From positions 85,427 through 149,426 of the IMG/VR virus record IMGVR_UViG_3300013121_000012: a stretch of DNA of 64,000 nucleotides, one strand, 5' to 3'. This DNA is from a virus. Its lineage: Duplodnaviria > Heunggongvirae > Uroviricota > Caudoviricetes. The position numbers and the translations under genes are program-made. Below the pieces are notes generated by a model, which made no database searches, was not told where the DNA came from, and was given only the letters and a program-made list of their open reading frames with translations. Shown in pieces: positions 1-64,000 of the stretch. Within the stretch, counting starts at the first letter, position 1. Each line of letters starts with the position of its first letter.

Positions 1-54
1 GTAGTCGAATAGACTCTTAATCTATGGGTCTCGGTTCAAGTCCGAGCGGGCCGA
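1..54 (+). tRNA. tRNA-Lys(CTT), 5' end cut by window edge
   Basis: Anticodon arm ATAGA-ctCTTaa-TCTAT; T arm CTCGG-ttcaagt-CCGAG; discriminator A54 followed by CA. Confidence 0.85.
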
Positions 55-70
55 CAGCAATAATAAAAAT

Positions 71-142
71 TCCCCGGTCGTCTAACTGGTAGGACACTGG
101 ACTTTGATTTCAGCAGTTGAGGTTCGAATCCTCACTGGGGAG
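71..142 (+). tRNA. tRNA-Gln(TTG)
   Basis: Acceptor TCCCCGG/CTGGGGA; anticodon arm CTGGA-ctTTGat-TTCAG; T loop TTCGAAT. Confidence 0.92.
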
Positions 143-151
143 CATTAAAAT

Positions 152-230
152 ACCGCCGTAACCAGCGTAGCTACGAACTATGACTAAGGTAATTGGATGG
201 CAGATGCAGGTTCGATTCCTGTCGGCGGTG
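152..230 (+). tRNA. Atypical tRNA-Arg(ACG)-like RNA with no canonical D arm
   Basis: Acceptor ACCGCCG/CGGCGGT; T arm GCAGG-ttcgatt-CCTGT; anticodon arm CGTAG-ctACGaa-CTATG only 7 nt after the acceptor 5' strand. Confidence 0.6.
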
Positions 231-308
231 CAATCATCTCAACCCCAAGTTGAGAAGAGAGAAGAGAATCTGATCTCGCTTATAGATGACGGATTCTTTT
301 CATAATAT

Positions 309-394
309 GTTCCGTATAGTGTAATGGGGAGAAATCTAAGCATTGCAGTCTGTGAAACTGTAGGAGTCCGGTTCAAATCCGACTATGGAACCCA
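309..394 (+). tRNA. tRNA-His(GTG) with enlarged D loop
   Basis: G-1:C73 pair (G309:C391); anticodon arm GCAGT-ctGTGaa-ACTGT; CCA encoded at 392-394. Confidence 0.88.
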
Positions 395-403
395 AGCAAT
401 AAT

Positions 404-688
404 ATGTTCGAAGAAATCAAAAAGAGAATTGGTGCGAAAGTCAAAGCCGAAAGACTAATGGTGATGACAGAACTCGACGACCTCAAGAATCGCAAGAACT
501 GGAATGACGATGAAAAACAAAGAATCATTACTCGTCTCGAAGGATCTGACCGAAAAGAATTTGTCTCATACATCAATGCATTTGATCTCAATGAGCACGA
601 TAGAATAGTTAAAGAACACAACATTCGTATGAATACATACGGTGAAGTTCTCGCAACATTAAACGAAATGGAGAAAGAAACCGTTTAA
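404..688 (+). CDS. Hypothetical protein (helical)
   Basis: 94-aa ORF filling the gap between tRNA-His and tRNA-Cys. Confidence 0.7.
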   Translation: MFEEIKKRIGAKVKAERLMVMTELDDLKNRKNWNDDEKQRIITRLEGSDRKEFVSYINAFDLNEHDRIVKEHNIRMNTYGEVLATLNEMEKETV

Positions 689-733
689 GCCAAATGAAAT
701 TTCTAGTCAAGTAGAAAAGATACTAAGCATATA

Positions 734-820
734 GTCGGGTTGTCCGGATGGTTCCGGGGAGGGTCTGCAAAACCTTTTGAGTAATCCAGTAAGACGGTTC
801 AATTCCGCGCCCGAACTCCA
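734..820 (+). tRNA. tRNA-Cys(GCA) on a tRNA-Sec-like scaffold
   Basis: Anticodon arm AGGGT-ctGCAaa-ACCTT; U73 plus CCA (817-820); 6-bp D stem with TGGT loop; about 16-nt variable arm. Confidence 0.8.
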
Positions 821-879
821 AGAATAATAAATAAAAAGTAACGTTGACCATTTTCAAATTTTGAAAAATGATCTATAAT

Positions 880-963
880 GGAGAGTAAACCGATCAGGGC
901 ATCGGACTCGTTTGCTAAACGAAGGGACTGTAAAAGGTTGGGTTTCGACTACTCTGCTCTCCG
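880..963 (+). tRNA. tRNA-Ser(GCT)
   Basis: Acceptor GGAGAGT/GCTCTCC; G73; anticodon loop ttGCTaa; long variable arm; T loop TTCGACT. Confidence 0.88.
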
Positions 964-981
964 CATTTACAAGGAATATCT

Positions 982-1281
982 ATGTTCTTCAGTAAGATCA
1001 CAACGATCGTTGTCTCTAAAGCAAAAGCAATATCAGAAAAAAACAAAAACAAATCTGTTGAAGAAAATGTGGCGATACATAAAGAAGTAATTGCTGATAT
1101 ATTCAGACAGATAAAATCAAAAGCTAAAGCCGGCGAAAGATGCGTAACAATCTGTTTTAATGGTGGATTCCCTGAAAAATGGGATTCGCTAGAAGTGTAC
1201 TTTAGAAAACTTGGCTACAGAGCAGATTTCGACAACACGGATACAATGGAGCCAGCATATCTTCGAATATACTGGGATTAA
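982..1281 (+). CDS. Hypothetical protein
   Basis: 99-aa ORF, tightly packed with its neighbours. Confidence 0.65.
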   Translation: MFFSKITTIVVSKAKAISEKNKNKSVEENVAIHKEVIADIFRQIKSKAKAGERCVTICFNGGFPEKWDSLEVYFRKLGYRADFDNTDTMEPAYLRIYWD

Positions 1282-1282
1282 T

Positions 1283-1606
1283 ATGGACTTCTTCGTTAAT
1301 AAATATCTTTGGACACCAATCGTGTTCCTACAATATTTCTTTATCTCTTATCTATCAATCAAAGCATCCGAAACAAAATCAAATCACTTTCTCTTTGCTG
1401 TCTGGATTACAGGCATTCTTCCTACATGGACAATCATCGCATCGGCGTCAAAAAATATAGCTCTTCATGGTTATGTGTTTGATTTCATCCTCGCAGCAGG
1501 ATGGAGTTTAGGCATAATCATCTTTCAAGGAAAATCATTCGGAATCTTTCAATATCTCGGTATCGCCGCTATGGTGGCTGGATTAATGCTCTTTAAGAAA
1601 CAATGA
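1283..1606 (+). CDS. Small multi-pass membrane protein
   Basis: About four hydrophobic segments; start moved to ATG 1283 just after the upstream stop; ATGA coupling to the next gene. Confidence 0.7.
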   Translation: MDFFVNKYLWTPIVFLQYFFISYLSIKASETKSNHFLFAVWITGILPTWTIIASASKNIALHGYVFDFILAAGWSLGIIIFQGKSFGIFQYLGIAAMVAGLMLFKKQ

Positions 1607-2277
1607 CACGTAAAAATATCACAGACAAAATCTTTCTCCTTGAATTTGATACACGTAAAGAACTCACTAAAACGTTCATACGTCCACAGGAATACTACGA
1701 AAGTCCAGAATTCAAAGGCAAATACTTCACTCATCGCGAATTCATTAAATGGTACAGCGAAGGTGGAAAATTCACATATCATCAAGATTGGTGTGGATTC
1801 AATATCCCCGGAGAAATTCTAGATCCATTCAAGGATGGAAGATTCGGTAAACTATCAAAGCAAGAAGAGAAACTTCTAGAAACATTCAAAGATGATGTCG
1901 CTCCGTTCTACATAATTGGAATCGAGAAATCAAGAACACCAGAACAAATCGAACTTGACATCAAGCATGAATTGATGCACGCCCTGTATCATACGGATGT
2001 AGAATACAGAAAATTGGTCGACTTAACGCTTGATTCATATGGGTTGATTTATTTTAAAATGGATCGCGACTATACGGAAATCTATGATTTCCTTGAAGAA
2101 AGTGGTTACCATCATGATGTTCTTAAAGATGAATTACACGCTTATCTCGTGACATGTCACGAAGAGCTAGAAGAAGCAGGAATCAAAGTGCACACATATA
2201 ATGGCGTAATTCATTCATTAAACGAACTATACGAGGAGACAATCAAAAAGCATGCAAACATTTCTGCCGTATCCTGA
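1603..2277 (+). CDS. Hypothetical protein with HExxH (zincin-like) motif
   Basis: IKHELMHALY plus a second DELHAY motif. Confidence 0.6.
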   Translation: MTRKNITDKIFLLEFDTRKELTKTFIRPQEYYESPEFKGKYFTHREFIKWYSEGGKFTYHQDWCGFNIPGEILDPFKDGRFGKLSKQEEKLLETFKDDVAPFYIIGIEKSRTPEQIELDIKHELMHALYHTDVEYRKLVDLTLDSYGLIYFKMDRDYTEIYDFLEESGYHHDVLKDELHAYLVTCHEELEEAGIKVHTYNGVIHSLNELYEETIKKHANISAVS

Positions 2278-2716
2278 TTTCGAAAAGACTGCACGTATTC
2301 TAGACTACAAACGTCTAGGAAAAATGCGTGTGGAATCTCGTCAGATTATGACTGCACTGATTCATCTTAAGAATAACGATCTCTATAAGATCGATAAACG
2401 TGGTCGTAAAAGAAAGCGCGGTTGGTTGTTTCATACAGCTACTCAAATGTGGGTCGGTTACGAAGGAGCACTCGCTCTTTATTGTAACGCAATGATCCGC
2501 GAATGGAAGAGACGAGGTTACAACAATACGATGTATCTCTACAACGAAAGAGATTACAAAATCGAAATGCCAGAATTCCTTGGCAACAAAGAATTTCATC
2601 GTTCACATCAGTCAAATCTCGTGAGAAAGAATCCAGAATTCTACGGTGATATTTTCAAAACCGTCCCTGATAATCTACCATATATCTGGCCAATCAAAGG
2701 CAAAATACTGCAGTAA
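2252..2716 (+). CDS. Pyrimidine-dimer DNA glycosylase / endonuclease V-like protein (MSMEG_6728-type)
   Basis: N-terminus MQTFLPYPDF..TARILDYKRLGKMRVE; C-terminal HRSHQSNLVRK and PDNLPYIWP. Confidence 0.8.
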   Translation: MQTFLPYPDFEKTARILDYKRLGKMRVESRQIMTALIHLKNNDLYKIDKRGRKRKRGWLFHTATQMWVGYEGALALYCNAMIREWKRRGYNNTMYLYNERDYKIEMPEFLGNKEFHRSHQSNLVRKNPEFYGDIFKTVPDNLPYIWPIKGKILQ

Positions 2717-2731
2717 GTAAAAATATAGAGT

Positions 2732-3310
2732 ATGCTGAAAAGTATACTCTTTGTGTTTGCTTTGTATCTAGCGCCACAGACGACACCAGTAAAAGTCGTT
2801 GCTTTAGGTGATTCAATCACTCGATGCTTCAACGTAGATTGCTGGACTGATTACGTATCAAAAAATTCAAGGTACAAAGTCATCAATAAGGGGATTGGCG
2901 GAGAGACTCTCAAACAAATGAACAAGCGTTTGTCTCGAGATGTAATAGCTCATAAGCCTGAAATCGCTATCATTATGGGTGGAACAAATGATGTGTTCTA
3001 TAGAGACTATGATCCTATAGACAGCATGACAGAAATCCACGATATGGTTGCTAAACTAAAAGCAAACGGAATTCATCCGATCATTGGCATGCCGCTTCCA
3101 TTAACGAACAAAAGAATGGAAGAGAGGTTAGAGAAACTAAGAGTGTTAATCATTAAGGCTCGCTATCCGATCATCTATTTCGAATCTGATTTCAAAAACG
3201 AGAAGGATCTTAAGGCGCTTCTTCCGGATGGTGTTCATCCAAATAAGAAAGGAAAGATCATCATGGGGCAAAGAGCAATAGTTAACCTCAATTCTTTTTG
3301 GGGTGAATAA
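2732..3310 (+). CDS. SGNH/GDSL hydrolase with signal peptide
   Basis: Blocks GDSIT, NKGIGG, GGTND, DGVHPN; hydrophobic N-terminus. Confidence 0.9.
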   Translation: MLKSILFVFALYLAPQTTPVKVVALGDSITRCFNVDCWTDYVSKNSRYKVINKGIGGETLKQMNKRLSRDVIAHKPEIAIIMGGTNDVFYRDYDPIDSMTEIHDMVAKLKANGIHPIIGMPLPLTNKRMEERLEKLRVLIIKARYPIIYFESDFKNEKDLKALLPDGVHPNKKGKIIMGQRAIVNLNSFWGE

Positions 3311-3350
3311 TTTTTAACATACTTGCTAATCGCAATCGTAAGATAGAAAT

Positions 3351-3433
3351 AGAGCGTGAGTGAAACGGATACTTAAAAATCACACAAGTCTCATAAGCTT
3401 GACATACGGCTGGTTCGACTCCCCGACGCTCTA
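3351..3433 (+). tRNA. tRNA-Met/Ile2(CAT), non-initiator type, enlarged D loop
   Basis: Acceptor AGAGCGT/ACGCTCT; anticodon arm CAAGT-ctCATaa-GCTTG; T loop TTCGACT with bulged stem; no CCA. Confidence 0.8.
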
Positions 3434-3441
3434 ATGCAATA

Positions 3442-3855
3442 ATGCTTAATTTATCAAGATACAAAGAGCCAAAGCTCGTTACAATTACTCGACAAGATAT
3501 TTCTCCTGGCTACCAAGTAGTTCAGACAGCACACGCTGTCGCTGACTTCTGTACGAAAGCAGGATTTGTAGATGTAACGAACTGGATGAGAAAGTCAGGG
3601 TCAATCATTTCTCTGTCTGTAAAGAACGAGAAAGAACTACTTAAGTGGGTCAAAAAACTAAAGCGATCCGTAAGAGTCTATGAATTCAGAGAACCAGATG
3701 TTGGCAATCAGCTCACTGCAATCTGCTTCTATGCTCAAGAAAAAACACGAAAGAAAATCAAAAATCTTCCTCTAGCTCTAAAAGAGCTTTCACCAAAAAT
3801 TCCAGTTTCGCTGAAAGAATCAGCACTCAGAAATCTTATACCATTTATACGATAA
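3442..3855 (+). CDS. Peptidyl-tRNA hydrolase type 2 (Pth2)-like protein
   Basis: ITRQDISPGYQVVQTAHA, SLSVKNEKEL and FREPDVGNQLTAIC match the phage Pth2-like pattern. Confidence 0.78.
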   Translation: MLNLSRYKEPKLVTITRQDISPGYQVVQTAHAVADFCTKAGFVDVTNWMRKSGSIISLSVKNEKELLKWVKKLKRSVRVYEFREPDVGNQLTAICFYAQEKTRKKIKNLPLALKELSPKIPVSLKESALRNLIPFIR

Positions 3856-3887
3856 CTCTCTTGTTTGTTGTAAGAGTAAAATAAATC

Positions 3888-3955
3888 AGAGCGACGCTGT
3901 CGGAAAAGGTTCCTAGGCTAATCAAGCAATTCCTTTTCCCAGATAGCTCTTGCCA
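3888..3955 (+). ncRNA. Candidate structured RNA (long imperfect hairpin ending in GCCA)
   Basis: AGAGC/GCTCT outer stem; CTG/CAG; GGAAAAGG/CCTTTTCC inner stem; loop contains GCTAATCAAGCAAT. Confidence 0.45.
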
Positions 3956-3962
3956 TACTAAT

Positions 3963-4433
3963 ATGAGAATACCAGTAATAACATACACGATTCGCGATCT
4001 TCGTATCGAAGAAAGTAAACTCAAAGAATTCTTAGATCAAGAAGGAATCGTAAAGCATCTTCGCAGAGAAGCGATAACTCTTCTTTATCTAGCTAATGTC
4101 GCTTTCTTCGAAATTAGTGAAGACGAGTTTTTGATCATTAAATGCAGAGATATTGACCTCGCCGGAGTCAAAGTCAATAAGACGATAGCGAACGCACTTG
4201 CGCAACATTTTGCATACGTGATTCCAGGAACAACTCACACGATCTCTGCGAATTCTTTTATGGAATGCATCGACGCTCTTATTCTCGATATCAAATCTGA
4301 CAGAGAAAAACTACAACGAACATACAGCGATCCTGAATATGTTGAAAAGAAAGGTTACACTCGTTCTATCATGATTGCTGAAGAAGCAAAAGAACGATGG
4401 GCGAAAGAAATTAGAGATGGAGTTTTTGAGTGA
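3963..4433 (+). CDS. Hypothetical protein
   Basis: 156-aa ORF; GTGA coupling to the next gene. Confidence 0.7.
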   Translation: MRIPVITYTIRDLRIEESKLKEFLDQEGIVKHLRREAITLLYLANVAFFEISEDEFLIIKCRDIDLAGVKVNKTIANALAQHFAYVIPGTTHTISANSFMECIDALILDIKSDREKLQRTYSDPEYVEKKGYTRSIMIAEEAKERWAKEIRDGVFE

Positions 4434-5119
4434 AACCATATATCCATTGTCAGATCTCCGTCGCAAAATTCGGCGGCAAAGAAGAGGATTATCAAAAAAT
4501 CCACGATTGGTTTGATCAGACGAAAGCTCATGTTCCTGATCTTCGTCACAGAACAGTCCTTCATAACTCTTTCGGAATATTTCTATTAGAGCAAGTATTC
4601 GGAACGAACATCAAAAATTCGGACGGCAAGCTAGTTTCTGTCCGTGACCTTGGAGAGCAACATGTTCTCGACGATCTCGGTTTCATTCCAACACTTCAAG
4701 ATTGCTTGCTAAAGATGCCACTCTACGATTGGTTATATGGTAAGAAATCTGAATCGCATCAATTGACGAATAAAGACGCAACGAAAGAGAAGTTGCCACG
4801 TAATAATTCAACAATGGTTATGGACGGAGCACGTCAAGTTCTCGACAGAATTGAAAGAGAACGAGATGAAGAATTCCGTAAAATGTTTCCTATGGCTCAT
4901 GAAGCAATAACTGGAGAAAAGAGAGAATTAGCTCCAGGTGAATTGACTCAAGAAGAACTTGATGCACTTTTAATGGGAACAGAATCAAAAGAGCCACAAC
5001 AACTCGAATTTGATTTCTCTGAACCAGAGCCTGTAGAAGAACTATCCATGGATATTCTTCCTCATAGAGATCCAGATCTTGATGTGTATCTCGACGGAGC
5101 ACGATGGGACGATCCATGA
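4430..5119 (+). CDS. DUF6915-like protein with acidic C-terminal extension
   Basis: HCQISVAKFGG..DYQKIHDWFD, RHR..LHNSFGIF and GEQHVLDDLG pattern. Confidence 0.6.
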   Translation: MKPYIHCQISVAKFGGKEEDYQKIHDWFDQTKAHVPDLRHRTVLHNSFGIFLLEQVFGTNIKNSDGKLVSVRDLGEQHVLDDLGFIPTLQDCLLKMPLYDWLYGKKSESHQLTNKDATKEKLPRNNSTMVMDGARQVLDRIERERDEEFRKMFPMAHEAITGEKRELAPGELTQEELDALLMGTESKEPQQLEFDFSEPEPVEELSMDILPHRDPDLDVYLDGARWDDP

Positions 5120-5586
5120 AAAGTATATATGAAAGACTTAATCCTCTTGAAATCAGAGATCTTCTAGAAAAAGCATTCGCTGATGAGAACATAAGAGTAG
5201 ACAACGTAGAAGTGAACATTGAAATGACTCCGATAGCTACGGTCAAGAGAATTGCATTTGAGTGCAGAGTGAGTGAACAACATAATATGATACCAGTCAC
5301 AGGAAAAGAAATTATTGAGTCAGCAGCAAAAATGTTTCGCGAAGGAAGACAAAGAGAATTATATCCGTATCTGTTTGTGACTTCTATAGGTCCTGATGGA
5401 AAGATACAAAACGAAGAAATGGAAAAACGTTCATGGAGAGAAGACTTCGACCACGAGAATGGACGTTACATGAGTAAATGCTGCGTGTGCGACAATAATT
5501 TCATCGGTCATAAAAGAAGAGTAATATGCAAGCAATGCAAAAGCAAAACAACACATCCTTTTATACCAGTGGATCAAAGCACTTAG
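5116..5586 (+). CDS. Hypothetical protein with C-terminal Cys cluster
   Basis: ATGA coupling at 5116; CCVCD..CKQC zinc-ribbon-like motif. Confidence 0.65.
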   Translation: MKSIYERLNPLEIRDLLEKAFADENIRVDNVEVNIEMTPIATVKRIAFECRVSEQHNMIPVTGKEIIESAAKMFREGRQRELYPYLFVTSIGPDGKIQNEEMEKRSWREDFDHENGRYMSKCCVCDNNFIGHKRRVICKQCKSKTTHPFIPVDQST

Positions 5587-5804
5587 ATAAAGCCACGATG
5601 ATGGCTTACGGATTGTATAAGCAATTCAAAAGTCTCGGAATGGTTACTGCAATAAAAACTGCAACACGTCAAACAAATTATCATTGGCAATTCCGAGGAC
5701 TTCCTTATCGCCAGATTGAAAAACATCTACGGAAGTGCATCGAATTAAAAGAAGGAAATAATGATAGATTACAATCTGCTAGCTCACTCGGCCAAGTTTT
5801 ATGA
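5526..5804 (+). CDS. Hypothetical protein (start probably 5598)
   Basis: ORF fills the gap between neighbours; overlaps both. Confidence 0.45.
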   Translation: MQAMQKQNNTSFYTSGSKHLDKATMMAYGLYKQFKSLGMVTAIKTATRQTNYHWQFRGLPYRQIEKHLRKCIELKEGNNDRLQSASSLGQVL

Positions 5805-6303
5805 AGAACATGGATTCAACAGAATAGAATCTCCGTGGACTGTTTCGAAAGCAGTCGATGATATTACTCGGCCGAGTGATAAGATTCCGTTTCAATTGGT
5901 TCACAATCAAAAGTGCCTAGTTGGGTCAGGTGAGCAATCATTCTTGTATTTGTATCTTAAAGGATTCCTTCCAAAAGGTAAATACCAAACAATAACTCCA
6001 TGTTTTCGTTATGAACAGTTTGATGAAACTCATACAAAGTATTTCATGAAGAATGAACTGATTGATACCAAGAAAACAGAAAGAGAAGACTTAATGAGAA
6101 TGGTTGATATTGCATACAAATTTTTCTGTTCCGTTTCAGTTAAAACACCAACAGTCAAGCAGACAAAAGAAGGATTCGATATTGAAATTAATGAAAAGGA
6201 GGTTGGAAGTTATGGTATTCGTGAATGCGAATTCCTCAAGTGGATCTATGGAACTGGATGCGCTGAACCAAGAACTTCTACAATATTAAATGGGTTATCA
6301 TAA
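5761..6303 (+). CDS. Stand-alone class II aminoacyl-tRNA-synthetase-like catalytic core
   Basis: GFNRIESPW (motif 1-like); LVGSGEQSF; PCFRYE..H.KYFMKNEL (motif 2-like); GTGCAEPR (motif 3-like); only 180 aa. Confidence 0.65.
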   Translation: MIDYNLLAHSAKFYEEHGFNRIESPWTVSKAVDDITRPSDKIPFQLVHNQKCLVGSGEQSFLYLYLKGFLPKGKYQTITPCFRYEQFDETHTKYFMKNELIDTKKTEREDLMRMVDIAYKFFCSVSVKTPTVKQTKEGFDIEINEKEVGSYGIRECEFLKWIYGTGCAEPRTSTILNGLS

Positions 6304-6529
6304 AAGAGAGATTCCAAAAGGAGTCATCGGCGAATTCTCAAAAATTGAAGAGGAGTTTCTAGAAGCTAAAGATGCATTTGAGCAAGGAGATACCATCCTT
6401 CTTTTATGCGAGCTTACGGATCTTATCGGAGCAATTGAAGAAAAAGCTAAACATCACAACATGACTCTTCAAGATCTGATTGAATTTTCAAACAAAACAA
6501 AATCGGCGTTTAAAGACGGAACTCGATAG
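6290..6529 (+). CDS. MazG-like all-alpha NTP pyrophosphohydrolase-fold protein
   Basis: SKIEEEFLEAKDA..CELTDLIGAI (EExxE...ExxD pattern). Confidence 0.55.
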   Translation: MGYHKREIPKGVIGEFSKIEEEFLEAKDAFEQGDTILLLCELTDLIGAIEEKAKHHNMTLQDLIEFSNKTKSAFKDGTR

Positions 6530-6537
6530 AATATAAT
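6509..6537 (+). promoter_or_regulatory. Sigma70-type promoter for tRNA-Val
   Basis: TTTAAA-17 nt-TATAAT ending 8 nt before the tRNA. Confidence 0.55.
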
Positions 6538-6545
6538 ATAACATC

Positions 6546-6616
6546 GCTCGCTTAGTTTAATGGTAGAATTTACCTTTTACATGGGCAAGACGGGGGTTCG
6601 ATTCCCTCAGCGAGCA
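6546..6616 (+). tRNA. tRNA-Val(TAC)
   Basis: Acceptor GCTCGCT/AGCGAGC; A73; anticodon loop ttTACat; T loop TTCGATT. Confidence 0.9.
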
Positions 6617-6634
6617 CAATTTTGGAGAAAAATA

Positions 6635-6799
6635 ATGTTTAATTGGATTTGGATACATTTATCAAAAAATCTAAAAAAGAAAATTATGAATCAGGTTGTT
6701 TTTGATTTGACGAACAATCGTATTTGGATTGACAGCGTTGAAGAATATGGAGATAGCATCACCGTTAAAACACTCCTTAAAAGAATTCGTTGTATTTAA
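6635..6799 (+). CDS. Small hypothetical protein
   Basis: GGAG upstream of ATG 6635; the longer track ORF overlaps tRNA-Val. Confidence 0.55.
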   Translation: MFNWIWIHLSKNLKKKIMNQVVFDLTNNRIWIDSVEEYGDSITVKTLLKRIRCI

Positions 6800-6809
6800 C
6801 AAATAACCA

Positions 6810-6838
6810 TTTACAGAATTCTTAATTAGCAGTAAAAT
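6810..6838 (+). promoter_or_regulatory. Sigma70-type promoter upstream of the HNH gene
   Basis: TTTACA-17 nt-TAAAAT. Confidence 0.65.
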
Positions 6839-6866
6839 AGATCATCTTCAAAGAGTACAATAAGAT

Positions 6867-7427
6867 GTGCGTAGAACAAGACAGATTGAAATCGGAACAA
6901 AAGTCAACTTATATACTGTCATTTCTTACGATGAAAAATTAAGAAAATACATTTTAAGATGCGAGTGCGGATCAGAATCCAAAGTAAATTGCACTTACAT
7001 CAAGCAATCATTCACAAATAAAAACATACTTCTTGGTTGCAAAAATTGCACGAAGAATACAAAAAGAAAGCATCTTTGGTTAGATGATTTTGAAAGCGCA
7101 AAACGAAAAGTTTATTTGCGGTACAAATCTAAGGCCGAAGAAAGAGAATACTGTTTTGAATTAAACGAAAACGAATTCTTCAAAATAATACAAGAAAACT
7201 GTGTCTATTGTGGTCAAGAACCCAATATGGAATTGAAAGATTCCGGGAGAAACAGTTTTGATGGATTCAAATTCAATGGAGTTGATCGAACAGATAACTC
7301 TGTTGGATATGTTCTAGAAAATTCAGTTCCTTGTTGTAAGATTTGCAATATGGCAAAATCGACTCTAACAAAAACAGAATTTTTCGAATGGGTAAAAAGA
7401 GTTGTCAAACATAACAATCTTCTTTAA
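6867..7427 (+). mobile_element. Free-standing HNH-type (homing) endonuclease gene
   Basis: CVYCG..NGVDRTDNSVGYVLENSVPCCKICNMAK; N-terminal CECG; own promoter. Confidence 0.8.
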
Positions 7428-7454
7428 CAGACCATAAAATATAGTATAGGTCGT

Positions 7455-7491
7455 GAGCATCCCGAAAGCTCTCAAAAAAATTAGAAAGGAG
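7455..7491 (+). promoter_or_regulatory. Candidate NAD+-II-like (NMN/NAD+) translational riboswitch
   Basis: Stem GAGC/GCTC with loop ATCCCGAAA; A7 tract; then AAAGGAG Shine-Dalgarno whose GGA can pair with loop TCC; directly 5' of NAMPT. Confidence 0.5.
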
Positions 7492-7501
7492 TATATCCGA
7501 T

Positions 7502-8887
7502 ATGTACAACGATAACATACTTACGTGCACAGACGCGTATAAAGCAAGTCATCCGAATCTTTATCCTAAAGATGCTGATGCGGGCCGATGGTACATCGCG
7601 CCAAGAAAACCTCTGACAGGAAGACAAAAAGAATTCGTTCTCTTTGGTCTCACCTACTTCCGAGAAAAATTCCTCAAAAATCAAATCACACAAAAGAACA
7701 TCGATAAAGCTCGATTGATCTGGGACAAGTTTGGTATTGGTGGTGGAGCGTATCCATTTCCATACGAAGGCTTTCAAAAGGTCATAGACAAATACGATGG
7801 CTACCTTCCAGTGCGTATTCTGGGCGTCCCAGAAGGCACCCCTCAGACCGAATACAACGTACCGATGGTCATTGTTGAATGCGAGGATCCAGATCTGTTT
7901 TGGCTCCCAGGATTCATCGAAACTACAATTCAGCGCTATGTTTGGTATGCGAGCACTGTCGCAACTAACAGTCGCAACATCCGAAAATTCCTCACACAAC
8001 TTTACAAAGATACAACAGATGAAAAAGACTTCTGGACTCTCGACTACCGTCTCCATGATTTTGGTGCCCGCGGTGCTACTGTCGGCGAACAAGCCGCTTT
8101 AGGTGGTGCAGCGCATCTCATCAACTTCAAAGGAACTGACACGATGGAAGCAGTCGTTCTTCTGAACGAACTTTACAACATGCCAGTTGAAAAGATCGGT
8201 TGCAGTATTCCCGCAGCGGAACATAGCACGGTCACAAGTCACGGTAAAGATATCGCAGCAGAAAAGAAAGCTCTCTTTCAAATGATCGATGCTTACAAAG
8301 GAAAAGCTCCCTTGATTGCATTCGTCAGTGACAGCTACGACTACAAACGATTCGTCGATGAAGTCTGGTGTGCACCTGACACGATTGCTAAAATCCGCGA
8401 AGCAGGAATTCTTCCAGTCATTCGCCCAGATAGTGGTGATCCAAACGAAATGGTTCTTTATGCACTTCATGCCTGCGAGAAAGCTTGGGGAGTAACTCTC
8501 AATGAGAAAGGTTACAAAGTCCTCAACGGAATCAATATCATTCAAGGTGATGGTATGAGATACGAGACAATCGTCAAACTCTACAACGCAGTAGTTGAAG
8601 CTGGATTTGCTCCACAGAACGTTGCAGTCGGAATGGGCGGAGGATTACTTCAAGCATTCACGCGAGACGACATGAGCTGGAGTATGAAGATGTTCCAAAT
8701 CCGTCGTAACGGAATGTGGTACAATATCCAGAAGAATCCAAAAACAGCGAGTGCTAAGAAAGCGTGGAATCCAAACGACGGACTCGATGAAGCTAAGTAC
8801 ATCGTCTACTTCGACGGAGTGAATCCTCAGAACGAAGCAGAAGGAACAATGGACTTTGAAGCAATTCGCGCAAGGGCAGTAGTATGA
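7502..8887 (+). CDS. nadV: Nicotinamide phosphoribosyltransferase (NAMPT)
   Basis: TDAYKASH, LHDFGARG, SIPAAEHST, VSDSYD, IRPDSGDP, IIQGDG, GMGGGLLQ. Confidence 0.95.
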   Translation: MYNDNILTCTDAYKASHPNLYPKDADAGRWYIAPRKPLTGRQKEFVLFGLTYFREKFLKNQITQKNIDKARLIWDKFGIGGGAYPFPYEGFQKVIDKYDGYLPVRILGVPEGTPQTEYNVPMVIVECEDPDLFWLPGFIETTIQRYVWYASTVATNSRNIRKFLTQLYKDTTDEKDFWTLDYRLHDFGARGATVGEQAALGGAAHLINFKGTDTMEAVVLLNELYNMPVEKIGCSIPAAEHSTVTSHGKDIAAEKKALFQMIDAYKGKAPLIAFVSDSYDYKRFVDEVWCAPDTIAKIREAGILPVIRPDSGDPNEMVLYALHACEKAWGVTLNEKGYKVLNGINIIQGDGMRYETIVKLYNAVVEAGFAPQNVAVGMGGGLLQAFTRDDMSWSMKMFQIRRNGMWYNIQKNPKTASAKKAWNPNDGLDEAKYIVYFDGVNPQNEAEGTMDFEAIRARAVV

Positions 8888-9861
8888 AAGATCAAATCAT
8901 CCGTTCTTACAAACGCTTCAAACAGAAAGGTTACCCTAATTGGTACTGGGCAATCGACGTGCACGATGTAATTTTCATCGGAGACTACAAGGTCGATTGC
9001 GAACTCCGTTGGGTGCGAGATGCAAAGCGAGCTCTGAAAATTCTTGGAATGATTCCAGAAATCAAAGTCATCCTTTACACATCTACTCGAAAAGACAAGA
9101 CACAGGCGATCATCGATAAGATCCTCGCTGAAACGGGTCTTACGATTCACGGAGTCAACGAGAACCCGGATTTCATGAATGATCCATCTGGTTTGTGTGA
9201 GTTCGATAAGAAATTCTGCTTCGACGTTCTTTTGGACGACAAAGCTGGATTCGATGCAGCAAATCAATGGGAAGAAATTATCGAGGTTCTCATTGATCTC
9301 GGACTTGCGATGCCAAAAGAAGTTGCCGATCAACCGGCAGCTCAGAACAAATGGGTTTCTTTAAGAGAGAAAGTTATGGAGTTCGGCGGCAAACAATTCA
9401 AGTACATTTACTCACATGAAGACCGATGCGCTGGAAAGATCGTTGTTATTCTTCCTTATCGTAAGAATAAAGACGGCGAACGCGAATACCTTCTCACACG
9501 AGAACATAACTCTTTGTTTGGTTACAACTACACAGCAATCACTGGTGGAGTTGATGCAAAGACAACTGAAATGAAAAAGATACGAGAACAAGCGATTCTC
9601 GAACTTCAAGAAGAAACTGGGATTATGTCTGGTCTGCACTTCGTAAAGAAGTTCACATCAATCAAATCTTCAGACAATCAGTACTTCTTATTCTCTGAAG
9701 AGATTTCAAATGAAATGAGAATCTCTGTTACCGGAGACGGAAGTATCGAAGAGCTTCTTGTTGTAAAGAAGTGGATGAAACTAAAAGATGCACTCAAGGT
9801 TCTTAACGATCCTATTGCTCTTGCTTGTCTCATCACGTTAGAAAATACGGAGCTGAAATGA
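8884..9861 (+). CDS. HAD-like domain fused to a NUDIX hydrolase
   Basis: N-terminal AIDVHDVI, ILYTS, NENPD, LLDDKAG; C-terminal Nudix box TGGVD..ELQEETG. Confidence 0.7.
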   Translation: MKDQIIRSYKRFKQKGYPNWYWAIDVHDVIFIGDYKVDCELRWVRDAKRALKILGMIPEIKVILYTSTRKDKTQAIIDKILAETGLTIHGVNENPDFMNDPSGLCEFDKKFCFDVLLDDKAGFDAANQWEEIIEVLIDLGLAMPKEVADQPAAQNKWVSLREKVMEFGGKQFKYIYSHEDRCAGKIVVILPYRKNKDGEREYLLTREHNSLFGYNYTAITGGVDAKTTEMKKIREQAILELQEETGIMSGLHFVKKFTSIKSSDNQYFLFSEEISNEMRISVTGDGSIEELLVVKKWMKLKDALKVLNDPIALACLITLENTELK

Positions 9862-10361
9862 TTTACTATACACTTGACGAACCAACAGAAGGCGGCGGGA
9901 TATTTCTCGCCGGTCCTTCACTCCGTCCAGAACAAAAAGGAACAAGTTGGAGACCGGACGCAATACAAAGAATCAAGCAACTAAAAATAAATCCTACGAT
10001 TTATGTGCCTGAATTCAAACCAATATTGGTTCCGAACTACCGTCAAGGAGAAGCTCCTGAAAACTGGACATACGAAAAACAAGTCGAGTGGGAAGTGAAA
10101 TGCTTATTTCTTGCTCAGACGATTTTGTTTTGGATTCCAAGAAGTTTCGAAACTCCTGGGTTTACAACAAACATCGAATTCGGCGAATGGTTACATTCTG
10201 ACAAAATCGTAATTGGTTGGCCAAAACATGCCGACAGAATGGATTACATTGCGCATCGTTGCAAAATGCGTGGAATGTATATTCATCACAATCTGAATAC
10301 TTTGTGCGAAGAAGCAGTAGAGCATAACAGAAAACGAAACGCAATACAAAGAAATCACTGA
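9858..10361 (+). CDS. Nucleoside 2-deoxyribosyltransferase-like protein
   Basis: IFLAGPS..SWR..A, YVPE, QVEWE, ILFWIPR, TTNIEFG; ATGA coupling at 9858. Confidence 0.8.
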   Translation: MIYYTLDEPTEGGGIFLAGPSLRPEQKGTSWRPDAIQRIKQLKINPTIYVPEFKPILVPNYRQGEAPENWTYEKQVEWEVKCLFLAQTILFWIPRSFETPGFTTNIEFGEWLHSDKIVIGWPKHADRMDYIAHRCKMRGMYIHHNLNTLCEEAVEHNRKRNAIQRNH

Positions 10362-10370
10362 GAGGATATT

Positions 10371-10652
10371 ATGAAAATCAACGGCGAAGAAGTTGTTCCA
10401 AAAAGAATTCATATGAATGAAGGAATGTGGAACTTACATTGCGAAGAAAAAGGAAAGCTTCGGATAATCCCATTTGCTAGCATCGAAACAGCCGATGCTC
10501 TTCCGATTGACGAAATCCTTATTATTCGCCCATTGACTACTCATCTTATCGCTGATCCGCTTACACGAACTGTTTTAAAAATATTCGTCGATACGCGGGA
10601 TATTGTAACGAACATGTGCACAGAAGTGCGGGAAGAAAAAAATGCTGAATGA
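10371..10652 (+). CDS. Hypothetical protein
   Basis: 93-aa ORF with GAGG ribosome-binding site. Confidence 0.65.
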   Translation: MKINGEEVVPKRIHMNEGMWNLHCEEKGKLRIIPFASIETADALPIDEILIIRPLTTHLIADPLTRTVLKIFVDTRDIVTNMCTEVREEKNAE

Positions 10653-10941
10653 AGAAATCATCCAATGGAGTAAAGACAACTGGCCGAAGAGAAATCACGA
10701 GTCGGTTGAAAAGAAACTCATTGAAGAACTTGAAGAATTACTTCAAGCATTTAAAAATAAAGACGCACTGAACACAATCGAAGAAATCTTCGATGTGTAT
10801 GCGATGATCGTGGATTGGTGCAATCTGAATTGCGTCAAACTCGAAAACATATTCGAAGCAAAAAGAGAAATCATAGAATTCAGAAAAGTTTGGGGTAAAA
10901 TGCCAAACAAAGAACGAAAAATTCTGAGGAGCTATTTATGA
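10642..10941 (+). CDS. MazG-like nucleotide pyrophosphohydrolase
   Basis: KLIEELEELL..EEIFDV. Confidence 0.7.
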   Translation: MLNEEIIQWSKDNWPKRNHESVEKKLIEELEELLQAFKNKDALNTIEEIFDVYAMIVDWCNLNCVKLENIFEAKREIIEFRKVWGKMPNKERKILRSYL

Positions 10942-11996
10942 ACAACAAAGGATGGAGAGATATGGCGCCAACAAATGGTGATCGTATCCATTGCGTAATC
11001 GGAAGATTCCAGCCATTTCACACTGGTCACGAATATCTCGTAGACAAAGCGTGCGAACATGCCGATGTACTTATCGTATTCTTAGGAAGCGCTAATCATG
11101 CACAGACTTTCAAAAATCCTTTCACAGATTATGAACGTCAAATCATGATTGAAAGATACGTTAAAGAGAATCACCCGAAAGTCCGCGTACATTTCAAACC
11201 TGTTCCTGACTTTATCGACGACGTAGATTGGGCGAATTACATTAAGCGTGAAGTCGCAGACGTAAGAACAGAAAACGACACTGTCGTTCTATATGGATTT
11301 GAGAAAGACGCAACAAGCTACTATCTCAAATATTTTCCAGAATATCGGATGCACGAAGTAGAAGCGATTGCCCGAGCTGATGTAGGAATACTCGGAGCAA
11401 CACAAATCCGTGAGATGATTTACAAAGACGACGAAAACTGGAAAAAGTACGTCAGTGCTTATACACAAGAGAGAATTCTTCGATGGATGGAAACGGATGA
11501 GTATCAAAGAATACTCACTGAATACGAATTCACGATGAAGTACCGCGAACAATTCAAACCAGTCGCAGGAGAGAAATACAATATCACATTTACAACAGTT
11601 GACAATGTGATTTTCTGTGGCGGTGAAGTTGCAGTCATAAAGAGAAAAGAATATCCTGGTACAGGATTGCTAGCTCTTCCTGGTGGATTTCTTTTACCTG
11701 ATAAAACGCTTCGCAGAAGCGCGGATATTCATCTCGAAAAGAAAACAGGTATTGACATCACAACTGAAGAGCCAAAAAGATTCTTCGTTGTTGATAATCC
11801 TGATCGCAGCTTAAGAGGACGTACGGTTACGAATGTTTTTGTGTATGATTTGCCAGTTGAAAAATATTACAATTTACTTAAAAACAACAAGAACATTATT
11901 CTTAAAACTGCCGCTACTTTTGCTATTACGGATATCGCAAAATTCTTCGAAGATCACTTCCAAATTATCGTAAAAGCTGATAGAATGATCAGGTAA
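10938..11996 (+). CDS. nadM: NMN adenylyltransferase fused to a degenerate NUDIX domain (NadM-Nudix/NatV type)
   Basis: IGRFQPFHTGH, LGSAN..KNPFT..ER, GATQIR; C-terminal LALPGGF..HLEKKTG, PDRSLRGRTVT, FFEDHFQI. Confidence 0.92.
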   Translation: MNNKGWRDMAPTNGDRIHCVIGRFQPFHTGHEYLVDKACEHADVLIVFLGSANHAQTFKNPFTDYERQIMIERYVKENHPKVRVHFKPVPDFIDDVDWANYIKREVADVRTENDTVVLYGFEKDATSYYLKYFPEYRMHEVEAIARADVGILGATQIREMIYKDDENWKKYVSAYTQERILRWMETDEYQRILTEYEFTMKYREQFKPVAGEKYNITFTTVDNVIFCGGEVAVIKRKEYPGTGLLALPGGFLLPDKTLRRSADIHLEKKTGIDITTEEPKRFFVVDNPDRSLRGRTVTNVFVYDLPVEKYYNLLKNNKNIILKTAATFAITDIAKFFEDHFQIIVKADRMIR

Positions 11997-12008
11997 GAAA
12001 TATAAAAT

Positions 12009-12344
12009 ATGTCTAACATGTTAAAATTTTTTGAGTCGCTGAATAAAAAAGAATCGCAGTATCTTGGTAGTTGTGTCGATATTGACAATAATGAAGAAAG
12101 TATGATATGTGATATTATTCGTGACGCAACAGAATTGTCTGACGTCGTCGATGATGAAAACGAAGGAGAAAGATATAAAATTTCTAAAGAGAAATTTTAC
12201 TCTCTTGGGGGAAGAAATAAAATAGGATCAAAAACGATAGTCAAAAAAGATTCAATTTTTGGTATGAATAAAGAAAAAGGAATATTTTGGGTATACACGA
12301 ATTCGGGCAAAAATGGATGGATTCACTATTTTTTTGATTTATAA
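12009..12344 (+). CDS. Hypothetical protein, possible capsid-internal protein
   Basis: N-terminus MLKFFES; AATATA-N4-ATG upstream. Confidence 0.6.
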   Translation: MSNMLKFFESLNKKESQYLGSCVDIDNNEESMICDIIRDATELSDVVDDENEGERYKISKEKFYSLGGRNKIGSKTIVKKDSIFGMNKEKGIFWVYTNSGKNGWIHYFFDL

Positions 12345-12397
12345 TTCTGTATTTTTTTATTAGAACATTTCCTTCCTTTAGAATATAATTACCTATC

Positions 12398-12461
12398 GGG
12401 ATCAGAGCGAATCTAGCAATGATCCCTTTTTAATTTTAACGCAATTTTTAAGGAAAAGGGA
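12398..12461 (+). promoter_or_regulatory. Candidate two-state RNA switch in the RNR leader
   Basis: Hairpin GGGATCA/TGATCCC plus T5, versus alternative TCCCTTTTT/GGAAAAGGGA pairing over the RBS. Confidence 0.45.
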
Positions 12462-14687
12462 ATGAATAAAGGCAAAGAATTTTTATCGAATCTGAAACTA
12501 TACTCGGACTATCTTAAGTGGAAAGATGATTTAGGAAGATACGAAACGTGGGATGAAGCGTGTGTAGATGTTCTTGATACTCATGTCCAAAAATATGGCA
12601 AGAAGATTCAAAAATATATAGACGAAATTCTCCCTCATTATCAAGCTAAAGATTTTCTTGTTTCACAAAGAAATCTTCAATTTCGTGGGCCGCAAGTTCT
12701 TAAGAACAATGCGAAGATTTACAATTGCTGCGTAACATACGCATATACGCCTGACGTGTTTGCTAAAGGATTCTATGTACTCCTTTCCGGAACAGGTCTT
12801 GGTGTTTCTCTAAAAAAGAAATTTGTATCACAGCTCCCAAAAATAAATTCACGAAATAAAGGTGCGAAAATCTACGTCGTTCAAGATTCAATTGAAGGAT
12901 GGGCAGACGCAGCAAAAGTTCTCATCAGTTCGTATTGCAAACATGGTTCTCTTTTCAAAGAATACTTTGGGTACAAAATTCTATTCGACTTTTCTCTTAT
13001 TCGTGAAGAGGGCGCTTTCATTTCTGGTGGATTCAAAGCTCCTGGACCAGAAGGTCTCAAGCAATCTCTTGAACGAATCGAAGCTTTATTGAATGCTCAT
13101 CTCGGTGAAAACGAAAGCATCGACTTTAAAAGCATAATCGCTTATGATATTTTCATGCATCTATCTGATGCAGTTCTTTCTGGTGGTGTTCGCCGTTCTG
13201 CGATGAACATCTTAATGGATGAAGATGACGAAGATCTTATCAACGCTAAAGTAGGAAACTGGAGACAGACACATCCTCATCGTGCACGTTCTAATAACTC
13301 TGTCGGCTTAATGCGCGGAGAATTCTCGTATGAAAAATTCAAGAAACTTCTAGAAATTAATAAAGGCGACAATGATCTTGGATTCGTATTCATGTCTGAT
13401 GAAGATGACATGTTTAATCCATGCTTTGAAATCGGATTTAATTTCTACCGCAAAATCAAAAACAAAGTATTCGCAGTATTTCAATTCTGTAATCTTGATG
13501 AAATTTCTGCGAGTGCATGCGTAGATAAAAACGGAGACTTCGACGAAGAGAAATTCTATCGTATTTGCCGTTATGCTGCAATCATAGGAACGCTTCAAGC
13601 TGGATATAACGAGTTCCCATATCTCGGTGAAGAGACGAATGAAATCGTACAAGGCGAAGCACTTCTTGGTGTTTCAATTACTGGATGGATGGATCGTCCA
13701 GAATTATTCAACGCAGAAATTCTACGTAAAGGTGCTGAGATTGTTAAGCGCACAAATGAAGAAGTTGCAGCGTTTATTGGTATCAATCCAGCGGCAAGAA
13801 CTACCACTGTCAAACCATCAGGTAACGCTTCAGCTGTTCTTGGGACTGAATCTGGCATACATGGTGCGCCTTGGGCTCGCTATTTCAGAATTATGCAACT
13901 TAACAAAGAATCTGATACGGCGAAACACCTATCAGAAAACTTTCCAGATATTCTTGAAGAAAGTGTATGGTCAAGTACGAACTCAGATTATGTTGTCTTT
14001 GTTCCTGTCGAAACAGAAAATCCAAATGCGATATTCAAAGATGATTGCATGGGTGTTAAACATCTTGAACTTATCAAGCTTGTAAAAGAGAATTGGGTCG
14101 ATACAGGAAAAATTCCGGAACGATGCTATGTGTCTACTACAAGTCATAACGTCAGCAACACTGTACTTACAGATGATATGGAAGCTATCTCTAGATATGT
14201 CTTCGATAATCAGAATTCGTTTGCTGCCGTTTCATTCTTAGAACCCACTGGCGACAAAGAATACAACCAAGCTCCATTCACTTCTGTCCTTAACACAGAA
14301 GAACTAATAAAGAAGTATGGAGATGGAGCAATGTTCATGTCTGGTCTCGTAGTAGATGGATTACACTACTTCGAAGAAAATCTTTGGCTCGCCGCGGATC
14401 ATGCAGAAAAGGATCTTAAAATTACTGGCAATCGTGAACAAACACTTCTTCGAAAAGATTGGGTGCGCAGAGTAAACAAATTCTCTAAGAACTACTTCAA
14501 ACGTGATATGAAGAAAACGATTCATTGTATGAAAGATGTCCATCTGTGGCACAAATGGAATACGATCTCTCGTGCATTCAAACCAATTAACTTTCCGGAA
14601 ATATTAACAAAACCAGAATTCAAATCCGTGAGCGGAACTGCGGCGATGGCTTGCAGTGGAAACTCATGTGAAATAGTGAGGCTATAA
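12462..14687 (+). CDS. Ribonucleotide reductase catalytic subunit (class I versus II unresolved; no beta subunit in window)
   Basis: IYNCC, GGVRRSA, FNPCFEI, FCNLDEI, TTVKPSGNAS; C-terminal CSGNSC. Confidence 0.92.
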   Translation: MNKGKEFLSNLKLYSDYLKWKDDLGRYETWDEACVDVLDTHVQKYGKKIQKYIDEILPHYQAKDFLVSQRNLQFRGPQVLKNNAKIYNCCVTYAYTPDVFAKGFYVLLSGTGLGVSLKKKFVSQLPKINSRNKGAKIYVVQDSIEGWADAAKVLISSYCKHGSLFKEYFGYKILFDFSLIREEGAFISGGFKAPGPEGLKQSLERIEALLNAHLGENESIDFKSIIAYDIFMHLSDAVLSGGVRRSAMNILMDEDDEDLINAKVGNWRQTHPHRARSNNSVGLMRGEFSYEKFKKLLEINKGDNDLGFVFMSDEDDMFNPCFEIGFNFYRKIKNKVFAVFQFCNLDEISASACVDKNGDFDEEKFYRICRYAAIIGTLQAGYNEFPYLGEETNEIVQGEALLGVSITGWMDRPELFNAEILRKGAEIVKRTNEEVAAFIGINPAARTTTVKPSGNASAVLGTESGIHGAPWARYFRIMQLNKESDTAKHLSENFPDILEESVWSSTNSDYVVFVPVETENPNAIFKDDCMGVKHLELIKLVKENWVDTGKIPERCYVSTTSHNVSNTVLTDDMEAISRYVFDNQNSFAAVSFLEPTGDKEYNQAPFTSVLNTEELIKKYGDGAMFMSGLVVDGLHYFEENLWLAADHAEKDLKITGNREQTLLRKDWVRRVNKFSKNYFKRDMKKTIHCMKDVHLWHKWNTISRAFKPINFPEILTKPEFKSVSGTAAMACSGNSCEIVRL

Positions 14688-14838
14688 TGAAACTTATTCT
14701 ATGGATGGCTTTTTGGGCGGCGATATGCGTCGGATCTTGCAAAGGTTTAGACTACATCTCTAAGACTTATGTCAAAGGATATATCGAAGGAAAGAACAGA
14801 TCATAAACATCTTGATAAAATCATGAGTATAATAACTC

Positions 14839-15117
14839 ATGCAAATAGATGTATCGCCAAGAGCGCCAAAAATAATTTCACTCAAAAAAGAAGTGATGGT
14901 TCGTGGAAGACGAACATATCCTCTTCTAGAGGAAGTTACTGATCTCTTCACAGTATTGAAGAAAAACGAAACTCCAAAAGAAGGTAAATCATCTCTCGCA
15001 CAACGCGGACTTGATTACATCAAAGAGCACAAAGCAATTCCAAAATCAGAATTGCGCGGTGCATACCGTCAACTGAATTCTATTCATGAATTCAACATGG
15101 AAGCACTAAGAGCATAA
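14839..15117 (+). CDS. Hypothetical protein
   Basis: 92-aa ORF. Confidence 0.65.
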   Translation: MQIDVSPRAPKIISLKKEVMVRGRRTYPLLEEVTDLFTVLKKNETPKEGKSSLAQRGLDYIKEHKAIPKSELRGAYRQLNSIHEFNMEALRA

Positions 15118-15118
15118 A

Positions 15119-15562
15119 ATGATCAAGATAAATTGGGACAGAGTAAGACGCGATTCAATTATCTTAGTGATAGTTGCAAACTTCATTTTTGCTTCTGTCC
15201 TAATTTACAAATTCAATTCTCTTAAGGGAGTTGTTCAAAGAAGCGCTGAAGAAAACAGAACAACTAACCTACATCAAAAAATCACAAACAATAATACAGC
15301 GCATGCGAATGCTTATACATTCATCGTAGACAGAGACATTCTTAAGAATTTCACATGGGACATTGATGAAATCAGAAATGGGACAGAACGCTACTGCAAT
15401 GACAACAAACCACATTGGTTTTCAAGCAAAAATTGCTTCATCAGAATAAAACCATCAATATTAGATGCATATAAGACAACTAGCCCATTCGGTTTTCAAG
15501 TTCATACAGTAGGCGAAACAGTCTACATTTCATATTGGAAGAGAATAACGCCTGCTAAATAG
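15119..15562 (+). CDS. Membrane-anchored hypothetical protein
   Basis: Single N-terminal hydrophobic segment. Confidence 0.65.
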   Translation: MIKINWDRVRRDSIILVIVANFIFASVLIYKFNSLKGVVQRSAEENRTTNLHQKITNNNTAHANAYTFIVDRDILKNFTWDIDEIRNGTERYCNDNKPHWFSSKNCFIRIKPSILDAYKTTSPFGFQVHTVGETVYISYWKRITPAK

Positions 15563-15573
15563 AAATATATTTA

Positions 15574-15915
15574 GTGGGCAGATACATATTCTTTGCACTG
15601 TTCTTTCTATCAATTATCTCTGGTCCACTTGAGAATTGTGTAAGCAGAAAGATCGCAGAAAATCAGAAACAAAGCATCTTAGAATTCCCAAAAAGAACAT
15701 ATTACTTAAACAAGATCTTCGAGAACACACGAGTTGTCCTTATTACATGGACAAATGAATGTGTCCCCAATGCTATCAGATTCTCTTACCACAACGTAGA
15801 AGACATCTTCTTTAATGGTGATTCAATATTCATAACTACATGGGACGAAAATGGATTGAAGGTCCCGATGAAGTGCGTAGAGAAGATCGAAACAGCAGAA
15901 ATCAAAAATTCTTAA
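15574..15915 (+). CDS. Exported or membrane hypothetical protein
   Basis: GTG start after AATATA-N4; hydrophobic N-terminus. Confidence 0.6.
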   Translation: MGRYIFFALFFLSIISGPLENCVSRKIAENQKQSILEFPKRTYYLNKIFENTRVVLITWTNECVPNAIRFSYHNVEDIFFNGDSIFITTWDENGLKVPMKCVEKIETAEIKNS

Positions 15916-15946
15916 TCATCTAGCGACTTATTGCCATAGAATATAC

Positions 15947-16129
15947 ATGGCAAAAAGAGAACGTGTAGGTCTTCGTATTCCTGAATTAGCAGAATTGACG
16001 ATTGATGAAAAAACTCCAGCAGCGACGATATATAATTACTACATCAACGAAAGCAACGAGAAGAAAAAGAAATTCTTCAAAGACGCCTGGGTGAGAGCAT
16101 ACAAGAGAGAAAAAGAACAAAAGAAGTGA
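15947..16129 (+). CDS. Small hypothetical protein
   Basis: 60-aa ORF; GTGA coupling to the next gene. Confidence 0.6.
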   Translation: MAKRERVGLRIPELAELTIDEKTPAATIYNYYINESNEKKKKFFKDAWVRAYKREKEQKK

Positions 16130-16368
16130 CATACTATTGTGATTTAAAACGACATCTCGTTTGTTTACCATACTCAACAGAAAATCTCCATAAAATGGCC
16201 GATGATCTAGATATTGATCGAGCATTGTTTCGGAAAAATCACTACGATATCCCAAAAAGAAGGGTTAAAGATATTATGGAGAGATGTATAGTCGTCTCTC
16301 CTAAACATATCGTTAAGATTATTTTGTTAAATAGTAAATCATCAAAAAGTGCGCAACGCTTCCAATAA
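16126..16368 (+). CDS. DUF4031-like protein
   Basis: HLVCLPYS.ENLH.MA..L.I.R..F..NHYDIPK. Confidence 0.6.
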   Translation: MTYYCDLKRHLVCLPYSTENLHKMADDLDIDRALFRKNHYDIPKRRVKDIMERCIVVSPKHIVKIILLNSKSSKSAQRFQ

Positions 16369-16990
16369 GAACGAAGACATGCCACCAAGCATGCGCAAAT
16401 TTCTTTTTGCTCATAAAGAAATAACTTCCGGCAATGTAAGACAATCCACCTCCTAACATCAGATAAAATGGAAGATTGTCTATTGAATAAAAACTCTTAA
16501 GCGAAAGAACATAAGCTCCCGCGAGAATGCATTTTGTTAAAAACAAAGAAATGTAGTTCTTAAGTTTATGAATAAAGAATAATCTCTCTAGAATTCCAAA
16601 ACCAATGAGAATCCATATATAAGCGAGACTCGTATGCTCATTCAAATATGAGAGAATTGGCGTATATGTTCCACCGATTAAAAGGTAAATAGAGACATGA
16701 TCACAAGCCTGAAAGAATTTCTTATACGCTCGTTTTTGGAACGCATGATACAAAACTGAAAATGTGAAAAGATTCACAAGAGAAAGAACATAGACCAAAT
16801 TAGACCATACGTATTGTGTTTTAGCAATCAGAATTCCACCGAAAAAAGAGAACCCAAAAATAGCAGGCATGTGAGTGACGACGTTCATCACCTCTTCTAT
16901 AAAGAACTGCTCTGAGATTCTGTTGAATTTTTGCTTCTTCTTTTCGAGGAAGACGCGGATTTTTTTGAAGATGTGCACCATCGCCCTCAT
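16319..16990 (-). CDS. Hemolysin III / PAQR (YqfA-TrhA) family membrane protein
   Basis: EEVMNVVTH, SVLYHA, CDHVSIYLLIGGTYTP, HAWWHVFVLIGSVAHF; about seven TM segments. Confidence 0.9.
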   Translation of the reverse strand: MRAMVHIFKKIRVFLEKKKQKFNRISEQFFIEEVMNVVTHMPAIFGFSFFGGILIAKTQYVWSNLVYVLSLVNLFTFSVLYHAFQKRAYKKFFQACDHVSIYLLIGGTYTPILSYLNEHTSLAYIWILIGFGILERLFFIHKLKNYISLFLTKCILAGAYVLSLKSFYSIDNLPFYLMLGGGLSYIAGSYFFMSKKKFAHAWWHVFVLIGSVAHFLMIYYLTK

Positions 16991-17000
16991 AATATATTCT

Positions 17001-17423
17001 ATGGAAGATCTCGTTAGTAAATATTTGAAGCCGCATCGTGAAGCTATCGATGAGGGACTGAAAGATGCAGTAATCGCTGCTGGTCAGGGAATCAAAGCGG
17101 CAGCAGTAAAGACTAAAAAAGCATTCAAGAACATTGTTGACATAAAGAACAAAGAAGCGTTCATCGACAAGGTAATTAACACTCCAAAAGGCGGATCTTT
17201 CTCAAGCGATACTGAAAAAGAAGCAGACAAAATTATCTTTGAAAAGACTGGTCGCAGAATGTTTGTTGTAACTGATTCTGCTGGAAAGAAAATAGGCGAG
17301 ATGTATTTGACTCTAGATTATGTAAAATCTCCAATCAAAGCGAAGTCTAAAGAAGAGATGAATAAAGGTCTCAAAAACGACACAGCGATCAAAGCCGCCG
17401 TCTCATCTTTTAACAGCAACTAA
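17001..17423 (+). CDS. Hypothetical protein, possible capsid-internal protein
   Basis: Start at ATG 17001 (track ORF overlaps the opposite gene); MEDLVSKYL..EAIDE/GLKDA resembles a T4-type propeptide. Confidence 0.65.
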   Translation: MEDLVSKYLKPHREAIDEGLKDAVIAAGQGIKAAAVKTKKAFKNIVDIKNKEAFIDKVINTPKGGSFSSDTEKEADKIIFEKTGRRMFVVTDSAGKKIGEMYLTLDYVKSPIKAKSKEEMNKGLKNDTAIKAAVSSFNSN

Positions 17424-17447
17424 TATCCAAAAAAGCATATAATAGAT

Positions 17448-17738
17448 ATGCTTAAACTCCTGCTTGTTTTCATACTAGCGATATCTCCTATCGTTCCTCT
17501 TTCATTCGACAAAGACTATAAACCACAAGAACAACGATCATTAACGATGTGTCTTCAAGGCCCTTCGTCGTGCGCTTGCTGCGATGTATTCTTTGGAGAC
17601 TGCAGAAAACATACAAGCGTTTTCGTATTTCGTGGCCAATGCTCTCAGCTCGACGAATTCATATACGACATGCATTATTCTAAAACGGCCATGACGGAAG
17701 ACGAAGAAACAGCGCCCGGGGATGCCCCAGAAAACTGA
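17448..17738 (+). CDS. Secreted Cys-rich hypothetical protein
   Basis: Signal-like N-terminus; C..CACC..C..C. Confidence 0.6.
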   Translation: MLKLLLVFILAISPIVPLSFDKDYKPQEQRSLTMCLQGPSSCACCDVFFGDCRKHTSVFVFRGQCSQLDEFIYDMHYSKTAMTEDEETAPGDAPEN

Positions 17739-17758
17739 TTTTTTATCCCGAAGCGCCA

Positions 17759-17787
17759 TTTACAAAAATCAACAAGAAAGTTATAAT
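17759..17787 (+). promoter_or_regulatory. Strong sigma70-type (early) promoter
   Basis: TTTACA-17 nt-TATAAT. Confidence 0.8.
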
Positions 17788-17792
17788 AGATC

Positions 17793-18030
17793 ACTTCCCA
17801 GCTAACTCGGACGCACTGATATGAACTGAGAAGATGGCGACAAGGCGCCTACCAAAATGCATGCTGGTTTAAAGTACTGGTAACCATTTAGAAACTCTGT
17901 AAGTTGCGAGAAAGTACTCCAACACTAAAACATAAAAACTCTACTGTTAGTTGCAAATGATTTTAGAGGACACTCTTCGCCCTGGCAATCCGAAGTAAAA
18001 CGAGGCCGCGCAATACTATTTTTTTTGGAG
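17793..18030 (+). ncRNA. About 240-nt structured leader or ncRNA candidate
   Basis: No ORF over about 15 aa; several complementary blocks; follows the promoter and ends in a T8 tract before GGAGG. Confidence 0.4.
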
Positions 18031-18035
18031 GAAAT

Positions 18036-18158
18036 ATGAAAGTCAAATATAATCTTCGACTAATCATAGTCAATGTTTCAAGTAAATCGCACGTCATTTC
18101 ACATGCTTATCAGTTGGCAGAAAAACTGAAATTCCAAGTCAAATTGAGGTATGCATGA
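18036..18158 (+). CDS. 40-aa hypothetical protein (not in ORF track)
   Basis: GGAGG RBS; ATGA coupling to the next gene. Confidence 0.6.
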   Translation: MKVKYNLRLIIVNVSSKSHVISHAYQLAEKLKFQVKLRYA

Positions 18159-18421
18159 AAACATATTGGGATCTGACCAGTGCCGAACAAGATGCTGTCA
18201 TCGAACAGTTCGAAGCAACATACAACGATGAAACAACTGAAACACATCCGTTCCGTTGCTGCGATGAAACGAGAGGGTATTATACCCGCAAGGATGGAAA
18301 ACCTTGCACTCAAGAAGATGTCGATTTTGCCTATCTGTCACGATCACTCGGACAAAAAACTGAATTCACTCTCGAAGATGGTAAAGTAAAAGTCTATGGC
18401 TTTTGCGACCACGGAGATTGA
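18155..18421 (+). CDS. Hypothetical protein
   Basis: GAGGT RBS; 88 aa. Confidence 0.7.
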   Translation: MKTYWDLTSAEQDAVIEQFEATYNDETTETHPFRCCDETRGYYTRKDGKPCTQEDVDFAYLSRSLGQKTEFTLEDGKVKVYGFCDHGD

Positions 18422-18439
18422 AAACACGGAGATTGAAAA
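18410..18439 (+). repeat. 15-bp tandem duplication CACGGAGATTGAAAA x2
   Basis: Exact direct repeat at 18410-18424 and 18425-18439 carrying GGAG. Confidence 0.9.
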
Positions 18440-18640
18440 ATGATGAAAACAACATTTACATTTGATCGAATCGAAATTGAGGAACTCATTCGCCAAAAAC
18501 TTTCTGCTGCTCCTCATTCAAAATTCAATCAGGCGGTCGAAACTCTTAAATTTGATTTTGGAAAAAACTTCCCCATGCAACAAGATGTTGTTGTAACAGT
18601 TGAAGTCGAAAGACTTCCGACTTCGGTAATTCAACGATGA
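18440..18640 (+). CDS. Hypothetical protein
   Basis: 66 aa; RBS lies within the duplication. Confidence 0.65.
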   Translation: MMKTTFTFDRIEIEELIRQKLSAAPHSKFNQAVETLKFDFGKNFPMQQDVVVTVEVERLPTSVIQR

Positions 18641-18846
18641 CTCCGGAAATCGAACAACTTAAAAAAGATCTCGCTCTGAATCAGCATGAATCACAAGAGC
18701 TTGATATGGAAATCGCGGTGATGCGAAGGAAGATCTTCAAGAAATTCCTGTCTCTTTCTAAAAACGAGCAAGTGAAATTGCATCAACTCCTTCCTGAGTT
18801 GAATCTGTTACCAAAGGTATATCAGAAAATTGACACATACGCATAA
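18637..18846 (+). CDS. Hypothetical coiled-coil protein
   Basis: 69 aa; ATGA coupling. Confidence 0.65.
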   Translation: MTPEIEQLKKDLALNQHESQELDMEIAVMRRKIFKKFLSLSKNEQVKLHQLLPELNLLPKVYQKIDTYA

Positions 18847-18854
18847 GGAACAAC

Positions 18855-19340
18855 ATGGCAAAATTTAACATCGGAGACCACGTAGAATTTCAAGTAAATC
18901 GCCGTGGGCATGGCAAAAAAGTCGGAGTGATCGAAGATATTAAACGTCATCGGTCAGGTGTCGATGTATACAGAATTGCTGTGTACGACAAATCTCGTGG
19001 AACTTCTGAATTTTGGCGAGTTCCTGAAACTGATCCGGGGCTGAAAGCAACAAAGATTGCAAAAGGTTCTGATGCTGCACAAAAAATCGAAAAAGCAGTA
19101 AAAGATCGTGAAGACAAGAAAGTCGCCGCTGATCAGAAGAAGTGGGACTTCTATACTCAAGTCGCAAAACTTGGTATCAAGAAAACAAAAGTCAAAGTCA
19201 ATTACCGTGGTGGTGCTCGCTGGGAAACAATCACTGGTTTCAACAGAAATGGTGTTTACCCCTCAAGTCAACTGCATCGCCGCAAATCAGTTGCATGGCG
19301 ATTCATTCTCGATGTAGCTGAAAACAAGGAAGGTACATAA
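18855..19340 (+). CDS. Basic protein with two SH3/KOW-like segments
   Basis: FNIGDHVEF..GVIEDI; C-terminal VKVNYRGG..WETITG. Confidence 0.6.
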   Translation: MAKFNIGDHVEFQVNRRGHGKKVGVIEDIKRHRSGVDVYRIAVYDKSRGTSEFWRVPETDPGLKATKIAKGSDAAQKIEKAVKDREDKKVAADQKKWDFYTQVAKLGIKKTKVKVNYRGGARWETITGFNRNGVYPSSQLHRRKSVAWRFILDVAENKEGT

Positions 19341-19531
19341 TGCGTCTTGATGTTCAAATTCTCAAATCAAAAAACACAGAATTCGGAAGGATATATCTTA
19401 TCTGTAAGAATCCAGGGAAAGCTAACAAAGAGACTTTTCATCTAATTGTTGAAGGTGAAGTGGATGCTTTCTACAATACAATAAGAAAATCAATGGCTGA
19501 AGAGGCATTCAACAACTACAAGGAAATCTGA
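19340..19531 (+). CDS. Hypothetical protein
   Basis: 63 aa; TAATG coupling. Confidence 0.65.
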   Translation: MRLDVQILKSKNTEFGRIYLICKNPGKANKETFHLIVEGEVDAFYNTIRKSMAEEAFNNYKEI

Positions 19532-19532
19532 T

Positions 19533-19739
19533 ATGGCGAAGCGAAAAAAGAAACATCAACCAGTCATACGATCGATGATTCCAAAGTATGATTACGACAA
19601 TCCTAAAGAAGGTCGTTTCCAGAAAAAAGTGGACGCATTCATAAAAGAGTTTGAACAGCATCTTATGTTCATAACAGGATTTTTGATCGGTGTCGGCTGC
19701 GGCATCGGTATTGCAGCATGCAGAGGAACAATACAATGA
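19533..19739 (+). CDS. Hypothetical protein with C-terminal hydrophobic Gly-rich segment
   Basis: 68 aa. Confidence 0.6.
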   Translation: MAKRKKKHQPVIRSMIPKYDYDNPKEGRFQKKVDAFIKEFEQHLMFITGFLIGVGCGIGIAACRGTIQ

Positions 19740-20236
19740 TAAAAATCGTCGAAGGAAACATTCTCAATTCACCCGATACGTTCATCGCTCATCAGTGCAA
19801 TTGTACTGGTAAATATGTCGGTGGAGTTGCGGCAGCAATATTCGAAAAGTGGCCGAGTGCAAACGACAACATTCGCTCAACACAAGGAAAATTTGGAGAA
19901 ATCAAAATCCATAAAGTTGAGAAAAAGAAATTTGTCGTCAACATGTTCGCGCAATACAATGGCGGAGGGTTGGTAGAAAAAACCGGAAAAGATTCCGCTG
20001 TCGATCGAATGATAAAATTCGTTAGCTGTTTGTTTGAAATGCAGCGCGAACTCAAAGATAAAACAAAACGCAGATTTCTTAAAGATCTTCCACTGACGAT
20101 CTCTTTTCCATATCTTATTGGATGCGGAATTGCGGGTGGAGACTGGCAGATATATTCAGAGCAACTTAAAGGTTTCGCATATGCTATCGACAGCATGGGC
20201 GGGCAAGTAACGCTCTACAAATTTACACCAAAATAA
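19736..20236 (+). CDS. Macrodomain (ADP-ribose-processing) protein
   Basis: IVEGNIL..IAHQCNC..GGVAAAI, VVNMFAQY, FPYLIGCGIAGGDW. Confidence 0.9.
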   Translation: MIKIVEGNILNSPDTFIAHQCNCTGKYVGGVAAAIFEKWPSANDNIRSTQGKFGEIKIHKVEKKKFVVNMFAQYNGGGLVEKTGKDSAVDRMIKFVSCLFEMQRELKDKTKRRFLKDLPLTISFPYLIGCGIAGGDWQIYSEQLKGFAYAIDSMGGQVTLYKFTPK

Positions 20237-20245
20237 GGAAACAAA

Positions 20246-20428
20246 ATGAACCAAGCTTACGAATCAGTGTACCTCATACTCATCGGTCTTTGGACTGCGT
20301 ATGAATTTACCACATGGACTGGTAACGCACCCGTGCGAAAAATGATCTCGTTTACTTTTGCGGTAACTGCAATTTGTATCGACATTCTTAAACTCGCGAT
20401 GCACTTCGGCTATATTGTAAAAGCGTAA
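20246..20428 (+). CDS. Small two-TM membrane protein
   Basis: AAGGA RBS; two hydrophobic segments. Confidence 0.65.
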   Translation: MNQAYESVYLILIGLWTAYEFTTWTGNAPVRKMISFTFAVTAICIDILKLAMHFGYIVKA

Positions 20429-20443
20429 TTCAAGGAGGAGAAA

Positions 20444-21223
20444 ATGACTATTATTGAATTCACAGAAGAAGCAAAAGAATTCTCGCGTCTTCTTGCTCCT
20501 CTTAAAATGGATGAAGTGTATTTCATCTCGCTCTCCGCAAGAAACAAGTACCTTGATCAGGCAGATCGTGACTTCTATTCTCTCGGACGCACAGAAATGT
20601 TTGCCCGCGAAATCATCACTAAGAACACAGACTTCGAGTTTGCATTCCGCAAACTCACTGGACATCTCTACGCAAGACGCACTAACAATGGAAAAGAAAT
20701 TCCAACGAAAGCAATCGTCTGCTACATGAACATCAATCCTACGTCTGTGCTCAAGGCAATTCAGCAATTCAAACGAGAGCTCGCAGAAGCAGAAGAAAAC
20801 ATCATGCGCAAAGTAATCCTTAACGGGAACGGAGCGAATGAAGCTGACTTTGAATTCTTCAAGAAAGCAAAAGGAAAACTCTATAACGCCTATCAAAGAA
20901 ATCACTCTCGTAAAGTATTCCTTGACATTGACGTCGACACAAAAGACATCAATGTTCTCACGACAATTCTTGCAAAACTCACTATGAATGATGCGAGATT
21001 CATTACGATTGAAACTCGTGGTGGATTCCATATCATGGTGAAATGCGACACGATAAAAGGAAACTATCTGTATAAATCGATCGAAGAGGCTCAGAAACTT
21101 ACAACAGCTGAAGTTATCTTTAATTCAAATGGAATGGTTCCATTTCCAGGAACTAATCACGGTGGATTTCTTGTTAAGATCAGAAAAGAATTTTCTTGGT
21201 CTTGGTTTAATGATAACTTTTAA
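20444..21223 (+). CDS. Archaeo-eukaryotic primase (AEP)-like protein
   Basis: FLDIDVD (DxD), ETRGGFH (motif II-like), VPFPGT; GGAGGAG RBS. Confidence 0.5.
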   Translation: MTIIEFTEEAKEFSRLLAPLKMDEVYFISLSARNKYLDQADRDFYSLGRTEMFAREIITKNTDFEFAFRKLTGHLYARRTNNGKEIPTKAIVCYMNINPTSVLKAIQQFKRELAEAEENIMRKVILNGNGANEADFEFFKKAKGKLYNAYQRNHSRKVFLDIDVDTKDINVLTTILAKLTMNDARFITIETRGGFHIMVKCDTIKGNYLYKSIEEAQKLTTAEVIFNSNGMVPFPGTNHGGFLVKIRKEFSWSWFNDNF

Positions 21224-21232
21224 GGATTTGAC

Positions 21233-21307
21233 ATGAAAGGTTGGCAATCTGTGGTAACACTAGCACTTCTTATCGGATTATTGGTGTTCATTTTCGCAAG
21301 AGGATAA
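21233..21307 (+). CDS. 24-aa membrane peptide (not in ORF track)
   Basis: AAGGA RBS; MKGWQSVVTLALLIGLLVFIFARG. Confidence 0.5.
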   Translation: MKGWQSVVTLALLIGLLVFIFARG

Positions 21308-21308
21308 T

Positions 21309-21710
21309 ATGACTATACAAGAAGAAAATCGGGTATTTAAAAATGCGTTCGGATTCATGGCGGTAATGATTTTTGTCGGAGCGTTACTATTTGTTCCACT
21401 CACAGTCGCATACTTACAATGGCAATCTCTGGTTTGGTTTGAGGCAACAGCTATGATTGGTATCTCGACTTTTGCTTTTGTCATTTTGTTCGGCTTATCT
21501 ATCGTTCGCGGAAGCGGAATAGAGTCGAGGAAGTGTGTCAACAAGATAGTCGAATATCAAGAAGAAATTATCAAGATTGGAAACACAAAAGAAAAAGATC
21601 TTCGTGATATAATTTCTATATACGAAAAAAAGGAAAAGAACTATAAGGCGATGCTCGAACTGAAAGAATCTCAAATTGAAGTTCTTTTGAATAAAATAAA
21701 AGGGACATGA
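21309..21710 (+). CDS. Two-TM membrane protein with coiled-coil tail
   Basis: Hydrophobicity pattern. Confidence 0.7.
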   Translation: MTIQEENRVFKNAFGFMAVMIFVGALLFVPLTVAYLQWQSLVWFEATAMIGISTFAFVILFGLSIVRGSGIESRKCVNKIVEYQEEIIKIGNTKEKDLRDIISIYEKKEKNYKAMLELKESQIEVLLNKIKGT

Positions 21711-21711
21711 A

Positions 21712-21936
21712 ATGTTCGAGGTCGGCGACAAAGTACTTTATCACTACTCTGGTGCCGACGTAATGTTTCCATGTAAGATTGCTAGAATAAGTATTCATCG
21801 CGGTGCTCCTAAAAAGAAGGAAAATGATACATATTCCCTTAAGGAGTATCGTCTAAAATGTACCATTCATGCGATTCTTCCTACTGGAGAAACTATCTCT
21901 GACGACATAACTAATTTCTACGTTAACATACAATAA
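21712..21936 (+). CDS. Small SH3-like hypothetical protein
   Basis: MFEVGDKVLY start pattern. Confidence 0.6.
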   Translation: MFEVGDKVLYHYSGADVMFPCKIARISIHRGAPKKKENDTYSLKEYRLKCTIHAILPTGETISDDITNFYVNIQ

Positions 21937-21938
21937 TT

Positions 21939-22676
21939 ATGAACAAAAAAAGACAACGCAAATTTATTATCGCCGAGCGTCGTAAGGAGGCTCGTGCGAT
22001 CAAGATGGAGCTAGACGAACTCTGGAAAACTACTCGTGTATACGTAACTCCAGAAAAACCTATTCGTGATGGATGGAAAAGATCATTCGTCATTCGTTAT
22101 CCACATATTCTTTCTGGGCAAAATTCGGCCGCTAGAGAATTACTTCCAATACTTCAAAGCGTTGCGTACTGCGATCGCAAAGACTTCATTCACAAAATCC
22201 ACTGGCCAGACGGCCGCCGCGGTTGGTATTGGGGTCCAGTAGAACAACATCTTCGTCATATTTCTAAAAGACAATATGAAACTCTTCGGCCAGATCTGCA
22301 ACAGTTTTTCCGTAAGCTTTCGCCATGGGAGATGACAAGTTCTATACGTTGGTCTCGCTGGTGGAAATTCATGATGGCCCCTGAATATGTATTCAAGAAG
22401 CCATATCTATATGATCTCAAAGTTGAAAAGAACTACAAGGATCGCGTTTTGCTTCTTGATCCTGATGCAGAGTCTCGTAAAAAAGAACTGAACGAAAAGC
22501 TTTATGGTAATTCAGATCTTTATGACAAGAAAGCGAAGCTATTAAACTTCAATAATGAGAATCACCCAGGTTACCGTTGGCGAAATAAAGTAGCAAACAA
22601 GATAGCAAACAAAGAATTCGAACAAGTTAAAATAAATAAACTAAGAGGAGGAAATGACGATGACGAACAAGATTAA
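21939..22676 (+). CDS. Basic, Trp-rich hypothetical protein
   Basis: 245-aa ORF. Confidence 0.7.
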   Translation: MNKKRQRKFIIAERRKEARAIKMELDELWKTTRVYVTPEKPIRDGWKRSFVIRYPHILSGQNSAARELLPILQSVAYCDRKDFIHKIHWPDGRRGWYWGPVEQHLRHISKRQYETLRPDLQQFFRKLSPWEMTSSIRWSRWWKFMMAPEYVFKKPYLYDLKVEKNYKDRVLLLDPDAESRKKELNEKLYGNSDLYDKKAKLLNFNNENHPGYRWRNKVANKIANKEFEQVKINKLRGGNDDDEQD

Positions 22677-23349
22677 AATGTTTCGCGTAGGTGGATGTGT
22701 TCGCGACGAAATTCTCGGCAAGAAAAGTAAAGACATCGACTATAGCGTCGAAGCCCCATCTTTCGAAATCATGATCACTCACCTTAAAGAAATGGGTGTT
22801 GAAATCTGGAAAGAATTTCCGGAATACTTTACTGCTCGTGGTAAACTTCGTGGCGAAGCCGTTGATTTTGTATTGTGCAGAAAAGACGGCGCATACAGAG
22901 ACAATCGTCGTCCAGATTCTGTTGAGATCGGTACTCTTTTTGATGACCTCGCGAGACGCGACTTCACAATGAATGCTATTGCCATCGACGACGAGACTGG
23001 TAAGTACATCGATCCATTTGATGGTGAGATGCATCTTCGTGCTGGTTTAATCGAAGTCGTTGGTTCTATCGATCGTCTTCGTGAAGATCCATTGAGGATC
23101 ATGCGAGCTCTGCGATTCTCTTCTACTCACGGTTTCACTATGAGTGAACGAGTACGTGATTTCATCAAATACGAATTTCATCTTCTTGGTAACATCTCAA
23201 GAGAACGAATCAAAGATGAAATGAATAAGATGTTTGAACACGACATCGATATGGCTTTCGCGTTTATGCGAGACTGGGATTTTGTGTTCGAGTTCGTATT
23301 CAAAAATCTCAATGTAAGTCTTTCGGCTACATTGCCGCACATCGGTTAG
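22654..23349 (+). CDS. cca: tRNA nucleotidyltransferase (CCA-adding / poly(A) polymerase family), compact
   Basis: VGGCVRD, KDID, DLARRDFTMNA, DPFDG, EDPLRIMRALRF, ISRERIKDE. Confidence 0.92.
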   Translation: MTMTNKIKMFRVGGCVRDEILGKKSKDIDYSVEAPSFEIMITHLKEMGVEIWKEFPEYFTARGKLRGEAVDFVLCRKDGAYRDNRRPDSVEIGTLFDDLARRDFTMNAIAIDDETGKYIDPFDGEMHLRAGLIEVVGSIDRLREDPLRIMRALRFSSTHGFTMSERVRDFIKYEFHLLGNISRERIKDEMNKMFEHDIDMAFAFMRDWDFVFEFVFKNLNVSLSATLPHIG

Positions 23350-23356
23350 GAGAATC

Positions 23357-23671
23357 ATGGAAGGTAACAGACTTCAATTATCAAAAATCGAACCAAAAAG
23401 AATTCGTCTTGAAGTTGGATATGTGTATAATGTATTCGACCATTGGGGAGACATTAAGAAAAGGATTGAAATCAAATCGATTAATCCTGTGACTCGTGCA
23501 ATAAAAGCGCACGTAACTACAGCGACTAACCGTGGAGATTACGATCACGTCTTTACTCCACAAAGTATAATTGACGAACTCAATTCAGAAATGCGTTACT
23601 CTCTTGCCGGAAAAATGGTCTTAAAGAAGAGACTATTCTTCGGCAAGAAACGCGTTTTGGAGAGTGTATGA
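23357..23671 (+). CDS. Hypothetical protein
   Basis: GGAG RBS; 104 aa. Confidence 0.7.
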   Translation: MEGNRLQLSKIEPKRIRLEVGYVYNVFDHWGDIKKRIEIKSINPVTRAIKAHVTTATNRGDYDHVFTPQSIIDELNSEMRYSLAGKMVLKKRLFFGKKRVLESV

Positions 23672-23922
23672 AAAATTTAATTTTTGCTTTTGGTTTGATC
23701 GTATCAGCAATATTGCTTCCTGCAATGGAAGCAATATTCGCTTTCACATGCGCTCCTGGTGGCGGAGTGTTAACAGCAATCGGAACATTTCAAGGAAAAA
23801 CTCTTCTTAAAGAAGGGAAGACTTGTTATCTCGTTCTCGATTCAGAAGAACCGCTCGCAAAACTGAAAAGTTGCCCAGTCAAATACGATCCTTTGAAAAG
23901 ACCTACATATAATAGAAAGTAG
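23668..23922 (+). CDS. Exported hypothetical protein
   Basis: Signal-like N-terminus; ATGA coupling. Confidence 0.6.
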   Translation: MKNLIFAFGLIVSAILLPAMEAIFAFTCAPGGGVLTAIGTFQGKTLLKEGKTCYLVLDSEEPLAKLKSCPVKYDPLKRPTYNRK

Positions 23923-23928
23923 GTAACA

Positions 23929-24093
23929 ATGAACAAAATCTATTGGACATATGTCGGATTCTCCATAGCGATTGTTGCAGTAATTGCATCTAAGCTTGGA
24001 CATTCCCCGATTTATGACACACGCAATTTTCTGTGGTCGGTAGCACCGACTGCTATAATGCTATCTCTAGCAAAATTAGTAGCAAAAGTCTGA
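23929..24093 (+). CDS. 54-aa two-TM membrane protein (not in ORF track)
   Basis: AGGT RBS; MNKIYWTYVGFSIAIVAVIA. Confidence 0.55.
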   Translation: MNKIYWTYVGFSIAIVAVIASKLGHSPIYDTRNFLWSVAPTAIMLSLAKLVAKV

Positions 24094-24100
24094 GGTCCTT

Positions 24101-24559
24101 ATGGACAAAAAAACAAAAGCAGTCAAATGTAAAGACTGCAAAGGCGTAGGTAAGATCCGTCAATATGTTCGCCCTCCTAATCTAGATGAAGATGATAGTT
24201 GGGGCTCACAAACAGATCGCTGGATTTCTTTTCTCAAAGGTTTGAAAAGAAAAACAGAAGAAGTCGAATGCCGTCATTGTAATGGTACTGGATTCGAAGA
24301 TCATAAAGAAGTGAAATTCGAATCAGTCAAACATGAAACAGAAAAAGCAATTCTTCTCGTCATCAACAAGAAAGAGATTTGGGTTGCTAAATCTATCATT
24401 GCAAAAAGAACAGAAAAATCTATTATCGTCCCTTCATGGACTCATCTTCTTACTCAAGAAGAATGGTATGAAAGAAGAACGAGAGCAAGATTTATGGCAG
24501 AAGAATTTGACCAAGAATATTGGGATTCTTTTGGATATGATCCGGCAGATTTCTTTTGA
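24101..24559 (+). CDS. Protein with DnaJ-type CxxCxGxG zinc finger
   Basis: CKDCKGVG and CRHCNGTG. Confidence 0.7.
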   Translation: MDKKTKAVKCKDCKGVGKIRQYVRPPNLDEDDSWGSQTDRWISFLKGLKRKTEEVECRHCNGTGFEDHKEVKFESVKHETEKAILLVINKKEIWVAKSIIAKRTEKSIIVPSWTHLLTQEEWYERRTRARFMAEEFDQEYWDSFGYDPADFF

Positions 24560-24587
24560 AAATCGTATAATGAAAGGTAGGTAACAA

Positions 24588-25514
24588 ATGAAAGTAACAG
24601 CACTCGGCGTTCATAGCGCTTTCGCGGTCGGTGAATCAATCGAAGCAACAGGATCAGTAACTGGTCAAACACAAAAACTCTATAAGCCAAAATTCCAATC
24701 AAACTTCCTCCTCGAATTTCAAACAGACGATCCAAAGAAGCCATATCGATTCGTAATCGATTTTGGTTCTGACATCCGTCACTCTCTCATGTATTCAGCT
24801 GGTTTAAAAATGGGAGATATCGATGCATGGTATTGTTCTCATCCTCATGCTGATCACGTCGGCGGAATCGAAGGCATCGCACTCTCAACATTCTTTAATC
24901 CATTCTGGAAAGGAAAGAATGCTTGGTTAGAAGAAGTGACTCCTGGTCAATTGCACGTCATCAACGCATATCTTAAAAAGAAAATGCCTGATAAATACAA
25001 ACCAGAATTGTTCGCACACGAACACGTTCTCGAAGAAATCTGGCAAGCGGCTCGTCCTGGACTTAATACGCTTCAAGGTATGAGAAATGTAAATCTTGCG
25101 ACATACTTTAAAGTTCAATCAATGGACGACGATACCATTAAACGAATCAAAGATGGTGATCGTACGTGGAAATTCTATACAGTAAACAGCACACACGTTA
25201 TTTCTGGAATGGGAAAAATGCCATCGTTCGGTCTTCGCTTCGAATGTTCTGATGGGCAAGTAATATTCTTCCCTACTGACACAATGTACATGATTCCAGA
25301 AGGAATGGAAACGTTGTACAGAACTTCAGATGTCGTTTATCAAGACGCTGAAACAGGACCGAAATCTGGTGTTCATTCACATATCGACGATATTGAAAAA
25401 TCCGACAAAGAAATAAAACGCAAGCTTTATCTCTACCACTACAGCGAAGAACCAAAAGTTGATGAAAGTCAATATCGTGGAATTCTTCGTACTGGCGACG
25501 TTCACAACTACTAA
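24588..25514 (+). CDS. Metallo-beta-lactamase-fold hydrolase, Apyc1-like cyclic-nucleotide phosphodiesterase candidate
   Basis: QSNFLL, IDFGSDIRHSL, SHPHADHVGG, THV, TDT, QDAET..SGVHSH, LYLYHY. Confidence 0.8.
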   Translation: MKVTALGVHSAFAVGESIEATGSVTGQTQKLYKPKFQSNFLLEFQTDDPKKPYRFVIDFGSDIRHSLMYSAGLKMGDIDAWYCSHPHADHVGGIEGIALSTFFNPFWKGKNAWLEEVTPGQLHVINAYLKKKMPDKYKPELFAHEHVLEEIWQAARPGLNTLQGMRNVNLATYFKVQSMDDDTIKRIKDGDRTWKFYTVNSTHVISGMGKMPSFGLRFECSDGQVIFFPTDTMYMIPEGMETLYRTSDVVYQDAETGPKSGVHSHIDDIEKSDKEIKRKLYLYHYSEEPKVDESQYRGILRTGDVHNY

Positions 25515-25515
25515 G

Positions 25516-25776
25516 ATGATTCGCTATCACGATGGAACAGTCTACGTAATCGTAGGCAACCACAAAATTGAATTTTGGTGTGAACGCAAATGGTATAAGG
25601 GTGATTACTACTTAAAGATCCAATTGCGTCCGACATGGACTGCGTGGTTTCAGCAAGGAGTTTTTGGAGTTATTGGATTATCAGAATGGATAATCTGGCA
25701 AATTGGACTATCGTACGAACTGCTAACTCCTCAAAGAATGGAAGAAGTACTTAAGGAAATTAATGATGAAACTTAA
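25516..25776 (+). CDS. Trp-rich hypothetical protein
   Basis: Start moved to ATG 25516 after the MBL stop. Confidence 0.55.
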   Translation: MIRYHDGTVYVIVGNHKIEFWCERKWYKGDYYLKIQLRPTWTAWFQQGVFGVIGLSEWIIWQIGLSYELLTPQRMEEVLKEINDET

Positions 25777-26200
25777 AACAGATGAAATGCTCGACACTGT
25801 TGTCGACAGCGATCCTGTAGGATTACAATACAAAAAAACAATACTCGAATGCATATTTATGATTGCAAGATCTCGCGATGAAAAGGGATTGAAGGCAATT
25901 ATTGATATGCAGTTTCGTCATGCAAATAATGCTCTCGATGGGTATCTTATTCATTTGGGAGTTTTAGAAAAAACGGAAGACAAAATTGTTAATTCTCCAT
26001 CTCATTATACTGCTTCGAAAATCGAAGTCATCGACGTAATAACAGAACTTGGATTATCATTCGACTTCTGTATAGGAAATGCAATCAAATATCTCATGAG
26101 AGCTGGATTAAAAGATCAGAGCAAACTCATTGAAGATGTAAAGAAAGCTCAGTGGTATATTCACCGAGCTGAAAAAGAATATAATGGAGAATTCAAATGA
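25763..26200 (+). CDS. DUF3310 (SaV-like) domain protein
   Basis: VNSPSHY..IEVIDVI..FCIGNAIKYLMRAGLK..EDVKKAQWY. Confidence 0.85.
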   Translation: MMKLKTDEMLDTVVDSDPVGLQYKKTILECIFMIARSRDEKGLKAIIDMQFRHANNALDGYLIHLGVLEKTEDKIVNSPSHYTASKIEVIDVITELGLSFDFCIGNAIKYLMRAGLKDQSKLIEDVKKAQWYIHRAEKEYNGEFK

Positions 26201-26472
26201 ATTTAGAAGCTAATGCGTGGCTCGCTAAAGACGTTAACGAGTTCGTAGAACTTGTAGGAAAAAATCCTTTCTTTGTAAAATTCACAAAGACAGACGGATC
26301 AGTAAGAGATATGGAAGCTCTGTTATTCGATCCTTCGTCGCCCGAAGAACTTGTCGATCTTTCTAAAATAGACAGAGAAAAAGACTATGTTCGAGTATAC
26401 GATACGCAAAACAAAGGATGGAGAACGATAAAAATCACATCCATAATAAAAATTTATTTCATGAAGCATTAA
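26197..26472 (+). CDS. WYL_2/DUF2693 Sm-like SH3 protein
   Basis: VKFTKTDGSVRDM..VYD...GWRTI. Confidence 0.75.
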   Translation: MNLEANAWLAKDVNEFVELVGKNPFFVKFTKTDGSVRDMEALLFDPSSPEELVDLSKIDREKDYVRVYDTQNKGWRTIKITSIIKIYFMKH

Positions 26473-26494
26473 CTTCGGTTATATAATACACTAT

Positions 26495-26737
26495 ATGAAG
26501 AATCCATTTTTCGCAGACATCAAAAGAATTATTGAGGCTGCTCCCGATAAAACTGTTGACATAAGCCACATCGACTCAATCAAAAAGTATGGTTACGAAT
26601 ACAGACGAATGACTCCAGACGGAGTTTACATCTTCAATGAAACAGAAGGCAAAGAAGATTATATCATGTGGTTCAATATGTCGAACGATCTCGTCATGAA
26701 ACTATTTCAATACTACGTTGTAGAAGGAAAGAAATAA
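26495..26737 (+). CDS. Hypothetical protein
   Basis: 80 aa; TATAAT 7 nt upstream. Confidence 0.65.
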   Translation: MKNPFFADIKRIIEAAPDKTVDISHIDSIKKYGYEYRRMTPDGVYIFNETEGKEDYIMWFNMSNDLVMKLFQYYVVEGKK

Positions 26738-26738
26738 A

Positions 26739-26918
26739 ATGGGCAAGAGCAGAAATAGCGAGCACTATGATCACCAAAAAGCTCGCCGTCGTTCCCAAAG
26801 CAAATTCGAAAAACTCGAAGTGCACAGTGGTCTTAGCGAAGACGAAGTCATGGACTTATTAGTCGAAGAAGTAAATACAAGCAGGAACGATAATGAATAC
26901 AAAAAGCAAAAAGCGTAA
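26739..26918 (+). CDS. 59-aa charged protein (not in ORF track)
   Basis: MGKSRNSEHYDHQKARRR..; begins 1 nt after the upstream stop. Confidence 0.5.
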   Translation: MGKSRNSEHYDHQKARRRSQSKFEKLEVHSGLSEDEVMDLLVEEVNTSRNDNEYKKQKA

Positions 26919-27168
26919 CGCTCAGCAAAGAGCAGAAAAGAAACGAGCAGCACGAAAGCTGGAATCTCGCCGCAAACACAATACGCGAGAACAACGCCGC
27001 AAAACAGAAATGGGTGTTATTCGCAAAGCACATCGTGAACTTCAGCAAATGATGAAAGCTCAGATGGAAGCTCGTGCAAAAGAAGCTGCAGCTAAAGAAG
27101 CGGCAGAAAAAGCAGAAGCTCCTGCTGAAAAAGAAGAAACAAAAAATGCCAACGAAGAAGTAAAATAA
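26893..27168 (+). CDS. Highly charged low-complexity protein
   Basis: K/R-rich N-terminal half, A/E/K-rich C-terminal half. Confidence 0.65.
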   Translation: MNTKSKKRNAQQRAEKKRAARKLESRRKHNTREQRRKTEMGVIRKAHRELQQMMKAQMEARAKEAAAKEAAEKAEAPAEKEETKNANEEVK

Positions 27169-27172
27169 CTAT

Positions 27173-27577
27173 ATGTTCTTCATCTTTGGAATTGAAGGCG
27201 GAAACGACAAAGAAGACTCCTCAATGTTACGAGGAGTTTTTTTTGATCAGCCGGAATACACTCCTTCTATAATTATAGACAGAAGTTTTGACGATAGTCT
27301 TGGATTATCGGCTGACCTTAAAAGAACATTCCAAAAAGTGAACGATACATACAACGACTCCGTTACTCTCATTGGACTAGAGAGAATGGACGTCTTAGCA
27401 TTCAGAATGTGGTGGGGACACCAAGGTCAAAATAATTCCGATTTCAAGTTAGAATATAATATATATGATTTGTCGAAACTACTCGGCATGAACGTGAAAA
27501 CAAATGAAAAAACACTTGACAACATTTTCCGAATTGTTAAAGACATGCAAAGAGTCCATAATCTCTTGGCTAAATAA
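27173..27577 (+). CDS. Hypothetical protein
   Basis: 134 aa. Confidence 0.65.
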   Translation: MFFIFGIEGGNDKEDSSMLRGVFFDQPEYTPSIIIDRSFDDSLGLSADLKRTFQKVNDTYNDSVTLIGLERMDVLAFRMWWGHQGQNNSDFKLEYNIYDLSKLLGMNVKTNEKTLDNIFRIVKDMQRVHNLLAK

Positions 27578-27676
27578 AGAGCATGTAACTGTTCTTGATC
27601 GATTTGTCATTTCGCTCGTTGCAATCGCAGCAGCGCTCATCTTCCAAAAACTACTCAAATAACATCTATAATATGT

Positions 27677-28327
27677 ATGGACAAAATTGGACCAGACATA
27701 TCTGACATCGAAAAAACTCATTATAAGAAACGCAAGAAAGGTGTGTCTTCGCACGGCAAAGGAAAAACAGGCGAGAAAACCATCGTAGACATCCTGAAGA
27801 AACATTCTGGACTGTTCTGGATGCGCATACCTAACTCCGGAGCAACGCTTGGACAGAGCAACCGTGACAGAATATTCCAAATGTCAGAGAATCAGATCGA
27901 CGCATTTCTTGGCGACATCTTCCCTCCTTTAGAACTCAAATACAGATGGATCATCGAATCTAAGAACTACGCTACATTCCCATTCAAAAAATTTGACAAC
28001 TTCGTTGCTGGTAAAGATAAGATTCCTGCTCAGTTGGATGGATGGATCGATGAATTCCAATATGACACGGAGACTTATCTCATGTCAAAATATACGCGAG
28101 AACCGTTCTCTTTCCTCTTTATGAAGATCACAGGACATGGTCAATGGATAGTTGGCAATGCAACACATTTCAGTCACATGTATCCTAATATTCAATATCC
28201 GCCGGGGACAAAGACGTTCAACAAGAAACCATTTGATGCTTTAATTCAAAGAGATTATGGAATGACGTGGTTCTTTGCTGACGCAAAAGAATTCGTGGCA
28301 CTAAATGAAAAAATCCTATTCATCTAG
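27677..28327 (+). CDS. Holliday-junction-resolvase-like PD-(D/E)xK nuclease
   Basis: GKGKTGE, RIPNSGA, GDI, IIESKNY. Confidence 0.75.
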   Translation: MDKIGPDISDIEKTHYKKRKKGVSSHGKGKTGEKTIVDILKKHSGLFWMRIPNSGATLGQSNRDRIFQMSENQIDAFLGDIFPPLELKYRWIIESKNYATFPFKKFDNFVAGKDKIPAQLDGWIDEFQYDTETYLMSKYTREPFSFLFMKITGHGQWIVGNATHFSHMYPNIQYPPGTKTFNKKPFDALIQRDYGMTWFFADAKEFVALNEKILFI

Positions 28328-28338
28328 GAATATAAAAT

Positions 28339-28636
28339 GTGAAATTCAAACAAGCATATCTCGAAATAGTAAAAGCCGGAGACGAAGAATTCTCTGGATA
28401 TAATAAACCAAAAAGAACACCTGATCATCCAGAAAAATCTCATGCTGTGTTAGCCAAAGAAGGAGAAAAAAATTAAGCTCATACGATTCGGCCAACAAGG
28501 TGTAAAAGGCGCCGGATCTTCTCCAGATACAAAAAAAGAAAAAGCTCGTCAGAAATCATTCAAAGCACGACACGCAAAGAACATCAAGAAAGGAAAAATG
28601 TCTGCCGCTTATTGGGCAGATAAGGTTAAGTGGTAA
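28339..28636 (+). pseudogene. Conserved small basic phage protein split by a frameshift at an A7 run (28466-28472)
   Basis: Frame 1 VKFKQAYLE..FSGYNKPKRTP.HP.KSHAVLAKEG; removing one A continues KIKLIRFGQQG..KSFKARHAKNI.KGKMSAAYWADKVKW. Confidence 0.8.
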
Positions 28637-28750
28637 TCACTGAATAATAAATCTTACTGGCATGTCATGAATTAACCATATCCAATAAGCGACAATTAAT
28701 CCTACTACTCCAACCCAATAACAAACTTTCCATAAATCTTCTGAATTCAT
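28637..28750 (-). CDS. 37-aa membrane peptide (not in ORF track)
   Basis: MNSEDLWKVCYWVGVVGLIVAYWIWL..; TAATG coupling to the upstream minus-strand gene. Confidence 0.5.
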   Translation of the reverse strand: MNSEDLWKVCYWVGVVGLIVAYWIWLIHDMPVRFIIQ

Positions 28751-28965
28751 TATCTTTCTTGTGGTGGTAAATTTCTTGTTCCGCCGAAATATTTACGTGG
28801 AATACGGTTAACGAATAGCGCAGCAAATTTCTTTTGTTTATCGCCGAGCTGCTTCCAACCTTTTTTACGCGATGCATCTACAAAAGCTTCCCAATCAAAC
28901 CTTTTACCATCGGTTCCAGCTGGAAACAGACTCGCGGTTGTAATTTGATCTTCGTTAGTCGCCAT
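28750..28965 (-). CDS. Hypothetical protein
   Basis: Start at ATG 28965 with AATATA-N4 upstream. Confidence 0.55.
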   Translation of the reverse strand: MATNEDQITTASLFPAGTDGKRFDWEAFVDASRKKGWKQLGDKQKKFAALFVNRIPRKYFGGTRNLPPQER

Positions 28966-28990
28966 AGAATATATTTCAGGAATATAAATC

Positions 28991-29251
28991 ATGATCAAAT
29001 CGTTCAAAGAACATCTATCAATAGTACAAGAAGCTAAAGTCGGTGATATTAGCGATAAAAAAGAAAAAGCAAACTTTAAAAAAGCACAAGATCTATATGA
29101 TCTTAGAAAGTATGATGCAGATAAACTCGAAAGCGCTCTCCAGAAACTTGGATTTAAGGGTGAAAAGCTAAAGCAGATGTTAGATGATGACGCTGTTCTT
29201 CGCGATACCTTAGAAGTTCATTTTATTCTTCCATTCAATTTAGAGGATTAA
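28991..29251 (+). CDS. Putative capsid-internal protein
   Basis: MIKSFKEHL..VQE/AKV resembles the T4 capsid-targeting sequence. Confidence 0.65.
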   Translation: MIKSFKEHLSIVQEAKVGDISDKKEKANFKKAQDLYDLRKYDADKLESALQKLGFKGEKLKQMLDDDAVLRDTLEVHFILPFNLED

Positions 29252-29784
29252 TGATCAAACGAGCTCTTCAACCATATACTGAAGAAAAGTCCAAATGGAT
29301 GCGAGTCATCCAGAACTTTTTTACTGGCGTATCTATGTCTCCTGTAGGAGGAAGTATAGGCGATCTCGTTGCGGCAATCTTATACTTCGTAACTAAAGAT
29401 AGAATACTTGGAATTGCTCAATTAATTTCTGCTCTTCCAGTTGTCGGCGAACCAATTAAGCCACTTATTATTGCCGTCAATAGTGGAACTGATCTACGTA
29501 AATATCCTAAAATAACTTCAAAATTAGCGGCCATGAAACTTAAATTAGATGACCAAGGGCGTCTTCAGCCGGAACAATTAGCACAAGCAATTAAGAAAGC
29601 AATCGATAAATTCAAGGCGAAAGTAGCTTCATGGTTTTCTAAAGAACCTAAAGAGATCGCTAAGGTTGCAGAGCAATATGCCGAAGAGCAAATATATGCT
29701 GAGGGTAAGATTGCCGACAAGATCCTTTCATGGCTTGATGTCAGCGAGGATGAAATCTTGGAAGCAATAAAAAAGGTAAAATGA
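29251..29784 (+). CDS. Hypothetical protein with pre-toxin-TG-like helical hairpin
   Basis: GDLVAAILY..AQLISALPVVG. Confidence 0.55.
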   Translation: MIKRALQPYTEEKSKWMRVIQNFFTGVSMSPVGGSIGDLVAAILYFVTKDRILGIAQLISALPVVGEPIKPLIIAVNSGTDLRKYPKITSKLAAMKLKLDDQGRLQPEQLAQAIKKAIDKFKAKVASWFSKEPKEIAKVAEQYAEEQIYAEGKIADKILSWLDVSEDEILEAIKKVK

Positions 29785-30442
29785 TATATCGTTTATTAGA
29801 AATGGCCATGGCTCGTGATGTCGATAAATCAAAAATTTATTATCATGGCACGAGCTCTGAAAATGGTGAAAAAATTCTTAAAGAAGGAATTAAAAGCCCC
29901 GAAATAATTCATAGGGCGCGCCTTACCCCAATTAAAGGAAAACAATATATTACAACAAGTTTAAGATATGCAATCATATATGCAATCGGCGGAGATATGA
30001 TTGGTGATGATTATTTATATAAAAACATCCGAATGGAGTAGGATATGTATTCGAAATTTCCGGAAAATCTCTAAAAGATATTCAGCCGGACGAAGATTCT
30101 ATCGGTGAAATTCTTTATAATGAGCTTAAAAAAGATTCAGAAGAAAGAAACGAAAAACTTGTATGGCTAACTCATTTATATTCTTATAATGCTACAGCAG
30201 GGCAAAAAAGAAGATTTATGAATGGTGACTATGACGCCCGGGCGGAAGTTGGAAAAAAATTAGTTAAAAAAATGACTGATGAACAGAAACTTTATTTGAT
30301 TGATTTAGGAGCTCATATAGCACATGAAGGAGATGGCAATCTTATGCCTGATAAAGCATACAAAATCGAATTCAAAAATATAAAAAATCTAAACGACGAT
30401 GGATCGAATTTTTTTGATTATGCGAAAGAGGTAAAGCAATGA
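29781..30442 (+). pseudogene. HGT-motif (ART-like) protein split by a -1 frameshift at an A5 run (30021-30025)
   Basis: YYHGTS..ILKEGI..YITTSLRYA..YA. The downstream frame is open from 30023 to 30442 (HPNGVGYVFEI..) and has a stop at 30020, so the junction must lie in the A run. Confidence 0.7.
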
Positions 30443-30714
30443 ATGAGAAATATACATTATATTTAGAATCAGCTCAAGAATTAATCAACGAAGGCAAAAA
30501 GAGAAAATCTGATTTTGAGATCATGGGCGAAAAAGAAATACAGCGTGCCTTTGATAAAATCATGGATGACGTTGATCCAGTTTTTGATAATGGCGAGCTT
30601 ACTAAAGAAGTGGAACAAGCAATAGAAGATATGGATCTGCATCCAAAGATCGAAGAAAAACTTAGAGCAAAGTTAATTGACTACGGTAAGAATTACTTTC
30701 CGAAAGATGAATAG
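30439..30714 (+). CDS. Putative capsid-internal acidic protein
   Basis: YTLYLE..LINE/GKK propeptide-like N-terminus. Confidence 0.6.
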   Translation: MNEKYTLYLESAQELINEGKKRKSDFEIMGEKEIQRAFDKIMDDVDPVFDNGELTKEVEQAIEDMDLHPKIEEKLRAKLIDYGKNYFPKDE

Positions 30715-31201
30715 CAATACAATGGATAAATACTTAGAAGACATCCAGAATCTAATTTTTGAATCAGATAGAAATAAAATTGAACTTGTAAAGTTTGATA
30801 CTCTTTATCATGGTACTACGCTTTCTAAAGCAAACAAAATAATCGAATCCGGTTTTGATATTAAAAAATCTGGTGAAAAAACGGGAAGCGCTTCGCACAA
30901 CAAAGGAATTTCTTTCACTTATTTGAAATCTGAAGCGAAAGATCATGCAAAATGGGCTTCTAAAAAATTCAAAGATTCTCCAGCAATAATCAACATTGAT
31001 TCAAAAAACCTAAAAATTCTTTCTGGTGCAGCATTCAATGCATTAGCAAAAACAACGAAAGAGTGTATAGAAAAATCTTATCAAATGTTCAAAAGTGGTG
31101 CTATCGATGCTGTGTCTTTTTGTGATCAAGAGTCAGGAGACGGATGCGAAGAAATGGAAGTGCTAGTATTTTCTTTGGATAAACTTCATCCGACTTTATA
31201 A
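30707..31201 (+). CDS. PARP-like ADP-ribosyltransferase-fold protein
   Basis: LYHGTT..IIESGF..GISFT..A..HA..EMEVLVF. Confidence 0.65.
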   Translation: MNSNTMDKYLEDIQNLIFESDRNKIELVKFDTLYHGTTLSKANKIIESGFDIKKSGEKTGSASHNKGISFTYLKSEAKDHAKWASKKFKDSPAIINIDSKNLKILSGAAFNALAKTTKECIEKSYQMFKSGAIDAVSFCDQESGDGCEEMEVLVFSLDKLHPTL

Positions 31202-31680
31202 ATGTCTTTTCTTTGACGTTGCAACTCATTTGCGATCTGTTCTCTTACCCATAGTGGTCTATACTTAATATCTCTTTCCCATATTCTGATCAATGGGAAT
31301 CCAATAGCTTTCGCAATCCTATCCTTCAATCTGTCATTTCGAACATTACGTTTTTGCATTGATGAAAGTCTGCTATAAGCGACTTTCCCTTCATGGTAAT
31401 CCATCGAGTGAAAGTAGCCACCATCACATTCGATTAGAAAACAATATTCTCCAGGTTTCTGAACTAAGTAATCATACACACGATACCATTTTTGATGGTT
31501 GACTCCAAATTCCTTTTTAAACTCAACACCTAAATCTAGTAACATATGACGGACCGCAGCTTCAGGTTTTGTTTCTACCTGGACTTTCTTTCCAGTCTTA
31601 GGATCAATACGCTTGTAACGATCAAGTACTCGTATTCGTTTCTTTGGTCGTCTTCTTATCTTTCGTCTTTTAGTTAACAT
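31186..31680 (-). CDS. DUF559/Vsr-like endonuclease
   Basis: IECDGGYFH..DRLKD..GFPLIRIWE. Confidence 0.8.
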   Translation of the reverse strand: MLTKRRKIRRRPKKRIRVLDRYKRIDPKTGKKVQVETKPEAAVRHMLLDLGVEFKKEFGVNHQKWYRVYDYLVQKPGEYCFLIECDGGYFHSMDYHEGKVAYSRLSSMQKRNVRNDRLKDRIAKAIGFPLIRIWERDIKYRPLWVREQIANELQRQRKDIYKVG

Positions 31681-31719
31681 AAGTCTATTTGTGCTCTTAG
31701 AATATATTATATAATAAAT

Positions 31720-32583
31720 ATGTATATCTCTTCGATACCACAGTATGACGATTGTTATGAAGATGAATCAAAAGGAGTGATTTATTTGATCAAAAATCAA
31801 ATTAACGGTAAATGTTATGTAGGCCAGACATCTAATCCTTTTAGAGAAAGGATATATGGTCATCTTCGACCGAGTAAAAAACAAATGCAATCAATTCATC
31901 TTGCTATACAAAAACACGGAAAAGAGAATTTCATATTTGGAATACTTGAGTATATTTACGATGGAATTAATATCGACGATAGAGAAAAATTTTGGATTAA
32001 TCATTTTGACTCTTTAAAAAACGGATATAATGAAACACTCGGCGGCAAAGGAATTGAATTAAGCAAAGAAAAAATAACACAAAGAAACGAAAATCTAAAA
32101 AAAGCATATAAAAAAAATCCCGAATATTCTCGTAATATATCTGAAAAAGCTAAGCAGCGTTGGGCAAATCCTGAATTTAAGAAATTCGTAATAGAAAAAA
32201 TAAAACTTTCTATGACTGATGAAGTCAAAAAGAAAATAAGTGAAAAAAATACCGGGAAAAAACACTCAGATGAATCAAAAAGAAATATCTCTGAAGCACA
32301 AATTGGAAAAAAGCTATCGCAAGAACATAAAGCAAAGATTGGAGCAAAAAGTCTAGGAAAATCTCCAACAAATAAAGGTATTGCGCATTCCAAAGAAATT
32401 ATTGAATTAATGTCAAAACTACTAAAAGAGCGATGGAAAACTGCGGAATATCGAAACAAATTTATTGGAAGAATTCCCGTCAATAAAGGGAAAAAATCTT
32501 CGGATGAGACGAAAGAAAAACTAAAATTGGCTTGGAAAAAAAGAAAACTTCGTCAATTGGAGAATACTATTGGCACCTCTTAA
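31720..32583 (+). mobile_element. GIY-YIG homing endonuclease with NUMOD3-like repeats
   Basis: GVIYLIKNQINGKCYVGQT, GYN.T.GG, repeated HS.E.K.KIS.A..GK. Confidence 0.9.
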
Positions 32584-33238
32584 GATTGGCAGTCTGTATT
32601 CACTTTTATATTCGGAATGGAAGACAAATCCAACAAGAATTTATTGCTTCGTATTATATGACGGGCTGAGTTATATGCACTGCTTGCAAATCGGAGCCAG
32701 ACAACTATCTCAGCTTAATCGTATGAAACTCATACGTATCATATCACAGTTGTCTAAGCTTCCTATGGCCACGAAATGGAATGGCAGACAACTATATGCG
32801 ATATTCAAGCGTTATGCGCCGGATGCGGTTAGGCAATGTTATCGAAAATTTATCAAAATACACATTACTACTTCAACACTTGTCAACTATGGACTAAATA
32901 AGAAAGAAGAATTTTTAGACATAGAATTGAAATATGTTGACAAGAATCTCTTTAATCAAGCTAAGAAAGACATTATCGTAAACACACTAGCGCTGTTCAA
33001 TAAAAAGGGAGTGCAATTATCTTCAATTAAAGATTCATTTGCTAAACCAACTCCAACAGTAACGGCGCCTACGATAGCAACGAAGGTAGGAAATGAAAGC
33101 GCTCCGAATGAAAATACGAATCCTCAAACTAATGAAACTAATTCTCCAACGAATACAGGTGAAGGTGAACAAGGCTCTGGCGAAAGCGGAGGATCAAGAG
33201 TTGGAGGAACTTCTTCGTCAATAGATATTGAGAACTAA
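32570..33238 (+). CDS. Hypothetical protein, possibly distant DNA end-protector (gp2)-like; low-complexity tail
   Basis: GSLYSLLY..WK..P pattern; the family assignment is tentative. Confidence 0.5.
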   Translation: MAPLKIGSLYSLLYSEWKTNPTRIYCFVLYDGLSYMHCLQIGARQLSQLNRMKLIRIISQLSKLPMATKWNGRQLYAIFKRYAPDAVRQCYRKFIKIHITTSTLVNYGLNKKEEFLDIELKYVDKNLFNQAKKDIIVNTLALFNKKGVQLSSIKDSFAKPTPTVTAPTIATKVGNESAPNENTNPQTNETNSPTNTGEGEQGSGESGGSRVGGTSSSIDIEN

Positions 33239-33239
33239 C

Positions 33240-36200
33240 ATGGCAAAAACAAAAGCTAAAAGTCCAGCAGGGAAACCACCAAAAAATGCAGTAGGCTCTA
33301 AGACCGACACATATGCTACAATAGAATCTCAGCAAAAAACTGTTATTACGGCCGAGGCAGAAAAGAAAAGGATTCTCGACAAACTGAAAGCTATTGCAAA
33401 CCGTAAGACAAGTCTGACGGTTGCTCCGTTCGCAACAAAACCAATCGCTCATCTTAATCAGTTGACTCCATTCATAAAAGTTACACTGAAACTTCCTAAA
33501 GTAAATACATCTAAACCTCAGACATTCAGAACAGTTGAGTACGACGAAATCGATCTCTTCTTTAATCCTACCGGAAAACAAGAAGGAAGTTATTTCAACA
33601 ACTACATCAAATCATTCGACTATTCATACGAAGGATCCGGCGGATTCAAATGCAATCTTTCAATATCAGACATATCATTTGATTTTACTGATATGTTACT
33701 ACTCCGTTTCAGATCTCTCGAAGATACAAATCTCACATTCATGGATGTAACATTCGGGTGGACTACGCCTGAACACGGGATGAAAAAGAGAGTCAATGGA
33801 ATTGTATTTCAGAATACCGTTACATTCCAGGTTCAAGAAATGAACGAAGAAGACTCTCAGTTTGAGAGAGAAATAAAAATCAGTGGAATTGTCACGAGTA
33901 CGTTTCCAGATGCTGCGGGCTTGATAACTCCTTATTCTATTCTCGGTCCTTATCCTCTTGTCACATACAACTTCATTAAATATCTGTATGACCCATTTGA
34001 TGTTCAGTTAAGACTGATGGGATTAATTGGTGGAGACAATAAGACGATACCTAAAATTCCTGTTAACGATCTTCCGGCTAAAGTTGAATTCGTAAAAAAC
34101 CTATACTTATCAAATCTCATGCTTGGAAAAGATGATCCCCTTAAGACGAAGAGTTTTAAGAATGCCGCTGGAAAAACAACAACTGTCGACGGAAAATCCG
34201 GATGGTTAAAAGAGATTTTCGGATCAGAGATAGTTAGAAAAGGGGAAGTAACCGAAGCGTCTGTTTTTCCTAATCCTACATCGATAGGAGAAAGTCCTGT
34301 GCTTACTGAACTAAAAAATTTATACTTATCTGCCGGACCTACTCCTCAGCTTCCATCTTCAGTTATAACGAAGATATATAACAGCGAAGTGTTCTTTAAT
34401 GCGGTTAAAGCCAGAGGAACAAAAGGAACAGCGACAGGTCCTGGAAATCCAATTAATGTTTTGGTTTCTAAAGTTGCTCCATTGTTAAAAGAAATGCGTG
34501 TTCATCCGTGGGATGCGGCGAGATATTTTTACTATACAATGATTGAAGTTGTTACCGGTATTGATGCATATACTGGGAAACCAGTAGCCCCAAAACCTGA
34601 GTATAATTTCGTTGAACTAGATTTCGCTGACGTAATAAATTATTCACCTACATCCGATGGAAATGATGGGCGCGTGGATAAAAGAATTCTTGATGCGAAA
34701 GAAATGAGAACTACGAATAAAGTTCTAGGCTACAACTCTGTCAATAGCAGAGCAAACTTACTTGAAGTTCAAAAAGATCCTTACATAAAAGTATTCGGTA
34801 TGAATGCTGATTCAGTACATCTTACTCAAGGAACATCTTGGGATTCTCTTATTCAGATGGCTATATCAAAAGTCAGAGTAAACTTGGAAGGCTATCTAGA
34901 TAAAAAGGAAGAGAAAGAGTTTGATGAAATAAAAAAGACAAGCAATATTAAGAAGAAGATTAAGAATAATGGTGACCCTGAACAAGTTGTCGAAGAAAAC
35001 AACAACCTATTCGTTAGAGAAAACGGAGGGAAATTAGTAGCTTACAGATTCGCTAACCTTAATTCAAAAATGTTTTTTGCTAGCGCAACAAGCAGAAGCT
35101 CAATATACGAAACTATTGAAGCAATGATTACGACAAAAGAAAAAAGAGTAAATGAAATCACTCGTCTTAAAGAGCAGAATACGATTATAGAAAAGAATGG
35201 TGGTGTTGTTTCTACCGACTCTTTAAGCGCTACTACAACAGTCGCGGAACGAACTCTCTTAGATAGTCTAAAAACTCTTAAAGCTGACAAAACACCAAGT
35301 TCTCTTGTTCTGACAATATTCTTGGACAGAGCAGGATCAATATTCGGAGAAGGATTTGGAGAAAACAATATAGCTCAGGTTTATAGCGTGCGCTTCAAAA
35401 ATTCGATGAATGGATTCGAAGCGACCGAAAAAAGAACTGGAACATCTATTGGTTTGGAATTTCCTGACGTTGTTTCATTCAAACCAAACATCAAGAATCT
35501 TCTTGATCACGTCAGACATACGCTTCCGCTTACTGACATGTTTGAAATAACAAGCGAAGGAGCAAACAAGAAGATCTCGTCTACATATAGCAAAGTATAT
35601 GAAACTAAGATGGCAAATCTCGGAGAGAGAAAATCACAGCTTCAAGACAAACTAAAAAAAGAAACTTCTGCTCCAGAAAAAAAGAAGATTGAAGATGAAC
35701 TTCGTATTATCATTGGTGAAGAGCAAGCAGCAAAACAAGTATCCGATGATTCTAAAAACATCACGATAGAAACAGATCCAGAAGCAATTCAAGGAATAGA
35801 ATCATCAAATCTTAAAAGATGGAACGAGAGAATTCGCTTCCCTATCAGATGGAACACAGACGCAAGAAAAGGTAATGGATTTTTGCAGGGTGATGAAGAT
35901 GGTGAGGCAGCGATGATGAAAACATCCGTTGTAAACCTCAAGAGAAGAATGATCATACACTCGATGTCTTATGAAGCGGAGCTTCGTGTAATCGGCGATC
36001 CTACGTTTGTCGGAACATACTTTACAGACAAACTGATTTTCATGAAAGTTCTTATGGCCGACGGAAGAGATTCTATTCATACTGGTATTTATCAGATCAC
36101 GGGATTCTCTCACAGTTTGAATGCTGGAGCTTACCTCACTTCATTCAAATTAATGAAGAGACCAGATTTGAATTCCGGCGATAACCCACAACTTATGACT

Positions 36201-36413
36201 CAAATGATAAAATCTCTGAGCTCGGATCCTATTTACCAAGGCTCTTTATCTTCTGAACAAATGATAGGAATTGCTGGATCTAGTGGAAAAGAGAAAAAGA
36301 AAAAACTCGAAGAAGCTAAAGACATACTTAACAAAACTGCTCCTAAAAAAGTGAAATTAACTGCGGCACAAGCTTCTGCTACGATAGACGCTGGTCTAAA
36401 AGGTCTTTTATAA
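33240..36413 (+). CDS. Baseplate hub (gp27-like) protein, enlarged
   Basis: C-terminal AELRVIGDP..TGIYQITGFSHSL..YLTSFKL; lies upstream of the tape measure gene. Confidence 0.65.
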   Translation: MAKTKAKSPAGKPPKNAVGSKTDTYATIESQQKTVITAEAEKKRILDKLKAIANRKTSLTVAPFATKPIAHLNQLTPFIKVTLKLPKVNTSKPQTFRTVEYDEIDLFFNPTGKQEGSYFNNYIKSFDYSYEGSGGFKCNLSISDISFDFTDMLLLRFRSLEDTNLTFMDVTFGWTTPEHGMKKRVNGIVFQNTVTFQVQEMNEEDSQFEREIKISGIVTSTFPDAAGLITPYSILGPYPLVTYNFIKYLYDPFDVQLRLMGLIGGDNKTIPKIPVNDLPAKVEFVKNLYLSNLMLGKDDPLKTKSFKNAAGKTTTVDGKSGWLKEIFGSEIVRKGEVTEASVFPNPTSIGESPVLTELKNLYLSAGPTPQLPSSVITKIYNSEVFFNAVKARGTKGTATGPGNPINVLVSKVAPLLKEMRVHPWDAARYFYYTMIEVVTGIDAYTGKPVAPKPEYNFVELDFADVINYSPTSDGNDGRVDKRILDAKEMRTTNKVLGYNSVNSRANLLEVQKDPYIKVFGMNADSVHLTQGTSWDSLIQMAISKVRVNLEGYLDKKEEKEFDEIKKTSNIKKKIKNNGDPEQVVEENNNLFVRENGGKLVAYRFANLNSKMFFASATSRSSIYETIEAMITTKEKRVNEITRLKEQNTIIEKNGGVVSTDSLSATTTVAERTLLDSLKTLKADKTPSSLVLTIFLDRAGSIFGEGFGENNIAQVYSVRFKNSMNGFEATEKRTGTSIGLEFPDVVSFKPNIKNLLDHVRHTLPLTDMFEITSEGANKKISSTYSKVYETKMANLGERKSQLQDKLKKETSAPEKKKIEDELRIIIGEEQAAKQVSDDSKNITIETDPEAIQGIESSNLKRWNERIRFPIRWNTDARKGNGFLQGDEDGEAAMMKTSVVNLKRRMIIHSMSYEAELRVIGDPTFVGTYFTDKLIFMKVLMADGRDSIHTGIYQITGFSHSLNAGAYLTSFKLMKRPDLNSGDNPQLMTQMIKSLSSDPIYQGSLSSEQMIGIAGSSGKEKKKKLEEAKDILNKTAPKKVKLTAAQASATIDAGLKGLL

Positions 36414-36449
36414 CGGACCTTTGACATAGGAGACATATAATAAAATACT

Positions 36450-37313
36450 ATGAAAAAACTATTAGTGATTCTAGCAAGCACATTCCTTCTCTTTAGTGCA
36501 TGCAAAGAAGAAACGAACAAAGAGAAAAAACCATGGCCATATAAGGTCATTTATGTTAAGGGCGACGTTTGGATTAACGACAAACACGCGACGCTGAATT
36601 CAACGATTCAGGAATCCGATACGATTACAACTAAGAATAATTCTTATGCTGTGATTTCGTTGAGTGACTTCGCGACGGTCTCTCTTAAACCAAACACGAG
36701 AATTTATCTAAGTCTTTTGGCGAATGGAAGGTCTGAAATCTTTCAAGAAGGTGGAAAGACATTTTCAAAAGTAAAGACTGGAACAAATTATCAGATAAAA
36801 ACTCCTACAGTTGTTGCGGGAGTAAGAGGTACTTCATTCGAAGTTTCTACTACAGCGTACGCAACTAATATCATGTTGCTCGAAGGAAAGGTGGAAGCTA
36901 CTTCAAAAGTTGACACGACAGTTATCGAGAGCGGTCAAAAGATTATGAGTACGCGTGGCGACAAGTTCAAGAAAGCAGAAATGACTGAAAAGGAACTCAG
37001 CGCTGTAAAAACTGTATTATCGTTTACAGAGGAAATCAAAACGAATCCAGAACCAAATGCTGATGAAGTAAATAAGACAATAAGAAAGATCGATTCAGAT
37101 GATCATCCGCCAGTTGTTAGCGTGCCTAAAAAAACTATGACTTTGGATGAGATAAAGAAGAGATACGGACGTATCGCACAGATCGTAACTCATAACGGTC
37201 AAACATATACTGGCTATTTCAATCAAAGTGGAGAGTATATGACAATCATTACAACTTCTGGTACGGTGAAGATCAAAGTATCTCTCGTAGCAAAAGTAAT
37301 CCCAATTCAGTAA
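36450..37313 (+). CDS. FecR-domain lipoprotein (LipL45-like)
   Basis: Lipobox LFSA/C; FecR pattern TPTVVAGVRGTSF..LLEGKVE; C-terminal TLDEIKKRYGRI..NG..G domain. Confidence 0.8.
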   Translation: MKKLLVILASTFLLFSACKEETNKEKKPWPYKVIYVKGDVWINDKHATLNSTIQESDTITTKNNSYAVISLSDFATVSLKPNTRIYLSLLANGRSEIFQEGGKTFSKVKTGTNYQIKTPTVVAGVRGTSFEVSTTAYATNIMLLEGKVEATSKVDTTVIESGQKIMSTRGDKFKKAEMTEKELSAVKTVLSFTEEIKTNPEPNADEVNKTIRKIDSDDHPPVVSVPKKTMTLDEIKKRYGRIAQIVTHNGQTYTGYFNQSGEYMTIITTSGTVKIKVSLVAKVIPIQ

Positions 37314-37330
37314 AAAAGCAAACACTTTAT

Positions 37331-37368
37331 AGTCGCCATTCAGAAGTATAATTCTAAGAATGGCGACT
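37331..37368 (+). promoter_or_regulatory. Hairpin sequestering the tape-measure ATG with TATAAT inside
   Basis: 11-bp perfect inverted repeat AGTCGCCATTC/GAATGGCGACT; inner AGAA/TTCT; loop GTATAA. Confidence 0.65.
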
Positions 37369-40300
37369 TCAGTTGGTGGAGCAGTAGGCGGCGGCGGAAC
37401 TGCCGGAGTAAAAGGCAGAAACGTAGATTTAGAAATAAATCTCACAGGAAACCTACGCAAATACATTGACCAACTATCAGCATCTCTAGACAAACTCAAA
37501 AAACAAAGCGGCAATTTTGCCACGACATCATCTAAAAGCTTTAAAGACATAGAAACAGGAATGAGAGGTGCGTCTACTTCCGTAGACAAATTTGATACAG
37601 TAACATCTCGTGCTGCAAAGAACTATGTATCTGGCTTTTCAAAAGCTCACGGAATAACTGATAAACTATATAGTCGCCTTACATCATTCAAAGGGTTATC
37701 AATCCTTGGTGTTGGGTTTGGTGTTAAAGAACTCATAAGCAACACAAAAGAACTACGTCAAGAATTCTTAGCGCTCCGCGGACAATTTGCAGGACTATCG
37801 GATTCACAAGGAAGCGCATCAGCGGCACTTAAAGTATACTATAGCGCATGGGGTAAAACGGGAGCATCATTTGAACAAGTTGGCTCAGCGATGCAAGCTC
37901 TCGGTGAAAAAGGTCTTTCTCCAGTTGATGAAAAAACAAAAAGCATAAGCAAAGAATTTGAAAGCTTAACGGCTTTGTCTGCTCAATTAGGGCAAGCGAC
38001 AGGCATTTCAAGTGATGCATGGGCATCTCTCAATGGTCAGTTGGCATTCAGTAATAAAGCCAAAGTTGGCGATATTCGTCAAATCAATTCTGCTCTTTTA
38101 GCAACGAATATGACTGGTGGTCAGCTAACTACAGTCATGAATTTCGTTAACGAGTCTATAGATAAATACTCTGCATACGCAAAAGATGGAAGCAAGAGCA
38201 CGATAGCTCTTACAAAAGGAATTGCTGGAGCTTCAACAGCAATGAATAAACTTGGGATCAATGCTCAAAAAGCGACAGACTTCTTAGGTGGTCTAATGGA
38301 TCCTGAAAAGTTTGGTGAAAACCAAGCGTTATTATCTCAGCTCGGTGTATCATATAACGATTATGTTAAAATGCTAGAGTCTGGCAATGGCAAAGAAACT
38401 TTCTTTGAAAAGATCATGAACCAATTACCAGATTTCTCTGCGAAGATTGCTGCAATACGCGATCCATTTGCTAGAATGAATCTCGCTAAATCTCTAGGTC
38501 TTCCTGTTGAAATCATGCAGAAGATGGCAAATGCTTCTCCTGGTCAGATTACTGCGATGATGAAAGAATATCAAGTCAGAGCAAAAGACGAAGAAGCATT
38601 AAAAGCAAAACAACAAAAAATGGCGGAGAATGCTGCTAAATTAGACGAACGATTCAAGATGATACGTATGAAACTATATACGGCTCTTCTACCTATTCTT
38701 GAAAGAAACCTTGGTTCGTTCATGAGTACTCTTTCTAAAGTTGCTACTGTTGGTGGTAAATTATTCAAATGGATCGGCGAAAGAGTAGAAGTAATATATC
38801 AGAACTTTCAACCTATCATTGATTCTCTTGTTTCTGGTAATTTTGCGAATTTACCTGGTCAAATATCTCAGGGTATGACAAATGTTGCCGGTGATATGAT
38901 GAAACAAATGGCTGAAACAGTACTTCCAAAGCTAGGAACATTCATTGGTGAAATCATGCCAAAAGTAATGTCTGGTTTTTTCAGTGGATTCTGGAATGTT
39001 TTCAAGTCTCTTCCTTGGTGGGCAGAGATGATTGTTGGATGGAAAGTCATGAGTGGGGCTGTCGCAGGAATTGGATCACTTGCAAGTGGTCTTATGGGAA
39101 TGGTTAACTTCGCTCGACAAGCGGCAAACTGGTTAACTGGCGCTGTCAAAGGAAATCCAGTAGAGATGGCTCAATTAGCCTCTCTTAAAAGAATTGAAAT
39201 GCTATTAGCAACTAAAGGCAAAAGCACTGGAGGATTCGGAGAAATTGGAGCCGACACTATCGGTGGCGATGTCGCTGGTAAAGGGAAATGGGGAACTCGA
39301 TTAGGAAAAGCTGGAAGATTCTTGGGTAAATATGGTGGAGCTATTGCGGCGACTGGAATTGGTGCTTACACTATGGCTAGTGGAATCTCAGATGCGAATG
39401 CAGATGTAGCTTCAGGAAAAATCAGTCAAGAACAAGGTAGAGTGCAAAAAGGCTCAGCGATCGGTGGTGGTACTGGCGCTATAATCGGTGGTATCGCTGG
39501 AACAGCAGTTGGCATGAAAATTGGAGCGGCAATCGGAACATTTGCTGGTCCAATTGGTATGGCAATTGGTGCTGCAATCGGCGCTGCTGCTGGATGGATT
39601 GGAAGTAAAATCGGTGAAGCGATCGCTGAAACAGAAAACAAAAAACGTCAAGGTATATTTGTATCTGAACAAGCCGCATCACAAGTAAGTAATGCAAAAT
39701 TATCTCAGATTTCCGGAAGAAATGTTAACGAAAAAAACCGTGGTCAAGCGAACCTTACTATGGCTCGTGACATGGAACGTCTTCAAGAAAACATCATGGA
39801 GAAAGGTGGAGCAGGAAAAGAATTCTACTCTGCAATGTTCAATGAACAAACAGGAGCATTTGAAGTTCAAAAGAAAAATGCTCAAGAATATTTCAACGCT
39901 ATGTCTATGGCGCAGTACGAAAACACTCAAGCTCAAGTAAAAGAAATCAAAGCTCGTATGTCTTCTGGTGTAAAAGTTATGGCATGGGAAGAAGAACTAG
40001 TTAAGCAAAGAGAAATGGTCGGAAAGAAAAGCGTAGAACTAGATTATCAAAAATTGGAGCTTCGTCAACTTGCCGGAGAAAAACTCAACGACGAAGAGAA
40101 AGCGCAACTTGAAAAGTTCAGAGATATTCATAAAACAAATATGACGGAATGGGCGAACAAAGATATTCCGAATGGAATGAAAGATGTTCAGGCTGCATTC
40201 AAAACAAATTACGGTATACTTAGCTCATCAATCAAAGACTCTCTTGGTGCTGCAATGAAAATGGCTTCCGCTACATTTGTTGGTGGTGCTGATGCAATGG

Positions 40301-40875
40301 TTGCGGGGTTGGGAGCTGCACAAACTGCTGTACAACAAGCAATGAATAGTATGGGCAACTGGGAAAAAATAAGATCATGGGTTGGCCTCGGATCTGATAA
40401 AATGGAGGGCGCAGAAATATCTCAGAAAGTTTTAAATCAAATGCAAAGAGATGTCGCCGAAAGAATAAGAAACTCCGCTGCAAGTGCTACAACAAGAGAA
40501 GGACGTCTTAAGGCTCAAGCAGATGCGATAGCTAACTTTCAATCACCTGAAGCACTTAGCTCTATGATGGCCGGTTCTTTTGGAAGACTTGGACTAACCG
40601 ATGAAGCTAGTATGAGAAAGTTTAGAGCATTTACAGAGAGCACAGAAGGACAAAACTTCTTGAAAGACACTCTTAAATCGATGGGATTGGCGAATAAAGA
40701 ACAGGAAATGATTTGGAGAGATATGTTGAAAGCTCAAAAAATGACGGCTACGATGGGAGCAGGAGCTCTTGGTGAATTGAAGAAAATGAATGAAGAAGAA
40801 AAGAAACCTCAAGATGATGCATGGGCAACATTCATGAAAAACTCAGTTCTATTCGGATCATCGATGACAGGATAA
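37360..40875 (+). CDS. Tape measure protein
   Basis: 1171 aa, helical, with Ala/Gly-rich GAAIG repeats; position in the tail module. Confidence 0.85.
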   Translation: MATSVGGAVGGGGTAGVKGRNVDLEINLTGNLRKYIDQLSASLDKLKKQSGNFATTSSKSFKDIETGMRGASTSVDKFDTVTSRAAKNYVSGFSKAHGITDKLYSRLTSFKGLSILGVGFGVKELISNTKELRQEFLALRGQFAGLSDSQGSASAALKVYYSAWGKTGASFEQVGSAMQALGEKGLSPVDEKTKSISKEFESLTALSAQLGQATGISSDAWASLNGQLAFSNKAKVGDIRQINSALLATNMTGGQLTTVMNFVNESIDKYSAYAKDGSKSTIALTKGIAGASTAMNKLGINAQKATDFLGGLMDPEKFGENQALLSQLGVSYNDYVKMLESGNGKETFFEKIMNQLPDFSAKIAAIRDPFARMNLAKSLGLPVEIMQKMANASPGQITAMMKEYQVRAKDEEALKAKQQKMAENAAKLDERFKMIRMKLYTALLPILERNLGSFMSTLSKVATVGGKLFKWIGERVEVIYQNFQPIIDSLVSGNFANLPGQISQGMTNVAGDMMKQMAETVLPKLGTFIGEIMPKVMSGFFSGFWNVFKSLPWWAEMIVGWKVMSGAVAGIGSLASGLMGMVNFARQAANWLTGAVKGNPVEMAQLASLKRIEMLLATKGKSTGGFGEIGADTIGGDVAGKGKWGTRLGKAGRFLGKYGGAIAATGIGAYTMASGISDANADVASGKISQEQGRVQKGSAIGGGTGAIIGGIAGTAVGMKIGAAIGTFAGPIGMAIGAAIGAAAGWIGSKIGEAIAETENKKRQGIFVSEQAASQVSNAKLSQISGRNVNEKNRGQANLTMARDMERLQENIMEKGGAGKEFYSAMFNEQTGAFEVQKKNAQEYFNAMSMAQYENTQAQVKEIKARMSSGVKVMAWEEELVKQREMVGKKSVELDYQKLELRQLAGEKLNDEEKAQLEKFRDIHKTNMTEWANKDIPNGMKDVQAAFKTNYGILSSSIKDSLGAAMKMASATFVGGADAMVAGLGAAQTAVQQAMNSMGNWEKIRSWVGLGSDKMEGAEISQKVLNQMQRDVAERIRNSAASATTREGRLKAQADAIANFQSPEALSSMMAGSFGRLGLTDEASMRKFRAFTESTEGQNFLKDTLKSMGLANKEQEMIWRDMLKAQKMTATMGAGALGELKKMNEEEKKPQDDAWATFMKNSVLFGSSMTG

Positions 40876-40876
40876 T

Positions 40877-41650
40877 ATGTTAGATTTAAGCAGAATACTT
40901 TGGACACAACAATTTGACTCAGTACTTTCAAATGCTGGGAATAGTAATCTAGATTTTACACAAATCAATCTTAGCAGACGAGTAACAGGTGGTCCTCAAC
41001 CCGTGCCATTCTATCCTAACGTTTTTGGATTGAGTGTTTACGAAGGACCAAAATCTTCCGCTAATTTCAATTTAGCACCAAGACAAACTAATCTTAATGC
41101 GAAAGCAATTCCATTTCAGTATATCGATGGAATTCCTAACTGGAGTAAATCAGCTAACTATCAAGATGTCAACGATATAATGGGAAGATATGAAGGATAT
41201 TCTATTTACTCAAACTCATCTGCTCAAGAATGCCAATTGACACTTCACTATCACGCAGAAAGAGAAGTTGGTTTTGGATGGTCTCTAGAAAACATTGAAC
41301 GTATTGAAAAATACATTCAGTCGCTCGTCTTACCTACAACAAACAAAATGTACTCACCTCCACCAAGAATGTTATTGAATATTGGTTACTTATGGAGAAG
41401 CGTTCCGGTAATTGTAAGAAACGTAAATATTGAGTACATCGGTCCATTCATGGCTGACGGTCTCAGAGCTCATCAAAGAAAGATTACTCTTGAACTAAGA
41501 ACAAACTACGATTTGTCTAGATCGATGAGCCGAGACGAAATATTAGCGAATACAGATGTCGCTAGAAACCGTTATGAAATATTCGCAGCAAGAAGTTTGA
41601 AAACCGGATCGGACAAACTTAACGCAATCAAAAATACTCTAGGAGTTTAA
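40877..41650 (+). CDS. Tail-tube initiator / baseplate (gp48/gp54-like) protein
   Basis: WSKSANYQD..GR.E..YSNS; PPPR.LLNIG; follows the TMP. Confidence 0.6.
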   Translation: MLDLSRILWTQQFDSVLSNAGNSNLDFTQINLSRRVTGGPQPVPFYPNVFGLSVYEGPKSSANFNLAPRQTNLNAKAIPFQYIDGIPNWSKSANYQDVNDIMGRYEGYSIYSNSSAQECQLTLHYHAEREVGFGWSLENIERIEKYIQSLVLPTTNKMYSPPPRMLLNIGYLWRSVPVIVRNVNIEYIGPFMADGLRAHQRKITLELRTNYDLSRSMSRDEILANTDVARNRYEIFAARSLKTGSDKLNAIKNTLGV

Positions 41651-41651
41651 C

Positions 41652-41954
41652 ATGCACTATTTCAACTTCTCCCAGATATTCTTAGATCAGACACTCAAAG
41701 ACAACATACCATATCGCGGAATCTCATATCCGAACAGATCAATAAAGATTGATAAGGAAAGATTACTTTCTACTACTGTCGGAACTGGAGAGATTTACAG
41801 ATCAGATAAAATATCTTACAGAATTTACGGGACATCAGATTTGTTTTGGCTTATTGACCACGTCAATAACTTCAAGCATGGATTCAAAGAATACTATTTA
41901 GGAGCAGAAATTCTTTACATTGCGCCAAATGATCTGCCAGAAAGTCTACAATAA
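41652..41954 (+). CDS. gp53-like LysM-type baseplate protein
   Basis: YRSDKISYRIYGTSDLFWLI..NN. Confidence 0.75.
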   Translation: MHYFNFSQIFLDQTLKDNIPYRGISYPNRSIKIDKERLLSTTVGTGEIYRSDKISYRIYGTSDLFWLIDHVNNFKHGFKEYYLGAEILYIAPNDLPESLQ

Positions 41955-41956
41955 CT

Positions 41957-43183
41957 ATGACGGGTTCGGAAATCATAGATCCAAATTCTCTTCAGGCTCT
42001 CGTATGCAGAATGGAAGAGGGAAGAGTAGAAGATGTCGTTGAAATAAAGAATGAAACGATAATATTGTTTCGCTGCTTTGATAAGCGCATTCATCCTGAA
42101 GATCTTCCGGTAGAACAACTAACGCAATGTAAACCTATCCGCTTTTTTGGTGGCGGAAATATTCTTTCTCAGGAAAAGAATAATCCTGGTGTTGGCGACG
42201 TAGGTGTAATCATTTTTTCTAGAGCCAATGATTTTTCACGAGCTTATTACATTGGTCAGCTTGAACCTTCTAACCAACCGATAGTAATCGATCAAGCAAC
42301 GGCGGTCGCCGATGAAGGTGGAACTGCTCTTTCTACAAAAAGCGGAAGCGGATTCGTTTTATCGAATCAAAAACAAAGAGCTTCTTTATTCACAGCAAAC
42401 TCGCGATTAAATCTTCACGAACGTGGAGTTTCTCTCGGAGACAACAACATATCTGACTTAGAAATGAGTCATGATGCTATATCTTTAACTCTCAAAAAAG
42501 AAAGTACAGTCAATTACGGTAGTCTTCAGATGGGACGTGATCGCTTAAATCTTCGTGCTCTTGGTAGTATGATGATTGCTGCTGATACCGGAACTATGAA
42601 CATCTATGCCGGAAGACTTGTAGCTGAAACAAGAGGAAGTATCGAGTGGAAGGGAAAAGACATCAAAATAACCGCCGCATCACCAGACGTAGGAGAAATA
42701 TCGCTTTCATCAGGCGGATTCAGACAAAACGTAACAGGAAACTTACTATCATCAACAGCCTACGAAACAAAGGTAATAAAAGGTGACTACAATATTTTAG
42801 TCGCTAATGGCGATGTTTTGCTTCAGCAAAGTTCTATTCTCGGAAGTATCACATTGAAACAAGGTGGTGGATTACTTTCACCAGCGGCAAAAAGCCTGAT
42901 CGAAATGGATTCGTTATCTCTTGAAATTTCTCAGACATCTGCATTTGTGTTAAACAGCAAAATTACATTTGATTCCGGAGTTATGTCGATATCATCATTC
43001 ATAAAGACAAACATAAAAAGTAAAATGATTAATGTTGAGGGGTTAGTCGTAGATTTTACAAAATCATCAGTAATGAAGAGTGGACCTAAAGTTGCTGTTC
43101 CTACTGGAACTGGAATATGGTGCGCGATGCCATTTGAACCTTTAACAGGTTTGCCAATGACGGGCGAAGTAGCAATGGGCTAG
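41957..43183 (+). CDS. Baseplate central spike (gp5/VgrG-like)
   Basis: N-terminal OB-like PGVGDVGVIIF; long beta-strand repeat region. Confidence 0.65.
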   Translation: MTGSEIIDPNSLQALVCRMEEGRVEDVVEIKNETIILFRCFDKRIHPEDLPVEQLTQCKPIRFFGGGNILSQEKNNPGVGDVGVIIFSRANDFSRAYYIGQLEPSNQPIVIDQATAVADEGGTALSTKSGSGFVLSNQKQRASLFTANSRLNLHERGVSLGDNNISDLEMSHDAISLTLKKESTVNYGSLQMGRDRLNLRALGSMMIAADTGTMNIYAGRLVAETRGSIEWKGKDIKITAASPDVGEISLSSGGFRQNVTGNLLSSTAYETKVIKGDYNILVANGDVLLQQSSILGSITLKQGGGLLSPAAKSLIEMDSLSLEISQTSAFVLNSKITFDSGVMSISSFIKTNIKSKMINVEGLVVDFTKSSVMKSGPKVAVPTGTGIWCAMPFEPLTGLPMTGEVAMG

Positions 43184-43217
43184 TAACTGAATCAAATATC
43201 TGAATAAACTCGCTTTT

Positions 43218-43409
43218 ATGAATCTCGATATTGAAAGAAAAAAGAAGAGCGCAGAACGAAATAAGGCCATCAACAAGTATTCGAAACACATTGAAGACAT
43301 AAAAACCATGATGTCTAGCAATATATCTATGAGAGAGATGTCGAGAAAGTTGAATATTCCTTTCGCGGCTGTTAACAGAATAATACGCAGAGATTTGCAG
43401 ATACAATAG
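43218..43409 (+). CDS. Small HTH protein
   Basis: SMREMSRKLNIPFAAVNRII. Confidence 0.6.
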   Translation: MNLDIERKKKSAERNKAINKYSKHIEDIKTMMSSNISMREMSRKLNIPFAAVNRIIRRDLQIQ

Positions 43410-43411
43410 AT

Positions 43412-43678
43412 ATGGCAGAAAATAAATTCAACGACAGAGATTTTCTTATCAACCTTAAGGGTGTTCTTACTCAGATGAAAGGTGGTCTAGCAACTGAAAT
43501 AGAAAAGAGAGTTGACCGTCTAAAGAATATACACGAAGAATACAAAGACATTATCGTTCACGCAGAAGAGTGGCATAAACAAGAAAAAGAAAGAGCTGCC
43601 GAGAAAGATCAGAAACAAAAAGAACGCAGCGAAAAATATGCAGATGCGGAAAGGTTAGCGAAAGAATATGGCGGATAG
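43412..43678 (+). CDS. Coiled-coil hypothetical protein
   Basis: 88 aa. Confidence 0.65.
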   Translation: MAENKFNDRDFLINLKGVLTQMKGGLATEIEKRVDRLKNIHEEYKDIIVHAEEWHKQEKERAAEKDQKQKERSEKYADAERLAKEYGG

Positions 43679-45122
43679 TTCATCACCGGAATGGAAAACG
43701 ATCGAGTTATCAAAACTGCTCGAAGAAACAGAAGCGTTCAGAGAATTCAAAGGCGCTTTAGAAAGCGTAAAGAGCAAACTTGATTCTGCGGTAGACTTTC
43801 TAGATGCACTCGAAACACTATTGAATATTCTATCAGCATTCGAGAATATCCTTGATGACTTCTTCAATGGTTTCCTTGGAGCATTCTTAGAAGAAGTAAA
43901 GAAGATAATTCAGGAAGCCAAGAGCACTGGCATCTATGCACTCGATCTTACTACTCACAATTTCATTGGAAACAAGTTCATTCGTATGGATGAGAATGCA
44001 AATCCAGATGACCCAATTATTGCAGACTATATTCGCAACGAACTGACATTCCCATATTGGGTTGAAAAATTCGGAGAGAAAAACCCTAAGCAGTTCAATT
44101 CTGCAAAAAGCTGGTGGACTCGCTGGATGGGTGTCTACAAGCGTCAGACATATCGCGAGTGGATTAATGTTGCGGTTGATGCATTCTTAGATGAGAATGA
44201 CAAAGCTGATCCAACGTTATCATCTCTTTATCTTAGTAAATTGCGTAATGGGGCAACTAGTTCTAAGAACGCAAATCAAGAAAGTAGCGATGCATTTATG
44301 ATTCCTCCAAATGCTCTTAAGTATGTTCGTCCTGGACGTCCTAACTTTGGGCCAAGAGGTTACATCAGATGCTACATCGTTGCTATCACGGCTCCGGACT
44401 TCTTAGGTTTCTTGCAACTACTTGGATTATTCTCTTACTTTTTAGGTTCATCGCTAGGACGACAAAAAGACTATATCAATAATCTTGTAGAGTCAATGAA
44501 AGCGAATGCCGGTGAAACGGCTGAATTGTTCAAAGACTACAGAAACATTCTGTCATTCTTACAAAGCAATGTTGGTCCTGTAGAAAGCAGAGGAACTCCT
44601 CCTGACTTTATCGGTGTTTCCGCATATCAGTTGCTTCCGGAATTGTTCGATGGTCTCGAAAGAATTATCGATGCTTTACGCGCATTATTCGAAAAGACAT
44701 CCAGTGGTCTTGCTAAATACATCAAAGATGTTATTGAATTTTTGAGAAAAGAAATTCAAGAAATACGTATGTTCATTCAGCTAATTCAAGAAATCATTGA
44801 TTTTATTGATAAGTTGCTTGAATTCAACGGAGCTCTTCTAGAAGTTGAGGCTTATGGAAATGACGAGCTCGTAGAAAGAATAGTTAATGCTACAAATTTC
44901 CCGGTTCCACCAGACGATAAGATCTATATTGGCGGTGGTTTGTTTTGTTTCGGTTATCCAACTGACAAAGATAATCCTGGATCATTCGATCTCGGTAAGT
45001 ACTGGAAAGATGGATATAATAGATTCAAAGATAAGGTCGTTAGCTATGGCAATAGTATCGAAGGAGCAAGTCAAGATAGCGATTTCGACTACATTAAGTC
45101 ACTCCTTGGTAAAATTACTTAA
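43668..45122 (+). CDS. Putative virion protein (coiled-coil termini)
   Basis: 484-aa ORF inside the baseplate module. Confidence 0.65.
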   Translation: MADSSSPEWKTIELSKLLEETEAFREFKGALESVKSKLDSAVDFLDALETLLNILSAFENILDDFFNGFLGAFLEEVKKIIQEAKSTGIYALDLTTHNFIGNKFIRMDENANPDDPIIADYIRNELTFPYWVEKFGEKNPKQFNSAKSWWTRWMGVYKRQTYREWINVAVDAFLDENDKADPTLSSLYLSKLRNGATSSKNANQESSDAFMIPPNALKYVRPGRPNFGPRGYIRCYIVAITAPDFLGFLQLLGLFSYFLGSSLGRQKDYINNLVESMKANAGETAELFKDYRNILSFLQSNVGPVESRGTPPDFIGVSAYQLLPELFDGLERIIDALRALFEKTSSGLAKYIKDVIEFLRKEIQEIRMFIQLIQEIIDFIDKLLEFNGALLEVEAYGNDELVERIVNATNFPVPPDDKIYIGGGLFCFGYPTDKDNPGSFDLGKYWKDGYNRFKDKVVSYGNSIEGASQDSDFDYIKSLLGKIT

Positions 45123-45159
45123 CATCTTTTGAGCTCTTTATAGAGAAAATAATTCTATA

Positions 45160-45528
45160 ATGAAGGGTTTGAATACTCTCAATGGCAACCTTAAGATTTC
45201 TTCTGATGAAGAATTGGTTGGTGCGCGACTTGAGAGACTGCTATTTACTAAACCTAACTCTATACCAGGAGAGCTTGGTGTGGGTTGTTACTTTATTGAC
45301 ATGCTTTGGGAACCGATGGACCAAATCACATTTGTCAATATGCTTGATGAGGTTCAGAAAGTTGTGGACTTATATGAACCGAATCTTGAAATCGTTACGA
45401 TTCGTATTAACATATCGTCTTTCGATGCCAATAGAGAGCTTCTTACTTTAGAACTAGATTGGAACTTCATTGGTACAAAAGAAACAAAAACTACCACGAT
45501 ACACAAATTCAGGGATAAATCAAGCTAA
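45160..45528 (+). CDS. gp25-like baseplate wedge protein
   Basis: LLFTKP...PG..G.GC..LWEP..V..YEP.L. Confidence 0.8.
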   Translation: MKGLNTLNGNLKISSDEELVGARLERLLFTKPNSIPGELGVGCYFIDMLWEPMDQITFVNMLDEVQKVVDLYEPNLEIVTIRINISSFDANRELLTLELDWNFIGTKETKTTTIHKFRDKSS

Positions 45529-45537
45529 AATAAATAT

Positions 45538-48500
45538 ATGTCTGCTACACTAAAACACCTAAGTGCAATACGAGCTCCAAACCTTGTAGACTTTGACCGT
45601 ATCGGCATGATGAATGAAATCATCGGCCGTATTAAAAGTGATCCCGAATGGAACTCAAACTGGGACGGAGAACTATGGCAGAATTCTTCGTTCATGATTA
45701 TGAACTTCTTCACGTTCTTATACGAGAAGGGATTTAACTACTTCAATAAAGCTGTTAAAGAAAACTTCCTTATGGAAGGTATCGATGAAAACAGCATACT
45801 TAACGTCATATTTCAGAGAGGCATTTCTCTTATTCAGAACCGCCATTCAAAAGTACAGTTGACTGGCGTTATACAGAATGATGACTTCTTAACTGAAGAT
45901 CTCGTATTCCCTCTTCAACAGGTGTTATATGGCACAGACTTGAATGGACAACCTATTCCATTTGAAATCATAAAGATGGCTCTCGATGGAAAGCCAAATT
46001 ACTTAGAACCTGTTACTGTAGAAATTGGAAATTCTAACAGACAAGTATTCAACGTCGATGCTTACTCTGGGTTAACTCAGGAAGTTACATACGATTTGAC
46101 TGGAGCTTCATCGGACGGATTCTTCATTGATATCGACATCTCGAACATTATTGAAGATAGCATCCGAGTCTACTATGAATTCGGAACAGTAAAGCAAATC
46201 GAATTACCAGAAGTGTTCTCTTTCGTCAAAAAGAAAATAGAACTCATTGGTCCTCAAGTTGGAATCTACGAAAAGGATTTTCCTCATGGCATTCCTTCTT
46301 GGATCGCTAAACATAATGGCGACGGAAGCGTAAGAATATTCTGGGGAACAAAAGAATTCGGCGGAACATTTGGTGATCCAGCTGGAAAGAAACTCACAAT
46401 TAAACTAAGAACAGGCGGCGGAGAACTTTCTAATATCGTTCGTCGTGGTATTGATACTAATATCGAAGTTGATATTGGAAACAACATCACTAAGACTGTT
46501 TCATTTGTAAACGAAGTAGATGCTGGCGGTGGTGCCGACAGAGAAGATATTCTCACTATTCGTGAATTCGCTGCTCTAAGAACTGGCAGAGAAAAAGCTA
46601 TCGTTCAAGATCAGGATGTCGTCAATAACATATATCATCTCGCGAACAAAGTAAAGAGTGATTCTCCTTTCTATAACGAAGTAGGATCGAGAACTCAATT
46701 ACTCCACACTCACAACTTTATAGTCCCTAGAAGAGACTTAACTAACTTTGAATTTCCTGTCGTAACTCCAGATGATACAATCGAAAGCTACAGACAGAAA
46801 TTCCTGATATTCCTTAATGACTATCTCAATCTCACTGGAATTAAAGACAAAGATGTCAAAGACGAATTCATTTCTACGTTTGCAAAAAACGGCGGATTGT
46901 ATGATTTCTCTTATGGTTTGAAATACAAGAGACCTCTTAACACGACTCTTGTTCTCAATGCTTATGACTTCAAAGGAGCATTGATTGATCAACTTGAGTT
47001 CGATACAAATTATGGAAGCGCTGAAACTGGGTCATTTGTTCCATTCACTTCAATAACACCTACTACAAAATATGGAAGTGCGAAAGTAATTTCTCGTTCT
47101 ATCAATACATCTAATCCTCTAGTAGTTGAATCATCATACAACTCATTTCAAATGAGTTTTGATAAAATTGGATTCTTCAATGTAACATTTACGGCGAATG
47201 GTATTTACACGAACGCTGAAGGGTTAGCAACAGAACTTAATCTTCAGATCAGAGGATTATTATCTTCTATGCCAGCATATCAGACGTATTTTACTCTTTA
47301 TGCTAATCATGTTTGGGTGTATGCTGACGGCGGCAGAATTATTTTCCAATCTCCTACGATCGGTTATCCTTCTGTCATATTCATTAAAGCAAATAGCACA
47401 AATGATCTAGACATTCTTAAACTGCTCGACATTACTCCTAACTTATACAGAGCAAATCCATCCGGAAAGATATTTGATTATGCCACAAAATACAATCACC
47501 AACTTTCAGAAGTTGATTTAGTATTCAAAAAAGATTCTCTCAATAAGGTCGTTGATTACGACGCTTCTTCTTTTGCTATTCAGAATCCATCTTTAGCTGA
47601 AGGTAATTCTTTTGAAATACTGATTAAAGATGAAAACGAATCCGACAGAGAAGTTCTTCAGACTGGAGAACAGCTAATCGTGGAAGCTCTTGATGTAAAT
47701 GATGTCGTTCTCGACAGAGCCACATACACATATGGAACAACTGATACAAACACTCCATCATTCGACAACTCGTTCTTGAATACTACTCGCGTATTTGATG
47801 TTGCTGGTGTAAAAAACTTCAGTTATCCTTTGAGTAAGCTCAATATGAAATTCAGAGATTCTGTTAGCGTACCAAATAGCGGTGTTGCAGTTCCTCCATA
47901 TTTAGCCGGATTTCCTGTTGTAGGAAAACTTATCGCTAAGTATGTTATTCCTGTCCAAAACACAGACGTTATATATGACAACGGTATTCCTCTGGGGAAC
48001 ACTAACTTTACACTATCTAAGATGGCGATTGCAAGTCCTGCAACTCAGTTGTCTTTGAAATTCTACAACGAATCTCCTAACGCGTTGATTTGTACTGTCG
48101 ATATTCCTATATCGAATCCACTTCCTCACACCACTCCATGGTTTTTTATCACTGGAACTGATAATGTTACTGTTATAGGTAAAGTCAGATATTCTAGATC
48201 GATTAATACAAATCTTATCGTCATCGAATGGAACGAAGAGTATACTCTCAATCTTGGAAGCGAAGGAATTGAAAAGGTCGAATGTGTTTACTTGTCTGCA
48301 GAGAATGCAACGAAAGAAATTTCTGATACTTCTCTATGGTCGCAGCAAACTCTTTCTCCTATAGGTCCTGTTGTATCTATTCAGTTGCTCGATGATTCTA
48401 ATAATCCGGAAGAATTACTTGAAGGGACAGAACTAAAACTAGAAGCTTACGATTCTCTAGGAACTACAAAGATTAGTGAAATAGTTTTCAATCCGATAAC

Positions 48501-49221
48501 AAATGCGACTACAAATGGGATTCCTGATTCTAGCTTAGTATTTAAGCCTACAACCCATTCATATGTATATAATACTGCAATTTTGACAGCGACATTCAAA
48601 GATAGTAATGATGTAGCAAACACTCCTGTCCCACCATATTTGATTCACCCTAACGTTGCTAATGTCGATAAGATCCGTCTGACATATAAACGTCAAGCTT
48701 ATTCTGTATTAACATGCAACTACAAACAAAACATTTACTTACCAGAAGGTGAAGCCGGAGCAATCGCTGACATTCTTATGGCTAAGAATAAAAGAATGCA
48801 GACAGTGCATCACTTAATCAGAAGTGTCGAGTTTATCCCGATTAAGATTGCTGCTAATTTGAAGATCTCTAAGAACATTTCTCCTCGAATCGTAGAAGAT
48901 CAATCAAAGAAAATTATTGACGATGTTATGGGGTTCGCTAACACAAACGACTTCTCGCAAATTGGAGAAGGAGCAGACATAGGATATATATCATCTCTTC
49001 TAAACAGAACAGAAAAAGATTACAATCCAGGAATTCTAAATGCTCAGATCACATCGCCCGAAGTTACAAAAATTGAAGACTCTTCATTCTTAAAGAATCA
49101 ATATTACTTCGTATTTGATGAGAACTTCATTAACCAAATGAAAAGCTTAGAGCAAGGTAACCCAAATATTGCTGGATTCCACAAGGTATTTCAGACAGAA
49201 TTTAAGATCGAGCGTGTATAA
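45538..49221 (+). CDS. gp6-like (baseplate J) wedge protein with insertions
   Basis: RIFWG..FG, LRTGGG..NI, AGGGADREDI..IRE.A. Confidence 0.85.
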   Translation: MSATLKHLSAIRAPNLVDFDRIGMMNEIIGRIKSDPEWNSNWDGELWQNSSFMIMNFFTFLYEKGFNYFNKAVKENFLMEGIDENSILNVIFQRGISLIQNRHSKVQLTGVIQNDDFLTEDLVFPLQQVLYGTDLNGQPIPFEIIKMALDGKPNYLEPVTVEIGNSNRQVFNVDAYSGLTQEVTYDLTGASSDGFFIDIDISNIIEDSIRVYYEFGTVKQIELPEVFSFVKKKIELIGPQVGIYEKDFPHGIPSWIAKHNGDGSVRIFWGTKEFGGTFGDPAGKKLTIKLRTGGGELSNIVRRGIDTNIEVDIGNNITKTVSFVNEVDAGGGADREDILTIREFAALRTGREKAIVQDQDVVNNIYHLANKVKSDSPFYNEVGSRTQLLHTHNFIVPRRDLTNFEFPVVTPDDTIESYRQKFLIFLNDYLNLTGIKDKDVKDEFISTFAKNGGLYDFSYGLKYKRPLNTTLVLNAYDFKGALIDQLEFDTNYGSAETGSFVPFTSITPTTKYGSAKVISRSINTSNPLVVESSYNSFQMSFDKIGFFNVTFTANGIYTNAEGLATELNLQIRGLLSSMPAYQTYFTLYANHVWVYADGGRIIFQSPTIGYPSVIFIKANSTNDLDILKLLDITPNLYRANPSGKIFDYATKYNHQLSEVDLVFKKDSLNKVVDYDASSFAIQNPSLAEGNSFEILIKDENESDREVLQTGEQLIVEALDVNDVVLDRATYTYGTTDTNTPSFDNSFLNTTRVFDVAGVKNFSYPLSKLNMKFRDSVSVPNSGVAVPPYLAGFPVVGKLIAKYVIPVQNTDVIYDNGIPLGNTNFTLSKMAIASPATQLSLKFYNESPNALICTVDIPISNPLPHTTPWFFITGTDNVTVIGKVRYSRSINTNLIVIEWNEEYTLNLGSEGIEKVECVYLSAENATKEISDTSLWSQQTLSPIGPVVSIQLLDDSNNPEELLEGTELKLEAYDSLGTTKISEIVFNPITNATTNGIPDSSLVFKPTTHSYVYNTAILTATFKDSNDVANTPVPPYLIHPNVANVDKIRLTYKRQAYSVLTCNYKQNIYLPEGEAGAIADILMAKNKRMQTVHHLIRSVEFIPIKIAANLKISKNISPRIVEDQSKKIIDDVMGFANTNDFSQIGEGADIGYISSLLNRTEKDYNPGILNAQITSPEVTKIEDSSFLKNQYYFVFDENFINQMKSLEQGNPNIAGFHKVFQTEFKIERV

Positions 49222-51695
49222 TGGCCGCAGAACTATTTCCAAAAATAGCTATCGTACACGAAAAAGAACTAAGATACTATCCAGTAGGGTCTAGTTCAAA
49301 ACTCAGAGTTGTCTTATACAAAGACAAAAATTCTGCTCCTATCCCAGTTGATGGGTATGAAGCTTTCTCTTTAGACCCGTTTTATGTTTCATCTCAATTA
49401 GACTCCGATGAAGTTTATGACAATATCGATGATATTGTTATTGACAACATAGATCGCGTTGTTGTCAATGAACCTAAAGCTATTCGCTTACATTTCAAAA
49501 ATCCTGGAACTGGTATCGTAAAAGCTACATACTTATACACAGACGAAAATGGAAACAAATTCAAATTATCCGATGAAGTAGAATTCTTGGTATATGAAAA
49601 ATTCTTTACTGAGAACTACCAATATTTGTGGACAGATTTTGAAATAGAAAATCTTAAGAAGAATCCTAAACTCAAAGTCATGATGGAAACTCTTCTCGAG
49701 TATCTCGATATCATCTTTACATATCGTTTCGATATGCAATACATTACTGATGCTCGTTACACAAAATACAAGTATCTTGCTACTCTCGGAAGAGATCTTG
49801 GATTTGAGAGAATAGATTTTGAAGACTTCGACAGTGTAGGAGAATACATCAGTAGCACATTGTACAGAGAAATTCTTACAAACATTTATGACATACTTTC
49901 TATTCGTGGAACTCCGCTATCATACGAATTGTTATTCAATGCTTTAGGATATGACATCACAATTAAAGAATTCTGGTGGGATGATAAACAAAACCTTATC
50001 GAAGTCAATCCATACAATGACGAATTATCTACGTTCTTCGCTTATGACACTAATGGAATTCCTTTAGATATTCCGCAAGTACCTAGAAAAGATCCTCGTG
50101 GTAAAGCGGGGCCAAATAATCTCTACAATCAGAATTCAAAATCGAATTACATTAAAGTTGAAATAGAACCAAAAATAGATTCTCCTTATGTTCCAACTCT
50201 TGCATCATTCTCAAAAGAAAAGAAGATGGCTCTTAGAAAATACCTCGAATTCCTGAGACCAGAGCATGTTCAGCATCTTCAGCAAGTTGTTAAAGGCGCG
50301 ATCTCAGAAACTCCGGAGATTGCCGAATTTATTGCACTTATTGATGAAGTGATTCATGTTCAGAAAAACAAAGTAATCTTTGGGCCTGAAGATACATCGC
50401 CGCCAATCATAAACGATGTAATTATCCTTTCTCCTACTTCGTTAGTTATCGTTTGCAGTGAAGACGTTTCAAAAACTTCTGTAGAGGATTTTGACAATGT
50501 TATTATATCAAAAGATAATGATGGTCCAGGACCAGGTCCTTACGTAAATCAAAATCTGGTTTCAATTACAAGAGATGACGTCAATAAGAATCTGATTTTT
50601 GTTCAGCTTCCTTCTGTTATTGAAAACCTACCAAAAACGTATCTCGCAATTATTCAGAATGTTAAAGACTTACATGGTGTCGAGCAGACATATAACTCAT
50701 TCGCATTTAACATCAATGCTTACAACCCGCCGGTAGATCCAGGTGGAATATTTGATTTGCTTGAAACAAAAGTCATTGATGCAAAAACTGTTAGATTGAC
50801 TTTCTCTAAAGCACTCGATGTTCAGACAATCTTAGATAGTAATAACTTCCAGTTTTCTCCTGACATTGATTTCAACGGAGCAACTGTTGATCTAAATGAT
50901 CAATCTATAGTTTACCTGCACATTAGTAATGCATTGCATCTTCAAGAATATACGGTCACTATGAGCAATTTACTTTCGCTCTATGCTGAACCATTCAATG
51001 GTGTTACTACGTTTATAGGACTTGGTGAAAACATCAATCCTGACACCGGATTGCCACTCCCTCCTACATCTAATATTGGATCGGTTATTGGATCCGATGA
51101 ACTATTTAGCAGCACAGACAAATTTATTCTGTCTGTCAATCGTCGACTTGAAGATTTTATTGGCTATCCAAGAAGATTTGATGGTAATTGGAGATTTGAC
51201 ACAGCTTCTCGTATTGAATCTAGAGAAATTAATTTGGCAAATCCGGTAACGATATTTTCTGCTAATAACAACAATAAATTCTCGATCTCGTTTGATGGTC
51301 TTCCATTCATAGAGATAACAATTCCTATTCTTTTGCCAGCTACGAATACAACATACAACTCAGCTGCAACATTCTCAGCATATTTGAATACACTTATCAA
51401 GAACGCGATGTCGATCACTCCTTCTTATACTGCTTATTATACTGACAATCTTCAGCATAGTTGGGTATTTGCAGATGGTGATAAAATGATTTTCCAAAGT
51501 GCGAACAGTGATATCGAAAACAGAGTAGATTTCATCTTATCGAATCTAGACAACATCAATATTCTTAAACAAATTGGGATAACTGAATTAAACGCTCCTG
51601 GTTTAGATGTCAAACCTAACAGATATGATGAATACATATTCGTCAATGAAGGTTTGTCAATCGATAGACAGCTTTCTATTCCACCTGGCTTCTAA
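49221..51695 (+). CDS. gp7-like wedge protein with Ig-like domains
   Basis: KYLATLGRDLGF, IYDILSIRGT..SYE.LF..LG; two Ig-like repeats (..V.FS..LD). Confidence 0.7.
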   Translation: MAAELFPKIAIVHEKELRYYPVGSSSKLRVVLYKDKNSAPIPVDGYEAFSLDPFYVSSQLDSDEVYDNIDDIVIDNIDRVVVNEPKAIRLHFKNPGTGIVKATYLYTDENGNKFKLSDEVEFLVYEKFFTENYQYLWTDFEIENLKKNPKLKVMMETLLEYLDIIFTYRFDMQYITDARYTKYKYLATLGRDLGFERIDFEDFDSVGEYISSTLYREILTNIYDILSIRGTPLSYELLFNALGYDITIKEFWWDDKQNLIEVNPYNDELSTFFAYDTNGIPLDIPQVPRKDPRGKAGPNNLYNQNSKSNYIKVEIEPKIDSPYVPTLASFSKEKKMALRKYLEFLRPEHVQHLQQVVKGAISETPEIAEFIALIDEVIHVQKNKVIFGPEDTSPPIINDVIILSPTSLVIVCSEDVSKTSVEDFDNVIISKDNDGPGPGPYVNQNLVSITRDDVNKNLIFVQLPSVIENLPKTYLAIIQNVKDLHGVEQTYNSFAFNINAYNPPVDPGGIFDLLETKVIDAKTVRLTFSKALDVQTILDSNNFQFSPDIDFNGATVDLNDQSIVYLHISNALHLQEYTVTMSNLLSLYAEPFNGVTTFIGLGENINPDTGLPLPPTSNIGSVIGSDELFSSTDKFILSVNRRLEDFIGYPRRFDGNWRFDTASRIESREINLANPVTIFSANNNNKFSISFDGLPFIEITIPILLPATNTTYNSAATFSAYLNTLIKNAMSITPSYTAYYTDNLQHSWVFADGDKMIFQSANSDIENRVDFILSNLDNINILKQIGITELNAPGLDVKPNRYDEYIFVNEGLSIDRQLSIPPGF

Positions 51696-51740
51696 AAAAA
51701 ACAAAAAACCGCTGGTATTCTCCCTATAATATAAAATAGG

Positions 51741-53132
51741 ATGAGTAAGTTCAACGTTTTCAGAGACATCTTTACACGTCATCTTCGTAGCAATAAAACG
51801 CCATTATCGAAGCTTGCCGCTGATGTCATACCAGCATTTAGAGGAAGAGTCTTTATCAGACGCGTCGACAGATTCGGTGCTCTAGGAAAGCCAGTAGAAA
51901 TTTCTAACGAACTTACTAACCTTTCAAAAAGTACATTCATCCGACTGCTAGCTCAGAGCGCTTCTCCTTGGAGAGGTAACGTAAATCCAGCCGACTATGC
52001 AATTGACCGTATGAGATTCGGTAATGCACAAAAAGCAAAGTACACGGCGGTCGTTGATCTAGTAACTAGAATGGAAGAATACCAAGCACTTGGTCTTTCT
52101 TCTACACAAAAAGCTCTTCATTATTACGACATCTCAGAAGCATCATCTCGTCCAGGAGCTCCGGTAGATATTATCCCGGTGGAAACTCTTACTGACGCGC
52201 AATTGCTTTCAGCGTACAACAGAGGAAACAAAAATACAGCTCGTATCGGTTCTTCATTTTCATTTCAAATTCTAAGAAGTGCATCAATTCAAGGTATCAA
52301 TAATGCGAATGCTCAGCCAACTCGTATCTATAATCCTGGATATGGTACCACGGGCGACGCAAGACCTTTCTCGCACGGAACTCTTAAAGTTGATTTAATC
52401 AACTCGCTTGGCCAAATTGTAGAAAGAATTGTTTGGGGACAACCTCAATACATTCGCTCTGTAGAAGGAAATCTTCCAACTCATATCTACGTTAAAGTAG
52501 GTAATGAACCTGGTATCACAACTCCTAACAACATCGCATTTCAATCCGGCACTTATCAGGGAGATCCTGCTCAAGCGAACTATGATCCAAACCTATTTGA
52601 TCTTTCAGGAAACTGGAAGAAACGACTCGTAGCTCCGGACTCTACATTCACAAAATTATTCTTTGATTTTGATAAAGACCAAAATGATAACTGGGGAGGT
52701 TGGAAGATTCTCATTGATGAAATTAATCCTAACGCTCCTGGTTACACGGCGATCCATCCGAAATTTGAAGTAGGAAAATACAATATCATAAACTCTGTTG
52801 TTCCTCGCAAAGGAACAAACAAAGATCAGGGCATTTCTACTCTGAACCGATACAATATATCGACTCAAGATTTTTACCAAATCGGTGGAAATAAATCATA
52901 TAAGCTCGATGGTCAAAGCAGTTTCGTAGATGACAGAAGCATTGACTTCAGTATCTTTATGCCTACTGATGATGGTAACGCTGATGGCGTAGTAAAATAC
53001 ACTGAAGCATTCTTGCAATGCAAGAACGACGACGTGTTCTCTATGATTCAGCTTCCAGTCGCTCAGCAATTTTCAAAATCAAATGAAGACAGTTACTTGA
53101 TCACTTGGTCAATTTCTGTACCTTTAAGCTAA
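51741..53132 (+). CDS. Baseplate / fibre-attachment protein
   Basis: N-terminal SNELT..; C-terminal TEAFL..FSK..YLITWSI pattern. Confidence 0.6.
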   Translation: MSKFNVFRDIFTRHLRSNKTPLSKLAADVIPAFRGRVFIRRVDRFGALGKPVEISNELTNLSKSTFIRLLAQSASPWRGNVNPADYAIDRMRFGNAQKAKYTAVVDLVTRMEEYQALGLSSTQKALHYYDISEASSRPGAPVDIIPVETLTDAQLLSAYNRGNKNTARIGSSFSFQILRSASIQGINNANAQPTRIYNPGYGTTGDARPFSHGTLKVDLINSLGQIVERIVWGQPQYIRSVEGNLPTHIYVKVGNEPGITTPNNIAFQSGTYQGDPAQANYDPNLFDLSGNWKKRLVAPDSTFTKLFFDFDKDQNDNWGGWKILIDEINPNAPGYTAIHPKFEVGKYNIINSVVPRKGTNKDQGISTLNRYNISTQDFYQIGGNKSYKLDGQSSFVDDRSIDFSIFMPTDDGNADGVVKYTEAFLQCKNDDVFSMIQLPVAQQFSKSNEDSYLITWSISVPLS

Positions 53133-53133
53133 G

Positions 53134-56100
53134 ATGGCAAACCTAAGAACAAAATACCGTAACCACAACAACCAACTTGTAAATCTTGATTTATCTGTTG
53201 GCGCTGAGAATCCTATTAAGGATGTAAGCGGAGCATTTGGTAACGACGCAACCGAACTCAGAATAATTCCTTACAACGAGTATGCGCGCACACAAGACAT
53301 GCTTAATCTTGTTGCGGATTTGATTGCCAACGACGTTGCTCTTAATGCACAGACGAGTTCCTCAATATTCCTTCTAAGTGAAGGCGTATTTACTAGTGGA
53401 AACAAGTTCGAGAAAACTGAACTCGATGAATATAGATTCATTAGTAAAGGCGGTATTGTAAAAGCTGGCGACGGAGTATACACAGTAACAGAAGAAAAAG
53501 AACTATCTCTTATTAAGAACTTAGCTCATCCTAACTACAATGCTGATGCTATTCACTTAGACGATATCGCACTTAATAACTACTACAGAATGGACTACCT
53601 TCTGTTCAACTTCAATCCTTCGGCTTCGTTAGAATATGTTGAAGGAGTCGAGACATCATATATACCACCAGTAGCGACACAGCTCGATAGAAATAAAAGT
53701 AATATCAATGGATCTTCTGCTTACGTTCTATACTCTATTCTTCTTCATAAGAAGAACTTCTATGTCGACATAGTGAAGACTGATTCATTAACAACATTCA
53801 AAAACGTCTTTGAAGAAGACACAATTCAAGATGTATTCTTATATAACAACGAAATTTATGTTGCGCGCATTGATGTAAATTCAAAACTAAAACTATACAA
53901 ATACAATACATCCGGAATATCCATAGGTAATGGATCTATGCCTCTTGCCGATACACATGAATTTGCAAATGCAAAAATGATTGTTGACGCAGACGGAGTT
54001 TGGATCCAAGCACAATGGTTAAATTCAACTTCTGGTTTTGGTAGAGTCATCATCAAATTCACGTTAGCTCTCGCATACGATGGGCACAAAGATGAAGATG
54101 ATGCAGACGTTGCATTAGGAATTCCTACTGCTACTGGTTTCTTGTTAAGCCAATCAGCAAGAGCAAAAACAATTGTCAGTAATACTACTCATTTGTTTGT
54201 TGCTACTAAAGCGATCGACGCAGGACTAAAAGATAGAATTGGTGTTGAAAAGATTGCGAAAAGTAACTGGACTGCTGGATCTTATACGAATGCAACTCCT
54301 CCAGTATATGTTCTTATTAATGACTTTGCTACTGATTTGGTCGATAACTTCGCATTCTTCGAAGGAGATACAACCGCAGGTCAAAAATATGGATACTTGA
54401 TTACATCTGAAGACATAAGTAATGTTGTTTTTTTCAGAAAGATAAAACTATCAGATCTATCATTTACTTCTGGCCCTAATAAGACTATCGCAATTGCCGA
54501 TCCAATTAGTTTCAAAAACTTCGTTGGAACATATTACGAAAGTGGAACTACAAAAGAATTACGTTATGCATTCGTATACAAAACAATTGGTTTTGCTAAA
54601 CGAAGAATCGCGATAGGCAAAATCGGAATTGATTTTCCTGCTCCTGTTACTAATCCTGATGTTGTCACGGTAGATACGGTAGATTTTACTGGAAGCGAAA
54701 TGCTTCAACCGTCAATTGTAGCAAACTCAGGGGCATCGATTGTTTCTTCGTTGACGGAGAATACTCTTAATACAAATAATATTTCACAGGATCTTTCTAA
54801 TACTCCAGATCCAGTTTCAACACATGTTGCTGCATTGGTCGGAACCGTTAAGGGCGTTTCATTTCAATACGATCAAGAAACGAATAATGGATATTTTACA
54901 TATGCAAGAGAAGATGCTCCTACAAATGAAATAGTTGTCAAGAGAATCAACAATGGAACAAACCTTGTAGATACAACAAAACTCGTAACTCTTGCTGGAA
55001 CTGTGCAGTTCTCTTATCCAAAAGTTTCTGTCAATTCTTCAAACGTCTATGTTGCATTTTCAGTCATTGATTATCAAATTACTTCAATAAGTATTGGGAC
55101 TGGAGTAATCTCTGCTACATCAAATCCGGGGTCTTCATCGGTCGTTATCTTAAAACTAGACAAAAATTTGAATATTGTCGAGTATAAAGTTCTTTACTAT
55201 GCTACTAAAGCATTCGACAATATTGCTTTCAAAGTTGATGAAAGATTTATAGTTGTTGCAGCGAGTAATTCTCTTATACCGGAAATTCTGTCAACTAAAC
55301 TTCGTTTGGATTTGGCATTTGCTCCACTTTCTACATTTACAATAACACCAGGCGCTATCATTACTGATACGATGCAAATCGAATTTAACCGAGATTTTAT
55401 CTATCTTGGTTATCTTGAAGGTACTACATCCAAGTTAGTAAGATTCAATATAATTTTAGCAAGTATTCTTTCAAATATTAGCTTGAGCGATCCTACTAGC
55501 TTCTTGGAAAGTATCGCGAGTTACGGAAATGAAATATTCGTGGCCGCAATGGACACATCGAATAATTCAATGTTATTCCGTTTTCCTCAGACTCTTTCAA
55601 CTGAGTCTCAGAAAGCGGTTGTTCAAACAACGATGGAACGCACTTCGATGTTCATAAAAAATAGATTCATTTATATTCAGTCTATTAATGCTACAGCGCC
55701 TAATCAAGTTTTCAATAAGTACGATTTGTCATTTAATAAACAACAAGAAATTATTACAGTTCCTGTTGTCGATGCATCGTTCTCGACAGCAGACTTCAAT
55801 TTCAGAGGAAACTCGACAAGAGTTCAGGTTGTTGGTCGAAGTTTAGCAAATGTAGTTGGATTCGCAGATTCATTCAACGTACTTAATAAATCAAAAGTGA
55901 CTTATCTTTTCAAACCAGAAACAACTGGTGGAGTCTTCTTTACAAAAGAAATTGCTCCTTATGGAAAGACATATGAACAAAAATTTCCATTCATTGTTTC
56001 TGATGCTGATAATCTATATGTTGTCGTCAGAGATTATAACTATTCTGAGGGAAATAAAAGCGAACTAATTTATAAATACTCGTTTGAAAAACGAGGATAT

Positions 56101-57567
56101 GAAACAATCATTGACAATATTGCTCAGGTTTGGAAATACACAGGATTAGTCAATACCGTCAAGTATATAAAAGGTTACTTGAAACTTTTTCAGAGACCTG
56201 AACTTGGTTTAACTGAATCTCTTTTTGAATTTAAAACTGCAAGATATGAACATCTTTGTGATAAAGATGGAAATCTTTTAGATTGGTTAGATGCTCAAAG
56301 CGCTGGTGGAAGTTCTACAGTCGGTTCTAAATTTGACGCGTCAGACGCTAATCACGCTCCTATCCCACCTCTCGATAGCGATCCCGATTTGAATGGATAT
56401 GATTCATTACTTTCTGCCGATTATTTAGGAGGAAATTTCATTAACGATTTCTCCGTTATTCCTTTTTCTCTTAACGCGATAAGCAATCTCGCATCTATTG
56501 GAATTAATACTGTGACGATGAGAAAAATCGCGGTACAAATACTTAGTGAAGCGGATCAAGGTTATCCTTATCAAGAAGGAATAGCAGCGTCCTTCTTTGA
56601 ATATCCAGAATTTTCATTTCAATCCGGAGACATTGTGTACGACGGGCCTGCAACTCTTGGCATCCTGGGAGCTGAATTGGAGCTACCTGGTGACATGACA
56701 GGAACTAATCCGTTGAATAATAACACTACATCTAGCCTATTTATTGGTGATCTTGTATCTGTTTATGAAGGCAGTGGTAAATATCAAACCGCTACAATAC
56801 AAGCGATTTCTTACGATTCGATAAACAATAAAACTGTTATTCAGCTTAGTGGACTTACTAAAAAGATCGGTAACGTCGAAAGCAACCCTGGAAATTCTAA
56901 ACTTAAGTTCTTCAAGAATATTCCTACACAAATCGGCTTAGAGAATTTCATTTCTGTTGCAGTAATGCAAAGTCAACTGAATGCTCAAGCTGGAACTTAT
57001 AGAACGGTTGAGGTTAGTTTTCCAACGAGTGGTGTTGGAGCAGCAATTCTTGACACAAGAAAATACTACTTCTTAAAATTACGCGCATACGACGAAGTTC
57101 TTAATGATCCGATTGATGCACCACCACGTCTTCGTGTAGTTAACCCTGTAGCTAATATTTCTATCACAAACAGAAGCGCGTTTTATACTCTCTCTTATGT
57201 CCAACCTCCTGGTACCTATCCAACTAAGATTCAATTGTTTGATGACTTTGAGGATCTGACTGTTGCAAGTAGCGACCGTCTGGCGGAAACAGGATTAGAT
57301 GATTACTTCATTTCTTCTAAAGCTCTTGATGATTCAAGTTTACGAGAAATTGATACTAGTGATATGAGTGATAACCAGTGTTTCTTTGACGTGCACACTG
57401 GCAGAGTATTATTTAAACCTGGTTTTCAACCGCTTAACGTATATTCTGATTACTATGCATTGAATGTCATCAATGGAAATATCACTGCTGATGACATCAA
57501 AATAATTAATATTCCTGGAGTCGATGAAGTTACGTTGGCAGATAAACTAATCGCAGGAAATATTTAA
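53134..57567 (+). CDS. Large fibre / receptor-binding protein with beta-propeller-like repeats
   Basis: 1477 aa; recurring blade-like motifs NEIYVA, HLFVA, NVYVA, FIYLG, NEIFVA, NLYVV. Confidence 0.65.
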   Translation: MANLRTKYRNHNNQLVNLDLSVGAENPIKDVSGAFGNDATELRIIPYNEYARTQDMLNLVADLIANDVALNAQTSSSIFLLSEGVFTSGNKFEKTELDEYRFISKGGIVKAGDGVYTVTEEKELSLIKNLAHPNYNADAIHLDDIALNNYYRMDYLLFNFNPSASLEYVEGVETSYIPPVATQLDRNKSNINGSSAYVLYSILLHKKNFYVDIVKTDSLTTFKNVFEEDTIQDVFLYNNEIYVARIDVNSKLKLYKYNTSGISIGNGSMPLADTHEFANAKMIVDADGVWIQAQWLNSTSGFGRVIIKFTLALAYDGHKDEDDADVALGIPTATGFLLSQSARAKTIVSNTTHLFVATKAIDAGLKDRIGVEKIAKSNWTAGSYTNATPPVYVLINDFATDLVDNFAFFEGDTTAGQKYGYLITSEDISNVVFFRKIKLSDLSFTSGPNKTIAIADPISFKNFVGTYYESGTTKELRYAFVYKTIGFAKRRIAIGKIGIDFPAPVTNPDVVTVDTVDFTGSEMLQPSIVANSGASIVSSLTENTLNTNNISQDLSNTPDPVSTHVAALVGTVKGVSFQYDQETNNGYFTYAREDAPTNEIVVKRINNGTNLVDTTKLVTLAGTVQFSYPKVSVNSSNVYVAFSVIDYQITSISIGTGVISATSNPGSSSVVILKLDKNLNIVEYKVLYYATKAFDNIAFKVDERFIVVAASNSLIPEILSTKLRLDLAFAPLSTFTITPGAIITDTMQIEFNRDFIYLGYLEGTTSKLVRFNIILASILSNISLSDPTSFLESIASYGNEIFVAAMDTSNNSMLFRFPQTLSTESQKAVVQTTMERTSMFIKNRFIYIQSINATAPNQVFNKYDLSFNKQQEIITVPVVDASFSTADFNFRGNSTRVQVVGRSLANVVGFADSFNVLNKSKVTYLFKPETTGGVFFTKEIAPYGKTYEQKFPFIVSDADNLYVVVRDYNYSEGNKSELIYKYSFEKRGYETIIDNIAQVWKYTGLVNTVKYIKGYLKLFQRPELGLTESLFEFKTARYEHLCDKDGNLLDWLDAQSAGGSSTVGSKFDASDANHAPIPPLDSDPDLNGYDSLLSADYLGGNFINDFSVIPFSLNAISNLASIGINTVTMRKIAVQILSEADQGYPYQEGIAASFFEYPEFSFQSGDIVYDGPATLGILGAELELPGDMTGTNPLNNNTTSSLFIGDLVSVYEGSGKYQTATIQAISYDSINNKTVIQLSGLTKKIGNVESNPGNSKLKFFKNIPTQIGLENFISVAVMQSQLNAQAGTYRTVEVSFPTSGVGAAILDTRKYYFLKLRAYDEVLNDPIDAPPRLRVVNPVANISITNRSAFYTLSYVQPPGTYPTKIQLFDDFEDLTVASSDRLAETGLDDYFISSKALDDSSLREIDTSDMSDNQCFFDVHTGRVLFKPGFQPLNVYSDYYALNVINGNITADDIKIINIPGVDEVTLADKLIAGNI

Positions 57568-57569
57568 TT

Positions 57570-58337
57570 GTGCAAATCAGAAAACAGAATATCAAAATTT
57601 CTATTAAGAACTCTGTTGCTGAGGGGTTAGGTCTTAAGTTAGGCGAAATTGGAACTGATGGACAGAATCTTTTTATTGGTACAAACAATAAAAACGTTTC
57701 TCTTACAGCTCCGATTGGTTCTATAGTCGCTTGGCATCCTGCTGGGTTTACATCATCTAATAATACTGGTTTCACTAGTCTTGAGAATCTTATAGATCTT
57801 CCTAATGGTTTTGTTGAAGCCGATGGACGTCTCATTGAAGACGAAGACAGTCCATTTAATGGATATTATGTTTGCGATCTTACATCGAATATTTTTTTAA
57901 TGGGAACGAACGAATCCGGCTTATCTCTTTTAGGTCAAGATTTTTCATTCGGTGGAGTTAATCATATTGGGCCACCTGCTGTAAGCGGCAACAATGGAAA
58001 TAATACAATGACAATTTCCGCGAATCATTTGCCACCTCATACTCATCCTCCTGGAACACTTAATGTTCCTGGAAAATCTACATCAAGTAATGGGGCTCAC
58101 TCTCACACTAGCCCATATCCAAACTTTGTTGGTGCAAATGTCGGTGGTGGCGGAATACCAATGGAACATCTTGGAGCACAAAGTTTTGGTTCTGGTGCCG
58201 CTGGTGCTCATGCTCATTCATTTACAATATCTTCTGGACAATTTTCGGGATCATTCGATAATGGCGGATTCTCGAATGACATCATCGCAATCATTCCTAA
58301 ATATCTGTTGGTTAAATATATTATACGAGTAAAATAA
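57570..58337 (+). CDS. Tail-collar / short fibre paralog 1
   Basis: PIGSIVAWH, GFVEADG, HLPPHTH plus two more HxH motifs, PKYL.VKYIIRVK. Confidence 0.8.
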   Translation: MQIRKQNIKISIKNSVAEGLGLKLGEIGTDGQNLFIGTNNKNVSLTAPIGSIVAWHPAGFTSSNNTGFTSLENLIDLPNGFVEADGRLIEDEDSPFNGYYVCDLTSNIFLMGTNESGLSLLGQDFSFGGVNHIGPPAVSGNNGNNTMTISANHLPPHTHPPGTLNVPGKSTSSNGAHSHTSPYPNFVGANVGGGGIPMEHLGAQSFGSGAAGAHAHSFTISSGQFSGSFDNGGFSNDIIAIIPKYLLVKYIIRVK

Positions 58338-59107
58338 TGCCAGTACTCAGAAAACAAAATATCAAAATAGCAACAACAGATTCGTTAGTATCTCTTGACC
58401 TTAAGTTAGGTGAAATTGGAACTGATGGTCAGAATATTTTTATTGGAAAAATAAAAGGGAATGTATCTCTGACATTTCCTGTTGGCGTCATTATGTCGTG
58501 GCATCCTGGTTCATTCTCTTCTTCGGGGAATTCAGGTTATGCTAGTCTTGAATCATTGATTTCACTTCCTAATGGGTTCGTTGAAGCAGATGGAAGATTT
58601 ATCGAGGACGAAGACAGCCCATTCAATGGATACTATGTTCCTAATTTAACATCTGATATATTCTTGATGGGATCTAGCGGAACTTTAGTTTCTCTGTTGG
58701 GACAAGATTATGTTTTTGGTGGTGCTAATCATATTGGGCCACCGGCCGCAAATGGAAACGGCGGTAATAACTCAGTAACCGTCACGACAAATTTTTTACC
58801 GCCTCATGTTCATGGCGTTGGAACACTAAACGTTCCTTCAAAAGCAGCGTCGACAGTAGGAGCTCATAGCCACTCGTATAATTATCCGTCTTTTAACGTG
58901 CACGCAAACCCAGGAAACGGATCAAATCCAATACAACATCTGGGTGGAGCAGCGACAAATACAAGTGCAGCGGGTGCACACAATCATACATTATCATTAA
59001 GTCCATCCGATTTTGCTGGAGCAACTGGAGATGGCGGATTTGCAGGAAATTCAATCTCAGTTATTCCAAGATATTTGTCTGTAAAATATATCATACGAGT
59101 AAAATAA
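58337..59107 (+). CDS. Tail-collar / short fibre paralog 2
   Basis: Same architecture as paralog 1. Confidence 0.8.
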   Translation: MPVLRKQNIKIATTDSLVSLDLKLGEIGTDGQNIFIGKIKGNVSLTFPVGVIMSWHPGSFSSSGNSGYASLESLISLPNGFVEADGRFIEDEDSPFNGYYVPNLTSDIFLMGSSGTLVSLLGQDYVFGGANHIGPPAANGNGGNNSVTVTTNFLPPHVHGVGTLNVPSKAASTVGAHSHSYNYPSFNVHANPGNGSNPIQHLGGAATNTSAAGAHNHTLSLSPSDFAGATGDGGFAGNSISVIPRYLSVKYIIRVK

Positions 59108-59841
59108 TGCCGGTTCCGCTTAGAAAAAAGAACATAGCGATTGCTACAAAGAAATCCACTGCAAATGGATTGGACCTCAAATTCGGAGAAATTGGAACCG
59201 ATGGCCAAAATATTTTTATTGGTAATTCAACTCTTAAGAAGCGATTAACTAACTTAATGCCATTAGGAGTTATCGTTGCTTGGCATCCAATAGGTTTTAC
59301 GAGCACAGGAAATGTTGGATTAGTTAATCTTTCTACATCTATTAATTTACCATATGGTTTTGTTGAAGCTGATGGACGTCTCATTGAAGATGAAGATAGT
59401 CCATTTAATGGAACTTACGTTCCAAATTTGACATCCAATATTTTCTTGAAAGGTGGAAATCTAGGAGATTCTGGTCCTGGAGTTGTTAACGGAAATAATG
59501 GCGACAATTCAATAACTATTGCTACGAATCATTTACCACCTCACACTCATGGAGTAGGAAGTTTGAGCGTTGCGTCTGTTACTTCTACTTCTGTTGGAAA
59601 CCATACGCATAGTTCTTTAATACCGCAATTTAATATTAAAGCAGCATTCGCCGGTCCATACCCTTTCATAAGATCCAATTTTTCTCCATCAGCAACATCT
59701 GTTGTAGGAGATCACACTCACACTTTTTCTCTTTCTTCTGCGAATTTTGCAGGAGCAACGGGAGATGGTGGGTTCGCAAACGATCCGGTGTTAATCTTAC
59801 CAAAATACCTATCCGTCAAATTCATTATCAAAATAAAATAG
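59107..59841 (+). CDS. Tail-collar / short fibre paralog 3
   Basis: Same architecture; lacks the LLGQD..HIGPP insert. Confidence 0.8.
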   Translation: MPVPLRKKNIAIATKKSTANGLDLKFGEIGTDGQNIFIGNSTLKKRLTNLMPLGVIVAWHPIGFTSTGNVGLVNLSTSINLPYGFVEADGRLIEDEDSPFNGTYVPNLTSNIFLKGGNLGDSGPGVVNGNNGDNSITIATNHLPPHTHGVGSLSVASVTSTSVGNHTHSSLIPQFNIKAAFAGPYPFIRSNFSPSATSVVGDHTHTFSLSSANFAGATGDGGFANDPVLILPKYLSVKFIIKIK

Positions 59842-59860
59842 CTGACGAATATAATAATCT

Positions 59861-60121
59861 ATGACATATGAAGTAAAGTACAAAAGAAGAGGTCAATGGT
59901 TCTATAGAACTATTAACAAAGTTAAAGGTGACGGTTTAATTTTCGATAATGGCGGAGTTGCATATATGCGATTCTTCGTTACTGAAGATGAAGTCCGTTA
60001 TGAAGTTCCGACGGATGCCGTGTTTATCTTTTCTAAGGGAAGATTTTTCTCAATACTAGAAAATACAAAAAAAGAATCTGGGCAAGATCTTAATCCAGAA
60101 ACAAAAGCTAGACGTAAATAA
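59861..60121 (+). CDS. Hypothetical protein
   Basis: 86 aa. Confidence 0.65.
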   Translation: MTYEVKYKRRGQWFYRTINKVKGDGLIFDNGGVAYMRFFVTEDEVRYEVPTDAVFIFSKGRFFSILENTKKESGQDLNPETKARRK

Positions 60122-61140
60122 TGGCTCTTGCTGTTCCTGCATTGATTTCTCTTATTGATGCTACGTCGACAGCTACGACTATTAATAATGGTTTAGGAAA
60201 AATCATTAGTGCTCGCCAGAAACCTCCTGCGCTTCTGGCTGCACAAGATCCTTCCATGCAATGGAAAGTCTGGCAAGAAATCGCAGACTCTATATTCGAA
60301 AAATTGTTTCCTGCTCTTCTTACATCTCTGTCAAAGACTGCTACGTACTATCTTAGTGGTCAAGTTAAAAAACTCAATGCAATAACTACAACATCAATTC
60401 CTCCTCTAGTTCCGGCGTTTGCATATCCTGAATTGATCGGAGCTCTTACCGTTATCAATCAAAGTGGGTTATACAATGCTATGAGTGCATCAGGTACATT
60501 ATCTAATGCATCGAGTGGTATTGGAAAACAATTGGCAGCAAGAGTAAAATTAGAAGCTCTTCCTGCCGCACAAAATCCTGAATTAGCGTGGAAAGTCTGG
60601 CAAGGTGTCGGAGAAATTATGACTCAGCGAATGCTTCAGGCTTTGACATCCGTTGCGATCGCTAATATGATGACATATATTATGACTGCTGTTCCGACAG
60701 GAACAACCGTTATATCTGGAGCAGCGGGAGTTGTTGGATCATTCGCTTGGGCTTCTACGAACCCATTTAGCACCGCGTTTACTGGAACTCTCGTAGATTT
60801 TATTATGTCGGTAGATGATGCAGCAGTCTATTCCAGTGTTACAAATGGAATTGGAAAAATTATTCAGCCAGCAGTTAAAGCCGCTGGTCTTCTCGCTGCT
60901 CAAGATCCTTCATTATCATGGAAAGTCTGGCAAGAGTTTGTCGACAAATACATTCCAATTTTTATCACTCAATATGTGAACTTCTTTTCACAAGAAGCGA
61001 TAGATGCAATTACTACATCGAAACCTACTCTTGCTTTTACGCCTGCAGTTGTTCCAGGAGTTTGGTCAACAGTTCCATCACCGTCTGCTTTAGCATTGAC
61101 ATTCAATGTTGCTGCGGGATATATTGGAAAAGTTGTTTAG
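60121..61140 (+). CDS. Putative virion protein with three about 110-aa AAQxP..WKVWQ repeats
   Basis: TGGAAAGTCTGGCAAG at 60262, 60589 and 60919. Confidence 0.7.
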   Translation: MALAVPALISLIDATSTATTINNGLGKIISARQKPPALLAAQDPSMQWKVWQEIADSIFEKLFPALLTSLSKTATYYLSGQVKKLNAITTTSIPPLVPAFAYPELIGALTVINQSGLYNAMSASGTLSNASSGIGKQLAARVKLEALPAAQNPELAWKVWQGVGEIMTQRMLQALTSVAIANMMTYIMTAVPTGTTVISGAAGVVGSFAWASTNPFSTAFTGTLVDFIMSVDDAAVYSSVTNGIGKIIQPAVKAAGLLAAQDPSLSWKVWQEFVDKYIPIFITQYVNFFSQEAIDAITTSKPTLAFTPAVVPGVWSTVPSPSALALTFNVAAGYIGKVV

Positions 61141-61577
61141 TCTTGCACTCCTGATGAAATCATATTTGAAATGAACGGAAGAGCTACGATGAAATTTAAC
61201 ATATCGTCACCACTCTTATGAGTACCCGTAGAATTCTGTAATTGTTTTGATTCGCTAGTTTTTGATGATGTTGGGCGATAAGCTTTCGCTCTTCCAAATT
61301 CAGCTATCTTTTTGAACAGCTTCATAACTTGATCTTCGTTACCATACATATCGGCAATAATTCCCATTCCGCCGTCTAGTTTTTTAATCAAGTCTTTGAA
61401 TGTCTTTATGTCTTTTGCTTCGAGTACTTGCATGAAATACTTTTTCTGCATTTTTGGATTTCCGGTCCATGCAGACTTGATGGCACCAGTAATATCTTTG
61501 ACAATCGCCTTCATCTCCTCTTTGGAGATTTTATAGCGATTCTTAAGTGCGGCGTCCTTAAGATTTTTCTTTATCAT
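61137..61577 (-). CDS. Lys-rich hypothetical protein
   Basis: Start moved to ATG 61577, just after the upstream minus-strand stop. Confidence 0.6.
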   Translation of the reverse strand: MIKKNLKDAALKNRYKISKEEMKAIVKDITGAIKSAWTGNPKMQKKYFMQVLEAKDIKTFKDLIKKLDGGMGIIADMYGNEDQVMKLFKKIAEFGRAKAYRPTSSKTSESKQLQNSTGTHKSGDDMLNFIVALPFISNMISSGVQD

Positions 61578-61578
61578 C

Positions 61579-62697
61579 TTATTTCCAAATGCGAGGGAAC
61601 CAACCGCTCGCATACAATTCTACTTTCTGAGCTTTCAATCCGTTGAATACAACTTGATCTTCGATGATCTGAGTTACGTTTGCTTTTGTCAAACCTGATA
61701 CTGCGAAACCTACTGTATCTGGGGCATTTGTTCCGCTTCCGTTTCCGCCGACAATTAAGTATTCATTTCCATTAAGAGTGTATTGACGTCCAGTTGCTCC
61801 GAAGAATACGAATGCATCAGTTGTTTGTTTACCTACAAAGTCCGCTGTTCGTGTCCAAATATCACCAGCTACAACAGCTTGAATAAGTGTCCAATTTCCG
61901 TTTGTGTGATCTGTGTTAAATGCTCCGGATGTGTGAGCGATTGCGCACTTCCAAACTGAGTTATTATAAACTACATAATCTCCAATGAGATATGGAGTTG
62001 CTGTTACCCAATCGGCAACTGCTACAAATTTTCCACCAGTTTGTTCTGTCGCGAAGTCAGCGGCTGTAAAACCACCTTGACCAATCGGAACGATATATTT
62101 AATTGCTGTTTGAATTACTACGTCTTCATCTGCGTACGCGCGTCCGATACGATAGTCATCACCAAGTGTGAGGACTTTATAGATACCATTCATCTTTGAA
62201 TCCGTTTCAGTATTCAAAAGAATTCTGTCATTGAGATCAGTTGGCGATACTCCACCAGGAACTACGATTGGTGCTCCTGTGATTGTGTTAAGAGCAGCAT
62301 TGTAAACTACTCCGCCACCAATTACTGCAGCATTTGATACATGCTGTAAATCATCAAGTAAACGAACACCGTTCGTAAGTGTTTCTGCACTTGCTTTAAG
62401 CGCATCAAACTCTGCTTCTGTTTTGTTGTGATAATCTGAATAGATAACGAATTCAGGATAGTCTTCGCGAACTTCGATATTTACAAATTCACCTTTAGTG
62501 AATTTCATTTTCTTTGAGCTTGAAAGGAACAAACGATTAGGCATCGAGCGCACGTCCATTGCTACGTACCCTTTAATGTTCGGTGATAGCACTGTGTTCA
62601 CGAGGACGCTATCGATCTTACCTTGATCAAAAAATACTTCTGCTCCGTTTTCAATGTCTGTTATTAATTCTGCTATAGTAGCGTAGGTCTTCTTCAT
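61579..62697 (-). CDS. Virion protein with carbohydrate-binding module (CBM5/12-like)
   Basis: WVTATPYLIGDYVVYNNSVWKCAIAHTS..W; also a DRILL..NGIYKV..WTR.ADF fibre-type domain. Confidence 0.7.
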   Translation of the reverse strand: MKKTYATIAELITDIENGAEVFFDQGKIDSVLVNTVLSPNIKGYVAMDVRSMPNRLFLSSSKKMKFTKGEFVNIEVREDYPEFVIYSDYHNKTEAEFDALKASAETLTNGVRLLDDLQHVSNAAVIGGGVVYNAALNTITGAPIVVPGGVSPTDLNDRILLNTETDSKMNGIYKVLTLGDDYRIGRAYADEDVVIQTAIKYIVPIGQGGFTAADFATEQTGGKFVAVADWVTATPYLIGDYVVYNNSVWKCAIAHTSGAFNTDHTNGNWTLIQAVVAGDIWTRTADFVGKQTTDAFVFFGATGRQYTLNGNEYLIVGGNGSGTNAPDTVGFAVSGLTKANVTQIIEDQVVFNGLKAQKVELYASGWFPRIWK

Positions 62698-62900
62698 GTA
62701 CTATATTTTAGTGAGTTGACTTGTCAAGACAGATAAAAAATCAGTGTCTCTATTTTTATGCGACTGACGTCTCGTTTTCGTACATTAGAGATTGAGAGGG
62801 GGAGAAATACTGTTTATAGGATTATTTCTAAGGAATTAGGACTCCCGGAAATCTAGATTTTCATGTACCTTATGTCTTGAATGACATATAATAATGTACA

Positions 62901-63815
62901 TTGGCAAAGAAAGTTATCATACCTACGCTTGATCTTAAAATCATTGAACGCAATGTTGCGATACCAAAAATACGTTTTAGCGCGAGCAAACTAAAGACAA
63001 TCAAAGAATGCTATGGAAAGTACTTCTATAGAAACATAGCAGAAGTTAAAGTCGTAGAAAAAACTTGGCCTGCGACCGTATACGGGCTCGTGTGCCATAG
63101 TATTCTAGAAGATAGCTTACTTGAAAAACAAGCGGGCGCATCTGAAAAAGACGTATTCAAAAAATTCACAGCAGACGGAATCTTCGCTAAAAGATTCAAA
63201 GAGATAGTAGAATCTGAAAAATCAAAAGGGAAGATATTTGGTAAGCCAAGATACTATGATGAAGAGGAATTCTTGGCTGCAGGAGCAGAAGGCATTCGTA
63301 CATTCCTTAAGTTTGTTCTTGGTTATTTTAAGAACTATTCAAAGCTTTTACCAGAAGAAGAGCTTTCGGCTGACTGGGAATGGGATGTTGAAATCACACT
63401 TGGTGGAATCGCCGATTTACCAATCTTCTTTGAAGAAGCGATTTACAGAATTATTGACTTCAAAACGACACAGCATTCTGAGAATTTCTATTTCATCAAT
63501 TGGATGGAAGATATTCAAAGTCTTATGTATCTTTACATGAGCTATAAGAAGTTTGGAATATTCTCTCAAGGATTCGATTATCTCGTCTTCAATTGGAAAG
63601 AGAACAATATATTCCTCAACTCGGTTACTCATCCCATAGCTCCTCGTAATCAGCAAGAACTTGATAAGTTCTTTGACGGACTTCATAAAATATTAACATC
63701 AGCAAAGATCATGCACAGAAAACCAAAAAAGAGTTATTACTTCCCTGAAAAAGAGAAGTGTCACTGGTGCGAATTTGGAAATGGAATATGCGATCAAAGT
63801 CTAAAAGAACAATAA
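62901..63815 (+). CDS. PD-(D/E)xK (RecB/Cas4-like) exonuclease
   Basis: FSASKL..C, GIAD, IIDFKT, QSLMY, CHWCEF..C. Confidence 0.85.
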   Translation: MAKKVIIPTLDLKIIERNVAIPKIRFSASKLKTIKECYGKYFYRNIAEVKVVEKTWPATVYGLVCHSILEDSLLEKQAGASEKDVFKKFTADGIFAKRFKEIVESEKSKGKIFGKPRYYDEEEFLAAGAEGIRTFLKFVLGYFKNYSKLLPEEELSADWEWDVEITLGGIADLPIFFEEAIYRIIDFKTTQHSENFYFINWMEDIQSLMYLYMSYKKFGIFSQGFDYLVFNWKENNIFLNSVTHPIAPRNQQELDKFFDGLHKILTSAKIMHRKPKKSYYFPEKEKCHWCEFGNGICDQSLKEQ

Positions 63816-63867
63816 GTGATTTTTCAACAAATTGCGACAAAATTATGAAAAAACACAAATATAAAAT

Positions 63868-64000
63868 GTGGTCGTATACTTAGCTAAAAATAACGTCAAT
63901 GGAAAATGCTATGTTGGAAAAACAATTGATCTAAATCGCAGAAAAATCAAACATAAAAGTGATTCGTTAAATTACATTCAAAATGGAAAATTTGCAAGAG
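63868..64000 (+). mobile_element. GIY-YIG endonuclease, N-terminus only (runs off the window)
   Basis: VVVYLAKNNVNGKCYVGKTIDLNRR; GTG start after AATATA-N4. Confidence 0.8.

Follow-up and report, generated by a model that had tools for sequence, protein, structure and literature searches.

A conserved, folded RNA leader upstream of nadV in phages and bacteria: a candidate translational regulator of NAD salvage

The 55-base stretch 5′ of the nadV gene in the phage DNA analysed here (the window, 64,000 nucleotides) is a conserved, folded mRNA leader that also occurs in phages related to this one and in a small number of bacteria. Control of translation is its probable function, possibly as a small riboswitch of a new kind, and membership of the known NAD+-II class is not supported. 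The gene that it precedes (7502..8887, + strand) encodes a nicotinamide phosphoribosyltransferase (NAMPT), with Pfam NAMPT_N and NAPRTase domains and a match to PHROG 448 (NAMPT) at 2.5e-115, and is the first of an NAD-salvage cluster whose last gene (10938-11996) is NMNAT-Nudix-like (cytidyltransferase/NMNAT in PHROGs, CTP_transf_like in Pfam). This combination of NAMPT and NMNAT-Nudix-like genes downstream of the leader resembles phage NAD+ reconstitution pathway 2 of the KVP40 NadV/NatV type, with the difference that no RNA leader or riboswitch control of pathway-2 operons is described in the literature searched. At the DNA level, similarity to catalogued phages is confined to one tRNA.

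Distribution and inheritance of the leader

The leader precedes nadV genes of a close clade (53-94% identical proteins) in at least nine phage-like metagenomic lineages, and occurs in three bacterial genomes (contigs L010, L093 and L257). In bacteria it heads nadV-nadM operons, one such carrier being a Leptonemataceae metagenome-assembled genome; other lineages with the leader are L290, L292, L295, L296, L345 and L011. The initial annotation would have been undermined had the motif been missing upstream of homologous nadV genes, but within the close clade it is present. A model trained on seven leaders (R1) recovered five further ones that were unseen in training (L257, L290, L292, L295 and L296; E 1e-8 to 1e-13), each immediately 5′ of the nadV ATG. 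Leader identity (81-86%) exceeds that of both the coding sequence (67-70%) and the upstream DNA (54-69%), the leader is kept in phages whose NAMPT proteins are merely 66-69% identical, and it is unchanged while the genes separating nadV from the NMNAT gene vary by lineage. The leader is inherited together with the nadV gene.

Beyond this clade the leader is absent before ~240 nadV genes of a 40%-identity clade in viral, genome and metagenome collections, and pattern scans of IMG/VR returned no additional full members. Among 151 + 42 Leptospirales genomes, strong matches are confined to two with close-clade nadV; weak covariance-model matches (18-24 bits) before or inside Band_7, DnaJ, LysR and GHMP-kinase genes were discarded as noise. 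The 206.8 kb phage genome holds a single copy, as judged from sequence blocks and a second model (R2), which rules out a generic promoter or leader repeat. Association with several pathway genes, or independent acquisitions, was not encountered, the leader being found before one nadV clade only; since it always travels with one gene family, its gene association adds nothing independent in favour of a metabolite ligand.

Architecture and covariation

Direct reading of the sequence bears out the layout given in the initial annotation. A probable −10 promoter region (AATATA / TATAGT; 7438..7445, + strand) lies 3-5 nt 5′ of a conserved GG; TATAGT fits the −10 element at five of six positions and stands 3 nt ahead of G7449. 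The bacterial leaders have clear sigma70 promoters (TTGCCA-17-TATATT in L010, TTGTCG-17-TATATT in L257) that end 6-7 nt before the GG. From these promoter positions we infer that transcription starts at the leader's GG, and the conserved 5′ flank (GGUCGU at 7449..7454, GGUUGU in most relatives), which shows little or no variation in alignments A5-A7, is probably the mRNA 5′ end.

The flank is followed by a first hairpin, P1, made up of a 5′ arm GAGC (7455-7458), a loop AUCCCGAAA (7459-7467) and a 3′ arm GCUC (7468-7471). Across the whole family the loop conforms to the consensus (A/U)UYCCnAAA in alignments A5-A7: C7462 is invariant in 13 of 13 leaders, C7463 is replaced only in L295 and L345 (by U), and conservation extends to the 3′ AAA. 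Directly 3′ of P1, all members carry UC followed by three to seven A residues (in the window UC at 7472-7473 and A7 at 7474-7480), and the UCAAA at the start of this tail (7472..7480) is unchanged in 12 of 13 members, independent of the sequence of P1. By analogy with the A5 strand of the NAD+-II riboswitch (PMC10085692, PMC9841397), the UCAAA/A-run strand may occupy the minor groove of P1, making A-minor contacts. Alternatively, it may pair with the UUGU of the 5′ flank and lengthen P1; the corresponding pairs (7-33, 8-32 and 9-31) are mostly conserved, without covariation.

An A-rich linker (7481..7487, beginning with TTAG at 7481-7484) leads to the Shine-Dalgarno (SD) sequence; among members it differs in length and sequence, being either A-rich or made of CAA repeats. 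The segment AAAGGAG (7485-7491) is separated by 10 nt from the ATG (7502-7504), and the SD itself, GGA(G) at 7488-7491, forms a second hairpin, P2 (7488..7498), with an anti-SD UCC (7496-7498) across a GUAUA loop. P2, with its anti-SD 0-4 nt 5′ of the AUG, is present in 12 of 14 members, and is only 3-5 bp long, compared with 4-7 bp for P1. In L345, P1 is kept, the loop CC has become CU and there is no C-rich anti-SD.

Folded alone, the window leader reaches a minimum free energy of −12.9 kcal/mol (z = −1.49), a value equalled by 12 of 200 shuffles. The single-sequence fold is therefore within chance, and the significance of the leader comes from comparison, namely from conservation and from covarying helices upstream of homologous nadV genes. 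The covariation score is 0.417, against 0.186 in shuffles (none of 500 as high) and at most 0.105 in slid controls. The family as a whole comprises only ~14 distinct sequences, which are phylogenetically related. Compensatory changes fall in six pairs divided between the two helices: three of five pairs in P1 (GAGC/GCUC, GAGU/GCUC, GGGUU/AACCC, GAGUU/AACUC, UGGU/ACCA, CGGUU/AAUCG and GGGU/ACCC) and three of four in P2 (GGA/UCC, AGAG/CUCU, GGGG/CCCC, GGGA/UCCC, GAG/CUC, AGGU/ACCU and GGGU/ACCC). The covariation upstream of phage nadV homologs for which the initial annotation had suggested looking thus exists for both helices. That of P1 was reproduced when the 5′ half was aligned with MAFFT only, and RNAalifold, given the model-fitted alignment A5, predicts P1 and P2. 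Two generic features of riboswitches are present, in that conserved unpaired nucleotides lie between covarying helices in a 5′ untranslated region, and an SD is paired with an anti-SD near the AUG.

These data bear on the notion that the element acts as DNA, either as a site for an NrtR/NiaR/NadR-type transcription factor or as a hairpin-promoter cassette of a generic kind found between phage genes. The leader does lie directly downstream of −10-like boxes, and half-motif-like hairpins occur just upstream of TTGACT-N17-TATNNT promoters in three unrelated viral contigs (L297, L299 and L303). However, stems that covary with complementarity kept are an RNA signature, P2 is tied to the SD and AUG, and the viral half-motif matches, at ~29 bits, reach only what chance would yield in ~1e11 nt of sequence and have unrelated genes downstream; these hairpins are possibly fortuitous. 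We consider a DNA-level role very improbable.

Relation to known riboswitches

The NAD+-II (pnuC motif) riboswitch was described by Panchapakesan et al. in 2021 (PMC7749635), and its structures show that NMN can be sensed by the combination of a P1 helix, an A-rich strand and a pseudoknot with the SD (PMC9841397, PMC10085692). The Streptococcus parasanguinis sequence reads AGAGC-GUUGCG-UCC-G-AAA-[P1a]-ACG-GCUC-UUU-AAAAA-CAAAA-GGAGA (PMC10085692), and the features of this class named in the initial annotation agree with it. Both RNAs are short leaders of an NAD-salvage gene, presumably controlling translation, with a 4-bp P1 that in this phage has the identical GAGC/GCUC, and they share, in the same order, UCC-G-AAA, a pyrimidine turn and A-run 3′ of P1, and an AAA-GGAG complementary to the UCC. 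Because P1 covaries, exact agreement in GAGC/GCUC is restricted to the lineage of this phage.

Several differences concern the ligand pocket. In NAD+-II the high-affinity NMN site is built by J1 (GUUGCG, G6-G11), P1a, A31-G33 and C46 (PMC10085692, PMC9841397). J1 joins P1 to the pseudoknot strand and supplies the tetrads above the ligand; G33:C46 contacts the nicotinamide, and ligand-dependent assembly is abolished by G33A and by C46U (PMC10085692). The leader has a single nucleotide (A7459) between P1 and UCC in place of J1, a 9-nt loop too small for a P1a stem-loop, AAA in place of A31-C32-G33, and no conserved C after its A-run to stand for C46; such a pocket is therefore impossible in the same form. 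Its UCC belongs to a terminal loop, whereas that of NAD+-II is part of an internal bubble, and the leader has two features that NAD+-II does not, the covarying SD/anti-SD hairpin and the conserved 5′ GGUYGU. The genes differ as well (nadV versus pnuC), as do the hosts (Leptospirales-type bacteria and phages versus Streptococcus).

A mini-NAD+-II arrangement is nevertheless conceivable, in which an H-type pseudoknot between loop UCC and SD GGA, with the A-strand in the P1 minor groove, would let NMN or NAD+ shut translation. In its favour, besides the shared order of motifs, engineered aptamers without P1a still bind NMN, so that P1a is dispensable (PMC9841397), and the leader has equivalents (C-A-U-C-C and GGAG) of the weaker second NMN site, which is formed in the pseudoknot helix by C10, U12-C14 and G51-G54 (PMC10085692). 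In local alignments to an NAD+-II assembly without P1a, the window (z 4.3) and L006 (z 5.6) show significant similarity, but significance is limited to the window group, as z is below 2 in six other leaders (L010, L257, L296, L290, L292 and L093). Covariance-model searches, proposed as a check in the initial annotation, gave no support: cmscan of 7300-7650 at E ≤ 10 returned noise only (mir-786, CRISPR-DR17 and a long non-coding RNA), no riboswitch family was matched by the whole window or, at E ≤ 1, by 11 homologous leaders, and Rfam 15 may not hold an NAD+-II (pnuC) model. Together with the missing J1, A31-C32-G33 and C46, the lineage-specific P1 identity, the different gene and the short loop:SD helix described below, these results make an NAD+-II-type switch improbable, and the class assignment made initially is not upheld.

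The leader is also similar to the preQ1-I riboswitch (~34 nt, H-type pseudoknot) in size, in its short P1 hairpin and in an A/C-rich tail (for example UCAAACAACAACAAGGAG), and its 3′ SD could pair with loop C residues in a preQ1-I-like layout. The leader departs from preQ1-I in its conserved loop nucleotides and in standing before a gene with no link to queuosine; its SD, moreover, is taken up by the local hairpin P2, and the preQ1-I Rfam model matches neither this region of the window nor the 11 homologous leaders. By analogy, the leader would resemble small H-type-pseudoknot translational riboswitches such as NAD+-II and preQ1-I in its working, while belonging to neither family.

Possible mode of action and implications

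The initial annotation placed the switch in a pseudoknot between loop TCC (7460-7462) and SD GGA (7488-7490). The two are indeed complementary and the pseudoknot is possible, but it lacks covariation, and a leader's own loop pairs with its SD no better than a swapped loop (3.8 vs 4.2 bp; −4.29 vs −4.30 kcal/mol). The loop and SD of the window leader can form 3 bp and those of relatives 2-5 bp, the helix being only 2-3 bp in four leaders (the window, L290, L292 and L011); as the nucleotides concerned are invariant, covariation there is impossible. Moreover, with the SD already sequestered by P2 alone, it is not obvious what a loop:SD pseudoknot would switch. A rival, weakly supported partner for the loop CC may be the 5′ GG: candidate pairs of G7449 and G7450 with C7463 and C7462 hold in 13 of 13 sequences, L295 and L345 each showing a double change to A-U.

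We tentatively favour the reading that the region 5′ of nadV is a conserved cis-regulatory RNA leader acting on translation initiation, of a new riboswitch-like kind with a putative ligand. P1 and the conserved unpaired nucleotides would form a small sensor domain and P2 the expression platform. An NAD-pathway metabolite (NMN, NAD+ or nicotinamide being the most natural guess) would bind and fix a tertiary contact of the loop CC with either the SD GG or the 5′-terminal GG, altering the ease with which the ribosome opens the SD and so exerting feedback control on NAD salvage; the phage would have captured nadV along with its bacterial-type regulator. Against this reading, riboswitch function is deduced from sequence comparison, the ligand and regulation being putative; the sensor, at ~30 nt, would be very small and offers few unpaired positions that are conserved, the loop:SD pairing is without covariation, L345 departs from the pattern in both loop and anti-SD, and similar half-motifs stand ahead of promoters in unrelated viral contigs.

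A conserved loop with conserved flanks on a covarying stem is also the signature of protein-binding RNA operators, and operators of similar size that act on translation are well known from phages (T4 gp32, gp43 and RegA). An operon product (NAMPT or NMNAT-Nudix, by autoregulation) or a host RNA-binding factor might stabilise the SD hairpin through the P1 loop and flanks, in keeping with a leader linked to, and co-inherited with, one operon. However, Pfam and PHROG profile searches found no RNA-binding domain in the operon proteins, and the leader is constant while the intervening genes vary, so that we regard such an operator as rather unlikely. A constitutive leader that senses nothing, its 5′ hairpin guarding against 5′-end-dependent decay, its A/C-rich stretch serving as a standby site and its weakly structured SD tuning translation, would suit a hairpin probably ~6 nt from the transcription start, A-rich or CAA-repeat linkers, a P2 of only 3-5 bp and an unexceptional single-sequence fold. 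Yet a stabiliser needs no loop CC, AAA, GGUYGU and UCAAA kept invariant in bacteria and phages alike around a covarying stem, nor does it account for a leader more strongly conserved than the coding sequence, and we hold this explanation to be unlikely.

The favoured riboswitch-like reading can be carried further, if with more doubt: an undescribed tiny riboswitch class (a ~30-nt sensor plus an SD hairpin) may sense a nicotinamide nucleotide and gate nadV-nadM translation, and may have been captured with the gene by jumbo-type phages, in which depletion of NAD+ or NMN by host defence would turn on the NAD+-reconstitution (anti-NADase-defence) pathway.

The literature searched describes RNA regulators, riboswitches included, neither for nadV/NAMPT nor for phage NAD+-reconstitution operons, and a search for a riboswitch of nadV/NAMPT or for a third class of NAD+ riboswitch returned nothing relevant. 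The leader is directly testable as a 60-nt RNA. Even if bound by a protein, it would be a covariation-supported RNA motif, absent from Rfam and carried by phages with an auxiliary metabolic gene. If it senses NAD+ or NMN, it would represent a third, minimal natural solution for nicotinamide-nucleotide sensing, and the first example of a phage counter-defence pathway governed by the very metabolite that host defence depletes.

Genomic setting of the nadV leader

The window comes from a 206.8 kb virus contig of IMG/VR for which no close relative was found among catalogued phages. Its nadV gene (7502–8887, + strand; Pfam NAMPT_N and NAPRTase; PHROG 448 at 2.5e-115) is translationally coupled to a 325-aa ORF (8884–9861, +) with no Pfam family and a weak PHROG match to phosphoheptose isomerase. 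This ORF is kept in syntenic phages (321–329 aa in contigs L002, L005, L006 and L008); elsewhere among contigs with the motif, its position is filled by different genes, for example AstE_AspA-like or RyR-domain genes. Pfam and PHROGs also place nucleoside 2-deoxyribosyltransferase-like and MazG/PRA-PH-like genes downstream of nadV, together with an NMNAT gene (CTP_transf_like, weak NUDIX; 10938–11996), and these genes form a NAMPT and NMNAT NAD-salvage cluster.

Directly upstream of the leader lies a free-standing HNH/endonuclease VII-like ORF (6867–7427, +; PHROGs 1035, 3322 and 3118; no Pfam family matched), with counterparts at the same place in L002–L004 and L008 and none in L005 and L006, as if a mobile endonuclease had inserted beside the conserved leader. 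The window also harbors four tRNA genes with at least the Rfam gathering score (1–54, 71–142, 310–391 and 6546–6616, +), one of them ~250 nt upstream of this ORF. A 180-aa ORF (5761–6303, +) scores 25.1 bits, just past the cut-off of 25, with Pfam tRNA-synt_2 (class II aminoacyl-tRNA synthetase core). This borderline match may mark a truncated, synthetase-like phage protein.

The leader reads base for base as the initial annotation had described it at 7448–7504 (+): hairpin P1, with arms GAGC (7455–58) and GCUC (7468–71) around the loop AUCCCGAAA (7459–67), is followed by UC, an A7 run (7474–80), UUAG and AAAGGAG with the Shine–Dalgarno sequence (SD; 7485–91), 10 nt before the ATG at 7502. Folded alone, it is unremarkable (minimum free energy −12.9 kcal/mol, z = −1.49).

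Distribution among nadV relatives

A protein search placed the window NAMPT in a distinct clade (P0001–P0041; 50–94% identity) common to Leptonemataceae, Brevinema-type bacteria and phage-like contigs, and surrounding DNA was compared for 12 of its loci. Four syntenic phage lineages, with NAMPTs 94, 69, 67 and 66% identical to that of the window, have almost the same leader, TATAGTATA(A)GGTCGTGAGCnnnnCnAAAGCTCTCAAA...AGGAGTATATCC(GA)TATG. In this group, identity to the window is 81–86% in the leader, compared with 67–70% over the first 600 coding nucleotides and 54–69% in the 55 nt upstream. The architecture is also recognizable before nadV in three bacterial genomes, G002 (locus L010), the Leptonemataceae MAG G001 (L093) and G079 (L257), the first two of which have an NMNAT-NUDIX gene after nadV. 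R1, a covariance model trained on seven leaders, recovered five unseen ones, in L257 and the phage-like contigs L290, L292, L295 and L296 (E values 1e-8 to 1e-13), all of them running up to the nadV start codon. L011 and L345 carry more divergent forms. About 14 distinct leader sequences are available.

Across viral, genome and metagenome collections, ~240 nadV loci belonging to the widespread clade of 40% identity gave no upstream R1 match. In the order of G001, only 4 of 156 genomes have nadV of any kind, and strong motif matches occur in the two whose nadV is close-clade and in no others, weaker matches falling before or inside unrelated genes; in the order of G002, the element occurs in G002 only. 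On the NAMPT tree, motif-bearing genes are scattered through the clade, the motif being absent from the Brevinema subclade as well as from two further lineages. The element is single-copy in the 206.8 kb genome and so does not belong to a promoter or leader cassette repeated along it. All in all, it is very probably a genuine cis-acting leader of nadV, conserved and structured.

A look-alike hairpin, AAAGGTTGTGGGTGAnCC..AAAACCCTC(A/G)AAAA, resembling the 5′ half of the leader, occurs in one or two copies in unrelated IMG/VR contigs (L297:2998–3027; L299:3069–3098 and 8785–8814; L303:1630–1659; ~29 bits with the leader model R2). Downstream of each come TTGACT-N17-TATNNT and a small uncharacterized ORF whose ATG has almost no leader; the likeness may be fortuitous, or these may be regulatory hairpins related to that of the leader.

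Helices and possible loop pairings

Two predicted helices are supported by compensatory changes across the aligned leaders: P1 (GAGC/GCUC, GAGU/GCUC, GGGUU/AACCC, GAGUU/AACUC, UGGU/ACCA, CGGUU/AAUCG, GGGU/ACCC and UUUAGUU/AACUAAA) and P2 (7488–90/7496–98; GGA/UCC, AGAG/CUCU, GGGG/CCCC, GGGA/UCCC, GAG/CUC, AGGU/ACCU and GGGU/ACCC), in which the SD forms part of the 5′ arm and a C-rich anti-SD lies 0–4 nt before the AUG. In a model-fitted alignment of 13 leaders, 87.7% of cells are paired and six pairs show double changes; the covariation score on this model-fitted alignment is 0.417; shuffles gave 0.186, with none of 500 reaching the observed value, and slid partners did not exceed 0.105. P1 looks the same when the 5′ half is aligned with MAFFT only, and RNAalifold, run on the model-fitted alignment A5, predicts both helices. 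The covariation is good but not overwhelming evidence, because the sequences are few and related.

Conserved unpaired positions comprise the 5′ flank GGUYGU, the loop consensus (A/U)UYCCnAAA, its CC invariant except for a U at one C in L295 and L345, and UCAAA right after P1. In two bacterial members, a sigma70-type promoter ends 6–7 nt upstream of the GG, and most of the phage-like leaders have a −10-like box 2–9 nt upstream of it (L011, L093 and L296 showed none), so the GG is probably the mRNA 5′ end.

The initial annotation proposed a pseudoknot between the loop and the SD. TCC (7460–62) can indeed pair with GGA (7488–90), and the best loop:SD helix across the family is 2–5 bp, but own loops pair no better than loops swapped between members (3.8 versus 4.2 bp; −4.29 versus −4.30 kcal/mol). 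Three members share the SD GAGGUAGA, with a matching loop (UUACC) in L010 only; the L290 and L292 loops (UUCC) do not match it. This pairing is thus possible but unsupported, and it would sequester an SD already sequestered by P2. The loop CC could instead pair with the 5′-terminal GG (G7449:C7463 and G7450:C7462), a pairing present in 13 of 13 sequences. Only L295 and L345, which are not sisters on the NAMPT tree, have A at the first GG position, and the same two alone have U at its partner, a double change that offers suggestive, if weak, support. Third, UUG/CAA may extend P1 across a U-U mismatch (G-U in L290, U-A in L345), an option supported mainly by invariant bases.

Relation to NAD+-II and possible regulation of nadV

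The features of NAD+-II, the pnuC-motif riboswitch class, that are listed in the initial annotation agree with the Streptococcus parasanguinis sequence AGAGC-GUUGCG-UCC-G-AAA-[P1a]-ACG-GCUC-UUU-AAAAA-CAAAA-GGAGA (PMC10085692), and the window has, in matching order, GAGC/GCUC, UCC(C)GAAA, a pyrimidine turn then an A-run, and AAA-GGAG. Aptamers without P1a still bind NMN (Xu et al., PMC9841397). The leader has one nucleotide in place of GUUGCG, AAA in place of ACG, and no conserved C46; these elements build the main-site tetrads and the G33:C46 nicotinamide platform (PMC10085692, PMC9841397), and ligand-dependent assembly is lost in the G33A and C46U mutants (PMC10085692). Similarity to NAD+-II is significant only in the window's phage group (z 4.3–5.6; z < 2 in other members), and since P1 covaries, its GAGC/GCUC identity is a lineage accident. 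An Rfam scan of the window region and homologous leaders matched no family, which bears on NAD+-II only if Rfam models it. Membership in NAD+-II, as initially suggested, is thus not borne out. What the leader resembles is the scaffold of P1, A-strand and SD seen in NAD+-II and preQ1-I.

The most likely mechanism would be translational control of nadV through the SD hairpin P2, governed by the conserved P1 module. Feedback regulation is usual for NAD-salvage operons and small pseudoknot riboswitches of similar layout are known; we therefore favor, tentatively, a candidate new riboswitch-like sensor of a nicotinamide nucleotide. Of the alternatives, a protein-bound operator is unlikely, a constitutive stabilizer and standby leader slightly more so, a true mini-NAD+-II less likely again and a DNA-level site very improbable. 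Carriage of the regulator with its gene might tie phage nadV expression to NAD+ depletion by host defenses. In the literature searched, no riboswitch was found described for nadV or NAMPT. The regulator is evidently carried by phages together with the nadV gene.
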